Of a DNA stretch of 64,000 nt, positions 1-64,000 are shown piece after piece. The stretch spans positions 1,024,001 to 1,088,000 of the forward strand of contig CAWFQK010000004.1 of the NCBI GenBank assembly GCA_963817955.1, given 5' to 3'. Every line of letters begins with the position of its first letter. The stretch's first letter is position 1. The position numbers and the translations under genes were made by a program. Below the pieces are notes generated by a model. The model saw only the letters and a list, made by a program, of their open reading frames with translations, made no database searches and was not told the origin of the DNA. Source of the stretch: an uncultured Gemmatimonadaceae bacterium. GTDB lineage: Bacteria > Gemmatimonadota > Gemmatimonadetes > Gemmatimonadales > Gemmatimonadaceae.

Positions 1-7
1 TCGCGTA

Positions 8-215
8 CAACATCAGACCCTCGGCCGTCAACAGCAGACCCTCGGCCGTTGAGGCCTCTCTCACGCGACCGCACGTCGGAATCATCCGTGTCGACATGGA
101 ACAGATCGTTGTCGACATGGGATAGATCGTTGTCGACGTGGAAGGGGTCCGCGTCCACAGGCAATGGCTCGGCGTTCAGGACCCAGTCGCTCGCGTTCAG
201 CTGGGATGGCTGACG
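8..215. repeat. 21-bp-period tandem repeats (two unit types)
   Basis: CAACA(T/G)CAGACCCTCGGCCGT x2 at 8-49. TGTCGACATGG(AAC/GAT)AGATCGT units start at 89, 110 and 131 and decay by ~215. Confidence 0.8.
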
Positions 216-354
216 TAGCCGATGGAATCGTCCGTTGTGCAGGCCCCACGCCCGATCGTGAAGCGCGCAGGCGCCCGTCTCGAGGACGGACTCCTCGCGT
301 GACACGCAAGACCACCGCTTCTCACGCAGACACCGACCGGTCGGAACGAGGCTC

Positions 355-500
355 CGATTCTTCCGAAGGCAACTCTGTCTCTCCCGAAGACGCCTCCGTC
401 GATTCCGACGACCATTCCGTCACTCCCGACGACCATTCCGTCGCTTCCGACGACGTTTCCGTTGCTTCCGACGACCACTTCACTGCTTTCGATGGCGATT
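355..500. repeat. 21-bp-period tandem array (~7 degenerate units)
   Basis: Units such as CGTCGATTCCGACGACCATTC, CGTCACTCCCGACGACCATTC and CGTCGCTTCCGACGACGTTTC. Confidence 0.8.
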
Positions 501-661
501 GCGGCACGTCTCACACCTGTTATTCCTCATTTCGCTCCGGCGCTTCGGCGCCCGCCGGCGTGCCGTTCTCTTTCCACGCACACGGAGCCCCTCGGAGGCC
601 ATCTGAAAGATCGTGAAGGCCACACCGTGGAGACTGCTCCGCCGCAGCGGCGCGCCGGCAC

Positions 662-748
662 GAAACACGGGACACGGGACACGAGATAGGCGACACGAGA
701 TAAGGGACACGAGACAGGAGGCGCGGGACATGGGATGCGAGACACGAG
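662..748 (+). repeat. GACACG(G/A) heptamer tandem array
   Basis: aacacgg gacacgg gacacga gatagg cgacacga gataagg gacacga..., upstream of the M14 gene. Confidence 0.8.
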
Positions 749-900
749 CCCCATTGTATACAGTACGCTCCGTCCCCAGACGGTCCCCTGCAGCAGTCCC
801 TCGCGCGACGGCGCACTTCGACGTAAATCTTTGCAGCGTACAAAAGTTCGTTTTGCTGGCTTTCCCGCCCGTTCCTCCGTTATCCGCACAAGGAGATAGG

Positions 901-3900
901 ATGTCCCGTTCGACAGGTTCAATGCGTCGATGGACCACGGCGTTCATCGCCGCCGGCGCACTGTCGCAGGTACCGATCGCGCCCGCCGCGGCGCAGTCGC
1001 AGAAGATGGATCAGGAGTACACGGCCCAGATCAAGAAGTACTTATCCGACCCCCGCATCTCGACGGAACTGGTCGATCACCTTCCTGCGTCGAGCACCGT
1101 GCCGACGCCGCTCAAGTTTCTCGGGCACATCGTGGGTGCGCCGGGGGTTCTCGATCACGCGGCTGACATCCACAAGTATCTCCAGGCGGTCGCGAAGGCA
1201 TCGCCGAAGCGCGCCAAATTCTGGACGATCGGCAAGACCGAGGAAGGGCGCGACATGGTGCTCCTCGCCATTGCCGACGAGCAGACCATTGCCAATCTCG
1301 ACAAATACAAGGGCTACCTGAATCAGCTCACCGATCCGCGCAAGACGACGGAAGCACAGGCGCAGAAGCTGATCCATACCGCCAAGCCCATCTACTGGAT
1401 CACGAGCGGCATGCACTCGCCGGAGTCCGGCGGTCCCGAGATGTTGATGGAATTGGCGTACCGTCTCACGGTGGAAGAAACACCGTTCGTCAAGAACATC
1501 CGCGACAACGTGATCACCTTCATCACCCCGGTGATCGAGGTGGACGGTCGCGAGAAATTCGTCGACAATCACAACTTCAACGAGCAGTGGAACAAGGACC
1601 ACCCGAGCACCGGGCCGGCCACCGGCCGGGGCGGCGGCGCGTTGTCGCTCATGTACTGGGGCAAGTACGTGCAGCACGACAATAATCGCGACGGCATGGG
1701 GCAGTTCCTGGACCTGACGAAGAACACGACCAAGACGTTCCTCGAATGGACGCCGACCGTGCTGCACGATCTGCACGAGGCACAGACGTATCTGTATGCC
1801 TCCACCGGTAGCGGCCCGTACAACGACGCGCTCGACCCGATCGTCGTGGATGAGTGGTGGATGCTCGCGAAGAACGACGTGATGGAGATGACGAAGCGTG
1901 GCGTGCCCGGCGTGTGGACCTACGGGTTCTACGACGGCTGGGTACCGAACTACATGTTCTTCATCGCGCACACACACAACGCGATCGGCCGCTTTTACGA
2001 AGTGCAGAGCTACTGTCAGGGCTCGTGCGGCAATTACGTCGTCAAGCCCGGCGCCACGACGACGAGCAAGGAATGGTTCCGTCCGAATCCACCGCTCGAC
2101 TCGATCATGTGGAGCCCGCGCGCCAACACGAACATTCAGGAGTCGGCCATCCTGTTCTCGCTGTCGCACATGGCAAAGAACAAGGAATCCTACCTGGACA
2201 ACTACTGGCGCAAGAACAAGCGCGCGATCGCCAAGGCGACCGCGCATCCGGGCAGCGTCGCCGCGTGGGTCATTCCGGCAAATCAGCATGCCCGTCAGAA
2301 TACGGCGGAAGCGGTGAACGACCTGAAGACGCAGGGACTGGAAATCCACACCGCGACGTCGTCGTTCAAGGCCGGCAACGTCCAGGTGAACGCCGGCGAC
2401 TACATCGTGCGCGGCGACCAGCCGTACCGCACGCTCGCCGACATGTACTTCTCGCTCCAGAACTTCTCCCCGGCCAACCCGTCGCCGTACGACGACACGG
2501 GCTGGACCTTTCCGATGATGCGGAACATCACCATCACGGAAGTCACCGACAAGAGTATTCTCAACCAGCCCATGGCGCCGGTGAAGGGCGACGTCACGGC
2601 GCCGGGCGGTATCAGCGGCAGCGGCACCACCGTGATCGTCGAGAACAACAGCGACAACACGCTCGTCAGCTTCCGCTTCAAGTTCCCGAATGTGAAGATG
2701 GCAGCGGCGGAAGATGCGTTCGATGCCAGTGGCCACCATTTCGGTGCGGGCGCGATCATCATCGAGAACGCCAATCGGGCACAGCTCGATCCAGCGCTCA
2801 AGAAGTTCGGCCTGGCCGGTTTCGCGGCAACGGCGGCCCCGGCGGTCAAGAGTCACGACCTCGAGGTGCCGCGCATCGGGTACATCCATAGCTGGACGCG
2901 TACGCAGGACGAAGGATGGGTGCGCGCGGCGCTCGATACGTACGGCGTGCCGTACACGTACTTCGGCGAGAACCAGGTCGCGAAGCTCGGCGATCTGCGC
3001 ACCAAGTACGACGTCATCATCTACCCGCACGGCGGCAGCGGCGTGGGCAACGTCGGTGGCGGCCGTGGCGGCGCAGCGGCCAACGTGCCAGTCCCCTACA
3101 AGAGCACCAAGGCGTTCCCGTCACTCGGCTTCCCCGATTCGACGGACGACGTCCGCGGCGCGCTTGGCGAGGAGGGCATGAAGGCGCTGTACGCCTTCGT
3201 GCAGCACGGCGGCACGCTGATTACCGAGGGCAACACGTCGCAGATTCTGCCGGAAATGAACCTCACACCGGGCGTGAAGGTGGAAGCCGCGAACGGCCTG
3301 TTCGCGCGCGGCACGATCTTGCGCGGCGTGATCGCCGATGCCAAGAGTCCGATCGTCTACGGCTACAACCACACCGATGTGCCGGTCTACTTCAGTTCGA
3401 GCCCGGTGTTGAACGCCGGTGCCGGTGCAATGCCGATCGCAGACAATCCGGCTCTGGCGGGCCGCGGTGGCCGGACCGGCAGCGTTACACAGAACATCAC
3501 GCCGATGGCGACTCCTCTGAAGCTGTCGGTCTGGGATCCGGACCACACGGGAGTGGCGTACGGACTGGCGACGAGCATCGGTAACGACTTCAACGTCGCG
3601 CAGGCTGGTCAGCCCGCCGCTGGTCGCGGCGGTCGCGGCGGCGCAGGCGCCGGCGGCTTTGGTGGGGCCGGTGCCGCAGGGCCGGCGAGCGTTCCGGGAC
3701 TCACGGCTGATCCGAACAGCTCCACGCGAGTCGTGATGCAGTTCCCCGCGAAGGCCGAGGACATGCTGCTCTCCGGCACGTTGGAGAACGGCGCACTCCT
3801 GTCCAACCGTGCACAACTCGTGGACGAGTCGATCGGCAGCGGTCACGTCGTGATGTTCGCGATCCGACCGTTCTGGCGGTGGCAGACCCAGGGCACGTTC

Positions 3901-3954
3901 GCGATGGGCTTCAACGCGATCATGAACTGGAACCACCTGAACGCGGGCAAGTAG
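901..3954 (+). CDS. Secreted M14 family zinc carboxypeptidase with C-terminal GATase-like domain
   Basis: AGGAG RBS before ATG 901, signal peptide ending AAAQ, zinc motifs HSPE (HxxE), NRD and DLHE. Confidence 0.85.
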   Translation: MSRSTGSMRRWTTAFIAAGALSQVPIAPAAAQSQKMDQEYTAQIKKYLSDPRISTELVDHLPASSTVPTPLKFLGHIVGAPGVLDHAADIHKYLQAVAKASPKRAKFWTIGKTEEGRDMVLLAIADEQTIANLDKYKGYLNQLTDPRKTTEAQAQKLIHTAKPIYWITSGMHSPESGGPEMLMELAYRLTVEETPFVKNIRDNVITFITPVIEVDGREKFVDNHNFNEQWNKDHPSTGPATGRGGGALSLMYWGKYVQHDNNRDGMGQFLDLTKNTTKTFLEWTPTVLHDLHEAQTYLYASTGSGPYNDALDPIVVDEWWMLAKNDVMEMTKRGVPGVWTYGFYDGWVPNYMFFIAHTHNAIGRFYEVQSYCQGSCGNYVVKPGATTTSKEWFRPNPPLDSIMWSPRANTNIQESAILFSLSHMAKNKESYLDNYWRKNKRAIAKATAHPGSVAAWVIPANQHARQNTAEAVNDLKTQGLEIHTATSSFKAGNVQVNAGDYIVRGDQPYRTLADMYFSLQNFSPANPSPYDDTGWTFPMMRNITITEVTDKSILNQPMAPVKGDVTAPGGISGSGTTVIVENNSDNTLVSFRFKFPNVKMAAAEDAFDASGHHFGAGAIIIENANRAQLDPALKKFGLAGFAATAAPAVKSHDLEVPRIGYIHSWTRTQDEGWVRAALDTYGVPYTYFGENQVAKLGDLRTKYDVIIYPHGGSGVGNVGGGRGGAAANVPVPYKSTKAFPSLGFPDSTDDVRGALGEEGMKALYAFVQHGGTLITEGNTSQILPEMNLTPGVKVEAANGLFARGTILRGVIADAKSPIVYGYNHTDVPVYFSSSPVLNAGAGAMPIADNPALAGRGGRTGSVTQNITPMATPLKLSVWDPDHTGVAYGLATSIGNDFNVAQAGQPAAGRGGRGGAGAGGFGGAGAAGPASVPGLTADPNSSTRVVMQFPAKAEDMLLSGTLENGALLSNRAQLVDESIGSGHVVMFAIRPFWRWQTQGTFAMGFNAIMNWNHLNAGK

Positions 3955-3990
3955 CGGCTGGTTGCTGATTGCTGGTTGTGAGATGAGCAG

Positions 3991-4020
3991 AAGGCGCGGG
4001 CCAAGTGGTCCGCGCCTTTT
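3991..4020 (+). terminator. Rho-independent terminator
   Basis: AAGGCGCGGGCCA-AG-TGGTCCGCGCCTTTT after the M14 stop, preceded by GCTG(G/A)TT heptamers (3957-3977). Confidence 0.75.
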
Positions 4021-4130
4021 GCGTTGCTGCAACACTCCGGTGCGCAACCGCACGCTGTGGCCTTCTTGACAGACTGGTGTTTGGAAGAAAGTGTATCCCG
4101 TCGGTCACTGCCTGAAAACCTCGAGAGATC

Positions 4131-5453
4131 ATGCTTCGCCGCTCAGCGGTACTCCTCTTCCTTGCGACGTCTGCGCCCGCTGTCGCCCAGGTTCCCATCG
4201 ACTCCGCGCTTGCCCGGTACATCAATGGCGTTCGCGCCATCGATGACCACGCGCACCCTATGCGCCCGGTTCGGCCAGGCGCGCCGGCTGACACGGAGTA
4301 CGACGCGCTCCCCCTCGACGGAATCCCGTCTTTCGATATGCCCAATCGACTCAAGGCAGACGACCAGGTGTGGCGCGCGGCGCAGAATGCGCTCTACCAC
4401 GTCCCGCTGGGCGCCGCCGGCCCGCAGTATCACGCCGCGCTCGAGGCGGCGGTGGCAAACACCGCGCGCGCCCAAGGAATGCGCTTCGCGGAATGGGCGC
4501 TCGATCAGGCGGGCATCGACATCATGCTGGCGAATCGCATTGTGCTCGGACCGGGACTCGCGCCGCCGCGGTTCAGGTGGGTGGCGTTTGCCGACGCGCT
4601 GATGCTGCCACTCGATACACGCGCCGAAGCGGCGCGAACGCCGGATACCAGATCGCTGTATCCGCGAGAAACGAAGCTGCTGCACCGCTACATGCGTGAT
4701 TTGAACCTCCGCGCATTGCCGGCAACGCTCGATGAGTACGTGCGCGTCGTCATTGTGCCAACCCTGGCTCGACAACGAGCGAGCGGCGCGGTGGCGATCA
4801 AATTCGAGGCGGCGTATCTGCGTCCGCTCGATTTCGACGATGCCGATGCCGCTTCGGCGAGACGGATCTACGCTCGCTATGCCGCCGGCGGCACGCCTTC
4901 ACACGGGGAGTACAAGACGCTCCAGGACTATTTGTTCCGCGTCATCGCGCGCGAAGCCGGGCGTCAGAAGCTGGCCGTGCAGCTGCACGTGCTCGAGACG
5001 TTCGGCGGATTCTACTCACCCCGTGGCAGCGCACCGCATCTGCTCGAGCCGGTGTTCAATGATTCAACACTCCGCGGCACCCGTTTCGTCATGGTGCACG
5101 GTGGCTGGCCACTCGTAGGTGAGGCGCAGGGTCAGCTCAGCAAGCCGAACGTGTACGCCGACATCTCGATGATCGACGACATCCTCTCGCCCACGGTACT
5201 TGCTGGCGTGCTCCGCCAATGGCTCGGTGAGTGGCCGAGCAAGGTGATGTTCGGCAGCGACGCGTTCGACGGCGGCGCCGAGCAGGGATGGGAGCAGGTC
5301 GCCTTGGTCGGCGCGACGACGGCGCGTCGGGCGCTGGCGATCGCGCTCTCGGGCATGATGCGTGACGGCGAGATCGACCGCGCCAGGGCCGAGCAGTTGG
5401 CGCGCATGGTGTTGCGAGAAAACGCGGCGACGGTGTACGGATTGGCGAAGTAG
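4131..5453 (+). CDS. Secreted amidohydrolase family protein (Amidohydro_2-like)
   Basis: Signal peptide and motifs IDDHAH, QLH, VHGGWP, FGSD. Confidence 0.8.
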   Translation: MLRRSAVLLFLATSAPAVAQVPIDSALARYINGVRAIDDHAHPMRPVRPGAPADTEYDALPLDGIPSFDMPNRLKADDQVWRAAQNALYHVPLGAAGPQYHAALEAAVANTARAQGMRFAEWALDQAGIDIMLANRIVLGPGLAPPRFRWVAFADALMLPLDTRAEAARTPDTRSLYPRETKLLHRYMRDLNLRALPATLDEYVRVVIVPTLARQRASGAVAIKFEAAYLRPLDFDDADAASARRIYARYAAGGTPSHGEYKTLQDYLFRVIAREAGRQKLAVQLHVLETFGGFYSPRGSAPHLLEPVFNDSTLRGTRFVMVHGGWPLVGEAQGQLSKPNVYADISMIDDILSPTVLAGVLRQWLGEWPSKVMFGSDAFDGGAEQGWEQVALVGATTARRALAIALSGMMRDGEIDRARAEQLARMVLRENAATVYGLAK

Positions 5454-5454
5454 C

Positions 5455-7116
5455 CTAACGACGACGGCTCGCCGTGCCGTGCATCGACCCGAACATGACG
5501 GTCAGCGCGATCGCGGCAGCGCCTCCGAGCACTTCGGCAAGCAGCAACCGGCCGGCGTTGAACGCCTGATAGCACGTAATGCCGCACGCCGTCGCCAGCA
5601 CGCAGTAGATGAGCTGATGCACGCCGGCGTACACCACGAGGACCGATTCATCGATCTCGGTCACACGCACTTGGAACTCCCCACGGTTCGCCCGCTCGAG
5701 CACGCGCTCGATGTCGGCTGGGATGGAGATTGCCCGGCGCGCCCAGGCGGTGAGCTCCGTCCGCAGGAAGTCGCCCCAATCACGTTGTTCGCCGAGTACG
5801 ACTTCCTCCAGATAGGGTCGAATGACCGTCATCGGGTTCCACGACGGCTCCAACTCCGTACACAGTCCCAGGAGCAAGAGCAGCGTGCGCTCCAAGAGCA
5901 CCCAGTCCTTCGGCACCTGAAAAGTAGAGGTCAGCTGCCGGAACGATACGTCGAGCCTTCTGAGGTCGGCCAGCGCCTCCAGCTCCTTGTGCATATCGAC
6001 CTGCAGACTGCCAAGACTGAACGAGTCCCGAGATAGTTGCTCCAAGAACCGGCGCTGTGCATAGTCGATGACCTTGCCGGCGACGTCGGCGCTGGCCGGA
6101 TCCAGGGCAACGAACCCCATCGTACGAATGGCGTCGGTAATGCGCGGAGCGTCACGGTGGATGACGCCGCCGAGGAACGCGAGGATGCCCTGCTTCATCT
6201 GCGGCGCAAGCACGCCCACTGCCCCGAAGTCGACGAAGACAATGGCCCCGTCGCGCCCGACGAAGATGTTGCCCGGATGCGGGTCGGCGTGGTACACGCC
6301 ATCCACGAAGATCATGTGACAATACGCGCCCACGATCCACTCGGCGAGCTGACGGCGATCGAGCCCGCGCGCCTTGAGCTCGGCGAAATCCGTGATCTTC
6401 GTGCCGTCGATGTACTCCGTGACGAGGACGCGCGTCGATGACAACTCGCGGACGACGTGCGGAAACCGCACCGTCGGATCGCCAACGAAATGCTCCGCGA
6501 CACGCTGGATGTTGGTCGCCTCCCGCGCGAAGTCGAGCTCCTCGGAGATCATCGCGCTGATCTCCGGGTGATATGCCTCGAGACCGCGGACGCGAGTGAA
6601 GAACTGCACGATGCGCAGCAACCGGCCGATCGTGTGGAGATCCTCCTGTGCAACGCGCTCGATGTCGGCGTGCTGCGCCTTGACGGCCACCTTGCGCCCA
6701 TCGTGCAGCACGGCGACATGCACCTGGGCCAGAGATGCAGTGGCCACCGGTTCCGGATCGAAGGATGCGAAGATCTTTTCCGGATCCGCGCCAAGCTCAG
6801 CGCGAAGTCGTTTGAGGATCTCATCGTACGGGCGCGGCGGCAGGCTATCCTGCAGCCCCTCCAGCTCACTGCGGAACTCTCCGGGAAGGAAGTTGGACAT
6901 GATGCTGATCAACTGTCCCACCTTGATGAACAGGCCGCCGGCCCCGACAATCGTGCGCTGAATGCGGCGCGCATTGACGCGGTGTCGCCGCTCGAGCGCG
7001 GCGGCGTAGCGCTCAGGCCCTATGAAGGGACGCCTGACGCCGAGCCAGAAGTAACTGGCCAGCACGTGTGCCGTCGTGCCGTAAATTCGGAGAAGTCGAA
7101 AGCGAGGCTGTGCCAT
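5455..7116 (-). CDS. AarF/ABC1/UbiB family atypical kinase
   Basis: IKVGQ, ASLAQVH, VAVK, HADPHPGN and DFG motifs, with C-terminal TM helices. Confidence 0.9.
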   Translation of the reverse strand: MAQPRFRLLRIYGTTAHVLASYFWLGVRRPFIGPERYAAALERRHRVNARRIQRTIVGAGGLFIKVGQLISIMSNFLPGEFRSELEGLQDSLPPRPYDEILKRLRAELGADPEKIFASFDPEPVATASLAQVHVAVLHDGRKVAVKAQHADIERVAQEDLHTIGRLLRIVQFFTRVRGLEAYHPEISAMISEELDFAREATNIQRVAEHFVGDPTVRFPHVVRELSSTRVLVTEYIDGTKITDFAELKARGLDRRQLAEWIVGAYCHMIFVDGVYHADPHPGNIFVGRDGAIVFVDFGAVGVLAPQMKQGILAFLGGVIHRDAPRITDAIRTMGFVALDPASADVAGKVIDYAQRRFLEQLSRDSFSLGSLQVDMHKELEALADLRRLDVSFRQLTSTFQVPKDWVLLERTLLLLLGLCTELEPSWNPMTVIRPYLEEVVLGEQRDWGDFLRTELTAWARRAISIPADIERVLERANRGEFQVRVTEIDESVLVVYAGVHQLIYCVLATACGITCYQAFNAGRLLLAEVLGGAAAIALTVMFGSMHGTASRRR

Positions 7117-7209
7117 GCATCGATGGGATGGTGGTTCTCCCGCCCGGACGACTTACAGTCTAATGTATCTGGCAACCGCTGGCGTTCTCACACCTCCTCG
7201 TCCCCTCCG

Positions 7210-9150
7210 ATGCCCCTCCGAGATGCCCGTACGCCGCTCCGCCACCGTGCGGCGATGATGGCGGCACTGCTGATTCCGATCGCGGCAATGGGCGCCGCGG
7301 GGCAAGTCCGACCATTGGTGGCGGATACGAGCCACTTCCGCGCACTCACGCTGCCGACGCCAAACGTCTATCGCACCGGTTCCGGTCGTCCCGGACCGAA
7401 GTATTGGCAGCAGCGCGTGGACTATCGAATCACCGCGACGCTCGACCCGGACCAGAATGAGCTACGGGGACGCGAAACCATCCACTACGTGAATCACTCG
7501 CCGGATACGCTCGTTTATTTGTGGATGTACGTCGAGCAGAACATCTGCGAACCGACGAGCGTCACGAACGTCCTCAATCAGCCGCCGCTCGTGTTCCTGG
7601 GAACCAGCTTCGACTTCTCCTGCGGCGGCTTCGACAGTACGCCGCGGCTGGACTCGCTCACGATCGCCGGACGGGAAGTGCGGCGAACGCGCTACGGTAC
7701 CACCCTCCGTATCGATCTCGACCATCCGCTTGCGCCAGGCGCAGCACTCGACGTCAGCGCCACGTGGCGTTTCAAGGTACCGGCCCAGGGTGGCGGCCGC
7801 ATGGGGCACGACGGCCCGCTGTACGAGATCGCGCAATGGTATCCCCGCATGGCTGTCTACGACGATGTGAAGGGCTGGAATCACGAGCCATACATTGGCG
7901 CCGGCGAGTTCTATCTCGAGTATGGCAGCTTCGACGTTTCGCTCACCGTCCCAGCGTCATACATCGTTGCGGCGACCGGCGAGTTGCGGAATCCCGAGCA
8001 GGTGCTCACAGCCGATCAACGGCGCCGGTTGGCGCTCGCACGACGCTCGGACACGACCGTCGCCATCATCACCGGAGCAGACGCCGGCAACGTGCAGCGC
8101 ACGCGTCCGAGACAGAGCGGCAGCATGACGTGGCACTTCACGGCCACGAACGTGCGCGATTTCGCGTTCGCGGGCGGTCCTGGCTTTCGATGGGACGCGA
8201 GCGGATACAAGGGCATACTCATCGAGTCATTGTATCGTCCCACGGCCGACAAGTGGCATGAGGTGAACACGATCGGACGTGAAGCGATCAAGTACTACAG
8301 CGAGCAGTGGTTTCCGTATCCCTACTCGCACGCCACGACGGTGGAAGGGCCGGTGGAGGGCATGGAGTATCCCATGCTCACCTTCACGCCGAATAGCCCG
8401 ACGCGCGAGGATCAGCAATGGGTGATCGCTCACGAATTCGGGCATGAGTGGTTTCCAATGATCGTGGGCTCCAACGAGCGGCTCTACCCATGGATGGACG
8501 AGGGCTTCAACACGTTCATTGACCTCGGCAACGCCGCGAAGTATTTCGCCGGCACCCCGTACGGCGACACGATCGAGTTGCATCCGCTGCACCTCTATGC
8601 CGAACACGCCCTGCCGGGCAACGAGCAGCCGCTGATCGAGAAACCGGTCGAGGTGCGCGACCTGTTCTGGGGCGGCTACCAGAAGCCCGCGCTGATGATG
8701 CAGATGCTGCGCTACGAAGTGCTCGGGAAGGACCGCTTCGACGCCGCATTTCGCACCTACATTCGCGCCTGGGCCTATAAGCATCCGACGCCCACCGACT
8801 TCTTCCGCGTCATGCGGGATCAGTCGGGCATGGAGCTGGACTGGTTCTGGCGCGACTGGGTCTTCACCACGGCACGCCTGGATCAGGCGGTCGATTCCGT
8901 CAGTCGCGCCGCCGACGGCACGGTGACGGTGCACCTGAGCAATCGCGGCACCATGGTCATGCCCGGCGAATTGGCGATCACGTTCGACGACGGCACGACG
9001 GCCACGGTGAAGCTACCGATCGAGATGTGGAATCTTGGCGATCGGTTCAGCTATCGCGTGCCGGGAAAGAAAGTAGTGCGGAGTGTGGAGATTGATCCGC
9101 GACATGCGCTGCCGGATGTCGATCGGTCGAATAATCGATGGCCGAGGTGA
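7210..9150 (+). CDS. Secreted M1 family metallopeptidase
   Basis: GMEYP and HEFGH(x18)E motifs, YWQQRVDY near the N-terminus. Start at 7210 or 7255. Confidence 0.88.
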   Translation: MPLRDARTPLRHRAAMMAALLIPIAAMGAAGQVRPLVADTSHFRALTLPTPNVYRTGSGRPGPKYWQQRVDYRITATLDPDQNELRGRETIHYVNHSPDTLVYLWMYVEQNICEPTSVTNVLNQPPLVFLGTSFDFSCGGFDSTPRLDSLTIAGREVRRTRYGTTLRIDLDHPLAPGAALDVSATWRFKVPAQGGGRMGHDGPLYEIAQWYPRMAVYDDVKGWNHEPYIGAGEFYLEYGSFDVSLTVPASYIVAATGELRNPEQVLTADQRRRLALARRSDTTVAIITGADAGNVQRTRPRQSGSMTWHFTATNVRDFAFAGGPGFRWDASGYKGILIESLYRPTADKWHEVNTIGREAIKYYSEQWFPYPYSHATTVEGPVEGMEYPMLTFTPNSPTREDQQWVIAHEFGHEWFPMIVGSNERLYPWMDEGFNTFIDLGNAAKYFAGTPYGDTIELHPLHLYAEHALPGNEQPLIEKPVEVRDLFWGGYQKPALMMQMLRYEVLGKDRFDAAFRTYIRAWAYKHPTPTDFFRVMRDQSGMELDWFWRDWVFTTARLDQAVDSVSRAADGTVTVHLSNRGTMVMPGELAITFDDGTTATVKLPIEMWNLGDRFSYRVPGKKVVRSVEIDPRHALPDVDRSNNRWPR

Positions 9151-9347
9151 GACACGGGACACGGGACACGGGACACGAGAAACTCACAACGCACAACTCA
9201 CCACTGGAAACTCGAAACTCGCCGACCGGTGGGCCGACCGGTACGGAGCAGCCAGCGACATCCAGCCGGTCAAAAGAGATCCTTCGCTCCGCTCAGGATG
9301 ACAGGCCGTCGCTCCGGATGACGTGCCTTCGCGTGTCCCGTGTCCCG
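9151..9347. repeat. Composite intergenic repeat: heptamer arrays, ~80-bp core, GAGATCCTTCG...CAGGATGACA unit, inverted heptamers
   Basis: Core matches copies at 51421-51537, 59487-59630 and 60206-60341. The 3' part matches 16333-16422. Confidence 0.85.
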
Positions 9348-9351
9348 CATT

Positions 9352-10530
9352 TTACGCCGGCCAGATGTTGCCGAGCACGCGTGCCCAGTTGCCGCCGAGT
9401 ATGAGTTTGATCTGATCGTCCGAGTACTTGCGGCGGATGAGTCCTTCGGTGAGGTCGTACATCCGTAACGGATGATCCAGGCCGCGGATCGTCAAGCGGC
9501 CGCTGGCGTCTGAGTGCACGTGATAGCGATCGAAGTTCGGCTGGCTGCTTGGCATCTGTTGCTTCGTGCCAGTCACCGGATTCGGGTTGCCTGGGATGTC
9601 CATGTCGCTACCCACACCGACATGCTCGACACCGACGAGTCTCGCCACGTAATCGAAATGATCGAGTGCGTCCTCGATCGTGACAGGCTCACGGTCCTTG
9701 ATCACGAAGCGGAGGAAAGGAATGCCCATGACACCGCCGGTCGCCGCCATCTTGCGGATCGCCTCGTCGGTCTTGCAGCGGAGGTGGCCCGGCACGAGCG
9801 CGCGACAACTGGCATGGCTGAAGATCACCGGCTTCGTGGCGGAGGTGAGCGTGTCCAGGGTGGTGCGATCGGCGCAGTGCGATACGTCGACCGCCATGCC
9901 CACCTGTTCCATGCGTCGCACGATAGAATGGCCGAAAATCGTGAGACCGCTATCACTCTCCTCCAGGAACCCTGACCCGATACGGTTTTGATAGTTGTAG
10001 GTGAGCTGCGACACCCGCTGGCCAAGGGTGAAGAACTCATCCACATCATCAGGCGACCGAAAGTGATCGGAGTTCTGGAAGGTGAGCATCACGCCCATCC
10101 GACCGGGCGTCCGGACACGATCGAAGTCCTTGACGTCGTCGATCCGGGTGAACCACTGATCGTAGCTCGCTACGAAGCCGCTCCACTCGGCGAACCATTT
10201 GATGGCGCTCTGATAGTCGTTGGCGCTGTGTCCCAGCGCGAGCACACGGATGTGCGAGGCCCGATACGGTTCGAAATCGGCGGCGGTGAACGAATTCGCC
10301 TTCGTGAGCCAGAGCGTCGCTTTGGGCGGTTGTACCGCAAAGTCGTCGAACCGGAACTGATTCAGCAGATCAATGGCCAGCGCTTCTTCCATGAGTCGCA
10401 CGGCGCGCGCCGAATACTCTTGCTGCGAGTGCGCGGTCAGGCGAAAGCGACCGCGCAGAATCATCGGCGCTGCCAGGGCTACGACGGCGAGTTCCTTGAG
10501 CGACTCGCGTCGGGATATGGGCTGGGTCAT
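9352..10530 (-). CDS. Membrane dipeptidase (M19), Tat-like signal
   Basis: SRRESL N-terminus and motifs LTYN, DVSH, FSH, HVGVGSD, ILGGNW. Confidence 0.88.
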   Translation of the reverse strand: MTQPISRRESLKELAVVALAAPMILRGRFRLTAHSQQEYSARAVRLMEEALAIDLLNQFRFDDFAVQPPKATLWLTKANSFTAADFEPYRASHIRVLALGHSANDYQSAIKWFAEWSGFVASYDQWFTRIDDVKDFDRVRTPGRMGVMLTFQNSDHFRSPDDVDEFFTLGQRVSQLTYNYQNRIGSGFLEESDSGLTIFGHSIVRRMEQVGMAVDVSHCADRTTLDTLTSATKPVIFSHASCRALVPGHLRCKTDEAIRKMAATGGVMGIPFLRFVIKDREPVTIEDALDHFDYVARLVGVEHVGVGSDMDIPGNPNPVTGTKQQMPSSQPNFDRYHVHSDASGRLTIRGLDHPLRMYDLTEGLIRRKYSDDQIKLILGGNWARVLGNIWPA

Positions 10531-11210
10531 GTGATCGCTCCCGAGGTCAGTGAACGTACAATCTCGCCGATCTGCCGACCCTCGGCGTCGCCGCGCGCGT
10601 GCACCTGCGTCACCCCTGCGCGGCGTACTATCTGAAGCGCGTTGTTGCCCCGCACCTTGCCGCCGGCGAGGATCTCGATGCGCCCTCGCGATTGCGCCAC
10701 GAGCCCCGCGAGCTCGGCAGCGCCTTCGAGCGCGGTCGGTGCGCCCCCCGACGTGAGCACGCGTGCGATACCGACGCCTATGAGCTCGTCGAGCGCTCGC
10801 ACACGGTCCGGCGTCCGGTCGAATGCGCGGTGGAACACCACTGGGGTCTCGGCGGCTCGCGCGACCAGATCGCGCGTCGCCACGACGTCGATGTTCCCCG
10901 CGGCATCCAAGGCGCCCACGACCAGGCCATCGACGCCGACCGCTCTCGCCATTTCGATGTCACGGTGCATACTCGCCAGTTCCGCGGCGGAGTAGACGAA
11001 GTCGCCGCCTCGTGGCCGAATCATCACCGCAATCGGAATTCGGACTCGCGCGCTGACGGCGGCGATCAAATCCGCAGCCGGCGTGGTGCCGCCAACGTCG
11101 AGATTCGCGCACAATTCCAGGCGTGCCGCCCCGGCGCGCTCGGCGGCAACGGCTTCATCGACTGACTCGACCGCGGCTTCGACGAGCACGACGCTATCCT
11201 CCATGACCAT
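10527..11210 (-). CDS. cutC: Copper homeostasis protein CutC
   Basis: RLELC, GGTTP, MIRPRGGDF, FHRAFD and LTSGG motifs. Start at 11210 or 11204. Confidence 0.92.
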   Translation of the reverse strand: MVMEDSVVLVEAAVESVDEAVAAERAGAARLELCANLDVGGTTPAADLIAAVSARVRIPIAVMIRPRGGDFVYSAAELASMHRDIEMARAVGVDGLVVGALDAAGNIDVVATRDLVARAAETPVVFHRAFDRTPDRVRALDELIGVGIARVLTSGGAPTALEGAAELAGLVAQSRGRIEILAGGKVRGNNALQIVRRAGVTQVHARGDAEGRQIGEIVRSLTSGAIT

Positions 11211-11324
11211 CGGAATCACCTCCACTGAGCGCGGCAACGGGACCAGGATCGGTAGCGCCTCCTCCGGACGCCTCTCTATCTTCGCCCCTCCCGTAGATTT
11301 CGCGCAACGCTTCCCGGGTAGCCA

Positions 11325-12491
11325 ATGTCGTTTCACGACCGACCGCAATTACCGCGCGGCTTTCGCTGTGCGAGCCGCAACTGTGGCCTCAAGCCGAAGG
11401 CAAAGGACCTGGCGCTCTTCGTGAGCGACGTCGAAGCCACGGCCGCCGCGGTCTTCACACGTAACCACTTTCCCGGCGCGCCCATTATCCTGGGCCGCGA
11501 GACCATACAATCGGGGCGGCTGCGGGCCATTGTGGCCAACAGCAAATGCAGCAACGTGGCGACGGGCCCTAAAGGCGTGGACAACGCCCGCCGCATGGCG
11601 ACGGCCGCCGCGGCCGAAATCGGCACGACCGCCGACCGCGTGCTCGTCAGCTCCACTGGGGTCATTGGCGTGCCGCTGCCAATCGAAATCATCGAACGCG
11701 GCATCCGTGGCATGTCGGCGACGCTGCAGAACGATCCGCTCGTCGGCGCCGAGGGCATCATGACCACAGACACCTACGCGAAGGCGCTGTCGGTGAGCGT
11801 CGGGAACGCCACGATCACCTGGGTCGCAAAGGGTTCGGGGATGATCGAGCCGAACATGGCGACGATGCTCGCGTACATCTTCACCGACGCCGCCTTCAAT
11901 CGTGCGACGCTGGACCGCCTGCTGCGCGACGCGGTGCACGTCTCATTCAACATGTTGTCGGTGGACAGCGATACGAGCACGTCGGACACCTGTGCGATCT
12001 TGGCCAACGGCGAGGCCGGAGCTGTGGATGAGCAAGCGTTTGCCGAAGCGCTCACCGCCGGCTGTGTGAGGATGACGGAGATGCTGGCTCGCGACGGCGA
12101 GGGTGCCAAGCACTTGATCCGCGCCATCGTGAAGGCGGCAGCAAACGGCGAGGACGCCCGGCGAGTAGCCAAGTCGCTCATCAACTCGCCGCTCGTGAAG
12201 ACGATGGTGTTCGGCGCCGATCCGAATGTCGGGCGCTTGCTGATGGCCATCGGCAAATGCTTCGACTGCGGCGTTCGCGCCGAGTCGACCGACGTGTGGA
12301 TCAACGGCCACGGCGTGGTTCGAAACGGCCAGCGGCTTGCGTTCGACGACGCCACCGTGCGCGAGGCGCTGAAGGCCGAGGTCGTGAACCTCGAGGTATC
12401 GCTCGGCCTTGGCAGCGCGACGGCAACGGCATACGGATGCGATCTCACCCAGGGATACATCGACGAGAACTCGGCATACTACTCCAGCTGA
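11325..12491 (+). CDS. argJ: Ornithine acetyltransferase / N-acetylglutamate synthase
   Basis: STGVIG, IMTTDT, KGSGMIEPNMATML autocleavage motif, DTSTSDT, RDGEGA, GCDL. Confidence 0.95.
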   Translation: MSFHDRPQLPRGFRCASRNCGLKPKAKDLALFVSDVEATAAAVFTRNHFPGAPIILGRETIQSGRLRAIVANSKCSNVATGPKGVDNARRMATAAAAEIGTTADRVLVSSTGVIGVPLPIEIIERGIRGMSATLQNDPLVGAEGIMTTDTYAKALSVSVGNATITWVAKGSGMIEPNMATMLAYIFTDAAFNRATLDRLLRDAVHVSFNMLSVDSDTSTSDTCAILANGEAGAVDEQAFAEALTAGCVRMTEMLARDGEGAKHLIRAIVKAAANGEDARRVAKSLINSPLVKTMVFGADPNVGRLLMAIGKCFDCGVRAESTDVWINGHGVVRNGQRLAFDDATVREALKAEVVNLEVSLGLGSATATAYGCDLTQGYIDENSAYYSS

Positions 12492-12516
12492 CGACGACCC
12501 TGGCGTACCCCGACGT

Positions 12517-13494
12517 CTACAGCCGGTAGAGCGCCTGCGCGTTCTCCCCGAGAATCTTCTTTCGCTCAGGTTCCGACACGCGCAGGGCAGCGAGGCTCGA
12601 CTTCATCTTCGAGATGCTGCCAATCTGATGTGGATAGTCGCTTGCTGCCATGATCCGGTCCGCGCCGGCAAAGTCGACCGCGAGCCGTACGGCCGTTGGG
12701 TCGAAGTTGACGGTATCGTAATAGAAGTTCCGTAGATACTCGCTGGGCTTTCGCGCAATGTCCGCGCGACAATCGGGGAATGCCTCCCAGCCGCGATCGA
12801 GGCGCTCGGCGAGATATGGGATAGCGCCACCGAGGTGGCTGAGCACCCACTTGATGTTCGGGTATTTCTCCGGGACCCCGGCGAACACGAGCTTCGCCGC
12901 GGCGAGGGTCGTATCCATGAGAAAGCCGACCAGCGGCATGAGCCAATAGTCGGTCATGGCCTCGACGCCGACGGGGTCAGTGGGGTGGATGTGGAGCACC
13001 GCGCCCAGGCGATCGGCCTCGGCGTACAGCGGGAAGAAGCGCGGATCGGCGAGCGCCACGCCGTTCACGTTGCTGAACAGCATCGCGCCCGGCATGCCCA
13101 GCGTGGTGACGGCCCGAGTGAGCTCCGTGACCGACGCGGCTGGGTCGCACAACGGGAGGGTCGCTAGTGCGGCGAACCGTGGCGAGCGCTCGCGCACGAC
13201 CGTGGCGAAGGCATCGTTCACCATCGAGGCAAAGCGAACGGCGCGATCGGGCGGTTCTACGTGTGTGCCTGGCGTGGTGAACGTGATCACCTGCGTGTCA
13301 ACGCCCTCTCGCTCGAGCACTGTCTGCCGGTAAGCGATGTCGCGATGGCCACGCACCGCGACGTTGTAATCGCCGGGATAGTGGAGGCAGGGATTCCCCT
13401 CCGCGTCGATCGTGACTTTGACCGCACTGTCACCGGACCGCAATGCGTCGATGTACTCGGGCGGATAGAAATGGTTATGAACGTCAATCAGCAT
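12517..13494 (-). CDS. Amidohydrolase 2 family (ACMSD-like decarboxylase)
   Basis: IDVHNH, HIHP, SHLGGAIP and SDYPH motifs. ATG 13494 overlaps the upstream permease stop. Confidence 0.85.
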   Translation of the reverse strand: MLIDVHNHFYPPEYIDALRSGDSAVKVTIDAEGNPCLHYPGDYNVAVRGHRDIAYRQTVLEREGVDTQVITFTTPGTHVEPPDRAVRFASMVNDAFATVVRERSPRFAALATLPLCDPAASVTELTRAVTTLGMPGAMLFSNVNGVALADPRFFPLYAEADRLGAVLHIHPTDPVGVEAMTDYWLMPLVGFLMDTTLAAAKLVFAGVPEKYPNIKWVLSHLGGAIPYLAERLDRGWEAFPDCRADIARKPSEYLRNFYYDTVNFDPTAVRLAVDFAGADRIMAASDYPHQIGSISKMKSSLAALRVSEPERKKILGENAQALYRL

Positions 13495-14827
13495 GGATTG
13501 TTGCGGAAGGAGGAGGAGATGAAGGGGACAGCGGTTTGCGCAGCCACAACGCGTACACCAGCAGTCCGGCACCGACGAAGATCAAACCTGTTCGGCTTTC
13601 GGCGGGATCGGTGACGAGCTGATTGATCACAATGTACGCCGAGCAAACGATGAACACGATCGGGACGAACGGATAGCCCCAGACCCGGTACGCCGGCGCA
13701 TATGAGGCGCGGCGGCGCAGGCGAAAAAGCCCCGCAGCCATGAGCGCAAAGAAGATCCACTCGGTGTAGACCACCCGGGTGAACAGCACCCGGTAGGTAC
13801 CCGTTGAGACGAGGGCAATCGCCCACGCGCCTTGGAGGAGGATGGCGCGATGGGGCGTCCGAAAGCGCGGATGAATCGCCGCGGCCCAGGACACGAACAG
13901 GCCGTCGCGGGCCATAGCGAGATACGCGCGCGGCCCGGAGAGAATGACGCCATTGAGCGCACCAAAGGTCGATACGACGACAATGATCGACATCAGCGCC
14001 GCGCCGCCATGCCCCAGCACGACGTCGGCGGCGTCGGCGGCTACCCGCGTTGACCCGGCAATGCGCGCCGGTGGCAAGAGGTGGAAGTATGCAGCGTTCA
14101 GTGCGATGTAGCAGACCGTCACGATGAGCACGCCCACCACGAGCGCGCGTGGAATGGTGCGCTCAGGCTCGTGGGTCTCTTCGGCCGCGTATGTAACCAT
14201 GTGCCAACCGCCAAAAGCGAACAACCCTGCAACAACGGCCAGCGAGAAGCTCCGGGCGGTGAGCGGTGCCGCGGAGGCCGCAGGCATCGAGGCCTCCCCA
14301 ACCGCGGATGCCGGCCCGAGGGCAAACGCCACGACGATGATCGCGACGATTGCGCCTACCTTGGCAATCGTCAGGGTCGTTTGCAACAGCGTGCCACCGC
14401 GCACGCCGAGGTAGTTGACCGCGGTGAGCACGGCAATCGCTCCCACGGCGAGCGCACGCGTGCCCGTATCTCCGACCGGAACGAAGAACGCCATGTAGCG
14501 AGCAAAGATCATGGCGATGACGGCGATGATGCCCGTGTGCATCGTCCAGAACATCGCCCAGCCCCAGAGGAAACCAAGCGCCGGAGAAAATGCTTCGCGC
14601 AGGAAGACGTACACTCCGCCGGCTTCGGGAAACGCCGAAGCCAGCTCGGCCGCGATGAGCGCGCCAAACAGCGTGAGCACGCCGGAGACGAGCCACACGG
14701 CGTACACGCTGGCAGGAGTCGCGACGGCGCCAGCGATGACCGACGGCTGCACGAAGATGGAGGCGCCAATGATGATGCCAACCACCAGGGCGGTGGCATG
14801 CAGTGGCGTGATCGAACGGGAGAGCAT
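13484..14827 (-). CDS. APC family amino acid permease
   Basis: IIGASIF, AELASAFPEAGG, FAFGGW and AEE..P motifs, ~12 TM helices. Confidence 0.9.
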   Translation of the reverse strand: MLSRSITPLHATALVVGIIIGASIFVQPSVIAGAVATPASVYAVWLVSGVLTLFGALIAAELASAFPEAGGVYVFLREAFSPALGFLWGWAMFWTMHTGIIAVIAMIFARYMAFFVPVGDTGTRALAVGAIAVLTAVNYLGVRGGTLLQTTLTIAKVGAIVAIIVVAFALGPASAVGEASMPAASAAPLTARSFSLAVVAGLFAFGGWHMVTYAAEETHEPERTIPRALVVGVLIVTVCYIALNAAYFHLLPPARIAGSTRVAADAADVVLGHGGAALMSIIVVVSTFGALNGVILSGPRAYLAMARDGLFVSWAAAIHPRFRTPHRAILLQGAWAIALVSTGTYRVLFTRVVYTEWIFFALMAAGLFRLRRRASYAPAYRVWGYPFVPIVFIVCSAYIVINQLVTDPAESRTGLIFVGAGLLVYALWLRKPLSPSSPPPSATIHAD

Positions 14828-15052
14828 AAGGCCACTAAGTTGAGAGGCAATGGCCCTCGTGACCAGAGGCACGACCAATCTGTCACAAGGATGGGACGCC
14901 GCACTGTCCGGTCGGGCAGACGATGGCCCGTCTTCCCGGCGTGCGCTGCGTCACAAATATTTCGGCGCAGGAAACCGCGAAAGCAGGGCAACCCTCGGTC
15001 GCACTGCGATTTGCGCAGGCGCGAAACCGCCGCGGGCAAAGCATTACGATTT

Positions 15053-15067
15053 CGGCACGAGGGGTGC
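15053..15067 (+). promoter_or_regulatory. Candidate sigma-54 (-24/-12) promoter
   Basis: CGGCACGAGGGGTGC has GG-N10-GC spacing and lies 60 bp upstream of ATG 15127. Confidence 0.45.
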
Positions 15068-15126
15068 CATTCCGAAGCATGTCATTCCGGTCGCGCTGAT
15101 CGCGATCGGCTTCCCGGGAGTGATCC

Positions 15127-15966
15127 ATGAGAATGCAACGTTGGATTCAGCACACTATTCCTCTTGCCACGATTGCGCTCATCACTGCAGCCCCGGTGGC
15201 CTTGGCGCAACGGGGTAGAGACAACAACGGCGGCAGTTCCGGATCGCAGATCTTCGAATGGTCCGGCCGAGTGGATCGCGAGGTTCAGATCTCGATGCGC
15301 GACAACCAGGTCTGGGCGCGCTACATCGGAAACAACGAGTCCGGACGCGGGCGCTCGCGCGTCGTCTCCGCCCTGCCGCGCCGGGACGGCCAAGTCGCTG
15401 CGCGGATCATCGACGGCCGCGGCAGTGTGGACGTGATTCAGCAACCATCCGCGCAGAACGGTTATACGACGGTCGTGCGCATCCAGGATCCCGCCAGCGG
15501 CGCGGACAACTACCGTGTGGCGGCCTATTGGCAGACCTACTCCAACGACGACGTCAACAGCAATCGTGGGAACGGGCGAGGTCGCGGCCGCGATGAGGAC
15601 CGCAACAACGATCGGAATCGCGATGCCTCCGATCGTGACCGCCAGCAAGGACAGTACAACCAGGGTGGCAATCGCACCGTGATGCACTGGAGCGGGAACG
15701 TCGACAACGAGCTCGAGATTCGCATTCAGAACGGCCGCGTCGACTATCGCACGATCTCCGGCGCCCAGCCAACGAGCATCCGCGCGGACCGCGGCAGCAT
15801 GAACATCTCGTCAAACACACGGCTTGGCGTGGTGCAAAATCAGGGACGCGGCTCGGTAACGATTGTGCAGCAGCCGTCCTCGCGGAACGGCAACACGACA
15901 GTTATCCGTGTGCGCGACCCGCAGAGCGGCTACGGCTTCTACGATTTCGATCTGATCATGCAGTAA
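15127..15966 (+). CDS. Secreted hypothetical protein with two copies of a beta-rich domain
   Basis: Signal peptide. WSGxVDxE.....GRGSV...QQPS..NG.TTV.R..DP.SG occurs twice, separated by an R/D/N-rich linker. Confidence 0.8.
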   Translation: MRMQRWIQHTIPLATIALITAAPVALAQRGRDNNGGSSGSQIFEWSGRVDREVQISMRDNQVWARYIGNNESGRGRSRVVSALPRRDGQVAARIIDGRGSVDVIQQPSAQNGYTTVVRIQDPASGADNYRVAAYWQTYSNDDVNSNRGNGRGRGRDEDRNNDRNRDASDRDRQQGQYNQGGNRTVMHWSGNVDNELEIRIQNGRVDYRTISGAQPTSIRADRGSMNISSNTRLGVVQNQGRGSVTIVQQPSSRNGNTTVIRVRDPQSGYGFYDFDLIMQ

Positions 15967-16075
15967 TCCAACTCAGATGGCGGCGGTGCATGGGGCGAAC
16001 AGGAACCATGCACCGCTCGATTTCGGAACTCGTTGGCAGCCGAGTTCAGCCGACATGGGGTCGCGTGGTTTTTTG

Positions 16076-16310
16076 AACGCAGAGGTCGCAGAGAACTGCA
16101 AGAGAACTGCAAGAGAACTACAAGAGAACTGAAAAGGGAACCGCGTATAGATGGGACGCTCGAGGCGGTTCACCATCCGGATGATCCCATCTTTCAGCTG
16201 CGCGCCTCCGAGGGTCACGACGGCATCATCCAAGACACCAGGATAACATCTTCTCGGTGTTCCTCTGCAGTTCTCTGCGTTCTCTTGCAGTTCTCTGCGA
16301 CCTCTGCGTT
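16076..16310. mobile_element. MITE-like element with 32-bp perfect inverted repeats enclosing a probable GxxExxY gene remnant
   Basis: AACGCAGAGGTCGCAGAGAACTGCAAGAGAAC (16076-16107) is the exact reverse complement of 16279-16310. The internal minus frame reads LGGAQLKDGIIRMVNRL. Confidence 0.6.
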
Positions 16311-16332
16311 GAAAGCTGTTCTATCGGTCGCA

Positions 16333-16422
16333 GAGATCCTTCGCTTCGCTCAGGATGACAGGCCTTCGCCCAGGATGACAAGCATCGCGTGTCGCGTGTC
16401 GCGTGTCCCGTGTCCCGTCTCG
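16333..16422. repeat. GAGATCCTTCGCTTCGCTCAGGATGACA unit plus partial copy and CGTGTC(C/G) heptamers
   Basis: Direct repeat of 9276-9347. Confidence 0.85.
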
Positions 16423-16477
16423 CCGAACCTTCGCGAAGGTCATTAGAGCCCAGAGCCCGACAGCTGCAGCGTGGTTC

Positions 16478-17509
16478 TCATCCGTCCGCCCTGAATGTGC
16501 GGAATAGATAGCGCAACGAGGGTATGAGAATCAGTGCACCGGCACCAAGCCCCAGGAGCAGGAGCTCGAGCGTCACGTCGGGCGCCGAGGCTTGTCGAAT
16601 GGTCAGGGTCACCGGAATGATGAATGGGTATTGCGCGAACGCCCAGCCCCAGAGGATGAAGCTCACCTGCGCCGCGGCGGCGATGCGCGCCACTCGGAAC
16701 GCGCGGCGCCAGAGCGCGGTGATTGCCACGACCGCCGCAGCGCCCGTACATAGTTGCAGCGGCATCGACCAGCCATCGTCAATCAAGCCGTTCATCATTC
16801 GCGGCGCGCCCTTCCGAGAGAGCACGAGCACGGCAAGCGCGGCGACGAAAACGACGACCGCCATGATCAGCGCGCGAACCCGGAAATCTTCGCGCAACGC
16901 CGCGTCGGTCGTCTCAACGGTGAGATACACCGCGGCGAGAAAGGCGAACAACGCGAGGGCGAATACGCCGACCGCCAGGGCGAAAGGTGTTGTCCACGGT
17001 TGCACAAATACCGCGGGAAAGCTCGCCGCTCCCACACGTCCCCACGCCACCGCCACGTCGCCGCTCGCCACGGCGCCAATCACCGCGCCAAGAACTAGCG
17101 GCGTGACCGTGCTGGCAATGGCGAAAGCCAATCCCCACCGCTCCCGCTGTGCGCGTACTCGACTGCCATAGCTGCGGAAGACGAACGCCGACCCACGCAG
17201 CACGATGCCGACCAGCATGATCGACAGCGGAATGTGAAGCACCGTGCCGAGCATGCCAAAGGCGGGCGGAAATGCCGTGAACAACAGCACCACCACCACG
17301 ATCAGCCAGACGTGGTTGGCCTCCCAGATCGGCGCGATCGAATTCGCTATGAGCTCGCGCTGGGCGTTGTGGCGCCGTCCGCTGGCGAACAGATCCCACA
17401 CACCGCCACCGTAATCCGCCCCGCCCATGAGCACGTACGCATTCAGCGCCAAGACCATGATACCGGCAACGATCTCCGGTAAGCCGATGGACGCGAGAAC
17501 TCCACTCAT
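16478..17509 (-). CDS. cydB: Cytochrome bd ubiquinol oxidase subunit II
   Basis: GGADYGGG, PIWEANHVWL and LRGSAFVFR motifs. ATGA overlap with cydA. Confidence 0.93.
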   Translation of the reverse strand: MSGVLASIGLPEIVAGIMVLALNAYVLMGGADYGGGVWDLFASGRRHNAQRELIANSIAPIWEANHVWLIVVVVLLFTAFPPAFGMLGTVLHIPLSIMLVGIVLRGSAFVFRSYGSRVRAQRERWGLAFAIASTVTPLVLGAVIGAVASGDVAVAWGRVGAASFPAVFVQPWTTPFALAVGVFALALFAFLAAVYLTVETTDAALREDFRVRALIMAVVVFVAALAVLVLSRKGAPRMMNGLIDDGWSMPLQLCTGAAAVVAITALWRRAFRVARIAAAAQVSFILWGWAFAQYPFIIPVTLTIRQASAPDVTLELLLLGLGAGALILIPSLRYLFRTFRADG

Positions 17510-18798
17510 GTGGTTTCCCGCACGAGTGATGTCGTCACTGCAACGACGACCGCGCCGAGACCGCAATACAGGAGCGTGAAGGCGATCATCGGCACGATCA
17601 AGCCGGGCATCGGCGTCACGGCGTCCGCCGTGCGCACCATTCCCTGCACCACCCACGGCTGCCGCCCGACTTCCGTGACCGTCCAACCGGCCTCGGTGGC
17701 AATGAACCCGAAGGGTGCGACGAACACCAGTGCACGCAGCAGCCGGTGCTTCGTGACGATGTCGCGCCGCCGCAGCAGAACGAACGCCACCCATAGGCTT
17801 ACGAGCGCCATCGCGGTGCCGAGCGCCACCATGATCTGAAAGCCCACGTGGACGGGCGCGACCGGCGGCCACACGTCGCGCGGAAATGCCGTCAGTCCCT
17901 TGACCTCGGCGTGCGGGTCATGAAATGCGAGGAGCGACAGACCATCGGGCACTTCGATGGCGTACCGCGTCCGAGCCGATGCCACGTCAGGCCAGCCGCC
18001 AAGTCGCAGTGGAGCGCCCCGCTCCGTATCGAATTGCCCCTCGAGTGCCGCGAGTTTGGCCGGCTGCCACTGCGCCACGCTACGCGCGCTGATGTCGCCC
18101 GACAGCGGCTGCAGAATGGCCGCCGGCGCACCGACCGCGAGCGCGAGTGTCAGTGCCGCCCGATGAAATTTCGATTCCGGTTTGCGGAGGAGTATCAACG
18201 CATGGATACCAGCCACCGCGAGCCCCGTCGCCGCGTAGGATGCCACCAACATATGGAGCGCCTGCTGGAACGAAGACGGATTGAGCATGCCGGCGATGGG
18301 ATCAATCCCAACGATGCGGCCGCCGGACATACGGACGCCCGTCGGTGTGTTCATCCAAGCGTTGACCATCACGACGAAGACCGCCGAAGCCGCGCCGCTC
18401 ACCGCAACGATGAGTCCGGCGGTGAGATGTGCGCGCGCCGAGATGCGTTCCCATCCGTAGAGATACACGCCGAGGAAAATGGCTTCGGTGAAGAAGGCAA
18501 ATCCCTCGAGCGAAAAGGGCAGACCAATGACGGGTCCTGCAAACACCATGAACCGCGGCCACAGCAGACCGAGCTCGAACGAGAGCACAGTGCCTGAGAC
18601 GGCGCCCACGGCGAACAACACGGCGGTCCCCTTCGCCCATCGCCTGGCGAGCTGCACGTAAGCGTCGTCGCCGGTGCGCCGCCAACGCCACTCGGCAAGC
18701 ACCATGAGCAACGGCATCGCGATTCCAATCTCGGCAAACACGATGTGGAAACCGAGCGACACCGCCATCTGCGCGCGAGCGGCGAAGAGGTCGCTCAT
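17506..18798 (-). CDS. cydA: Cytochrome bd ubiquinol oxidase subunit I (short Q-loop)
   Basis: FHIVF, GAVSG, EGFAFFTEA, QPAKLAALE and GWTVTEVGRQPW motifs. Confidence 0.95.
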   Translation of the reverse strand: MSDLFAARAQMAVSLGFHIVFAEIGIAMPLLMVLAEWRWRRTGDDAYVQLARRWAKGTAVLFAVGAVSGTVLSFELGLLWPRFMVFAGPVIGLPFSLEGFAFFTEAIFLGVYLYGWERISARAHLTAGLIVAVSGAASAVFVVMVNAWMNTPTGVRMSGGRIVGIDPIAGMLNPSSFQQALHMLVASYAATGLAVAGIHALILLRKPESKFHRAALTLALAVGAPAAILQPLSGDISARSVAQWQPAKLAALEGQFDTERGAPLRLGGWPDVASARTRYAIEVPDGLSLLAFHDPHAEVKGLTAFPRDVWPPVAPVHVGFQIMVALGTAMALVSLWVAFVLLRRRDIVTKHRLLRALVFVAPFGFIATEAGWTVTEVGRQPWVVQGMVRTADAVTPMPGLIVPMIAFTLLYCGLGAVVVAVTTSLVRETT

Positions 18799-19062
18799 CT
18801 ACAGTACGATGTCCCCGCCTGAGTCGCGCTTTCTGCTCGCCTCACTGCCTTGCTTCACCTGCTCCGCCGACGCGGCGAGCGCTCGATTCGTTTCAGCGCG
18901 GTCGACCTCGATCGAGACGCGCAGCACGTCACCCTCCTTGGCGCCGTCCGGCAACAGCCTGTGCGGAAGCCTGATCAGGGTACCGTCATCGACCTCGATC
19001 GAAGCGACCTGCTCCTCGATCGAGTCGATAGCCCAGCGTTGCTGCGTTGCCCCAATCGTCAC
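18799..19062 (-). CDS. DUF3006-like small protein
   Basis: IDSIEE...LLPDGAKEGDVL, immediately downstream of a ComEC-like MBL gene. Confidence 0.75.
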   Translation of the reverse strand: MTIGATQQRWAIDSIEEQVASIEVDDGTLIRLPHRLLPDGAKEGDVLRVSIEVDRAETNRALAASAEQVKQGSEASRKRDSGGDIVL

Positions 19063-20030
19063 GGAATGGGATTGCAGATGGTTTGCGTCGACGTCGCGTC
19101 TGATGGCCCGGACATGTTCGTCGACCCTTTTTGCACCGATGCCGTGTAGCCGCTACGCATCGTACCAGGGCTCTTGAAGACGATAGTGCCGTTCTGGTCG
19201 GTGCGATACCACGGTTTCCCCTGCGCGCGGTACAGACTTTTCGCCTGATTGTGCATATGGCCGTACGGATTGCTCGCCGCAACAGATGCGGTGACGTACG
19301 ACGGATTCACCGCGCGAACGTAGGCGTTGGTGACGCCGTTGCAACTGCCGTGATGATCGGCCTTGAGCACGGTGGCATGCATGCCCGGATTCGTCGCATA
19401 GCCGGCGGGACCGAGGAACCACCCAATCTCTTCCTGCTCCGCGTCTCCCGCGATCCACATCGAGAACGACGCCGAGTCCGGCCCGATCAACTTCACCACC
19501 GCGGACCGGTTGTTCGGAGAAGATCCGGCAGGATCGGGCCGCAGGATGTGCACTTTCGCGCCACCCTTCAACGTGATCGTGCAAATGGGCTGGCCGGTGG
19601 CGCACGGATCGTCGGTGTCGCGGTAGATCGTCTCGCCACGAACAACGCGGGCGTTGACGGAGTCGCGCAGGTGGCGCAGGTTGGCCGCGGTTGACGGGTC
19701 CTGATTCTCAAAGAAGTAGCGGACCTTCACGTGCCGCGCGGACTCGAACAGCGTCCGCAGACCGACGAGGTGATCGGCGTGCTGATGCGTGAGAATGACG
19801 ACGTCGAAGGTCGAGTCGTTCAACCGCAGCGAATCGAGCAGCGCACCCATCCGGCGCTCGTCCGGGCCGCCGTCGATCAGCACTCTGCTGCCGCCATTCT
19901 CGATCAGTGTCGCGTCGCCCTGTCCGACGTCGAGCACGCGCACCACCAGCGGCGATGGGGCGCGTGATTGCGCGGCGGCACTCGAGGCCATACAGAGGGC
20001 CGCCGCAACGACGATGCGCAATGCCCTCAC
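19059..20030 (-). CDS. Secreted ComEC/Rec2-type MBL-fold metallohydrolase
   Basis: [26 protein letters not shown] and YRTDQNG motifs. Signal peptide, no membrane Competence domain. Confidence 0.88.
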
Positions 20031-21709
20031 CGCGCCGTCATTATCGAATCACGCTTCGCCTTGAACTCTGTGCCCGGCTTCCACTGCGGCAGCGCATCAG
20101 CCTGCGCCACGAGGAAGCCCACCTTGAACAGCACGCGCGTGTCGTCCACCGCGCCGGAGAAATCCCAGTCGGGCTTGATCTCATCGGACGGCTGGTGATA
20201 GTCCTTCGCGGTATATTCATCGCGTTTCTTCATGCCCCAGTCCTTCGGCTTGCCGATGTAGTCGACGCCTGCGTCGATGTCGAGGGCAGGCACGCCCTGC
20301 TTGGCGAACTCGAAGTGGTCGGAGCGGTAATAGAAACCCTTTTCCGGTTCGGCGTCGGGCCGCACGGTGCGATTGTCCGTCTTGAGCACGTCGGTGAGCA
20401 CATCATCGAGCGTCGAGTTCCCGAGGCCGATCACGGTATAGTCACTCGTCCGTCCCCACTGGTTGACGCCATCCATGTTGATGTCGGCGGCTGTCTTGGC
20501 CAGCGGATAGAGTGGATGCGTCGCGTAGTATTTTGCGCCGACGAGCCCCTTCTCTTCCGCTGTGACGGTGAGAAAGAGAATCGAGCGCCGCGGTGGTGTC
20601 GCCAGCTTGGTGTACGCCTTGGCAATGTCGAGGAGCGCCGAGACGCCAGACGCATTATCGAGTGCGCCGTTGTAGATCGAGTCGCCGTTCACCTTGGGCC
20701 CAATGCCGAGGTGATCCCAGTGCGCGGTGTACACGACGTATTCGTCCTTCTTGTCCGTGCCTTCGAGCTTGGCAACTACGTTATGCGATTGGACTTTTCG
20801 TGAATCAATCTTCACGTCAAAGCTCGCTTTCGCCGGAACGACAACCGGCTTGAAGTCCTTGCGCGCCGCCGCAGCCTTGAGGGAATCGAAATTGAGACCC
20901 GCGGCGGTGAGCAGCTCCTTCGTCTTGTCGAGCGTGAGCCAGCCTTCGACAGGCACTCGCTGCTCGGCGTCGGGCGAGATCACGTCGAACTGCTCCTGGG
21001 AATTGCTGCCGCTCACGACGGAATACGGATATCCAGCCGGTCCGGTCTCATGCACGATGATCGCCGCTGCCGCGCCCTTCTGCGTGGCGATCTCGTACTT
21101 GTAGGTCCAGCGACCGTAATACGTCATCGCCTTGCCCTTGAACATCGCCGTGTCAAGCGCCGTGTCGCCGGCCACGCGGACCGGAGGATCGTTGACGAGC
21201 ATGAGAATCGTCTTACCCTTCACATCCACGCCCTTGTAGTCATCCCAGCCATACTCCGGCGCCACGACACCGTAGCCGACGAAGACGACATCGGAGTTGT
21301 CGATCTTGGTTTCCGGCCGCTGGTGACGCGAGTTGGCGATGAAGTCGTCGGGGTACTTGAGCGCAATCGTCTTACCGCGCGCCGAGAAGGATGCCGTGGG
21401 ATGCGCCTTGTATCCGACGAGATCGGCGTTTTGCAGGTACGTGCCATCGGGATTGCCCGGCTTGAGGCCGAGCGCCTTGAACTGCGCCTGCAGATAAGCG
21501 ACGGTCTTCGCTTCGCCGGGGGTGCCGGGTGCGCGACCTTCCATGGAGTCGGCGGAAAGATCCTTGATGTGCTGCAGCATATCGTCGGCGCTGATCGCCT
21601 GAGCCGCGCTGTCAGGCGCCGCGCTACTCGCCGACGACGTACCCTTGGTGGCACACCCGGCGGAGAGAACCGCTGCCGCGGCGGCGATGAGTGAACTATG
21701 AATTCGCAT
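20027..21709 (-). CDS. M28 family peptidase lipoprotein with PA domain
   Basis: Lipobox LSAGC and motifs [25 protein letters not shown]. Confidence 0.92.
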
Positions 21710-21736
21710 GGAGCCTCGTGGAAGGGAGGAAGTGAC

Positions 21737-22483
21737 TCATGGCTCGCGAACCTGCTGCCATGATCCGTACATGGGGTTGGGCAGAACGAAGAACCGGCGG
21801 CCAAAGTCGTCGAGGGCGCGCGGATTGTTTCGCGCCGCCTGCGTCAGCCCCGGGAAATCGAGGATGTTGTCACCGAACCAGGCGACCACGGTGAGGGCGG
21901 GAACGCCTGGGACGGCGGTGCCGCTCTGGATGCGCTGAAAACGGGGATTCTTGTCACTTTCGCCCGGCGGCTGGCAGAGCACGACGTCGGCTTCGATCCC
22001 CGCGGTTCGCAAGTTGGCCTTCGTCGCGTCGCACAGATTCAACGCGCGATTGGTGACAATCGCGACGCGCCCGCCGAGCGCGTGCACCCGTTTCGTCAGA
22101 TCAGGCGCACCAGGAATGGGCGGTGCCGCGCGTTCGTTCACCCACATCATCCAGCTCGAATCGGTGTAGCCGCTGTCGGCCACGAAGCGGCGGCGCTCGT
22201 ACTCGGAGTTGTCGAGCACCGTCTCGTCGGCATCGAGGATCACGGCCCACGACTGCGGCGCGAGCCCGCGCGCCAACTCCGGCATGCGATCGCTCGCGAC
22301 CTGGTACGCCTGACGGGCGAGCGCACGATACTCGGCGGAGTTGCGGAACCAGCGAAGCTCATTGGGGAGCGGGCGGGCGGCGGCAGGCCCGCGTGTGGTC
22401 GCCGTTGCCGGCGCGGTAGCGACGATCGGAGCGCGTGAGCAGGCGGCGGTCAGCAGGACAATCGAGAGCGTGCGAAAGCGCAT
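21737..22483 (-). CDS. HAD class C acid phosphatase / 5'-nucleotidase, e(P4)-type lipoprotein
   Basis: Lipobox TAAC and motifs DADETVLDN, TNR, GDNILDF, PNPMYGSW. Confidence 0.9.
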   Translation of the reverse strand: MRFRTLSIVLLTAACSRAPIVATAPATATTRGPAAARPLPNELRWFRNSAEYRALARQAYQVASDRMPELARGLAPQSWAVILDADETVLDNSEYERRRFVADSGYTDSSWMMWVNERAAPPIPGAPDLTKRVHALGGRVAIVTNRALNLCDATKANLRTAGIEADVVLCQPPGESDKNPRFQRIQSGTAVPGVPALTVVAWFGDNILDFPGLTQAARNNPRALDDFGRRFFVLPNPMYGSWQQVREP

Positions 22484-22539
22484 GTCAGCGTGGTGTCGGG
22501 GTGATTCAAGTTACCTCGGTGGGGCTCGCGATAACGCTT

Positions 22540-23079
22540 TCAGCCCGGCCGTCGCGCAAGTGCCGCCGTCCAATACTTGCCAAGCTGCCCCCTCCCCGAG
22601 AACCGCGCCGCGTTCCCGTGGTCATGCCACATCGCGTCACTCACGACTTCGCCGATGAACGCGTCCAGCCCCCTCACTGGGCCGAAATGATCGAACACGT
22701 ACCCAAAGTCCTGCCGATACCAGGCGAGCATGCGCCGCAGTTCGTCGTCCGTGCGACCGGCGACGATCGCCCGTTCGAGTTCCGACATCGCTTGGCGCAC
22801 CGCGCTCTCCGGCAACTCGGCCATGCCGCTCAGCGTCGGCAGCGCCTTGAACGCGTACCAGGCAAGGAATACCACGCGCTTCAAAGCCTCGAGGGCGGTG
22901 GCCGCGTCGCCGCTCGGCTTCGAGATGAGCTCCAGATACGTATCGAAGATGGCCGGATACTCGGCATACATGCCGGACCGTGTGATCTGACCGTCCTGGT
23001 CGGCCACCGACCCAGTGGCGCCTCCGATGCTCGCCAACACCGCCGCTTCCCAATTCGCGAGCGCTGCCAGACTCAGCAC
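22540..23079 (-). CDS. Hypothetical protein
   Basis: 179-aa ORF with protein-like composition, co-oriented with its neighbours. Start uncertain. Confidence 0.55.
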   Translation of the reverse strand: MLSLAALANWEAAVLASIGGATGSVADQDGQITRSGMYAEYPAIFDTYLELISKPSGDAATALEALKRVVFLAWYAFKALPTLSGMAELPESAVRQAMSELERAIVAGRTDDELRRMLAWYRQDFGYVFDHFGPVRGLDAFIGEVVSDAMWHDHGNAARFSGRGQLGKYWTAALARRPG

Positions 23080-23170
23080 GACGTACGCACCTTGGACTGG
23101 ACAGCGCTCAAACTAGCCACGTGCGCGCACGGACGGCGATGGCGGCAGCTTTCCCGATGGCCACAGCGCC

Positions 23171-25312
23171 CTACTTCGCGTCCCCCGGGTGGTACGTCCG
23201 CTCCGTGTGCCCCTTGAGCTGCGACCGATAGAAGTACACCGACCGGAAGTTCCCTGATGCGTAGCGCTCCGCCTCATCGTTGAAGTGTGGCGACGTGGGG
23301 TCTCCGCTCTCGCCGCCCGCCGTCACGGCGCGTGCGCGAATGCTGTCGCCGAACTCGACGACCGCCACGAAGCTGTTGCCACTCGTGCCATACCACTTCT
23401 TGGTACCCGGATAGGCGCGCGCACCGAACGACGCGAGCGAGCCCCATCGCGATGACACAAACGGCACGGGGATGCTCGGCCCTGCATCGTTGAATGGCTG
23501 CACGATGTCGCCCGTGAGGCGCTGGAAGCGATTGATGTCCCCCCATGGCGTCTTCCACGTCCCGAAGTCCGCCGTGAGCTTGTCGGACGCTGCGGCCAGA
23601 GCCTGGAGCTGTTGTTCCGCCGTCGCATTCGCGGCGCGCCGGCCGAGCTCCTCCCCGTAGAACACGGCGAGCGACGTCGGCACCGATGCGGCGCCCCAGC
23701 GAAAGTCCCATGCACGGAGCTGCGCGATCTGATCGGCGAGCTTCGTCTTGAGCGGACTGTCGGCCGGCGCGCGATCGTACGCGGCCACGAGCGACGGAAT
23801 CATTTCCGCGAACGCCGGGAGATAGCTATCGAAGGCCGCGGCCAACAGGCGGTCGACGGTAAAGTCCCTCTTGTTCTCTAATACGCGGATCGCGTGGATG
23901 CCGCGCGGCGATTCGCCGCCGTTCTCGACATAGGCTGGGTAGTCCGCCTTCTTCGGGCTGTACGCGCCGGCAGCCGTCCATGGCCAGTTGTTTACGTTGT
24001 ACAGCCAGCCGTTCGGGGGGTTGAAGAGCTTTGGCGTTTCATCCACCGAGAGCAGGCCGTGCCAGTCGGTTGCTGGATCGCTGCCGTCCACCGGCTTCGT
24101 CCAATCGAATTTCGTGTCGCGGCGCGGGATGAAGTTGCCGTGGAAATAGGCGATGTTCCCGGCGACGTCGGCGTAGATCGTGTTGTTCGACGAATTCGTG
24201 TGCAGATCCATGGTCTTCCGGAACTGCGTGTAATTCCGCGCCTTGGTGCGCGTGTACGACTGCGTCAGTGCCTTGAGCGGCTCCTGCATCAGGCGGATGG
24301 CCACCCACTTCCCGTTCGTCGCCCGGACGATCGGGCCGTGCTGCGTGCGGTAGACCGTGAAGTCCTTCGTCGCCATGCCGCCGTTCGTCTTGTATGGCAC
24401 GGAGATGTGCGTCGCGATCACCGGCAGCTCTTCCTTGCCGTACTTATAGGTATACGCGTCGCCCTTCTTCGTGATCGTCTCGAGGTACTCATCCACTGCG
24501 TCCACTCCGCTCGACGTGTGCATCCAGCCGATGCGGTCGTTGAATCCCTGGTAGACGAAGAACTGCCCCCACGTCACGGCGCCGTATGCGTTCAACCCTT
24601 CGTTGCTCGCCACCTGCACTTCGGCACGGAAGAAGAACGACGTGTGTGGATTGATCAGGAGCAGCGCGTGATGGTTGACCGTGTTCGACGGCGCGATGGC
24701 AATGCCGTTCGACCCGGTCGGTTCCTCATACACGCCGCGCTCGGGCGATGGCGTCGGCGCTTCCGTATGGTTGCCGTAGAACGCCTCGAGCTGGCGGAGA
24801 TTTACCTTCTCGATGTCGCCCCCAATGCTACCCTCGCTGAAGGTGAGCGCCATCCACGGTTCGAAATGCGCGATCACGCGGGGCTTCACCTGCGGATGCT
24901 TGTACAGATAGTAGTTCAGGCCGTCGGCATAGGCATTCATCAGCTTCTTCAGCCAGACCGGGCTCTTGGCGTACTGCACCTTCATGGAGTCTGGATTGAT
25001 GAACAGCTTCATGCGGAGATCGCGGTACACCTCACTTTCCCCCTCGGCCTCAGCGAGACGCCCGATCGAGTTGAGGTAGTTCGTTTCCACGCGATTGAAG
25101 TCGTCTTCGGCTTGGGCATATAACAGCCCGAAGACGGCATCGGCGTCCGTCTTTCCGGAGATGTGCGGAAGCCCCCAGTCGTCGCGAACGATCGTGACGT
25201 CGTGCGCCTGGCGTTCCCATCGGGCAATGTCGGCGCGGGATCCCTGCGCGGAAGCAGGTGCTGGGGCGACGGCCGCAAAGGCGATCGCAAAGGCGAGGAC
25301 GAACTTATGCAT
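23171..25312 (-). CDS. Penicillin acylase family (S45 Ntn-hydrolase)
   Basis: Signal peptide, RDDWGLPHI, YAQAED, beta-chain start G-SNGIAI and NPH. Confidence 0.92.
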   Translation of the reverse strand: MHKFVLAFAIAFAAVAPAPASAQGSRADIARWERQAHDVTIVRDDWGLPHISGKTDADAVFGLLYAQAEDDFNRVETNYLNSIGRLAEAEGESEVYRDLRMKLFINPDSMKVQYAKSPVWLKKLMNAYADGLNYYLYKHPQVKPRVIAHFEPWMALTFSEGSIGGDIEKVNLRQLEAFYGNHTEAPTPSPERGVYEEPTGSNGIAIAPSNTVNHHALLLINPHTSFFFRAEVQVASNEGLNAYGAVTWGQFFVYQGFNDRIGWMHTSSGVDAVDEYLETITKKGDAYTYKYGKEELPVIATHISVPYKTNGGMATKDFTVYRTQHGPIVRATNGKWVAIRLMQEPLKALTQSYTRTKARNYTQFRKTMDLHTNSSNNTIYADVAGNIAYFHGNFIPRRDTKFDWTKPVDGSDPATDWHGLLSVDETPKLFNPPNGWLYNVNNWPWTAAGAYSPKKADYPAYVENGGESPRGIHAIRVLENKRDFTVDRLLAAAFDSYLPAFAEMIPSLVAAYDRAPADSPLKTKLADQIAQLRAWDFRWGAASVPTSLAVFYGEELGRRAANATAEQQLQALAAASDKLTADFGTWKTPWGDINRFQRLTGDIVQPFNDAGPSIPVPFVSSRWGSLASFGARAYPGTKKWYGTSGNSFVAVVEFGDSIRARAVTAGGESGDPTSPHFNDEAERYASGNFRSVYFYRSQLKGHTERTYHPGDAK

Positions 25313-25397
25313 GGGTACGTTGGCGAAAGGGATACTCAAATCTGGCGCCGGGACGCTCCGTATCAACACCCGGCCTCCCCACACGATGATTTCCAGG

Positions 25398-25760
25398 TCA
25401 GTACGATCCAAACCCGATGCGTGCCGACGCCACCGATTCGGCCGGCGTGATCACGACCTGCGCGATGCTCTCGAACGACACCATGGCGTACTGCGTCTCG
25501 TCGGGCTCGCTCTTGGTAGCTGCCTCGCCGGCCCAATGCGATTTGCTGCCGGCGCCTTCGACGCGGCGCCTGTAGACCTCCAGCTCCACGTAGCCGTCGG
25601 TCACGTTTCGGATGGCGCGCAGGCGGTGCGCCTGGCCGTTCAGCAAATGAAGCTCGACCGTCGCCGCGGCGCCGGCGGCAGACGCCTGGGCCGGGAGCGC
25701 GGTACGGAAAAATGTCACGTCGAACACGCAGTATGCCTCGGAGAGGTTGAGGTTGGGCAA
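25398..25760 (-). CDS. Hypothetical protein
   Basis: 120-aa ORF ending RIGFGSY. Start uncertain. Confidence 0.55.
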   Translation of the reverse strand: MPNLNLSEAYCVFDVTFFRTALPAQASAAGAAATVELHLLNGQAHRLRAIRNVTDGYVELEVYRRRVEGAGSKSHWAGEAATKSEPDETQYAMVSFESIAQVVITPAESVASARIGFGSY

Positions 25761-25918
25761 CCGTCGGTGACGGGCCCCACCTAAATAGGCCCAAACAACA
25801 GAACTTCCGCAACAATGGAGCCTGACCGCGTTGTCATCCTCCTGTCAGGTTCTGCCGCGTATACTTTTCCCCCGTTGTCTATTCTGCCGCCCCTCCGCTC
25901 CCCTACTTCGAGGTTGGT

Positions 25919-26977
25919 ATGAGTCGCACGTCGCTCGGCATGTCCTTGGTTCTCGCGGGTGCGCTCGTGCTCCCCGGCGCGCTTGCCGCACAGAATTTCA
26001 AGGTGGAAAAGTTCAATATCGGTGGCGAGGGAGGCACGGACTACCTGACGTCCGACCCCGCCACCGGCCGCGTCTACGTCTCGCGCGGAACGCACGTCAT
26101 GATCGTCGACGGCGCCACGGGCAAGGTGATCGGAGACATTCCCGACACACCCCGCGTGCACGGGATTGCCTTCGCACCAAAGGCGGGGTACGGCTTCACG
26201 ACGAACGCCGGTGACTCCACGTCGACCATGTTCAACTCGAAGACCATGGCGGTCATCAAGAAGATCCATGCCGGCATCGACGGACTCGATGGCATCATGT
26301 ACGATGACGCCACCGACAAGATTCTGACGATCAATCACAGCCATCCCACGGGCACGGCGGTGGTGATCGACGCGAAGACCGGCGACGTGATCACCACGAT
26401 CACGCTGAGCGGCGGAGCACCAGAAGGCGGCGTGAGCGACGGCAAGGGCCGCATCTTCATCAACCTGGAAGACAAGAACGCGATCGACGTCATCGACACG
26501 AAGACGTGGAAGCGGGTTGCGACGTGGCCCATCGCGCCCTGCGACGGACCGACGGGCATCGCGATGGATCGCACGACGAAGCGCATCTTCTCGGGATGCA
26601 GCAAGACCTCGGTGGTCGTCGACGCGACGTCCGGCAAAGTGGTGGCACAGATCGCCAACGGCGATGGCGTCGACGCGCTCGGTTGGGATCAGGCACAGAA
26701 GCTCATGTACATCCCGGCCGGTGGCGCCGGAAACGTTACAGTGGTGCATGAGGACAGCCCGGACAAGTACACCGTCGTGGAAACGGTACCGACGTTCACC
26801 AGAGCGAAGACGGTTGCCGTTGACGATGTACGGCATGTCGCGTACGTGTTCACACCGGAGTACGGTCCTGCGCCGGCGCCGGCGCCAGGCGTGACGCCGC
26901 CGCCGGCTGGGCGCGGTGGCCGTGGTGGCCCGCCCCGCCCGATCGTGGCGGCGTGGTTCATCCGCATCAGTCGTTAA
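25919..26977 (+). CDS. Secreted YncE-like beta-propeller protein
   Basis: Signal peptide, GGEGGTDY, HGIAF and repeated V.D..T.K blades. Confidence 0.85.
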   Translation: MSRTSLGMSLVLAGALVLPGALAAQNFKVEKFNIGGEGGTDYLTSDPATGRVYVSRGTHVMIVDGATGKVIGDIPDTPRVHGIAFAPKAGYGFTTNAGDSTSTMFNSKTMAVIKKIHAGIDGLDGIMYDDATDKILTINHSHPTGTAVVIDAKTGDVITTITLSGGAPEGGVSDGKGRIFINLEDKNAIDVIDTKTWKRVATWPIAPCDGPTGIAMDRTTKRIFSGCSKTSVVVDATSGKVVAQIANGDGVDALGWDQAQKLMYIPAGGAGNVTVVHEDSPDKYTVVETVPTFTRAKTVAVDDVRHVAYVFTPEYGPAPAPAPGVTPPPAGRGGRGGPPRPIVAAWFIRISR

Positions 26978-27003
26978 GCGCCGGACGCTGGACGCGAGTT
27001 GGC

Positions 27004-27048
27004 AAAATAGAGTGGGCCCAGGCATTCGCCTGGGCCCACTCTATTTTT
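27004..27048. terminator. Bidirectional Rho-independent terminator
   Basis: AAAATAGAGTGGGCCCAGGC-ATTC-GCCTGGGCCCACTCTATTTT, a perfect 20-bp stem between convergent genes. Confidence 0.9.
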
Positions 27049-27073
27049 GACATCCAGCATCCAACGTCTCGTA

Positions 27074-30000
27074 CTACCGTTTCGCCGCCTTGACCACGTT
27101 CCACTGCGCCATCACCGTCTTCGCATTCGCGCGTGCTTTCGCCGCGGCGTCTACCTGTGCCGCCGTTGGCGTCATGTCCGCGCCTTGCATGGACATTGCG
27201 GCGGCAAGCATGGCGTTGCTCACACTCTCGAGCGTCGGCGCCGGGGCGGCTGCCCCCCCACGTCCACCACCGGCACCGCCAGCGGCGGCGAAACCACCGC
27301 GACCGCGACGTCCGCCGGCTACAGCCGGCGGCGCCAGCGCTTCGACCTTCGCCTTGAGCGCGGCGGCCTCACTACTGGTGCTCTTGTCGAGCTCCGCCAC
27401 GAGTGCGCGCGCCTCGGTGTAGGCGACGTTCGCCGCGACCGCGCCGGCATACATCTCTTTGGTGAGTGCGGTAAGCTGCGCGAGACCGACGGCCGGTGTC
27501 TTGACGCGCGGGTCGAGCCGCAGCGTCAATGGCTGGCTATAGCTCTTGCCATCCACGGTGAGACGCACGGTATAGGCGCCCGGCGGCGCCCACGGCGAGT
27601 TCGGGAGAGTGTACGTGCGATGCGGCACCGCGCCCGTCGCGCCACCGCCGCCGCCGGCATTCGGATCTTCGGGAACGAGGGGATCGTAGTGCAGATCCCA
27701 ACTGAAGCGATGGAAGCCCTGCATGTTCGACAACCGGATCGGTGCCGCCGGCCAGTACAGCGGCAAGCCACAGTCGGGTGCTGTCGGCCGTTGTTGGCAC
27801 AGCTTGTTGTACGCCGCGGAGTCGAGCGCCGGATTCGGGTTGAGCATCGGATCGTCGCTCGAATAGTGGCGAACGATCTTGCCCGCCATGTCGAGAATCT
27901 CGAGTTTCACCGGCGTCGATACGTTCGAAGCGAGGGTGTAGTCGATGATGCCTCCCGGCATCGGATTCTCACCCGCCGGAACTTCCGGCGGCCACGGCGT
28001 GGGATCGTTCGTGGCGAAGCGGACGCGCACCGCTGTCGCCGGCTTGTACAGATACGCGTTCCCTGCCCGCTGCGACGCGGTTGCTTCGGCGAACTGACGC
28101 AGCGGCGTCAGGTTGTCGAGAATCCAGAATCCACGGCCGTGCGTGCCAGCCACCAGATCGGAACACAGGCAGGTGGTGTCATCCTTCACCTGGATATCGC
28201 GCACCGAGATCGCCGGCATGTCAGCCTTGAGCGACTGCCAGTGATCGCCGTCGTCGAACGACGCCCATACCTGGAGGTCGGTGGCGGCGTAGAGCAGCCC
28301 CTTCTTGTGCGGGTCCTCGCGAATCGAGTTCGCCGCCGCACCTGGTGCGATGCCCGTATTGATCTCCGTCCACGTCTTGCCGCCGTCGTGCGTGCGCCAG
28401 AAGTGCGGATTGAGATCGTCGAGGCGAAGCGTGTTCGCCGCGGCGTACGCGGTGAGATTGTCGAAGTGCCCGGCCTCGATGTTGAAGATGCGAGTCCACG
28501 GCTTGATCTGCGGCGGCGTGACGTTCGCCCAGTGCGCGCCACCGTCCATCGTCACTTGAATGAGCCCGTCATCCGAGCCGGTCCAGAGGATGTTGAGGCT
28601 GCGTGGTGACGGCGAGATCGCGGTGATGCTCCCTGCCGGCGCCGGCGTCACGGTGCTCGCGTACTTGCCCGCGGTCGCCGGTACCTCCCATGTCTGCCTG
28701 GTAAGGTCGGGGCTGATGCGCGTCCAGCTATGCGCGCGATCCGTGGACTTCCACACCACGTTCGACGCATAGAACAGCGTATTCTTGTCCACCGGCGACC
28801 AGTCGATCGGCATTGTCCGCACATTCCGGCCATACAGAGTTCCGCGCTGCTCGGCCGACGGGCCGACGTTCGTCGTCTGGCCGGTCTTGCGGTCGTAGAG
28901 CGACACGTTGGTGCGCATGCTGCCGTAGACCATGTCCGGATTCTTCGGATCGGACGCGGCGACGCCGTACTCCTGAATGTTCACCGGATGCCAATCGTGG
29001 AACGTGATCTCTCCATCCGGCGAACGGCTGTCAACACAGGCGGAGCCGGAATCCTGCTGCCCACCGCAGACGCGATACGCGAAGGTGTTGTCCGTCGACA
29101 CGTGGTACATGGCGGCCGTGGGCTGGTTGTACCAGTTGCTCCACGACGCACCGCGATTCGCCGAGATCACAGCGCCCTGGTCGGCGACCACAAGCAGGAT
29201 CTTCGGATCGTTCGGGTTGACCCACGCCTTTTGATAATCATCTCCGCCAGGCGCGCCGCGAACGGCTGACCAGGTCAGACCGCCGTCCTCGGTGCGCCAG
29301 AATACCGTGGAGGCGCTGTAGATCACGTTCTCGTTCTTCGGATCGACTACGATGGTCGGCAGGTCGCCGCCGCCGATGCGACCCAGCGGACGCGGGTCGC
29401 TTGGCCGCTGCCCGGTCGGATCGTTCGTGACGAGGTGCCAATGTTCGCCGGCATCGGTGGACTTGTAGAAGCCAACGACACCGGTCGTGTTGGCGGCACC
29501 CGCACCGCCGCGGCCACCGCGTCCGCCACCGGCGCCCGCGGCAGCCTGAGTCGGCGTGCCGGCGACGGTCGCATAGACGACATGCGGGTTGCTCGGTGCG
29601 ATCGCGAGGTTCGCCTGAATCACGCCCGGCAGACCTTCGGTGATCGGCTTCCACGTCGTGCCGCCATCAATCGACTTGAAGATGCCGTTGCCGGCGCCGC
29701 CAAATCCCTGGCCTTCAATGAAGCTCTGCTGCTGCTGCCAGAGCGTCGCGTAGACGGTGTTTGGGTCGGAGGGATCGATGCGGACGTCGTTGCCGCTCGT
29801 ATACTCGTCTTTATAGAGGACCTTCTGGAACGTCTGGCCGCCGTCGGTTGAGCGGAAGATGCCGCGCTCGGCGTTCGGTCCGTAGGGATGGCCAAGCGCG
29901 GCGACGAACAGCCGGTTCGGATCCTTGGGATCGACGTCGATCATCGAGATCATCTGCGATTCGCGCAGCCCGAGATGCGTCCAGGTCTTGCCGCCGTCGG

Positions 30001-30361
30001 TCGATTTGTAGACGCCATCGCCAACTGAGAGATCGGGACGAATGATCCCGGCGCCAGTGCCAACATAGATGATGTCCGGATTCGATGGCGCAACGGCAAT
30101 GGCCCCAATCGAACCGGTCGGCTGGCTGTCGAATAGCGGAGCCCAGGTCGAACCGTAGTCGGTGGAGCGCCAGACTCCGCCATTGTCGAAGCCGATGTAG
30201 AAGACGTTTGGCTGGCTCGGGACGCCGGCCAGGGCGCGAGCGCGACCGGCACGCGTGGGACCGATCGTACGCCAGTGCAGCGCAAGCGAATTGTCCTGCG
30301 CGGAGAGAACCGACGCAGAGACGGCGAGGAGGAGCGCGGAGCGGGACAGGAAGGAGCGCAC
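27074..30361 (-). CDS. Secreted VPS10/BNR-repeat glycosyl hydrolase-like protein
   Basis: GTG start, signal peptide, many S.DGG.TW Asp-boxes, WRTIGP..GR and THGRGFW. Confidence 0.88.
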   Translation of the reverse strand: MRSFLSRSALLLAVSASVLSAQDNSLALHWRTIGPTRAGRARALAGVPSQPNVFYIGFDNGGVWRSTDYGSTWAPLFDSQPTGSIGAIAVAPSNPDIIYVGTGAGIIRPDLSVGDGVYKSTDGGKTWTHLGLRESQMISMIDVDPKDPNRLFVAALGHPYGPNAERGIFRSTDGGQTFQKVLYKDEYTSGNDVRIDPSDPNTVYATLWQQQQSFIEGQGFGGAGNGIFKSIDGGTTWKPITEGLPGVIQANLAIAPSNPHVVYATVAGTPTQAAAGAGGGRGGRGGAGAANTTGVVGFYKSTDAGEHWHLVTNDPTGQRPSDPRPLGRIGGGDLPTIVVDPKNENVIYSASTVFWRTEDGGLTWSAVRGAPGGDDYQKAWVNPNDPKILLVVADQGAVISANRGASWSNWYNQPTAAMYHVSTDNTFAYRVCGGQQDSGSACVDSRSPDGEITFHDWHPVNIQEYGVAASDPKNPDMVYGSMRTNVSLYDRKTGQTTNVGPSAEQRGTLYGRNVRTMPIDWSPVDKNTLFYASNVVWKSTDRAHSWTRISPDLTRQTWEVPATAGKYASTVTPAPAGSITAISPSPRSLNILWTGSDDGLIQVTMDGGAHWANVTPPQIKPWTRIFNIEAGHFDNLTAYAAANTLRLDDLNPHFWRTHDGGKTWTEINTGIAPGAAANSIREDPHKKGLLYAATDLQVWASFDDGDHWQSLKADMPAISVRDIQVKDDTTCLCSDLVAGTHGRGFWILDNLTPLRQFAEATASQRAGNAYLYKPATAVRVRFATNDPTPWPPEVPAGENPMPGGIIDYTLASNVSTPVKLEILDMAGKIVRHYSSDDPMLNPNPALDSAAYNKLCQQRPTAPDCGLPLYWPAAPIRLSNMQGFHRFSWDLHYDPLVPEDPNAGGGGGATGAVPHRTYTLPNSPWAPPGAYTVRLTVDGKSYSQPLTLRLDPRVKTPAVGLAQLTALTKEMYAGAVAANVAYTEARALVAELDKSTSSEAAALKAKVEALAPPAVAGGRRGRGGFAAAGGAGGGRGGAAAPAPTLESVSNAMLAAAMSMQGADMTPTAAQVDAAAKARANAKTVMAQWNVVKAAKR

Positions 30362-30461
30362 GGGCAGTTTGCCTGGGTGTTGGATACGAGAAAATGAGTC
30401 GGGAAAGGGGTAGGGTTCAAGAGGTTGGGGTACGCGACCTCGTGGGGGGCGGGCGGGGCGG

Positions 30462-30583
30462 GGCGGGATGGTTGTTGGTGGCCAGGCAGGATCAAGCGAT
30501 CGGGATGGCGGGTGACTGTGATCAGTCATCAGTGTGTGGGTGCTCAGTCATCAGTGACTGAGGACCCCGACAGGTCGGGGACC
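30462..30583. repeat. Left arm of 122-bp inverted repeat flanking the four-helix-bundle gene
   Basis: Reverse complement of 31002-31123 with 6 mismatches by manual alignment. Confidence 0.95.
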
Positions 30584-30653
30584 CGGCATGGGTGTGCGCC
30601 GAAGTGGGATGAAATGTTGATGCTCCCAAGTGTCTCGGGTTGCAGAATGGGGA

Positions 30654-31034
30654 ATGCAAGATTTTCAGCGGCTATTGGTCTGGCGAAAGGCCCACGCGTT
30701 GGCACTGAACGTCGATCGGGCGACACAGGGCTTTTCGCGTTCGGGCTATGCCGGCCTCAAATCCCAGTTGACGCGTGCGGCCGATGGAACCCCCGCGAAC
30801 ATCGTCGAGGGTTGTGGGGCGGCGACCCAACGGGAGTTCGGCCGGTTCCTCGACATCGCGATCAAATCGACTTCCGAGACGCAGTACCACCTCATCTCAG
30901 CCCACGATCGCGGCCTGATTTCCGACGATGACTGGCGCTCGCTGACGAATGAAGCAACCCAAATTCGCCGAATGCTCTATGCCCTGCGGAAAAAGGTGCT
31001 CGGTCCCCGACCTGTCGGGGTGCTCAGTCACTGA
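30654..31034 (+). CDS. Four helix bundle protein (23S rRNA IVS protein / Avd-like family)
   Basis: MQDFQRLLVWRKAH...GLKSQLTRAA....NIVEG.....EF.RFL.IA..S..E is the family pattern. Confidence 0.9.
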   Translation: MQDFQRLLVWRKAHALALNVDRATQGFSRSGYAGLKSQLTRAADGTPANIVEGCGAATQREFGRFLDIAIKSTSETQYHLISAHDRGLISDDDWRSLTNEATQIRRMLYALRKKVLGPRPVGVLSH

Positions 31035-31123
31035 CGACTGAGCACCCACACACTGATGACTGATCACAGTCACCCGTCGTCCCGATCGCTTGATCCTGCC
31101 TGGCCACGAACAGCCATCCCGCC
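31002..31123. repeat. Right arm of 122-bp inverted repeat, containing the gene's stop codon
   Basis: Pairs with the left arm. Internal palindromes CCCCGAC-CT-GTCGGGG and CTCAGTCA/C...GACTGAG. Confidence 0.95.
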
Positions 31124-31142
31124 AGCCCGGCCCGCCAGGCTC

Positions 31143-31604
31143 TCACCCCGCCCGGTGCTTCGGCTGGTATGTTCCCACCTCCGACTGGAACGCCACCGCT
31201 AACCGATTCCACCCGTTAATGACGATCACCGCCATCGTCAGCTCGACGAGCTCCGCTTCCGCGAAGTGCTCGCGCGTCTCCTCATATAGCGCGTCGGGTA
31301 CGCCGGCACGTCCAATCTCCGTGACCACCTCCGCCCAAGCCAAGGCCGCGCGCTCCCGGGGCGTGAAGAATGGCGTCTCGCGCCACACCGGCACCGCGTA
31401 GATGCGCTGTTCCGTCTCGCCCTCGGCGCGCGCATCCTTGGTGTGCATGTCAATGCAGTAGGCGCAGCCGTTGACGTACGACGCGCGGATCTTCACGAGC
31501 TCGAGGAGCGTGCGCTCGAGGCCAGTCGAATTGACATAGTTCTCCATCGCGTACATCGCGCGATACGCTTCGGGGGCGGCGATCGAGTATTGAAGTCGCG
31601 TCAT
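31143..31604 (-). CDS. AhpD/carboxymuconolactone decarboxylase family protein (YdfG-like)
   Basis: ELVKIRAS.VNGCAYCIDMH, ERAALAW and INGWNR motifs, with a GGAGAG RBS. Confidence 0.92.
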   Translation of the reverse strand: MTRLQYSIAAPEAYRAMYAMENYVNSTGLERTLLELVKIRASYVNGCAYCIDMHTKDARAEGETEQRIYAVPVWRETPFFTPRERAALAWAEVVTEIGRAGVPDALYEETREHFAEAELVELTMAVIVINGWNRLAVAFQSEVGTYQPKHRAG

Positions 31605-31617
31605 CTCACTCTCCAGT

Positions 31618-31645
31618 GTCGTTGTACTCCGAAAGGAATGTGACA
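31618..31645 (-). promoter_or_regulatory. Candidate ECF41-type sigma promoter
   Basis: Minus strand TGTCACA-N17-CGAC just upstream of the AhpD-like gene. The ECF41 consensus as I recall it is TGTCACA-N16-CGTC. Confidence 0.5.
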
Positions 31646-31743
31646 ACCAGACGCCTGCCGGCGCTACAGCCACCACTCCTTGCCCCGACCGCAGGCGCCG
31701 ATAGCTTCATTGCATCTCGAACCGCCTCCCCTCGCTCAATCCC

Positions 31744-33558
31744 ATGTCACTTTCTCGCAGCCTCTCAGCCGCCGCGCTCGTCGCCGTAGCCGCGACCGCA
31801 GTGTCCGCGCAGCAGGCACCGACGTTCCCGACGAACAACCCCACGCTCCAGCGTATCTGGCGACTCGGCATGGACAGCTCGCATGCCCAGCCGCTCGCGC
31901 AAGCCCTGCTCGATTCCATCGGCCCGCGCCTCACCGGCGGTCCCGTGCTCCGCAGCGCCAGCGATTGGGCGATCAACACCTACAAGTCGTGGGGCATCGA
32001 CGCGAAGCGCGAGCAGTATGGCACCTGGCGCAGTTGGCGGCGCGGCGTGTCGCACATCGACCTCGTGGCGCCGCGCACGCGGTCGCTCGAGGGGATGATG
32101 CTCGCCTGGAGCCCTGGCACCAAGGGCAAGCCCGTCACCGCACAGGCGATCGTGTTGCCGAAATTCAAGGACAGCACGGAATTCGTGAAATGGCTGCCGC
32201 AGGCCAAAGGAAAGATCGTGCTCCTCTCCCCTGCGTGGCCCACGTGCCGTCCGAGTGAGGACTGGTACCGATGGGCAACACCGGCATCGATGGCTCGCAT
32301 GGACTCTTCCATCGCCGAGATGCAGCGTGAGTGGGCAGTGATGAACGACGCCGCCGGCCATCCGGACAGCACGAAGCTCTATCGTGGTACGGGCTACTCG
32401 CTGGCGCTCGGCACGGGCTCGCTCGGCATGCGTCTGGAGAAAGCGGGCGTCGCGGGCATGATCTCATCGCGTAACAAGCTGAGTGCGTTCCCCAATCCAT
32501 TCCAGGCGGATGGTGGCGGCCGCGGCGGTCGTGGTGGCGGTCGTGGTGGACGCGGCGGCCCGGCCGGCGGCGCGAGTGAGCGTGGCGGTGGCGGCCCGGG
32601 CGCGAACCTTCGTCCGACGCCGAGTGGCGAGCCGGGTCCTGCCGCAGCGCCAGTCGGCACGGGCGGTTGGGGCGTGATCGAAGTGTTCGAGACGTACAAC
32701 AAGACCGCACCCGCCGTGACGCTCACGTGCGAAGACTACGGTCTGGTGTACCGCCTCGCCGAGAACAAGCAGAAGCCGATGGTCCGCCTCGATCTCGATG
32801 CGCAGTTGCTGGGCGAACAGCCCGCGACCAACACCATCGCCATGATCAAGGGCACGGAGAAGCCAGACGAATACGTCGTCCTCTCGGCGCACTTCGACTC
32901 GTGGGATGGCTCGAGCGGCGCCACCGATAACGGCACCGGCACGGTGATGGCGATGGAAGCCATGCGAATTCTGAAACAAGTCTATCCCCATCCGAAGCGC
33001 ACGATCCTGGTCGGACACTGGGCGAGCGAGGAGCAGGGGCTGAACGGCTCGACGGCGTTCACCGAGGATCACCCCGAAGTGATGAAGGGATTGCAGGCGT
33101 TGTTCAATCAGGACAACGGCACGGGCCGCGTGCAGTCGCTGTCGGCCTCGGGTCTCACGGACATGGGCCATCACCTGAAGTCGTGGTATAATCAGCTCCC
33201 GAGCTTCTACACGGACAGCATGAGCCCGAACGTGGTGTCGTGGAGCTTCAACGACGTACCGGCTGGGAATCCGGGCGGCACAGACGGCGCGGTGTTCACG
33301 TGCAAGGGCACGCCGTCGTTCGGCATGGGCGCGGTGAACTGGAATTACACGGCCTACACGTGGCATACGAATCGCGACACGTATGACAAGATCGTGTTCG
33401 ACGATCTGAAGCACAACGCGACGTTGGCGGCGATGCTCGCGTACCTTGCGAGCGAAGATCCGACGTTCATCTCGCGCGAGAAATCTCCGGGCACGTGGCC
33501 CGCGAATTGGCCGGAGAACTGCGGCAAGGCGCCGCGCAAGACGCGTCCTCGTTTGTAA
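31744..33558 (+). CDS. Secreted M28 family peptidase (carboxypeptidase Q-like)
   Basis: IGPRLTG, AHFDSW, GATDNGTG, SEEQGL and WHT..DT motifs. Confidence 0.9.
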   Translation: MSLSRSLSAAALVAVAATAVSAQQAPTFPTNNPTLQRIWRLGMDSSHAQPLAQALLDSIGPRLTGGPVLRSASDWAINTYKSWGIDAKREQYGTWRSWRRGVSHIDLVAPRTRSLEGMMLAWSPGTKGKPVTAQAIVLPKFKDSTEFVKWLPQAKGKIVLLSPAWPTCRPSEDWYRWATPASMARMDSSIAEMQREWAVMNDAAGHPDSTKLYRGTGYSLALGTGSLGMRLEKAGVAGMISSRNKLSAFPNPFQADGGGRGGRGGGRGGRGGPAGGASERGGGGPGANLRPTPSGEPGPAAAPVGTGGWGVIEVFETYNKTAPAVTLTCEDYGLVYRLAENKQKPMVRLDLDAQLLGEQPATNTIAMIKGTEKPDEYVVLSAHFDSWDGSSGATDNGTGTVMAMEAMRILKQVYPHPKRTILVGHWASEEQGLNGSTAFTEDHPEVMKGLQALFNQDNGTGRVQSLSASGLTDMGHHLKSWYNQLPSFYTDSMSPNVVSWSFNDVPAGNPGGTDGAVFTCKGTPSFGMGAVNWNYTAYTWHTNRDTYDKIVFDDLKHNATLAAMLAYLASEDPTFISREKSPGTWPANWPENCGKAPRKTRPRL

Positions 33559-33568
33559 CCTGGTTCGA

Positions 33569-34054
33569 ATGCCCACACCAACGCCCTATCGTTCACTTCC
33601 TGCCGACCAGCGCATTGCGCTGGTCACGCACCTCATCAAGTCGGGCCGCGAAGCCAAGGCGCTGTACATCCAGCGCCTCGCCTCGCGGCACGGCGGCTTT
33701 CGCCTGGTGACGCTGCAAACGTGGTCGGCCGATCGCCTGGCGAAGGAAGTCGTACGCACGAACGCTCAGACCGCGCAGGACGAGTTCGATCTCATGCACC
33801 TGCTGTACGTCGATCTCGAGCCCCAATTTCAGATCACCTTTCTCGATGCCGCCGGCGTGAAGCACGAGGGCGGCACCATGCCGGACGACTTGGTGGCGCC
33901 GTATGCCGACGAAGCCTCGGTGCGACGAGGCGCGGCGGAATTGCGTGCCAAGTACGCTGAGGATGGCGAGCGGTACCTGCGCACACTTGCCAAGTACAAC
34001 CGCGAAGGGTGGCCGGGAATCGAGGCAATCGTGGAAGAGTTCAGCGCACACTGA
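33569..34054 (+). CDS. Hypothetical protein
   Basis: ATG 11 bp after the upstream stop, helical protein-like sequence. Confidence 0.7.
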   Translation: MPTPTPYRSLPADQRIALVTHLIKSGREAKALYIQRLASRHGGFRLVTLQTWSADRLAKEVVRTNAQTAQDEFDLMHLLYVDLEPQFQITFLDAAGVKHEGGTMPDDLVAPYADEASVRRGAAELRAKYAEDGERYLRTLAKYNREGWPGIEAIVEEFSAH

Positions 34055-35024
34055 GAGCGCCGCCGGGCCTCTCTGTCACGCGCGCCTCGCGCTCGCGTAT
34101 CACGTCCCGCGGCTTCTTGTCGCCGCGAAATCCCTGCAGCGACGGATGGCGAATACGGCCGTCGTCCGTCCACTCCGTGAAATCCACCTCAGCAACGAGC
34201 TTGGGCTTCACCCAGTGGACGTTCTTTAGGAGCCGTCCGCGCGGCTGCGGCTCGAAGGGCGCCTCCTTCACTTCCAGCGCGTCGAGCTGCCGGCGCAGCT
34301 TCCGTCCGAACGCGTCGCTCCACCCGCGGCCGGTGCCCACCTTTCCCGCGAAACGGAGCGCCGTGTCCTCGTAATACCCAATGAGTATTGCGCCAACACC
34401 GACGCGTGCCCCGGCAGGTTCGGTGAACCCGCCAACAACGAATTCCTGCCGCTTCAGACACTTGATCTTCTGCCACTCGGCCGAGCGCACACCGATCCGG
34501 TACGGCGCATCGCGCAGTTTGCTGACGATCCCTTCGGCACCACGCGCGCAAGCTTTCGACAAGAACATTTCGCCCTTGCTGTCGGTATGCGCCGTGTAGC
34601 GGATCAGGCCGGCGTGCGGTCCAACGAGGTCCTTCAGGCGGCGCTTCCGCTCCTCGAGCGGCAGCGGAGTGAGGTCCTCGCCGTTGAGCGCGAGCAGGTC
34701 GAAGGCAAAGTACGTCAGACCCTTTCTACTGCTGCCAAGCTGCTGCAGGAGTTGAAAGTTGGTCACGCCATGCTCGTCGAGCACGGTGATCTCGCCATCG
34801 AGAATCGCGCTCTTCGCGCCGAGCGTTTTTGCCGCGGCGGCAATCTCCGGATAAGCGGCTGTGTAGTCCTTGCCGCGCCGCGAAATGATTGCCACGGAGC
34901 GCCGCGTGACGAACACGCCCATGCGAAAGCCGTCGAGCTTGATCTCGTGAATCCAGCGTGGACCGGACGGCGGCCGATCGACGAGGAGCGCCTTCTGCGG
35001 ATGGTAGCGAGACGGCGTGAGCAT
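34041..35024 (-). CDS. ligD: ATP-dependent DNA ligase, LigD-type ligase domain only
   Basis: EIKLDGFR, LDGEI, FDLL, EGIVSK, W.KIKC, GKVGTG and RHPS motifs. No PE or polymerase domain. Confidence 0.88.
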   Translation of the reverse strand: MLTPSRYHPQKALLVDRPPSGPRWIHEIKLDGFRMGVFVTRRSVAIISRRGKDYTAAYPEIAAAAKTLGAKSAILDGEITVLDEHGVTNFQLLQQLGSSRKGLTYFAFDLLALNGEDLTPLPLEERKRRLKDLVGPHAGLIRYTAHTDSKGEMFLSKACARGAEGIVSKLRDAPYRIGVRSAEWQKIKCLKRQEFVVGGFTEPAGARVGVGAILIGYYEDTALRFAGKVGTGRGWSDAFGRKLRRQLDALEVKEAPFEPQPRGRLLKNVHWVKPKLVAEVDFTEWTDDGRIRHPSLQGFRGDKKPRDVIREREARVTERPGGALSVR

Positions 35025-35150
35025 TGGTCTAGATTCTATCCGAGACGGTCCGCATTTTTCGAGCGAATCCGTTTTCACTGACGGGCTCGCCAAGCCAGTC
35101 GTCGATGGAGATACGATCATGATCGTTGACGCCAGGCAGCGGAGGATCGA

Positions 35151-36290
35151 ATGATGGAGCTGTCTCGCGACGAGCGACTCCGCTACAGCCGGCATCTCGT
35201 GCTTCCCGACGTTGCGCTCGAGGGGCAAGAGAAGCTCAAGGCGGCGCGCGTTGTCCTCATCGGCGCCGGCGGATTAGGTTCGCCCGCCGCGCTGTATCTC
35301 GCCGCCGCCGGCGTCGGCACGCTCGGTCTCGTGGACTTCGACGTCGTGGACGTCACGAACCTGCAGCGCCAGGTATTGTACGGCACCAGTGACGTCGGGC
35401 GGCCCAAGCTTGACTCGGCGCGCGATCGCATCGCCGATCTCAATCCGCACGTGCACATCGAGACGTACGAGACGCGCCTCACGGCGGCGAACGCGCTCGA
35501 CATTCTGCGCGACTACGACGTCGTCGTGGACGGCACGGACAATTTCGCCACGCGCTATCTCACGAACGATGCGTGCGTCATACTCGGCAAGCCAAACGTC
35601 TACGGGTCGATCTTCCGGTTCGAGGGCCAGGCGTCGGTGTTCTCGACACCGGAGGGACCGTGCTACCGCTGTCTCTTCCCCACACCGCCCCCGGCCGGCC
35701 TGGTACCTAGCTGCGCCGAAGGCGGGGTGCTGGGCGTGCTGCCCGGCCTCGTGGGAACTGTCCAGGCAACGGAAGCAGTGAAGCTGATCCTCGGCATCGG
35801 CGATTCGCTCGCCGGACGCTTGCTGCTCATCGATGCGATGAACATGCGCTTTCGCACCATACGCATACAGCGCGACACGGCCTGTCCCGCGTGCGGAACG
35901 CGGCAGATCACGGAATTGATCGACTACGACGAATTCTGCGCCGGCCCCAACGCCACGCCGCACGATGAGGGCAAGATTGTGGACATCACACCGCGCGAGC
36001 TCGCCGACCGCATGTCGGCCGACAACGAGATCACGCTGATCGACGTGAGAGAGCCGTACGAGTGGCAGATCGGGCACATCGCCGGCGCGAGACTCATTCC
36101 GCTCGGCCAGCTCCCAAGCGAGTTGTCGTCGCTCGATCGCACGCGCGAAATCGTCGTGTACTGTCGGTCAGGAATGCGAAGCGCGAATGCGGCTGAACAG
36201 TTGAGATCCGCTGGCTTCCGCGTTGCGAATCTCGCCGGCGGCATTCTCCGCTGGAGCGACGACGTCGACCCGGGTGTTCCGAAGTATTGA
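35151..36290 (+). CDS. moeB: Molybdopterin-synthase adenylyltransferase with rhodanese domain
   Basis: RYSRH, GAGGLG, NLQRQ, CYRC, SCAEGGVLG, CPAC and C-terminal CRSGMRS. Confidence 0.93.
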   Translation: MMELSRDERLRYSRHLVLPDVALEGQEKLKAARVVLIGAGGLGSPAALYLAAAGVGTLGLVDFDVVDVTNLQRQVLYGTSDVGRPKLDSARDRIADLNPHVHIETYETRLTAANALDILRDYDVVVDGTDNFATRYLTNDACVILGKPNVYGSIFRFEGQASVFSTPEGPCYRCLFPTPPPAGLVPSCAEGGVLGVLPGLVGTVQATEAVKLILGIGDSLAGRLLLIDAMNMRFRTIRIQRDTACPACGTRQITELIDYDEFCAGPNATPHDEGKIVDITPRELADRMSADNEITLIDVREPYEWQIGHIAGARLIPLGQLPSELSSLDRTREIVVYCRSGMRSANAAEQLRSAGFRVANLAGGILRWSDDVDPGVPKY

Positions 36291-36434
36291 CGCCCGTTCA
36301 TCTGGTCGCGGCTGTCCGACACAAACCACAGCCTGGCCGCGTAGAACACTCTGACTACTGGCGCTTCGCCAGCGCGGTCGATATCTCCTCAGTAACGGCC
36401 CTGTTTCCACACGCTTTGCGTGCATCGCCACTAT

Positions 36435-39400
36435 ATGCCTTCCGTCTTTCAACACGTCCTCGCCCGAACGACGCGTGCCTTGCTGTGCTCCATCTTCATC
36501 AGCTGCGCTCTCCTGCCCTTTGTCGCACGGCAGGCGGCAGCGCAAATCGGCACGACAACCCAGATCATCACCGGCAAAGTGGTCGGACCCGATAGCCTGG
36601 CGCTCGCTGGCGCGCATGTCGACATCACGTCGGTGGAAACAGGAGTCGTCAAGCACACGCTCACTCGCGCCGACGGGCGTTTCTCCCTGCTCTTCCGCGA
36701 CGGAGGCGCGCAGTACATCGTCAAAGTCACGTATATCGGTATGGCGCCTGCCACGGTCACGCTGGCACGTCAGGCGGATGAGGATCGGCTCGTGGCGGAG
36801 GTGCGCATGGGCCGCACGGCAGTGCAGCTCTCGGCCGTGCAAGTGCGGGCGGCAAACAATCGCGCTGGAGGGCCCGGCGCCTCGAACGCCGGCGGCTCCG
36901 GTAGTGCGCTGCCCACGCAACTTCTGGAGCGCCTGCCGGTGAACTTCGGCGACCTCGCGACCGTCGCGGCGTTGGCACCTGGCGTCATTCCCACGTCGGC
37001 GACCGACTCGACGCCGGCGTCGTTCTCCGTCGCCGGCCAGCCCGCCAACCAGAACAACGTCACAGTGGACGGTAGCTCGTTCCTGTTCGGCAGCCTGCCG
37101 CAGGACGCCGTGCGCGCGGTCCGCGTCGTGACGAACGCATACGACGTGAGCCGCGGACAGTTCACCGGCGGCCAGATTGCCACCACCACCAAGAGTGGCA
37201 CGGCGGATTTCCAGGGCACGGCCACGGTCAACCGGCAAGAGCCGTCGCTGCAATTCCCCACGTCCACCTCGCCAACCTTCGGGCAGAAGTACACCCAGAG
37301 TACGGGCAGCTTCGGTGTGGGTGGTCCGCTCAAGACCGACGAGATCTTCTACTTCGGATCGCTGCAGTACGATCGGCGCTCCGACGCCGTCGCATCGCTG
37401 CTCGATGCGAGCCCCGGCGCTCTCGCCAACCTTGGCGCCAACCCGGACTCGGTCGCTCGCTTTCTCCAGTTGGCGGCACGGAATGGCCTCAACGGCCTCT
37501 CCATCGCTCCCGACTCTCGGACGTCCTCCACGACGAGCGCCCTGGCGCGAATCGACTGGGACATGAACGACTCGCACTCACTCATGTTGCGGGGTGACTA
37601 TCGCCACCTGACGCAGGATGCAACGCGCATCGCACCACTCGCGCTCCCGCAAACCGGTGGCAACATGAGCTCCGACGGCGGAGGCGCCATGGCAACGCTC
37701 ACGTCGAGCCTCGGCAACTTCATCAACGAAGGCCGTGCCTATGCATCGGCGGATCATCAGTCTGCGTCGGCGTTCCTCACCGCGCCGCTCGGCGTCGTAA
37801 CGGTCGCCTCTGACGTTGCCGCCGGCGCGACGACTGGCGGTGTCGCATCGCTGCAGTTCGGTGGCAATCCCGGCCTGCCTCGCGCGTCGACGAATCGCCT
37901 CGTCGAGGTGTCGGACGAGCTGTCCTGGCTCGCCGGCAGCGCCCATCGTCTCAAGATCGGCGCGCTGCTCAACGAGACCCGCTCCACCGTCGGCGTCGTG
38001 CCCAACCGCTACGGCTCCTTTCTCTACAACTCACTCGCCGATTTCGACGCCGGGCATCCCGCGCTGTTCTCCCGCGCGTTGTCCGGCGTCGACCAGTCGT
38101 CCGGCGCCGACAACGCGGCGCTGTACCTGGGCGACGCGTGGCGCCACTCGGGCACGCTGCAGATTACGTACGGCGTTCGCGCGGAAGCAACGCGACTGCC
38201 CGGCGCTCCCGCGGAGAACGCAGCGGTGACGCAGGCGTTCGGTCGCTCCACGAGCGACTGGCCCACCGACTTCCGTGTCACGCCGCGCTTCGGGTTTACA
38301 TATCTCATATGGAATGACGCCGGCCTGCCGACCGGGTCGGTCCGGGGCGGCATCGGCGAATTCCGCGGCACCGTTCCCTCGCCGCTCGTCGGCGCGGTCC
38401 GCAACGCCACCGGGCTCGCCGGGACGCAGACGAATCTGCTCTGCGTCGGTTCGGCGGTTCCGACGACGAACTGGGCAGCCTACGTCGCCGATCCATCGAC
38501 CATCCCGAGCACGTGCGTAGGTGGCGCGGCGCCGAATCTGTCGTCGGCCCAGCCGACGATCCTGCTGTTCGACCCGAACTTCGGCGCACCCGCCGTATGG
38601 CGTGCGTCGCTCGGATTCGCGCGACGCATCGGCGACCTGTATTCAGTGGGCCTGGACGGCCTGTTCGCCTACGGCGTGAGCTCCCCTGTCGCCACGGACA
38701 TCAATCTCCCTCAGCCGAACTTTGCGCTGGCATCGGAGGACGGGCGGCCGGTCTTTGCGCGTCCAATTGACATCGTGCCAACCACCGGCAGCATCGGTGC
38801 GCTCACGACGCGACCGCATCCGGAATTTGGTCCGGTGCTCTCCCTGGGGTCGGGGCTCAAGTCGCGCACCGGCCAGCTCACCGCCACGATGAATGCGCCG
38901 GGTTTCCACGCGGGGATCACGACCCTGGCGTATACGTTCAACCGCGTGATCGATCAATCGAATGGATACGCGCTCGGCGCGTATCTGCCGACGACCTCGG
39001 GCAATCCCAACAGCATCGAATGGGGCACGAGTGATCTGGAGCGCCGGCACCAGTTTCTGGCAACATCCTTGATGCAGTTCAGCCACGGCTTCGATTTCAA
39101 CTTCATTGGTCGCTTGCTCTCCGGGCCACGCTACACGCCGGTGGTGAACGGTGACATCAATGGCGACGGCATGCGAAACGACCGCGCCTTCATCTCGCAA
39201 ACCGGGGCACTCGGCGGTCAGATCTCGCAGTTGATCACCACGACGGACGAACGCGCCTCCGACTGCCTGCGCTCGCAGTTGGGACGCGTAGCGTCGCGCA
39301 ACTCGTGCACAACGCCGTGGACGCCACAGCTCGACATGCAACTCGATTGGCAGCCGCGCGCCGCGGCACTTGACGATCGGCTCACCGTATCACTCGTCAT

Positions 39401-40088
39401 GACCAACACCCTCGCCGGCGTCGATCGCATGTTGCACGGCAGCGCCATCCACGGATGGGGTCAGCCGGTGATACCGGATCGCAACCTGCTCACCCTCACG
39501 GGCTTCGACCCGTTGACGCAGCAGTATCAATATCATGTGAACACGCACTTCGGCACGCCGGTGGGCGCCGGGAGCGCGTTCCTCGTGCCCTTCCAGATCG
39601 GCCTACGCGCCCATGTGACGCTCGGCACGGATCCAGTCAAGGCACAGATCAAGGCCGTCACGGGCGGAGCGAACGGTCAGCAGGCGTCAGTGGAGGAGAT
39701 CAAGGCGCGTATTCTCAAGGGCGTACCATATCCGGTGAAGTTGCTGCTCGACCAGGCTGACTCATTGGAGCTGGGCCTGACGCGGGATCAACGCGTGAAG
39801 CTCACGGCGATCAACGCGGTATACGCCAAGCAGATCGACTCGGTGGGCAACGTCGTCGCCGAGATCCTGCGCGCGGCGGGGCCACGTCCCGATCTCGGAG
39901 CGCTCGCCCCCAAGTTACAGGGTATCAACATGGGCGTGATCAAGGCGCTGTCCCAATCGGTAAAGGACGCGCAGGCAGCACTGACCCCCGAGCAATGGGT
40001 CAAGGTGCCGCAGCGCATTCGCCTGCCGCTCTCCGCGCCACCACCGGCTGCCAACGGTGCCGCGGGGCGGCCACCGGAGGATGGCTGA
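36435..40088 (+). CDS. TonB-dependent receptor-like protein (Oar-type) with carboxypeptidase-regulatory-like N-domain and C-terminal helical extension
   Basis: Signal peptide, ITGKV..., NNVTVDG, GQFTGG...TTKSGT plug motif, amphipathic beta-strands. Confidence 0.8.
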   Translation: MPSVFQHVLARTTRALLCSIFISCALLPFVARQAAAQIGTTTQIITGKVVGPDSLALAGAHVDITSVETGVVKHTLTRADGRFSLLFRDGGAQYIVKVTYIGMAPATVTLARQADEDRLVAEVRMGRTAVQLSAVQVRAANNRAGGPGASNAGGSGSALPTQLLERLPVNFGDLATVAALAPGVIPTSATDSTPASFSVAGQPANQNNVTVDGSSFLFGSLPQDAVRAVRVVTNAYDVSRGQFTGGQIATTTKSGTADFQGTATVNRQEPSLQFPTSTSPTFGQKYTQSTGSFGVGGPLKTDEIFYFGSLQYDRRSDAVASLLDASPGALANLGANPDSVARFLQLAARNGLNGLSIAPDSRTSSTTSALARIDWDMNDSHSLMLRGDYRHLTQDATRIAPLALPQTGGNMSSDGGGAMATLTSSLGNFINEGRAYASADHQSASAFLTAPLGVVTVASDVAAGATTGGVASLQFGGNPGLPRASTNRLVEVSDELSWLAGSAHRLKIGALLNETRSTVGVVPNRYGSFLYNSLADFDAGHPALFSRALSGVDQSSGADNAALYLGDAWRHSGTLQITYGVRAEATRLPGAPAENAAVTQAFGRSTSDWPTDFRVTPRFGFTYLIWNDAGLPTGSVRGGIGEFRGTVPSPLVGAVRNATGLAGTQTNLLCVGSAVPTTNWAAYVADPSTIPSTCVGGAAPNLSSAQPTILLFDPNFGAPAVWRASLGFARRIGDLYSVGLDGLFAYGVSSPVATDINLPQPNFALASEDGRPVFARPIDIVPTTGSIGALTTRPHPEFGPVLSLGSGLKSRTGQLTATMNAPGFHAGITTLAYTFNRVIDQSNGYALGAYLPTTSGNPNSIEWGTSDLERRHQFLATSLMQFSHGFDFNFIGRLLSGPRYTPVVNGDINGDGMRNDRAFISQTGALGGQISQLITTTDERASDCLRSQLGRVASRNSCTTPWTPQLDMQLDWQPRAAALDDRLTVSLVMTNTLAGVDRMLHGSAIHGWGQPVIPDRNLLTLTGFDPLTQQYQYHVNTHFGTPVGAGSAFLVPFQIGLRAHVTLGTDPVKAQIKAVTGGANGQQASVEEIKARILKGVPYPVKLLLDQADSLELGLTRDQRVKLTAINAVYAKQIDSVGNVVAEILRAAGPRPDLGALAPKLQGINMGVIKALSQSVKDAQAALTPEQWVKVPQRIRLPLSAPPPAANGAAGRPPEDG

Positions 40089-40120
40089 CGAGACGCGGGC
40101 GGGGGCACGAGATACGAGAG
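40088..40120 (+). repeat. Degenerate GACACGA-type heptamer array
   Basis: acgagac gcgggcg ggggcac gagatac gagaggt, directly after the receptor stop. Confidence 0.55.
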
Positions 40121-40159
40121 GTGACTAGTTTGGGATAGCACCTCTTGGGGGGTAGCACC

Positions 40160-41035
40160 GTGCAGATTCTGTATGTGGCGGCTGGATTGGTGGCCGCCTA
40201 CGTGCTGTCGAGCATCCGCGTTCTCGCCCAGTATGAGCGCGGCGTCGTGTTCTTCCTGGGCAAGTACACTGGAACGCGCGGCCCGGGACTGGTATTCGTG
40301 CCGTCGATCCTCGCGCGCATGAGAACGGTGTCAATGCGCGTCGTCGTTCTCGACATCCCGCCGCAGGACGTGATCACGCGCGACAACATCTCCGTGAAGG
40401 TGAACGCGGTACTCTACTTCCGCGTCGGAGACCCGTCGCTCGCCGTTATCGAAGTGCAGGACTTTCTCCATGCCACGGCGCAGCTCGCTCAGACGACGCT
40501 GCTCTCCGTGCTTGGGCAGGTCGAGCTCGACGAGCTGCTCGCCGACCGCCGCAAGGTCAACGAGATTCTGAAGGAGATCATCGACGAGCGCACGGACTTC
40601 TGGGGCATCGAGGTCTCGGCAGTTGAAATCAAGGACGTGCTGCTGCCCGATACGATGCGGCGGGCGATTGCGCGTCAGGCTGAGGCAGAGCGCGAACGGC
40701 GCGCAAAGGTCATCAGCGCGCAGGGCGAGCTGCAGGCCTCGGAGACGTTGGCGCAGGCAGCGCGCATGCTGCAGAGCCAACCCGCATCCATCCAGCTCCG
40801 ATATCTGCAAACCGTCACCGAGATCGCGTCGGAGAACAATTCGACGGTCATCTTCCCGCTCCCGATCGATCTGCTCAAGCCATTCTTCCAGCGAGCCGAC
40901 GATTCGGTCGCCGCAACGACGCCGGCTGGCGCGGGATTGCCTCCCGCAGTGCTCCCGAGCGCGCTCGGGGCCGGCGAGGCACTGCCGCAGATCTCGTTCG
41001 GTCGCGAAGCCAAGAGCAAACCGGGCTCGTCGTAA
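40160..41035 (+). CDS. Slipin/SPFH (stomatin-like) protein
   Basis: [28 protein letters not shown] and LRYLQT motifs. Confidence 0.93.
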
Positions 41036-41036
41036 G

Positions 41037-42017
41037 TCAGTAGACGTCCAGGTCTCGCGCCGACACCACGTGACCATGAAAGTGAAGTCGGATTTCGCCG
41101 AGCAGCTCCGCCTCGTCGAAATCCGGCGGTAACTGATGGTACAGCACGAGTAGTTTCGGCTGCGCCTTTTCCGCGATGGCGCTGAGGTCATTCCCGTTGG
41201 TGTGGTATGCGGCGTGGTAGCGTTGCCATTCGGGCGGGCGATGCTCGAGACTCTTCGACGAAATCACCTCGTGCACCAACACGTCACAGCCATGGCAGGC
41301 GTTGACGACGGCGTCGCTCGCACGCGTATCACCTGAGATGACCACTGAGCGATCTGGAGTGTCAAAGCGATAGGCGTACGCGTGTGGCCAGGCGCCGTGC
41401 GGCACCTCGAACGCAGTCACCGTCACCAGGGCGTCGCGGTACACCACACCGGCCGGCACATCATGTCCGCGACCGCCGTATCCGGTCTTGTTCGATGGTT
41501 CTCCACCATGCAATCGAATATCGATGTCCTGCGCGTACGCGGCCTGCAGATGCCCAATCATGGCGCGCGTGCCCGGAGGCCCGTACACCTCGAGCGGTTT
41601 CGTTCGGCCGAGCACCCACGGCGAAAACATCAGGTCAGGAACTCCAAGGGTGTGATCGGTGTGGAGATGTGTGAGGAACAGCAGTCCAAGCCGGGCTGCG
41701 TCCAGCGCCGGAATCGTGTCGGTTCGCGCCGCAGCTGCGGCGCGACGCACGACTCCCGGTCCGGCATCGACGATGTAGACGTTGCTGTCGACGACGATGG
41801 CGACGGATGGCCCGGAACGATCCGGATCGGCGTTTGGAGTGCCGGTGCCGAGCAGCACGACGCGCGTACGCGCGGGACGTTGGGCTCGGATCGGAGACGC
41901 GCCACCGAGCGCCGCCATTCCCAAGAACACGGCGCCGGCACGCCGAAGCGTGCTCGAGTTGTCGCGGAGAGAAATTCGCAAGTCAATACTCTCTAATACT
42001 TTAAGTTCTACGAACAA
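41037..42017 (-). CDS. RNase Z-like MBL-fold metallohydrolase
   Basis: LLGTGTP, THLHTDH, SGDT, DVLVHE and YHT motifs. The true start is probably downstream of 42017. Confidence 0.85.
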   Translation of the reverse strand: MFVELKVLESIDLRISLRDNSSTLRRAGAVFLGMAALGGASPIRAQRPARTRVVLLGTGTPNADPDRSGPSVAIVVDSNVYIVDAGPGVVRRAAAAARTDTIPALDAARLGLLFLTHLHTDHTLGVPDLMFSPWVLGRTKPLEVYGPPGTRAMIGHLQAAYAQDIDIRLHGGEPSNKTGYGGRGHDVPAGVVYRDALVTVTAFEVPHGAWPHAYAYRFDTPDRSVVISGDTRASDAVVNACHGCDVLVHEVISSKSLEHRPPEWQRYHAAYHTNGNDLSAIAEKAQPKLLVLYHQLPPDFDEAELLGEIRLHFHGHVVSARDLDVY

Positions 42018-42135
42018 TGATTAGATTTCATAGTTCGCACGCCAATCCGAGAGTTCCCGGCAGGAGTTGCCAACAACTCCTGCCGACCGTCATATGCCTG
42101 AGCGCGATGTCGCGCCAGACGAAGGAGGAATGCGC

Positions 42136-42972
42136 ATGAGATCACCAAACCGCATGAAGAACGTACTCATCGGCGCGGCGGCTGTCATCGTGGCCGGAGC
42201 GCGGTTCGTGCCGGGCCATGATAGGCAGGGCCCGGTGTTGGCGGCGGCAACATCGTTCGTCAGCGCTCCCGCAGCGACGAGCTCGCCTGTACCCGTGGGA
42301 GACCCGGGTGTAGCGACCGAGACAAAGGCCGCGCTCGGCGCGCTCGCGTCTCTCGTGCGCCCGCTCAGCCATCCGCGCGCGCTCGAGGACGCCTTCCGCG
42401 GTTACTTCGCGTTCAAGACGGCACATCCGGACGAGGTGAAGAAGCCGTTGCTCTACTTCGTGGACTACGGCCTGCCGAGCACGGAGGCGCGCGGCTACGT
42501 GTTCGACATGGAGTCGCTGAAGGTGATCGACGGCCCCTTCACGGTTGCGCACGGTCGCGGCTCGTCCACATCGCAGTACGGCGTCCCGACGCGCTTCTCC
42601 AATTCCTCGCGAAGCAATGCCACGTCACTCGGTCTGTACGTGACCCGCGCGCTGTACGCGTTTCATGGACATTCCGGCGGTCAGGGGTACAGCTCGGTGG
42701 GCCTGCAGCTGATGGGCGTGTCGCATGGCTTCAACGACAACGCCTTGGCGCGCGGCGTTGTGGCGCACGGCGCGCCGTATGTCACCCCGAGCAAGGCCGG
42801 CCGCAGCGAAGGCTGCCCCGCCATGGAGCCGTCGCGCGCACAGCGGCTGCTGCCGAAGCTGGCGAACGGCGCGATGGTGTTTCTGTTCGCCCCCATTCGC
42901 TCCTGGATGGACCGGGATGAATGGGTAGCCGGTGCAGCCGATGTCTCGAGCTCGGCGGCGACGAAGGGCTGA
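42136..42972 (+). CDS. Murein L,D-transpeptidase catalytic domain family (YkuD_2)
   Basis: VAHGRGS, FSN..S.ATSLG and VAHGA...GRSEGCPA motifs, with an AGGAGG RBS. Confidence 0.88.
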   Translation: MRSPNRMKNVLIGAAAVIVAGARFVPGHDRQGPVLAAATSFVSAPAATSSPVPVGDPGVATETKAALGALASLVRPLSHPRALEDAFRGYFAFKTAHPDEVKKPLLYFVDYGLPSTEARGYVFDMESLKVIDGPFTVAHGRGSSTSQYGVPTRFSNSSRSNATSLGLYVTRALYAFHGHSGGQGYSSVGLQLMGVSHGFNDNALARGVVAHGAPYVTPSKAGRSEGCPAMEPSRAQRLLPKLANGAMVFLFAPIRSWMDRDEWVAGAADVSSSAATKG

Positions 42973-43018
42973 ACGGCCGCGGACGTTTAGAAACTTCTGA
43001 AAGTGCGCTGGGCTCCGA

Positions 43019-43267
43019 TCATCCGGAGCCCTTTCTCGCTGCTGGCTCGAGCTGCTCCCACCACTCCCGGATCAATTGCTCCACCGCGGCCGGCGCGGGA
43101 TCCCCCGCAACGGGACCGACATGCTGTCTGCCGCGCGCGTCGAGCACCATCCAGCGCGGCTCCTCCTCGCGCCCTATCCAGGCGAGGGAGCACCGCAGAC
43201 GCATCCCGTCGGCGGTGGTGACAATCACGTGCTCGGGAATGGGATCGTTCTTTCGGCGATGCAGCAT
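43019..43267 (-). CDS. Small hypothetical protein
   Basis: 82-aa ORF MLHRRKNDPIPEH...IREWWEQ filling the intergenic gap. Confidence 0.5.
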   Translation of the reverse strand: MLHRRKNDPIPEHVIVTTADGMRLRCSLAWIGREEEPRWMVLDARGRQHVGPVAGDPAPAAVEQLIREWWEQLEPAARKGSG

Positions 43268-43334
43268 GACGGCCGGCCCTGGAACAAACGTGCCGGGCGG
43301 CCCTGAGACATCGAGGCCGGGCCGGCAATCCAGG

Positions 43335-45140
43335 TCAGGCGTATCCAGCCGGCCGCTCGCCCACGACGCCAAACGCGCGCTCGAGCGCCACGCCAGCGCG
43401 GCCGAGCATGCCGTCGTCGAACAGCCGTCCGATGAGCGTGACGCCATGCGGCACGCGCCGGGCCGGCGAGAAATTCGGAAGCGGATGCGCGGGATCCGGC
43501 GCCCAATCGCTGCGCGCCTGGCTGACATTGACGAAGCCGGCGCGGAGGGTGAGCGCGGGATGTCCGGTGAAGTTCGAAATGACGAGCATCTCGTCGCGTA
43601 GCGAAGGCACGATGAGCAGATCAACGCTGGAGAATACTCGTGTCATCTCCGCGGCCACTTTTCGCCGGAAACGATCGGCCTGCACGAAATCCACCGCGGA
43701 TAGGAATCGCGATTCCCGGAACAAGTTCGGCCATGCATCGGGCACTTGTGCCTTGAGCTGGCGATCCGTGTGACTCAGCGTCATGTCCTCGAATGCCGCC
43801 GCCGCCTCGGCGAAGAGTATGAGCTGGAGCGAGTCGTAGGGCCAGTCAGGCAACGTGACCTCGGCGGGCACCATGCCCAGCTTCTTCACGGTGTCCAGCG
43901 CGGCACGATCGACGTCGGTCGCCGGGTTCTCCTTCATCCACGCAGGGAAGTAGCCGACGCGCAGACCTTTCACGCCGGCGCCGGCGTCGAAGTCGAGATG
44001 ACTCGGCACACTCGCCGCGTCGCCAGCATCGGGACCCGAGATTGCCTGCAGCACGAGCATGGCGTCTTCTACACTACGCGTCATGGGACCGAGCTTGTCG
44101 AGCGACCAGCAGAGTGTCATGGCACCGGTGCGCGGCACGCGGCCATACGTTGGTCGCAGACCCGTGACGCCGCATCGCATGGCGGGACTGATGATGCTGC
44201 CGCCAGTCTCGCTGCCAATTGAGAAGCCGACGAGCCCCGCCGCGGTTGCCGCGCCCGGTCCGGCGCTGGACCCGGACGCACCCTCCTCGGGGAGCCATGG
44301 GTTCACGGTCTGGCCGCCGAACCAGATGTCGTTGAGGGCCAGCGCGCCCATGCTCAGTTTTGCGACGAGCACCGCACCGGCGCCTCGGAGCCGCGCAACG
44401 ACGGCGGCGTCAACAGTCGGCACGCGATTCCGGAATGGCTCGGCGCCGTAGGTTGTCGGAATGCCTGCCGTGTCGAGAAGATCTTTACCGCCCCAGGGAA
44501 TGCCGTGCAGCGGACCACGATATTTTCCGGCGGCGATCTCCGCGTCAGCCTGCTTCGCCTGCGCGAGCGCCGCGTCGCGAGTGAGCGTGATGACGCAGCG
44601 CAGCTTGGGGTCGAAACGCTGCAGCCGCTCCAGATAGATATTGGTGAGCCGGGTAGACGTGAGCTTTCGCGTCTCGAGCCAGCGCGAGAGTCGGGTGACC
44701 GGCGCAAAGGCGATCTCGGCGTCGCTCGCCGGCAGGGGGCCCGGATCGGCTGGCGTTCGTATGAACCGGTCCCGAGTCGGGCCGGCGCTATTGCCAGCGA
44801 TCACAGGATTCCAGCTCGTCGCGGGCGCGATACCAGGCTCGAGCACCACCTTTCGCGGTCCGGTGCGCCGCTCGAGCATCGAAGCCATCGACGTGCGCCA
44901 ACTCGAGGCAGCCATCGCACGCTCCGCGTCGCTCATCTGCACCTGCGTCAGCTTCTCCACTTCGGCAAAGGTGGTTGGCGTCACCTCGGGACCAACGGCC
45001 GGCGCAGCACCGAATGTTGGCGGAGCGCCTGGAGTAGACGTCGATGACGCAGCAGGCTTCTGCTCCTCGCCCCGGCACGCGGCGACGGCGCCAAGCAGGC
45101 CAAGTGGAGCAGTGATCAGAAAGTGTCGGCGGGAGTTCAC
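43335..45140 (-). CDS. Amidase signature family protein, Tat lipoprotein-like N-terminus
   Basis: SRRHFL, GPLHGIPWGGKD, SGSSAG and GSETGGSI motifs. Confidence 0.92.
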   Translation of the reverse strand: MNSRRHFLITAPLGLLGAVAACRGEEQKPAASSTSTPGAPPTFGAAPAVGPEVTPTTFAEVEKLTQVQMSDAERAMAASSWRTSMASMLERRTGPRKVVLEPGIAPATSWNPVIAGNSAGPTRDRFIRTPADPGPLPASDAEIAFAPVTRLSRWLETRKLTSTRLTNIYLERLQRFDPKLRCVITLTRDAALAQAKQADAEIAAGKYRGPLHGIPWGGKDLLDTAGIPTTYGAEPFRNRVPTVDAAVVARLRGAGAVLVAKLSMGALALNDIWFGGQTVNPWLPEEGASGSSAGPGAATAAGLVGFSIGSETGGSIISPAMRCGVTGLRPTYGRVPRTGAMTLCWSLDKLGPMTRSVEDAMLVLQAISGPDAGDAASVPSHLDFDAGAGVKGLRVGYFPAWMKENPATDVDRAALDTVKKLGMVPAEVTLPDWPYDSLQLILFAEAAAAFEDMTLSHTDRQLKAQVPDAWPNLFRESRFLSAVDFVQADRFRRKVAAEMTRVFSSVDLLIVPSLRDEMLVISNFTGHPALTLRAGFVNVSQARSDWAPDPAHPLPNFSPARRVPHGVTLIGRLFDDGMLGRAGVALERAFGVVGERPAGYA

Positions 45141-45270
45141 GGGTGCAGGGCTGAAGAAGCGAACATCGTAGCACCGAGGGGCGTCCGGGGGAAGGAACAC
45201 GCTGCGGCATGGCTGCTGACGATCACGAGGCCCGGCGGGAAGTTCCGAAAGCCGCCCCGCGAAACCGCGA

Positions 45271-45636
45271 TCAACGATTATGGATCGCGATGGCCTCTGT
45301 AATCATGGCAACGACGTGCGCTGGGTGCTCGACCTCTATCACCAACCGCTTGTAGTGCTCGTGATCCAGCTCCAGCACGATCGTTCCCTCCGGATCGTGC
45401 ACGTCGTAGAACACCGCACCATCATGCTGATAGAAAGTGCCGGCGGTGAGCACGCCGGGAATCTGCGTTCCCGGCAGCCGCAGCCCATGCCACCAGCCGC
45501 GCGCCGGCTCGGGGTCTACCCGCGCCTCACGGATATGCGCGAGCGGAATCTCGAGCTGGCTCTTGAGTGCCCAGAGCTTGTCCCAACCCTCGACTTCGAA
45601 GCGAACACGATCATTTTCGATCGAGACAGTGACCAT
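45271..45636 (-). CDS. Conserved hypothetical protein
   Basis: DKLWALKSQLEIPL.HI and PGT.IPGVLTAGTF. An in-frame extension to 45828 is possible. Confidence 0.7.
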   Translation of the reverse strand: MVTVSIENDRVRFEVEGWDKLWALKSQLEIPLAHIREARVDPEPARGWWHGLRLPGTQIPGVLTAGTFYQHDGAVFYDVHDPEGTIVLELDHEHYKRLVIEVEHPAHVVAMITEAIAIHNR

Positions 45637-45882
45637 CCGGAGCCCTCGGGGCCAATGCTGCGTTCTCGTCAGCTCGGCTGCAGACCGAAGGCGCTGAACG
45701 ATGTTGTCGATTTCTCGCAAGACCCACATCGGGTCCCCAATGCCATTGACGGCGAGCGAAACCAACTCACGCGCCGCGCGCGTGACCGGTCCATCATCGT
45801 CGTCTGGAAAGCGTCCCGCCACCGGCACCTACAGGGATAACATCGTGCATCAGCGGAGCAAGCGGAATGCCGGTACGATGAT

Positions 45883-46464
45883 TTACCGGGGCCACCGGCG
45901 CGGAGGCGCGCTCCGTTTCCCCATGTGAAACGTGAGCCCAAAGCGCAGCTCCTTCACTTGCTCCGGCCGCGGCTTGGCCGTGGGCAACACGAATCGCTGC
46001 ATGCGCCAGCGGGAATCGGCGAACAGATCCACGATCGAGCCGAGCGGTAGCACGGTGCCGATGCCGTAGCTCCAATTGTTGGTCACGATGCGCTTGTCAG
46101 CGCTGTCTGCGCCCGCCATGCCGCGTCCGACGAAGACGAACGACGCAACGCTACGATTCGACGCGCCGAAAGCTCGCCCGCTCAGTGCGAGCACGGCATC
46201 GGCGTCAGCACCCCAGGGCGGAAGCACGGAGCCGGCGCCAAAAGCGCCCGTGTATGTGTTTCGCAGCGCCGTCCGGCCGCTGATTCGTACGGCAAAGCCT
46301 GGACTATCCGAGAACCCGAGCGCAAGTCCGGCGAGCGGGGTCATGCCGGTGGGCGCGAGAAACGACACGAACGGGCTGAGCGAAACGTCAGCCCCTTGCG
46401 CGGCCACCGCACAGACTGGCGTGGTGATCGTGAGGAGGAAGGCGATGGCTCGGACGGGACGCAT
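45883..46464 (-). CDS. Secreted hypothetical protein, possible small outer-membrane beta-barrel
   Basis: Signal peptide, alternating strands, C-terminal LRFGLTF. Confidence 0.6.
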   Translation of the reverse strand: MRPVRAIAFLLTITTPVCAVAAQGADVSLSPFVSFLAPTGMTPLAGLALGFSDSPGFAVRISGRTALRNTYTGAFGAGSVLPPWGADADAVLALSGRAFGASNRSVASFVFVGRGMAGADSADKRIVTNNWSYGIGTVLPLGSIVDLFADSRWRMQRFVLPTAKPRPEQVKELRFGLTFHMGKRSAPPRRWPR

Positions 46465-46590
46465 GCAGGCTCTCGAAAAGGTGTGTCCGAGAGGAGCTCC
46501 CGGGGGTTGTGAAGCGGCCATGTGCGTGACTGCCGGGGCGGCGGTCGCGTAACGACGTCAGCACTGGTCATCCAGATTGCCGAGCGGGTT

Positions 46591-46643
46591 TGAGATACGT
46601 GTCTCGTGTCTCAATCCCGTGTCCCGTGTCCCACCTCGTGTCC
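46591..46643 (-). repeat. GACACG(G/A) heptamer array overlapping the 3' end of the CcdC-like gene
   Basis: Plus strand cgtgtct cgtgtct caatcc cgtgtcc cgtgtcc. It encodes the terminal GHGTRD. Confidence 0.8.
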
Positions 46644-47099
46644 AACCACCCTCCGGTACTCGAACAGCATCCCCACGCGCCACCGCAGAATCATCCCGAA
46701 CGCGAGCACGAAGAAGATCGCCCCCGTCTGCAGCGGCGAGATGAATTGGTCGATGTAGCTGCGCGCCGCAAATCTGACGGCGACGAGTACGAGCAGAATC
46801 GCCATGAAGGCCGGCGAGCGGTGCATCACCACGCGCTCGCCGTCGTGCTCGAGACGCGACGTTTTGGCGAGGGGAATGGCCAACACCCCGGCTCCGACCA
46901 GGAAAGCCGCCGTGGCCCACATCCACGGCACGCGCATGAGCGGTGACACGAACATCGCGAATCCAGTGCTCATGCCAAGCGGCGGCAGCACGATGCCGCG
47001 GACCGTCACTGGACGCCGCGTCTCGTGCACCCGCCACACTATGATTCCGCCGGCGCCTACGAGAGAGGCCGCCGAGCCGAAAATGGTTTGCAGCTGCAT
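46611..47099 (-). CDS. CcdC/DUF1453 family membrane protein
   Basis: RPVT...IVLPPLGMSTGF.MF and FF.LAFGMI..WR..M motifs. Confidence 0.82.
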   Translation of the reverse strand: MQLQTIFGSAASLVGAGGIIVWRVHETRRPVTVRGIVLPPLGMSTGFAMFVSPLMRVPWMWATAAFLVGAGVLAIPLAKTSRLEHDGERVVMHRSPAFMAILLVLVAVRFAARSYIDQFISPLQTGAIFFVLAFGMILRWRVGMLFEYRRVVGHEVGHGTRD

Positions 47100-47170
47100 G
47101 ACCGAAAAATACAAGACAGCGCGTCCCAACGTTACGGCGTCGGCGTCCGACCATGCCGCTATACTATGGC

Positions 47171-49474
47171 ATGGAGCACCAAGACGAATGGCTCTGGGGC
47201 TGGGACCCCACGCCCGGCATCGTGTCGGTGTGGGCCGAGGAAGACGGCCGCGCATTCGTCTGGCGCCGCAATCCTGACACCGACGAGCTCGTGCAGGAAG
47301 TGGATCGCTTTCGCCCGTGGCTGTTGCTTCGCCATGTGGACGACGTGCGCCACGCCGGCGCGTCCGTGGTCTGCCGCGAGCTCGACGGACCTGGCGAGCT
47401 GCGCTGGATCGCCTCGGCTGACCACTGCAGAACGTTGACCTCGGCGCTGTTCACCGGCGCATCGCGCCGGCTGGGGCGACGCATTGGCCACGTCCGCGAC
47501 TTGGGCGACGAGGAGATTCTGGCGTTGCCGCCTGACGAGCAGTACCTCGTCGCCAGCGGGCGCACGTACTTTCGGGATCTCTCATTCGACCATCTCCATC
47601 GCCTGCAGTTCGATCTGGAGACGTTGGGTCTCGACGCCACCCGCGACCGCATCTTCATGATCGCGGTGCGACATCCGTCGGGCCGTTCCGAGTTGCTCGA
47701 GGCCGAGGGCGAGGGCGACGCTGGCGAGGCCGATCTCATGCGCCGACTCGCCGCCACCATTCAGCGTGCCGACCCCGACGTCATCGAGAACCACAATCTG
47801 CATGGCTTCGACCTGCCTTTTCTCGACGCACGCGCCCGCAAGCTCCGCGTGCCCCTCTCGCTCGGCCGCATCGGCGGGCCGGGATTGCGCCAGCGCGGCG
47901 CAAGGCGAGGTGCGCCGAGCGGGCGCGAGGACGGACGGAATGTGCGGTTCGTCGCACCCGGACGCGAGCTGATCGACACCATGGACGCCGTGCGCCGCTT
48001 CGACCAGGCGTCCCGCGACTTACCGGGCTACGGACTCAAGGCACTGGCTCGCCACTTCGGGATCGCCGGCCCGGATCGCGAGCTGATCCCTGGCGCCGAG
48101 ATTTACGCTACGTACCGGACAGATCCTGAACGCGTCCGCCGGTACGCGACTGCTGACGTCGACGAGGTGGCGGCGCTGTCGCGGATGCTCGGCGGTGCGG
48201 CGTTCGCGCTGGCACGCATGGCGCCGCGCCGGTACGAACGCCTGGCCGATGCGGGCGCTGCAACGGGCGTGATCGATCCAATGCTCGTCCGGGCGTATCT
48301 GCACGCCAGAATGGCGTTGCCCGCGCACCAGCAGGGCGACGGCACGGTGCACAGTGGCGCGGCGCTCCATCTGTTCGCGACGGGCGTGGCACATCGCGTC
48401 GTGAAAGCCGACGTCGCAAGCCTCTATCCGTCGCTGATGCGCGCCTTCCGCATTGGTCCGCGGCGCGACCACCTCGGCGCACTGCTCGCGCTCGTCGATC
48501 GGTTGGTGGAGACGCGGCTCGCGGCCAAGGGGAGCGCACGCACCGCGCCTCCCGGATCAGCCGAACGCTACACCCATGAGGCGATGTCGTCGGCAATGAA
48601 GATCGTCGTCAACTCGGCATACGGGTACCTGGCGGCCGACGGCAGTCTGACGCGTTTTGCCGACGTGCACGCGGCAAACGAAGTGACGCGGCGCGGACGC
48701 GAGACACTCGACCTGATGTGCCGCGAGCTCGCCTTGCGGAGCGTGACCCTGATCGAGGCCGACACCGACGGCGTGTACTTCGCCGTGCCGCCGGACTGGA
48801 CCGAAGACGACGAACGGCGGGTCGTGTCGGAAGTCGCCGCGCTGCTCCCACCGCTGGTCCAACTGGAGTTCGACGGACGGTACGCCGCCATGCTGTCGCA
48901 CGAGCCCAAGAACTACGCATTGATCGAGTACGACGGCACGCTCATTCTGCGCGGCGTTGCATTCCGATCGAGCCGAAACGAACCATTCGCCGACGCCTTC
49001 CTGCGGCGCGCGATTGCGCATCTGCTCACCGGCGACATTGCCGGTGTGCGCCACGCCTACCTCGCCACCATCGGTGCACTCCGCCAGAGAGCGTTCACGA
49101 CACACGATGTCTCGTCGCGCGTACGACTCACGAAATCGCCGCAAGCATATCTCGCAACGCGCGAATCACGACGCGAGCCGCCATATGAGGCCATGCTGGC
49201 CAGCGGGCAGACATCGTGGAACGCTGGCGATCGTGTACGGGTGTACCGCGCGCGCGGCGGCGTGGGGGCTGTCGTTGCCGAAGGTGAAGATCCGCGCGAC
49301 TATGACGTGGACTGGTACGTGCGCCTCCTACGCGAGACGTACGCGGCGCGAATGGCGCGCGCGTTCACGGCACACGATTACGCATTAGTGTTCCCACATC
49401 CCGATCAATTGTCACTGTTTGCGCCGGAGATCGACACGGTGCGGACGGTGCTTCGCACCGGGTCGAAGGCGTGA
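47171..49474 (+). CDS. Family B DNA polymerase with 3'-5' exonuclease domain
   Basis: Exonuclease motifs FDLET, HNLHGFDLPFL and YATAD. Polymerase motifs DVASLYPS, KIVVNSAYG and ADTDG. Start at 47153 or 47171. Confidence 0.92.
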   Translation: MEHQDEWLWGWDPTPGIVSVWAEEDGRAFVWRRNPDTDELVQEVDRFRPWLLLRHVDDVRHAGASVVCRELDGPGELRWIASADHCRTLTSALFTGASRRLGRRIGHVRDLGDEEILALPPDEQYLVASGRTYFRDLSFDHLHRLQFDLETLGLDATRDRIFMIAVRHPSGRSELLEAEGEGDAGEADLMRRLAATIQRADPDVIENHNLHGFDLPFLDARARKLRVPLSLGRIGGPGLRQRGARRGAPSGREDGRNVRFVAPGRELIDTMDAVRRFDQASRDLPGYGLKALARHFGIAGPDRELIPGAEIYATYRTDPERVRRYATADVDEVAALSRMLGGAAFALARMAPRRYERLADAGAATGVIDPMLVRAYLHARMALPAHQQGDGTVHSGAALHLFATGVAHRVVKADVASLYPSLMRAFRIGPRRDHLGALLALVDRLVETRLAAKGSARTAPPGSAERYTHEAMSSAMKIVVNSAYGYLAADGSLTRFADVHAANEVTRRGRETLDLMCRELALRSVTLIEADTDGVYFAVPPDWTEDDERRVVSEVAALLPPLVQLEFDGRYAAMLSHEPKNYALIEYDGTLILRGVAFRSSRNEPFADAFLRRAIAHLLTGDIAGVRHAYLATIGALRQRAFTTHDVSSRVRLTKSPQAYLATRESRREPPYEAMLASGQTSWNAGDRVRVYRARGGVGAVVAEGEDPRDYDVDWYVRLLRETYAARMARAFTAHDYALVFPHPDQLSLFAPEIDTVRTVLRTGSKA

Positions 49475-49494
49475 ACGGTCCTCTCCCATGCGAA

Positions 49495-49530
49495 GTGGGG
49501 CCGGACTTCCACTCGGAAATCCGGCCCCAC
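49495..49530. terminator. Hairpin between convergent polymerase and HtrA genes
   Basis: GTGGGGCCGGA-CTTCCACTCGGAAA-TCCGGCCCCAC. Confidence 0.65.
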
Positions 49531-49552
49531 GTTCTATTCGAAACGATTGAAG

Positions 49553-51160
49553 TTACTGGTCGGAGCCAATTCGCATGCGTTCGATCCGATGGGCCTTGGA
49601 CGGCACATTGTAGACGCGGAGTGACACCACGTCGCCCTGCTTCACGTGGCTGAGCGCCGCCCGCATCTCCTCAACGGTCCGCACCGGCGTTCCTTCGACG
49701 GACAGGATCACGTCCGGTCCCCCGTTGTCCGGCGTCGCCAGATGACTGGCCGCAGCACTGCCATCCGGCACGCCCGTCACGACCAGACCCTGCACGTCTG
49801 CCGGCAGCCCATACTGGCGCGCGGTTGCCGCATCCAGCGCAGCCACGCTCGCCCCCAGCGCACGCATCGATGATCCGCTCACGCCATCGCCTGTGTTGCC
49901 GGTGGCGGCGTGATTATCGTCCGCCGTCGGCGCAGCGTCCACTCGTTGAAGGGGCACGCGCACGGTGGCGAGCTTTCCGCCCTTGCGCGCAACCTGCACC
50001 GCGACGACGTCACCAGGCTTGCGGAACGCGATGGCTTCCTGTAGCTGCGCGACGTAGTCGACGCGCTTGCCGTCAACGGCGATGATGACGTCACCCGCCT
50101 CGATCCCGGCCTTCTGGGCTGGCGACGCCGTGTTGCCAAAATCCTCAACAAGCACGCCGCGGGTACCGTCTAGTCCGGCATAGGCCGCATCGTCGGGGCT
50201 GGCATCGCGCACCTGAATGCCGAGCGCGGCGCGCTCGACGTGGCCCGAACGGATGATCTGGTTCATCACCGAATGCGCAAGATTGATCGGCACGGCAAAG
50301 CCGTATCCCGCGTTGTAGCCCGTGGGGCTCTCGATAGCGCTGTTGATTCCGATGACCTCGCCACGCACGTTGACGAGCGGACCACCCGAGTTGCCCGGGT
50401 TGATCGCGGCGTCCGTCTGAATGAAGTCCTGGATCGTCTTTTCAGACTGTCCGGGCAACGCGAGCGCGCGGCCCTTCGCGCTGATGATGCCTTGCGTCAC
50501 CGTGAAGGTGAGATTCTCACCGAGCGGATTGCCCACCGCCAGCACCCACTCGCCCACTCGCGCAGCCTCGCTGTCGCCAAGCGGCGCAGGCGTGAGACCG
50601 TTCGCGTCGATCTTGATCACGGCGACGTCCGTGTTCGGATCGCGGCCGACGACACGGGCCTTGAACTCGCGACGATCGAGCAGCCGGACGCGCACTTCAC
50701 TCGCGCCGTCCACGACGTGGTTGTTCGTGAGGATATAGCCATCGGCCGAAACGATGAATCCCGAACCCGACGCCATGCCGCCGCCGCGTGGTGCGTCAGG
50801 CATATCGGGCGCGCCAGGCATATCGCGGAAGAACTGGCGGAGCTCGGGAGGAATCTGGTTGAGGTTCTGCCGTCCGGACCGTTGAGCGACCGGGCGGGAG
50901 GCCTGCTTCGCCGTGATGTAGACGACGCTTGGCTTGATGCGAGCCGCGATGCCGGCAAAGGCATCGCTGAGCTCTTCGAGCTTCGAAGCGGGCGGATTTC
51001 CGGCGCGAGGAGCGAGGTGTACGACGGCGGTGTCGGCGGCGGCCCGAGCAGCGTGCAGCATACTCGGCGTCTCGACCAGCGCGGCGGCGGCGAGTGCAGC
51101 TGCCGCGACTCCTGCAATGACGGAGACCTTACCCCGTCCACTGCGTAAGAAGCGGTTCAT
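49553..51160 (-). CDS. HtrA/DegP (Do family) serine protease with two PDZ domains
   Basis: SGSGFI, TNNHVV, DVAV and QTDAAINPGNSGGPL motifs. Confidence 0.95.
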   Translation of the reverse strand: MNRFLRSGRGKVSVIAGVAAAALAAAALVETPSMLHAARAAADTAVVHLAPRAGNPPASKLEELSDAFAGIAARIKPSVVYITAKQASRPVAQRSGRQNLNQIPPELRQFFRDMPGAPDMPDAPRGGGMASGSGFIVSADGYILTNNHVVDGASEVRVRLLDRREFKARVVGRDPNTDVAVIKIDANGLTPAPLGDSEAARVGEWVLAVGNPLGENLTFTVTQGIISAKGRALALPGQSEKTIQDFIQTDAAINPGNSGGPLVNVRGEVIGINSAIESPTGYNAGYGFAVPINLAHSVMNQIIRSGHVERAALGIQVRDASPDDAAYAGLDGTRGVLVEDFGNTASPAQKAGIEAGDVIIAVDGKRVDYVAQLQEAIAFRKPGDVVAVQVARKGGKLATVRVPLQRVDAAPTADDNHAATGNTGDGVSGSSMRALGASVAALDAATARQYGLPADVQGLVVTGVPDGSAAASHLATPDNGGPDVILSVEGTPVRTVEEMRAALSHVKQGDVVSLRVYNVPSKAHRIERMRIGSDQ

Positions 51161-51420
51161 GGCGTACTCCTAAAACGTTTTGGTTGTTTGGGCCGCTCAT
51201 CCCGCTCGCTGTCGAGCGCGGTGCTGGAATGAGAGCGCCGAATCTTTCCCGGACTCGATGAGACATCGAGCATACTGCGGGACACTCATGGCATACCCAC
51301 GTCGCGGCGCGAAGTGCCAATGCAGGCGCGCGGGGACGGCTGCTCGTAGAGCTCGCTGAGCGCGGCGTGTTCCTACCAGGGCGTCGACCCCGTCTATCGG
51401 CCCACCGGCGCAGCGATCGT

Positions 51421-51599
51421 GAGGCGCGGATTGGACTCCGCGTCGTTGACCGGCTGGATGTCGCTGGCTGCTCCGTAGCGGTCGGCCCACCGGTCGGCGA
51501 GTTTCGAGTTGCCAGTTGTGAGTTATGCGTGGTGCGTTCTTACAACTCACAACTCACGACTCACAACTCACAACTGGCCACCCGAACCTCGCCGACCGG
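51421..51599. repeat. Inverted pair of family arms with no cargo
   Basis: Full minus-strand arm (51421-51537) abutting a partial plus-strand arm (51542-51599) with ACTCAC(A/G) heptamers. Confidence 0.85.
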
Positions 51600-51643
51600 C
51601 GCAAGAAATCGCACCCGCTCGACAGCCTCGGCCGTGTCGCCGT

Positions 51644-52888
51644 TCAAACCGCCGCCCCCTCCCCCGCCGCGCGTCCGGTCGCCCAGGCCCAAGAGAAGTT
51701 GTATCCGCCCACCGGTCCAAACGCGTCGAGTACCTCGCCACAGATATAGAGCCCCGGATGCCGCCGACTCTCCATCGTGCGTGGATCCACTTCGGCCAGA
51801 CTGAGCCCGCCGCCGGTCACCTCCGCCTTGCGGTACCCCTCGTCGGCCGTCCAGGGTAGCGGACCGGCAACCAACATTTCAATGAGCCGCATGCGTTCGT
51901 CGCGGCGGAGCTCGGCGAGCACTCGCGCCGGATCGATGCGCGCCAACGTCAACAGCACGCCAACCAGACGATCCGGCAACACGGCGCGCAGAACACCCGC
52001 CACCGCGCGGTTTCCCTGCGGGCGTAACGCCTGCTCCCACTCGGCAGCACCACGCTCCGTCCATTGCACTGTCAAACGCGCCTGCGCGCCGGATTCCAAT
52101 CGTGAGCGCACCAGCACATGCGACACGTCGAGCACCGCCGGTCCGCTGTAGCCCTGATGCGTGAACAGAAAGCCGCCGGTGGCCGTGGCGCTGCGTCCCG
52201 CCGCCGCATCGCGCGCCGAGAGCGTGACGCGCAACGATACGCCGCTGAGCTCAGCGAACGGCGAGCCCGCGGCGGTGAGCGGCGTGAGCGCCGGATAGAC
52301 CGGATGCATCACATGGCCGAGCTTCGCCAACTCGCGTACTCCAAGGCCGTCGCTGCCGGTGTTGGGCACCGAGAGCCCGCCGGTCGCGACGATGAGCGCG
52401 TCGGCGTCCACCGGCGGTGCGTCGGCGCATTCGACGCGCCACCCGCCGTTGAACGGTGCAAATCCGGTGACGGTCGTGTTCATGCGTAGCGTCGCCCCGG
52501 CACGTCTGGCGTGCGAGAGCAGACCGTCGCGCACGTCGCGCGCCTTGTTCGACAACGGGAAGAGTTTCGCCGATTCCGGCTCCTCGGCGAGCGGCAGTCG
52601 CAGCTCGTTCTCGAAGAACGCGATCTGCTCTGCGAGTGGCCATGAGCGGAGAATCTTACGCAGCAACTTTGGCGACGAGTCGGTGACGTAGCGCGATTCA
52701 TCGACGTGCATTGGCAGCACGTTGCACCGCCCCCCACCGCTGATGAGAATCTTCCGTCCGCCGTCGTGGGTTCGCTCGAGGAGCGTCGTCTGGGCGCCGG
52801 CGGTGGCGGCAAAGATCGCGGCCATCGACCCGGCCGCGCCCGCGCCGAGAACGACGACGCGCCTGGGCGACTGCGGTGGAGGCGGCAT
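51644..52888 (-). CDS. HI0933/YhiN/BaiN family flavoprotein (RdsA-like)
   Basis: GAGAAG, GRKILISGGGRCN, ATGGLS.P.TGSDG, FTH.G.SGP and GPVGGYN motifs. Confidence 0.92.
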   Translation of the reverse strand: MPPPPQSPRRVVVLGAGAAGSMAAIFAATAGAQTTLLERTHDGGRKILISGGGRCNVLPMHVDESRYVTDSSPKLLRKILRSWPLAEQIAFFENELRLPLAEEPESAKLFPLSNKARDVRDGLLSHARRAGATLRMNTTVTGFAPFNGGWRVECADAPPVDADALIVATGGLSVPNTGSDGLGVRELAKLGHVMHPVYPALTPLTAAGSPFAELSGVSLRVTLSARDAAAGRSATATGGFLFTHQGYSGPAVLDVSHVLVRSRLESGAQARLTVQWTERGAAEWEQALRPQGNRAVAGVLRAVLPDRLVGVLLTLARIDPARVLAELRRDERMRLIEMLVAGPLPWTADEGYRKAEVTGGGLSLAEVDPRTMESRRHPGLYICGEVLDAFGPVGGYNFSWAWATGRAAGEGAAV

Positions 52889-52936
52889 TGCGATCAAAGC
52901 TAACGATCGCCGCGCGATGGCGTCATCTTCATTCGC

Positions 52937-53713
52937 ATGATCCAGAGTCCACGACCGGGTGTGCCCGGCGAACGCGGCACCGTGAGCGTGCCGCGCGCAC
53001 TCTCCAAGCTCGGCGTCTGCTCGAGAGCGCAGGGCGAACGACTTGTCGAGGCAGGCAAGGTTCGCGTGAACGGCACGATCGTCCGCGACGCATCACTCCG
53101 CGTGCGGCCGGAGCACGATGTCATCGAAGTGGACGGCGCGCCTGTGGGACGCGCCGAGCAGGTGTATCTGATGCTCAACAAGCCGCGCGGACTCGTGACG
53201 ACGGCGGACGACCCGCAGGGTCGCGCGACTATCTATGAATGCCTGAGCGGTGCAGCACTGCCATTCGTCTCGCCCGTGGGGCGACTCGACAAGGCCAGCG
53301 AGGGCTTGCTCTTGTTGACGAACGACACGCGTTGGGCGGCGCGGCTGATCGTGCCTGAGTCACACGTCGACAAGGTGTATCACGTGCAGGTGCGCGGCGC
53401 CGAGTTGGGCGCGGTCATGGAGCGCGTGGCGGCTGGTATCGTGGAGCGGACTACCGGCGAACTGTTGGAGGTGAAGGAGATCACGCTGCGGCGCACGGGA
53501 TCGCGGAGCGGTGCGTGGTTCGAAGTCACGCTCGACGAGGGCAAGAACAGGCAACTGCGCCGGATCTTCGCCGAGGCAGGCGTCGAAGTGCTGCGGCTCG
53601 TGCGCGTCGCCATCGGGCCGCTGGCGCTCGGCGATCTTGCGAAGGGAGCGTGGCGGACGCTCCAGCCCGAAGAGGTTCGAGCTTTGACGGAGCGGCGCTC
53701 GATGATCCGATGA
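52937..53713 (+). CDS. RsuA/RluB family rRNA pseudouridine synthase with S4 domain
   Basis: LNKPRG, VGRLDKASEGLLLLTND and EGKNRQLRR motifs. Confidence 0.93.
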   Translation: MIQSPRPGVPGERGTVSVPRALSKLGVCSRAQGERLVEAGKVRVNGTIVRDASLRVRPEHDVIEVDGAPVGRAEQVYLMLNKPRGLVTTADDPQGRATIYECLSGAALPFVSPVGRLDKASEGLLLLTNDTRWAARLIVPESHVDKVYHVQVRGAELGAVMERVAAGIVERTTGELLEVKEITLRRTGSRSGAWFEVTLDEGKNRQLRRIFAEAGVEVLRLVRVAIGPLALGDLAKGAWRTLQPEEVRALTERRSMIR

Positions 53714-53836
53714 TAGTGTTGTCAACACCGGAAAGACACGGGACCTGCGCGCAATCGGTTGATGATGACCCGTTCGCTTGGCGGCGCTACGCTCGGCTAT
53801 GCTCGCTTGCTCACTCGGCGCCGAGGACGGTATCAT

Positions 53837-54400
53837 ATGCTCATGGCAACGCTCAAGCGACCGTGGATCGTCGACGATCTCCAGGGTCTACCGGACGACG
53901 GGAATCGGTACGAGGTCATCGACGGAGAACTGTTCGTGACGCCGGCACCTACCTGGAAGCACCAGGAGGCAGTCGTCCGGCTCCATCACCTCCTGGCTGA
54001 TTACCTCAGTACCCAGCGGGTGGGGCACGCGGTGATTGCGCCCGCGGACGTCGTGTTTTCGCCACAGCGCGGAGTGCAACCGGACGTCTTCGTGACGCCG
54101 CTCGTGAACGGGCGGAGACCCGAACGGTTCGAGGACGTAGGCCGGCTGCTCCTCGCCGTCGAAGTCGTATCGCCTTCGACGGCGCGCGCCGATCGTGTCG
54201 CAAAGCGCGTTTTGTATCGGAACCAGGGCGTGGCAGAATACTGGGTCGTCGATCTCGATTCCCGCACCGTGGAGCGCTCGACCCCAGCAGATCCACGCGT
54301 CGACGTGATGGTCGACACGTTAGCGTGGCTGCCGGAAGGCGCGGGCGCTCCCTTGTCGATCGATTTGACTCAGTACTTCACGCAAGTGCTCGACGGCTGA
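53837..54400 (+). CDS. Uma2 family endonuclease
   Basis: PDDGNRYEVIDGEL, QPD, AVEVVSPS, D...K..Y and GVAEYWVVD motifs. Confidence 0.92.
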   Translation: MLMATLKRPWIVDDLQGLPDDGNRYEVIDGELFVTPAPTWKHQEAVVRLHHLLADYLSTQRVGHAVIAPADVVFSPQRGVQPDVFVTPLVNGRRPERFEDVGRLLLAVEVVSPSTARADRVAKRVLYRNQGVAEYWVVDLDSRTVERSTPADPRVDVMVDTLAWLPEGAGAPLSIDLTQYFTQVLDG

Positions 54401-54455
54401 CGGGGGAGTCAGACCCGTTACCGCTTGGCACCCGCGTGATCGTTGCGCCGCCCCC

Positions 54456-54773
54456 CTACGCCCCTGTCTCGATCTTGTAGATCTCCCGCCTTCCGTGATC
54501 GACGAGATCATGATAGCCCTTCATGATCTTTTCCATTTCCTTCACGCCCGCCGAGGCGTCCGGGGCGTTGAACATCATGCTCTCGAAGGCTTGGAGACTC
54601 GGAACCTCCATCTCCGTCACCACCGTCCAGTACTGATCGGCACACACGTCGGTCATCACGCGCATCTTCGGCATGCCCATCTTGTCGCTCAACGCAGACA
54701 TGGTGAGGAACTTCTGCACGAGCGGACGCACCTGGCCGGGTTTGCAGAACATGGTTTCGCGAATGAGGTACAT
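54456..54773 (-). CDS. Hypothetical protein (NIPSNAP-like ferredoxin fold)
   Basis: CAGGAG RBS, MYLIRETMFCKPG...GRREIY. Confidence 0.7.
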   Translation of the reverse strand: MYLIRETMFCKPGQVRPLVQKFLTMSALSDKMGMPKMRVMTDVCADQYWTVVTEMEVPSLQAFESMMFNAPDASAGVKEMEKIMKGYHDLVDHGRREIYKIETGA

Positions 54774-54861
54774 GCGGATCTCCTGTAGCGCGAAGTAGGA
54801 ATGCGACGATGCAGCAGGATTCCGTATTGTAACGCGACCGGTTCCCGGCGGCGCAGCCGCC

Positions 54862-55968
54862 TCAGCGTTTGGCTGCCGACGCTCGGTCGAGCAGCCAACC
54901 CTGCCAATCGGCCTCAGCCTGCGCGAGCGTCATGGACATGTGTTTCTTGAACACGTCATCCAGCGGCTGCCCGTGAATCTGGGCATCCGCAACTGCTCCG
55001 ATCAGGGCATGACCACCGCGCACAACCAGATAGCGGCCAACGAGCGCCGCTTCCGCCGCATACAGGCCGGCACCCTGCAGCTGCGGGCTCTCGCCGCCCG
55101 AGCGTCCCGCCCCGGGCGACCGACCGCCGCCGCGCCGTCCGCCGCCGCGGCCACCCATCCCACCCATCCCACCCATTCCACCCATTCCGCCCATGCCGCC
55201 ACGCCCGCCAATGCCGCCCCGCCCGCCCGCACCACCACCAACCCCCGTCCCGCCGCGACCTTCTCCCCCGCGGCCGGCGGCTACGGACTGCGGTGCTTCC
55301 GGCCGTGGCATGGTGAAGAACGCCGATAACGAATAGAGGGCGTCGGGATGCGACGCGAGCATGGCAGCCATCCGGTCGGCTGAAGAATCGGTGGCGAGTG
55401 ACGCAATGGTCGCCTCAACCCATCCCGGCACTCGCGGGTCGTCCGTCTCGCCATTCGCTTGGGTGGACGACGCGGGCTTCTGCGTCAACGTGCTCGCGTG
55501 TGCGGAAAGCCAGGCGCGAAGCACCGGCAGGGTGGATGTCCCGCGCGGGCCGCTCCGTCCAGCCGACTCGTCGCGGCGGGCGTTCGGGTCGACGAGTGCA
55601 ACCTCCACCACGGGCACATTCGTCGTTGGCGGTACCGGCGCGGCCAGCACGTATGGACCACCGTCGGCTGCCACCCGTCGCACGGTCACGACGACGTGGC
55701 CCGAGCTGTCTCCCGGGAACACGCGATGGAACAACGTGGCCTCGCGATTCAGCCGCGGTTGCACCATGGCGATATCGCCCTTCGAACGGCCGACCAATTC
55801 GTAGCCTGGGCCGTGTGTCACGTACGTCGTTTCGCCGCGCACCACTCGCACGTCGGCCTGCACCGCGGCAAGCGCCGCGGGATCGTCTTCAACCGTACGC
55901 ACATGGTGCGATGAGCAGGCCGCCGCGAGGAATGCCGCGCTGGCGACGGGGAGAATTCGTGTGTGCAT
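54862..55968 (-). CDS. Hypothetical lipoprotein with GGM/GGR low-complexity insert
   Basis: Lipobox LAAAC and a (GGM)5 tract at ~55150-55200. Confidence 0.7.
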   Translation of the reverse strand: MHTRILPVASAAFLAAACSSHHVRTVEDDPAALAAVQADVRVVRGETTYVTHGPGYELVGRSKGDIAMVQPRLNREATLFHRVFPGDSSGHVVVTVRRVAADGGPYVLAAPVPPTTNVPVVEVALVDPNARRDESAGRSGPRGTSTLPVLRAWLSAHASTLTQKPASSTQANGETDDPRVPGWVEATIASLATDSSADRMAAMLASHPDALYSLSAFFTMPRPEAPQSVAAGRGGEGRGGTGVGGGAGGRGGIGGRGGMGGMGGMGGMGGMGGRGGGRRGGGRSPGAGRSGGESPQLQGAGLYAAEAALVGRYLVVRGGHALIGAVADAQIHGQPLDDVFKKHMSMTLAQAEADWQGWLLDRASAAKR

Positions 55969-56075
55969 CAAGGGGAATCCCGAATGTGACTGGAAAGGAC
56001 ACAGTACGGACACGCGAACGACGGGTTCCCCTCTCGACCAATCCCGGCCTATCGCCGGCCGGCCATTGGCCATCG

Positions 56076-57272
56076 TCACTGCGCCATCAAGCGCGCCAGC
56101 GCATCGACGACGCCGTCGATCTGCTCGTTCGTATGGTGCGCGTTCATGATGAAGCGCAGCCGGCTCTGCCCCGCGGCGATGGCGGGAAACATGATCGGAT
56201 CCACATGAAATCCGGCGTCGCGCAGGCCGGTGGCAATGCGGACGCAGTCGGCATCGTCACCGACGTGCACCGGAACGATTGGGGTGGACGCCGACGTCGG
56301 CGCGAGACCGCGCGTGGCCATGCGCGAGACGAAGTACCGCTGATTCTCCCACAATTGCCGCCGGCGCTGCGGCTCGTCCGTCACCATGTCGATCGCCTCG
56401 AGCACGGCCGCTGCCTGGTCAGGCGGCAACGTGGAGGTGAAGCCGAACGCCGAGCAGCCGATCCTCAGGATCTGCGTGATGTGCGTCTCGGTTGCGACGA
56501 AGCCGCCGATGCACCCGTACGCCTTGCTCAACGTTCCCATGTGGATGATGCGCGGACTCTCGATGCCAAAATGCTCCGTGGTTCCGGCGCCGGTGGCTCC
56601 GAGCACCCCAGTGCCATGCGCGTCGTCGATGTACACCACGGCGTCGTGCCGGTCGGCCAGCGCGATCATGTCAGGCAGCGGCACGATGTCGCCGTGCTGG
56701 CTGAACACGCCGTCGGTCACGATGATCTTGATCTGCGCTTGCGATGCACCGAGCTTGCGATCGAGGTCGTTCATGTCGACGTGCTTGTACGCGAACGACG
56801 GCGCACCCGACACCCGGATGCCCTCGCGAATGCTCAGGTGATTGTACTCGTCGGTGAAGAACGCGTGCTTCCAGTTGACACTCGGCGCGTAGCCGAACGC
56901 GCGCGCCAGGTTCGACGATTTTACCAGCGTCGGCAGCACGCTGAGGTTCGTGAGGTATCCCGTGGCGAAGAGCAATGCCGCGGGCTTGCGCTTGATCTCG
57001 GCGAGGCGCGCCTCCAGCCGGTCGTACAACTCGAGATTGCCGCCGAGCAGACGCGACTCGCAATTCCCGACGCCGTACCGGTCGAGCGCTTCGCGCGCCC
57101 GTGCTTTCATGCGCGCGCTGGTGGCCAACGCGAGATAGTTGTTGGTGCTGAACGATACCAACTCGCGGCCATTGGCCATGAACGTTGGATCGGGAAGCGT
57201 GTCCGGCGTGATATCGTCGCGAGGCGTGCCGCGCGACGCCATCCAGGCGCCGATTTCTTTCAGATCATGCAT
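56076..57272 (-). CDS. PLP-dependent alpha-oxoamine synthase (BioF/SPT/Kbl family)
   Basis: NNYLAL, SRLLGG, FATGY.TN, NH.SI, DGVFSQHGD, DDAHG and GTLSKA motifs. Confidence 0.9.
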   Translation of the reverse strand: MHDLKEIGAWMASRGTPRDDITPDTLPDPTFMANGRELVSFSTNNYLALATSARMKARAREALDRYGVGNCESRLLGGNLELYDRLEARLAEIKRKPAALLFATGYLTNLSVLPTLVKSSNLARAFGYAPSVNWKHAFFTDEYNHLSIREGIRVSGAPSFAYKHVDMNDLDRKLGASQAQIKIIVTDGVFSQHGDIVPLPDMIALADRHDAVVYIDDAHGTGVLGATGAGTTEHFGIESPRIIHMGTLSKAYGCIGGFVATETHITQILRIGCSAFGFTSTLPPDQAAAVLEAIDMVTDEPQRRRQLWENQRYFVSRMATRGLAPTSASTPIVPVHVGDDADCVRIATGLRDAGFHVDPIMFPAIAAGQSRLRFIMNAHHTNEQIDGVVDALARLMAQ

Positions 57273-57286
57273 GTGGGGCTGTGTTT

Positions 57287-58516
57287 CTACTGTTGGTAGC
57301 GGCGTGCGACGAGTACCGCATTCATGCCGCCAAACCCAAAGGAATTGGACATCACGGCCTCGAGCAATGCAGGGCGAGCTTCGTTCGGGACGTAATCGAG
57401 ATCGCAGGCTGGATCCGGACACTCGAGGTGCGCGGTTGGCGGGATCACGCCCTGCTCCATCGCCATGATTGCCGTCACCATCTCCACGGCGCCGGTAGCG
57501 CCCATGAGATGGCCGTGCAGTGCCTTGGTCGACGACACCGGCAGACGCGCGGCGTCCGCCCCGAACACCTGCTTGATCGCGCTCGTCTCGACAACGTCGC
57601 CAATTGCCGTGGCCGTACCGTGCGCGTTCAGATAGCCAATGTCGCACGGTGCGAGTTGCGCGTCGGCCAGTGCTGCGCGCATGGCGCGCACCTGCCCTGC
57701 GGCATCCGGCTTGGAGATGTGATTCGCGTCCGCGGAGTTGCCATATCCCGCAAGCTCGGCATAGACGCGTGCGCCGCGGCGCTTCGCATGGTCGGCACTC
57801 TCGAGGATGAGCGCTGCGGCGCCCTCGCCAAGCACGATGCCCGTGCGATTGGCCGAGTAGGGTTTGCAGCTCCGAGCGGGATCGTTCGCGTCGGCGTGCG
57901 CCAACGCCTGCATCGCATCCCACGCACGCAGATTGCCGTGAGTCACGAGCGCTTCGGACCCGCCGGCAACGATGACGTCGGCATAGCCGGCCTTGATCGC
58001 ACGGTACGCTTCGCCAATGCTCGTGGCCGATGACGAACAGGCCGTCGACACATTGAGCAGTGGACCGCGCAACCCGTTCGCGATGGAGATGTTTCCGGCC
58101 GCGGCGTTGTTCATGCCGAGCACGACGGACGTGGGACGGACGCGACCGTTTCCCGCGTAGAGCAGCCGATAGGATTCTTCTATTGAGCTCGCGCCCCCCA
58201 GGCCCGTGCCCCAGTAGGTTCCGGCACGCAGCGACTCTTCTTCGCTCAACGTGAGGGACGCATTGGCCATTGCCTGCCTGGCAGCGACGAGCGCGAACTG
58301 CACGGCGCGGTCGAACTGCGCCGCCTGGTGCGCCGGCCAATGTGCCGTGGCGTCAAAATCCACGAGACCGGCCACGAGGCAGGCTGGTCCGGAATAGATC
58401 GTGTCCGGCACGCGCCGGATACCCGAACGCCCGCTCGCCAAGCCGTCAAAGAATTCCGAGAGGGACTGTCCGACGGACGCGACGACGCCCATGCCGGTGA
58501 CGACGACACGCGACAT
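57287..58516 (-). CDS. fabF: Beta-ketoacyl-ACP synthase II-like
   Basis: VVVTGMG, TACSSS (catalytic Cys), NAHGTAT, STK..HGH and SNSFGFGG motifs. Confidence 0.9.
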   Translation of the reverse strand: MSRVVVTGMGVVASVGQSLSEFFDGLASGRSGIRRVPDTIYSGPACLVAGLVDFDATAHWPAHQAAQFDRAVQFALVAARQAMANASLTLSEEESLRAGTYWGTGLGGASSIEESYRLLYAGNGRVRPTSVVLGMNNAAAGNISIANGLRGPLLNVSTACSSSATSIGEAYRAIKAGYADVIVAGGSEALVTHGNLRAWDAMQALAHADANDPARSCKPYSANRTGIVLGEGAAALILESADHAKRRGARVYAELAGYGNSADANHISKPDAAGQVRAMRAALADAQLAPCDIGYLNAHGTATAIGDVVETSAIKQVFGADAARLPVSSTKALHGHLMGATGAVEMVTAIMAMEQGVIPPTAHLECPDPACDLDYVPNEARPALLEAVMSNSFGFGGMNAVLVARRYQQ

Positions 58517-58526
58517 GGTTTGCGCC

Positions 58527-58832
58527 CTAGGTCGGGGTCGGGGTCGAGTCCGGAGCCGGTGTCGAGTCCGGAGCCGGGGTCGAGTCCGGACTCGCGGCCT
58601 TGGCGGCAATCAACCCGTCGATCGCCGTCGCGAGATCACGGAGTGTGCGGACGCCAGCCACCGATTCCTGCGGAATTGAAAAGCCGAACTTGTCCTCGAG
58701 CTCAAATAAGAACTCGAGGAATCCCAGCGAATCGATACCGAGCTGGTCCACCGGCGCGTTTTCGTCGATGGCGTCGACCTCGCCGCCGAACTGCTTCGCG
58801 GCAAGTTCCTTGATAGCTAAGAGCGTATCCAT
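58527..58832 (-). CDS. Acyl carrier protein with (PDSTPA)3 tail
   Basis: LGIDSL phosphopantetheine site, LEDKF.FSI, and an 18-bp tandem repeat at ~58540-58594. Confidence 0.88.
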   Translation of the reverse strand: MDTLLAIKELAAKQFGGEVDAIDENAPVDQLGIDSLGFLEFLFELEDKFGFSIPQESVAGVRTLRDLATAIDGLIAAKAASPDSTPAPDSTPAPDSTPTPT

Positions 58833-58922
58833 TATGAGTGGCTTGGGTGAGCGTCCGGCGCTCCATAATATCATACACTTCAATCCGCCTGACGGACGCG
58901 CGAGTCGTACTAACTTCCCTTT

Positions 58923-59387
58923 ATGCTACACCACATTAGCGCATCAGGGCGACCCTTTCTCTATCTCGCCGCGCTACTCGTGATCGCCGGGACCCGCGTT
59001 GCGTCAGCGCAGGCGTCGCCAGCGGGGTTCTGGAACACGATCAGCGACACCGATGGTAGGCCGACGGCGGTGGTCGAGATCGGTGAGGTGAACGGCGAGT
59101 TCGTCGGCGTGGTGCGCGGGTTGCTCGTGCCCGCCACGCCCGAAGACAGCGTCTGCGACAAGTGCACGGGCGACCGCAAGGGAAAGCGCATTGTGGGGAT
59201 GGAGATTCTGAGTCACATGCGGCCGGAAGGCGACGAATGGGGCGGTGGCGAGATTCTCGATCCGGAGACCGGCAAGACGTACCGCGCCAGGATGAAGCTT
59301 GCCGACGGCGGTTCTCGGCTCATCGTACGGGGGTACATCGGGTTCTCGCTGTTCGGCCGGTCGCAGACGTGGGTCAGACGGCCGTAG
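58923..59387 (+). CDS. DUF2147 family secreted protein
   Basis: G.W.T..D, CDKC.GD.K, W.GG.ILDP..GK.Y and RGYIG.SLFGRSQTW motifs. Confidence 0.9.
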   Translation: MLHHISASGRPFLYLAALLVIAGTRVASAQASPAGFWNTISDTDGRPTAVVEIGEVNGEFVGVVRGLLVPATPEDSVCDKCTGDRKGKRIVGMEILSHMRPEGDEWGGGEILDPETGKTYRARMKLADGGSRLIVRGYIGFSLFGRSQTWVRRP

Positions 59388-59486
59388 TCGTGCGATCAGT
59401 ACAGCAATCGCGCCGGGCGATTGCGACGGGGCCCCTGGCGACGGGGTCCCTGGCGTGCAGGCCACTCTCGGCGGGGGGTGCAGCGA

Positions 59487-59630
59487 GGATTGGGCTCCGG
59501 GCCGTGGACCGGTCGGATGCCGCTGGCTGCTCCGTAGCGGTCGGCCCGCCAGTCGGCGAGGTTCGAGTGTCCAGTTGTGAGTTGTGCGTTGCGAGTGTCC
59601 CGTGTCCCGTGTCCCCCGCCCGTGTCCCGT
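59487..59630 (-). repeat. Left arm of repeat family, inverted relative to 60206-60341
   Basis: Reverse complement reads GACACGG array, ACTCACA array, CTCGAACCTCGCCG, GCTACGGAGCAGCCAGCG, GGAG(C/T)CCAATCC. Confidence 0.88.
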
Positions 59631-59700
59631 CGCGCAGGTCAACCTGCGCGCGCTGACTCCATTCTCAGCTCTGCGCATCCAAACCAAGGGCACAGAACCA

Positions 59701-60177
59701 ATGCCACCGACCAACCTGCCCAACGCCGGCGTGAAGTTCCCGCCGCCGCTCGTTTACCTGCTCGGGCTGGCCGCGGCGCTGCTCATCAATCGCGCGGCGC
59801 CACTCGATCTCGCGGCGCCGGAACCACGATGGATGTTCCGGCTGGGGGGTTTCCTGGTCGTCGGCGGCCTGCTATTCGCCGCATCGGGGATCGTCACGTT
59901 TCGCCGGCATCATACGGCGATCATCCCCGTCCATCCGGCCACGACCATCGTGACCACGGGGCCATACGCCGTCACCCGCAATCCGATGTATATCGGATTG
60001 ATCATTTGTTATGTTGGCGGCGGTTTTCTGCTCGACACATGGTGGGCCTTCCTCCTGCTGCCAGTCGTGGTGCTGATCATTGCCCGGCAAGTCATCGCGC
60101 GCGAAGAGCGGTACCTGGCGAGCGCATTTGGCGCCGAGTACGACGCGTACCGCGCCCGTGTGCGACGCTGGATCTAA
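59701..60177 (+). CDS. Isoprenylcysteine carboxylmethyltransferase/PEMT family membrane protein
   Basis: PPP.VY, GPY..TRNPMY.G and REE.YL...FG.EY..Y...VRRW motifs. Confidence 0.92.
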   Translation: MPPTNLPNAGVKFPPPLVYLLGLAAALLINRAAPLDLAAPEPRWMFRLGGFLVVGGLLFAASGIVTFRRHHTAIIPVHPATTIVTTGPYAVTRNPMYIGLIICYVGGGFLLDTWWAFLLLPVVVLIIARQVIAREERYLASAFGAEYDAYRARVRRWI

Positions 60178-60205
60178 TGATCTGCGCGAGGGTTTGGTGA
60201 GGTGT

Positions 60206-60341
60206 GGGACACGGGACACGAGACACGGGACACGGGACACGAGACACTCACGACTCACAACTGAAAACTCGAACCTCGCCGCCCGCTACGGAGCAGCCAG
60301 CGACATCCAGCCGGCCAAAACACGGAGTCCAATCCCCGCCT
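60206..60341 (+). repeat. Right arm of repeat family
   Basis: GACACG(G/A) x5, ACTCAC(A/G), CTCGAACCTCGCCG, GCTACGGAGCAGCCAGCGACATCCAGCCGG, GGAGTCCAATCC. Confidence 0.88.
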
Positions 60342-60401
60342 GAACCAAACCTTCCACCTGCGGCCGCTGTCCCATAACCAGACCTCCCCAGCGACCACGA
60401 C

Positions 60402-62822
60402 ATGCTCCAAGATCTCCGCTACGCCGTTCGCACGCTCATCAAGAACCCCGCGTTCACCTTTGCCGCGGTGCTCTGTCTCGCGCTCGGCATCGGCGTGAAC
60501 GCCACCATATATAGCTGCATACGCGCGCTGCTCCTTCGCCCGTTTCCGTATCGCAACCCCGACGAGCTCGTAGCAATCGGCGAATCGAATGTGAAGCGCG
60601 GATGGCGCATGAATAGCGTGTCCTACCCGAACTTTCGGAGCTGGCAGGCGGAGAACCGCACGCTCGAGAGCATCGCCATCGTTAACAACGCGTCGTTCAA
60701 CCTCGCCATTCGTGACGGCGCCGACTACGTGCAGGGCGCGACCGTGTCGTGGACGGCGTTTCACACGCTCGGCATGTCACCGGCCCTCGGCCGCGACTTT
60801 CGGGAGGAGGAAGATCGCGTCGGCGCGCTAAAGGTGATCATCCTGAGCGATCGTATCTGGCGCGACCGGTTCGACGCCCGCCGGAGCGTGATCGGCCAGC
60901 AGATCATGATCAATGGCGTGCCGCACACCGTCATCGGTGTCATGCCCCCGAACTTCGAGTTCCCCGCGGCGTCCGGTGTCTGGACGACGATTCAGACCGA
61001 TCCACTCAAGAACCGCGGCAATCATTCCTGGCAGGTGATCGGACGACTCAAACCGGGCGTCACGGTCGAGCAGGCGCGCGGCGATATCGGCCGAATCGCA
61101 ACGCAGCTCGAGACGCAGTATCCGAGCTCGAACACGGGCTGGGGCGCCGAGGTCCAGTCGCTACGTGAATCCGAGGTCGGAGAGTTTCGGCCGATGCTGA
61201 TGATCATGATGGTATCGGTGGCGTTCGTGCTGCTCATTGCCTGCGCCAACGTCGCCAACCTGCTCTTGTCGCGCGCCGCGGCACGGCAGAAGGAAATGGC
61301 TGTGCGGGTCGCGCTCGGCGCGGACAGTTGGCGCGTCGTGCGGCAAATGCTCACCGAGAGCATCCTCGTCGCATTCCTGGGCGCGGCGCTCGGGGTAGCG
61401 TTTGCCTATGCGTTCCTACAGTGGATCAAGGCGAACATTCTCGGGGGCGTGCCGTTCTGGATGAAGTTCTCGATCGATGGGCAGGTGCTCCTGTTCACCA
61501 CGGCGGTCGCTGTCGGCACAGGGCTGCTCTTTGGACTCGTTCCGGCGCTCCAGGCTGCGCGTCCCAATCTCAACGAAACGTTGCGCGATGCGGGCGCGCG
61601 CGGTTCGAGCGCCGGTCGCTCGCGCCAACGGCTGCGCTCCAGCCTCGTCGTGGGTGAAGTCGCGCTCTCGCTCGTGCTCCTGGTGGGCGCGGCGTTGCTC
61701 ATTCGCAGCTTTCTCGGCATGCAGAGCGTGAAGCCAGGGTTCGACGCGAGCAACCTGCTGACCATGCGCGTGACGCTCAACGGACCGGCGTACGACTCCG
61801 GGTACAAGCGCTTTGCCTTTTTCGACGCCTTGCTCACGCGCGTGAATGGCCAACCAGGGGTCGTCTCTGCATCGATCGTCAATAACATCCCCCTCAGCGG
61901 CAGCAACAACAACAGCTTCTTCAACGTCGAAGGCCAGGATACCAAAGTCGGATCGGAACCGCTGCTCGAGATCCGGTGGGTCTCTCCGCGCTATCTCGAG
62001 ACACTACGCATTCCAGTGGTGACCGGACGCATGTTCACCCAGCAGGAATGGGCCGACAGCGGCGTTGCTGGCCGGGTGGCGGTGGTCAACCAGTTCATGG
62101 CACAGAAGTTCTGGCATAGCCCGCAGGAGGCAATCGGCAAGCGCTTTCGGTTCGGAAGCGTCACCGACACGACGCGTCGCTGGATCACAATCATTGGCGT
62201 CGCCGCGGACATCAAGCACAAGCAGCTCTCGCAGGCGGCGCCCGACCTGCAGGGCTATATGCCCTATCGCCAGGGTTCCTGGAATGCGATGGCGATCGTG
62301 GTGCGTACGCTCGGCGAGCCGACCAGAGCGACGGGCACCGTGCTGGCAGCACTGAAGCAGACTGACCCATTGTTGCCGACGTACCGCGTGATGAGCATGG
62401 ACGCGAACATCCGGCAGTCGTACTGGCAACAAGCGCTGTACGGTAAGATGTTCGGCGCCTTCGCGGCAATCGCGGTCGTGCTCGCGGCCGTCGGCGTGTA
62501 CGGCGTGATCTCGTACGCGGTGTCGCAGCGGACACAAGAGATCGGCGTGCGCGTTGCTCTCGGCGCACAGCGGAGCGACGTGCTGCGCCTGATCGTGGGA
62601 CACGGTGCACTGCTTGGCGGGGTAGGTATCGCGATCGGCCTCGTGGGGGCGCTGGCAGTCACGCGATTCCTGCGGACGATGCTGTTCGGCGTATCGCCGT
62701 TCGACGTGGCGACATTTGTCGGGGTATCGCTGCTGCTGAGCGCGATCGCCCTGGTGGCGAGTTACATCCCGGCGCGGCGCGCGGCGACGGTCGATCCGGT
62801 AGAGGCGCTGCGGTACGATTGA
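60402..62822 (+). CDS. ADOP-type duplicated ABC (MacB/FtsX-like) permease
   Basis: QDLRYAVR.L.K.P.FT, LLIACANVANLLL, EIGVRVALGA and PARRA..VDP..ALR motifs. Confidence 0.93.
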   Translation: MLQDLRYAVRTLIKNPAFTFAAVLCLALGIGVNATIYSCIRALLLRPFPYRNPDELVAIGESNVKRGWRMNSVSYPNFRSWQAENRTLESIAIVNNASFNLAIRDGADYVQGATVSWTAFHTLGMSPALGRDFREEEDRVGALKVIILSDRIWRDRFDARRSVIGQQIMINGVPHTVIGVMPPNFEFPAASGVWTTIQTDPLKNRGNHSWQVIGRLKPGVTVEQARGDIGRIATQLETQYPSSNTGWGAEVQSLRESEVGEFRPMLMIMMVSVAFVLLIACANVANLLLSRAAARQKEMAVRVALGADSWRVVRQMLTESILVAFLGAALGVAFAYAFLQWIKANILGGVPFWMKFSIDGQVLLFTTAVAVGTGLLFGLVPALQAARPNLNETLRDAGARGSSAGRSRQRLRSSLVVGEVALSLVLLVGAALLIRSFLGMQSVKPGFDASNLLTMRVTLNGPAYDSGYKRFAFFDALLTRVNGQPGVVSASIVNNIPLSGSNNNSFFNVEGQDTKVGSEPLLEIRWVSPRYLETLRIPVVTGRMFTQQEWADSGVAGRVAVVNQFMAQKFWHSPQEAIGKRFRFGSVTDTTRRWITIIGVAADIKHKQLSQAAPDLQGYMPYRQGSWNAMAIVVRTLGEPTRATGTVLAALKQTDPLLPTYRVMSMDANIRQSYWQQALYGKMFGAFAAIAVVLAAVGVYGVISYAVSQRTQEIGVRVALGAQRSDVLRLIVGHGALLGGVGIAIGLVGALAVTRFLRTMLFGVSPFDVATFVGVSLLLSAIALVASYIPARRAATVDPVEALRYD

Positions 62823-62828
62823 CCAGGC

Positions 62829-62862
62829 GTCCCGTTGTCTCGTGTCTCGTGTCTCGTGTCCG
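62829..62862 (-). repeat. GACACGA heptamer array
   Basis: Plus strand tgtctcg tgtctcg tgtctcg tgtcc. Confidence 0.8.
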
Positions 62863-62956
62863 ATCTACTCCCATTTGACAGCACGCGACGTGCAGCTCAG
62901 TATCCCACTCACTCAGCTGCACCCCCTTCGCGTCTGTCTTTTTGGGAGTTCCATCT

Positions 62957-64000
62957 ATGCGACGACCGTTAGCCCTGGCATCTGCAGTTGCAATCACGCT
63001 ATTCGCGCACCCGGTGCGGGCCCAGCAGGCCGGCACGGACGGTCCATACAAAGTGCTCAAGAGGGCGCGCGTCGGAGGAGAAGGGGGCTCCGACTACATC
63101 TATGCCGACGTCGCGGGACGGCGGCTCTACATTCCGCGGGGCGGCACGCGCGCGGTTGCGCAGACCGACAGCACGCCCGCTAAGCCCGCGGTGCCGGGCC
63201 GGATCACGGTGTTCGACCTCGAAACGATCGCCCCGCTCGGTGAGATTCCCGGCACCGGCGGCAATGGCGTCGCAGTAGATCCCAAGTCAGGGCATGGGTT
63301 CTCGAGCAGCAAGCCGGTGTCGATGTTCGACACGAAGACGCTCACGTTGATGAAGCAGATCGATGTGGGTGCCGCGCAACCGGACGGCATTCTGTTCGAT
63401 GCGTTCAACGAGCGGATCTACATCTTCAGCCACCCGACGAAGGACGCCACGGTGATCGATGCCAAGGACGGCACCGTACTCGGCACGATCGACCTGGGCG
63501 GGGTGCCGGAACAAGGGGTGTCGGACGGCAAAGGCACGATTTACGTCGTGATGCAGGACGCGCAAGGCAGCGTCACCGTGGTCGATGCCAAGGCCATGAA
63601 GGCAACGGCACACTACACCCTGGGCGACAAGGGCGGATGCAACGGGCTCGCGCTCGATGCCAAGAATCACATCCTCTTCGCGGCGTGCGCACGATCGGGC
63701 AATCCGCCGGCGCAACCGGCCCAACCGATGATGGTGATTCTGAACGCGGAGAACGGCACCATCATCACCAACCTGCCGCTCGCGGGAGGCTCTGACGGCG
63801 CCGTATTCAATCCGGCCACGATGGAGGCGTTCAGCTCGCATGGCAACGGAACGCTGACCGTCGTCAAGGAAAAGAGCCCGACGAGCTTCGAGGTGGAGCA
63901 GAATCTTCAGACCATGATGGGCGCGAGAACGCTGACGCTCGACACGAAGACCAACCATATCTTGACGATGAGCGTGGAGCGTGGCCCTGCACCGCCGCCG
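62957..64000 (+). CDS. Secreted YncE-like beta-propeller protein, partial; paralog of 25919-26977
   Basis: Not in the ORF track because it runs off the window. GGGAG RBS, MRRPLALASAVAITLFAHPVRAQ...VGGEGGSDY. Confidence 0.85.
   Translation, partial: MRRPLALASAVAITLFAHPVRAQQAGTDGPYKVLKRARVGGEGGSDYIYADVAGRRLYIPRGGTRAVAQTDSTPAKPAVPGRITVFDLETIAPLGEIPGTGGNGVAVDPKSGHGFSSSKPVSMFDTKTLTLMKQIDVGAAQPDGILFDAFNERIYIFSHPTKDATVIDAKDGTVLGTIDLGGVPEQGVSDGKGTIYVVMQDAQGSVTVVDAKAMKATAHYTLGDKGGCNGLALDAKNHILFAACARSGNPPAQPAQPMMVILNAENGTIITNLPLAGGSDGAVFNPATMEAFSSHGNGTLTVVKEKSPTSFEVEQNLQTMMGARTLTLDTKTNHILTMSVERGPAPPP

Follow-up and report, generated by a model that had tools for sequence, protein, structure and literature searches.

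A four-helix-bundle gene enclosed by long inverted repeats outside rRNA in a Gemmatimonadaceae genome, and the gene-less hairpins that share its arms

The closest described counterparts of the element reported here are the ORF-bearing intervening sequences (IVS) of 23S rRNA, known from helix 45 of Coxiella burnetii and from Leptospira, which carry a gene of the same family (S23p = PF05635) as our cassette, according to the parts of PMC4990558 that deal with them. The Coxiella IVS, as portrayed in those parts, contains the S23p ORF with tandem heptamers beside it and is cut by RNase III (PMC4990558). The proposal that ORF-bearing IVS are mobile elements is an old one, and their origin has been open since the 1990s, as the same portions of the paper recount (PMC4990558); 23S IVS were also treated by Ralph and McClelland 1993, as cited there (PMC4990558). 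The PF05635 protein in turn resembles Avd, a protein of diversity-generating retroelements, in the relevant passages of PMC10053308. Both PF05635 and GxxExxY, the second gene family that enters this account, are very large families of unknown function. Two kinds of multi-copy repeat also bear comparison. REP and REPIN elements are intergenic hairpin repeats that occur in many copies, are enriched behind gene 3' ends, form lineage-specific families and go together with RAYT, a Y1 transposase. Bacterial MITEs and mobile insertion cassettes have terminal inverted repeats, include internal-deletion derivatives and also reach many copies. Hairpin cassettes that lie between ordinary genes offer a concrete and testable object for the function of the two gene families and for the origin of rRNA IVS, and the genome described here is a good case, with a lineage-specific burst of arms, both gene families and copying from arm to arm in the cassette itself.

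The window analysed in this study, a stretch of 64,000 nt from an uncultured Gemmatimonadaceae bacterium, holds a cassette of about 689 bp that consists of two arms of about 136-145 nt, a short leader and one PF05635 gene (Table 1). Like the 23S IVS described in PMC4990558, the cassette has its gene in the loop of a long stem made by the ends of the element, short periodic (heptamer) repeats by the ORF and no transposase. The original prediction, made from the letters of the DNA, had described inverted arms of 122 bp with weaker pairing out to about 30448/31136, and this description holds: an inverted-repeat finder returns 30462-30588 / 30997-31123 (127 nt, complementarity 94%, spacing 408 nt), and a BLAST comparison of the region with its reverse complement returns 30448-30583 / 31002-31136 (136 nt, 93.4%). 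The nested palindromes that had been noticed in each arm are present as well, with CTCAGTCA-TCAG-TGACTGAG at 30543-30562 matched by a right-arm counterpart at 31023-31042, and CCCCGAC-AG-GTCGGGG at 30565-30580 matched by one at 31005-31020. The claim of a tract with 7-nt periodicity stands only in part, in that a lag of 7 gives the top self-match in both 61-nt arm tracts (0.48 and 0.44, most lags being about 0.25), whereas Tandem Repeats Finder called no 7-nt array in the arms; the periodicity is weak. When folded as RNA, either strand of the cassette is predicted to form the one long stem that had been foreseen, of about 145 bp with the gene in its loop, at -457.3 kcal/mol (z -24.7) for the + strand and -431.5 kcal/mol (z -29.8) for the - strand, and none of 20 shuffled cassette sequences folded as well as the real one on either strand. 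The absence of a target-site duplication and of a nearby reverse transcriptase is likewise confirmed, as no duplication is seen at the cassette ends, which are fuzzy, and the sole reverse transcriptase match of the genome (RVT_1) lies at C4:732178, 322 kb off. No Rfam family matches within 29500-32500.

Table 1. Coordinates of the cassette and its neighbours in the 64,000-nt window
Feature	Position	Strand	Basis and remarks
Sortilin/VPS10-BNR repeat protein gene	27074..30361	-	profile matches; putative GTG start
Left arm	30448..30588, core 30462-30588		repeat finder, BLAST; outer unique segment
Degenerate 7-nt-periodic tract of left arm	about 30505-30565
Leader, left arm to start codon	30589..30656	+
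PF05635 / TIGR02436 four-helix-bundle gene, 125 aa (23S rRNA IVS protein family, Avd-like)	30657..31034	+	profile matches
Right arm	30997..31136		repeat finder, BLAST; local palindromes 31005-31020, 31023-31042
AhpD-family / carboxymuconolactone decarboxylase gene	31143..31676	-	profile matches; reads towards cassette

The enclosed gene is of the four-helix-bundle (IVS/Avd-like) kind, as had been supposed, and its stop does lie in the right arm. Its product scores 99.9 bits against PF05635 (cut-off 33.8, E 1.1e-28) and 103.7 bits against TIGR02436, 'four helix bundle protein' (cut-off 24, E 6e-30), and the right arm contains the final 12 codons together with the stop. The nearest solved relatives by sequence are 2gsc_A (E 9.4e-9) and 2rld_A (E 2.6e-5), and five chains are deposited in each of the PDB entries 2gsc and 2rld. 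Simple scans revealed neither a sigma-70-like promoter in the leader nor a terminator-like site at the cassette, and no leader or promoter motif common to different cassettes is evident. The closest relative of the cassette protein (50% identity), encoded in a Gemmatimonadaceae MAG (L036:153-1194), is also enclosed, by arms of 279 nt at 88.5% whose sequence is unrelated to that of the arms here.

Since both neighbouring genes are on the - strand and the cassette gene is on the + strand, the cassette stands antisense between two co-directional genes; this placement, which had been pointed out before, is real and recurs at the ychF site considered below. The right arm ends 6 nt short of the stop codon of the AhpD-family gene. 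On the other side we place the start of the Sortilin gene at the GTG at 30361, 86 nt off the left arm, from the signal-peptide-like N-terminus that this start would give; a longer Sortilin ORF, reaching 30529, would run into the left arm. Among the ORFs that adjoin the cassette no recombinase gene is seen. Elsewhere in the window, positions 16072-16314 (G000:C4:1040072-1040314) hold another gene-less hairpin of the genome-wide network, with arms of 51 nt at 92% and a spacing of 143 nt. A low-identity inverted repeat (147 nt, 76%) at 59483-60339 of the window (G000:C4:1083483-1084339) surrounds a membrane-protein ORF of about 197 aa, which we take to be methyltransferase-like; this repeat may be due to chance or may be an old hairpin.

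Hairpin enclosure is the rule for PF05635 and GxxExxY genes, in this genome and beyond. A search for inverted repeats around other members of the family, which had been put forward as a check on the original prediction, bears it out. Long inverted repeats surround four of the five PF05635 genes of this genome; the arms, mostly unrelated in sequence from one cassette to another, measure 136 nt (93%), 121 nt (96%), 48 nt (92%) and 167 nt (85%), and the fifth gene has no enclosing inverted repeat. Both PF13366/GxxExxY genes of the genome are enclosed too, by arms of 107-122 nt at 92%. For a comparison across phyla we sampled 59 PF05635 loci from Gemmatimonadota, Bacteroidota, Planctomycetota, Acidobacteriota and other phyla, 52 of which had at least 600 nt on both sides, and used 90 windows of the same loci, shifted by 1350 nt, as controls. 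A tight enclosing repeat of at least 30 bits is found at 34 of the 52 loci versus 1 of the 90 shifted windows, and at 40 bits the counts are 21/52 versus 1/90; an enclosing repeat of at least 30 bits is absent from 18 of the 52 homologues. The GxxExxY sample from this phylum began with 30 loci, of which 28 were left after omission of the own-genome L215 and of L207 (unpublished genome), and 24 of these had full flanks. Enclosing repeats of at least 30 bits surround 17 of the 24, against 5 of 47 control windows; the shift of these windows was just 850 nt, so that some may still overlap the elements tested. Across 151 sampled genomes of the phylum, PF05635 is present in 100, at 1-13 copies each. 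It occurs without PF13366 in 51 genomes and together with it in 49, PF13366 alone is found in 4 and neither family in 47, counts in which the E-value thresholds differ between the families, the genomes are related and the unpublished genome G091 is included. The 51 genomes that have PF05635 without PF13366 indicate that PF05635 cassettes can persist in the absence of GxxExxY.

At the ahpD-VPS10 junction itself we found no empty site; among 40 relatives and a metagenome collection, the AhpD-Sortilin neighbourhood is kept by none except L110, in which an epimerase gene lies between the AhpD-family and Sortilin genes. The best relatives of the AhpD-family protein show 71-79% identity, 79% being the best in the metagenome collection. 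A second junction gives a view of presence and absence. The space between ychF (TIGR00092, 1e-146) and a conserved neighbouring gene is occupied by a PF05635 cassette at seven loci from Gemmatimonadota. Like the window cassette, it is antisense to both flanking genes, and its orientation is identical in all seven species. In this genome both genes of the ychF junction are kept with just about 29 nt between them, that is, as an empty site. Arm sequence is common to five of the seven ychF-site cassettes; the remaining two resemble neither these five nor one another in their arms, although each is self-complementary. Such a pattern agrees with separate insertions at a single site and equally with arms that were replaced in full. 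Among the five orthologues, complementarity across species equals that within an element, so there is no evidence of compensation in that clade. At these loci the ychF start codon is 16-40 nt away from the beginning of the left arm, and therefore ychF may be transcribed through the hairpin there. Related cassettes are thus present or absent as blocks at a conserved junction. As a separate matter, the match between the ychF gene of this genome (G000:C4:875632-876730) and its orthologue is split over two overlapping frames (residues 1-252 and 250-366), which reflects either a frameshift or an assembly error.

Two findings go beyond the original prediction, namely that the arms of the cassette are those of a family of gene-less hairpins spread across the genome and that GxxExxY genes share the design. 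With the left arm as query, 25 matches are obtained in this genome, and the gene-less relatives with the same arms comprise about 8 full hairpins of about 375 bp and about 9 fragments. Searched with a 380-bp gene-less copy, this genome gives 37 matches, whereas 30 other genomes of the genus, several of them nearly complete, give none at E 1e-8 or better. The expansion of this arm family is lineage-specific. Among the gene-less copies an L and an R type of arm can be told apart, and both arms of the cassette are of the L type. The cassette arms share 95.5% identity with each other, 87-92% with other L arms and 67-81% with R arms. Because the two are closest to each other, one arm was copied from the other, or the two were homogenised, after the family had diversified, and such copying or homogenising is an event at the DNA level. 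The centre of about 100 nt in the gene-less copies that share the cassette arms is unrelated to the cassette gene, so that the cassette could stem from recombination between repeats and not from transposition. In other arm families of this genome the centres of gene-less hairpins retain pieces of GxxExxY or PF05635 genes, as internal-deletion derivatives would.

A genome-wide survey of local inverted repeats (gap of at most 1100 nt) yielded 74 pairs, two of which surround the only two PF13366/GxxExxY genes, and single-linkage clustering placed 68 of these hairpins in one network and 4 in a second, the latter including the PF05635 cassette at C4:1616568. Hairpin modules are shared and nested among families. 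In two GxxExxY cassettes the homology runs exactly from a 25-nt terminal motif to its inverse and not past it, and one GxxExxY cassette is nested in the arms of a different heptamer family. Allowing at most 4 substitutions, the genome has 93 copies of this motif, GTCATCCTGAGCGAAGCGAAGGATC, with 13 inward-facing pairs that bound hairpins; GxxExxY cassettes and many gene-less hairpins have it as their outermost inverted ends (for example C2:315565-316239 and C6:111142-111543). The window cassette has no copy of it; one copy of the cassette's arm family does lie between a pair of such motifs, at C1:196126-196695. The two long motif pairs that we opened contain no transposase gene, on crude gene calls and in a search that was not exhaustive. 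To describe the placement of the hairpins we used a crude GC3-based gene caller, which called 82% of the genome coding. Of the 74 hairpins, 29 lie between convergent, 39 between co-directional and 6 between divergent genes, against a background of 18%, 64% and 18%; on these crude gene calls, the hairpins avoid divergent promoter regions and sit behind gene 3' ends.

Two further arrangements were observed among the hairpins of this genome. Two full 375-bp gene-less elements in inverted orientation (G000:C1:481035-481337 / 483367-483668; 88% over 304 nt) flank an ATPase-like gene of about 400 aa that adjoins a frameshifted paralogue, an arrangement that resembles a composite element; a gene next to this ATPase-like gene presumably encodes an AbiEii-type nucleotidyltransferase. 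The hairpin at G000:C9:32786-34031, whose 115-nt arms are built of heptamers (GAGACAC / CTCACAA units), has a fragment of a DDE_5 transposase (PF13546, 8.8e-17) as its centre, and an IS seems to have landed inside the hairpin.

The cassette had originally been taken for a mobile or RNA-processed unit. A self-contained, transposase-free hairpin of the rRNA-IVS type is what we find, and the RNA part of the proposal fares less well against the mismatches between arms. In 35 enclosing repeats, G:U-compatible mismatches number 56 in the sense and 58 in the antisense direction, beside 123 transversions and 24 gaps. Since such mismatches are practically equal on both strands, selection on an RNA stem is unsupported, and the missing wobble bias, together with the arm copying, suggests that the complementarity is of DNA-level origin. 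Any transcript running across the cassette would nonetheless fold into the stem.

We regard it as probable, with some reservation, that the cassette is an rRNA-IVS-type hairpin unit outside rRNA, insertable or selfish and without a recognisable transposase of its own. Its arms recur gene-less elsewhere in the genome, and for that reason it looks like an insertable DNA unit. The cassette would be, or would recently have been, selfish DNA that is moved by a mechanism without a recognisable encoded transposase and that settles behind gene 3' ends. As its ends pair, a read-through transcript of either strand would fold the cassette out as one long stem. By analogy with the Coxiella rRNA IVS, this stem would be an expected substrate of RNase III, and such cutting would make insertion within operons or rRNA tolerable. 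The cassette protein probably acts on the element's own nucleic acid, which is the weakest step of this scheme. Several points speak against this reading: the cassette has fuzzy ends, no target-site duplication and no copy of the 25-nt motif, its own junction gave no empty site, and 18 of 52 homologues have no enclosing repeat of at least 30 bits. Another is the ychF site, where the fixed orientation in 7/7 species and the same arms in 5/7 also fit a long-fixed and possibly domesticated gene. We further put forward, tentatively and as a doubtful though attractive extension, that PF05635 and GxxExxY cassettes form an undescribed class of transposase-free mobile element. Members of such a class would spread as foldback hairpins and regenerate their arms by copying one from the other. 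Their targets would be sites behind gene 3' ends, older hairpins and the tips of rRNA helices, so that ORF-bearing rRNA IVS would originate from them, and gene-less hairpins would be left behind in swarms. Mobility or maintenance of the element would then fall to its own factors, the small nuclease and the ring-forming four-helix-bundle protein.

Other explanations have to be weighed against an insertable hairpin unit. The cassette could be a non-autonomous IS derivative (a MITE or mobile insertion cassette) that is moved in trans by a transposase encoded elsewhere in the genome, through recognition of its terminal inverted repeats, and carries the gene as a passenger. Multi-copy arms and gene-less forms agree with this, as do the 93 copies and 13 inward pairs of the 25-nt motif, one pair of which brackets a copy of the cassette's arm family. 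We nevertheless think it unlikely, as the window cassette has neither the motif nor a target-site duplication, the two long motif pairs opened hold no transposase on crude gene calls, arms of 50-280 nt of periodic repeats are unlike short IS ends, and the capture of passengers does not predict one design around two specific gene families across phyla. It is also improbable, in our judgement, that the hairpin belongs to the host, as an RNase III site, terminator or insulator for the enclosed gene or operon, with the gene-less copies as REP-like stabilisers of 3' ends. The burst of the arm family is lineage-specific and absent from 30 congeners, the arms have no G:U strand bias and appear to be replaced wholesale between related species, the ychF site is empty in this genome and a simple scan gives no terminator-like site. 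These observations stand against the retention of the cassette at the ychF junction in seven species, 16-40 nt from the ychF start and with possible read-through, against the 29 of 74 hairpins that lie between convergent genes where 18% is the background, and against the cutting of rRNA IVS stems by RNase III, which PMC4990558 reports.

A gene flanked by long inverted arms of 93% identity offers a substrate for homologous inversion, and recombination between the arms could in principle flip the gene between antisense and sense relative to the operon. We consider an invertible segment very unlikely, however, with all seven ychF-site cassettes in one orientation and no recombinase gene among the adjoining ORFs. 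Hardly to be credited, finally, is that the cassette gene is the Avd of a diversity-generating retroelement or that the cassette is an assembly artefact. The resemblance of PF05635 to Avd (in the relevant part of PMC10053308) and the fact that palindromes can arise as assembly errors are outweighed by the distance of 322 kb to the only RVT_1 match, at C4:732178, and by the similar cassettes in dozens of independent assemblies. The insertable, rRNA-IVS-type hairpin unit is thus the reading that we retain.

In comparison with known systems, a diversity-generating retroelement is ruled out, as no reverse transcriptase with template and variable repeats adjoins the cassette and the sole RVT_1 match is the distant one; what Avd and the cassette protein have in common is a related four-helix-bundle fold family, as set out in the pertinent section of PMC10053308. 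MITE traits are shared by the cassette family in its terminal inverted repeats and many copies, whereas a target-site duplication is not apparent and a search, though not exhaustive, gave no matching transposase, and the arms here, unlike those of MITEs, are long periodic arrays that are mosaic or nested among families. The gene-less hairpins of this genome have the REP/REPIN traits of being intergenic, multi-copy, enriched at 3' ends and lineage-specific. A REPIN-RAYT system is nevertheless ruled out, since this 94% complete genome has 0 matches to Y1_Tnp (PF01797) and so no gene for a Y1 (HUH) transposase, and the hairpins here, unlike REP/REPIN, measure 250-700 bp with arms of 50-170 nt, some with a PF05635 or GxxExxY gene in the loop. 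An insertion into 23S rRNA is excluded by the AhpD-family and Sortilin neighbours and by the lack of an Rfam match in 29500-32500; in this genome both 23S genes measure 2975 nt (model 2925 positions) and are free of any large insert. The 23S IVS lie in helix 25 or 45 of 23S rRNA (PMC4990558), whereas our cassette lies between protein genes and antisense to host transcription, and it differs from them further in its gene-less multi-copy relatives. Excision by RNase III is on record for the IVS of Coxiella (PMC4990558). Full-text searches of the literature, subscription journals not covered, yielded no account of such cassettes outside rRNA or of gene-less derivatives. ORF-bearing 23S rRNA IVS are themselves already known, and what this window adds is the burst of arms, the antisense placement within an operon, the evidence of copying from arm types and the negative wobble test.
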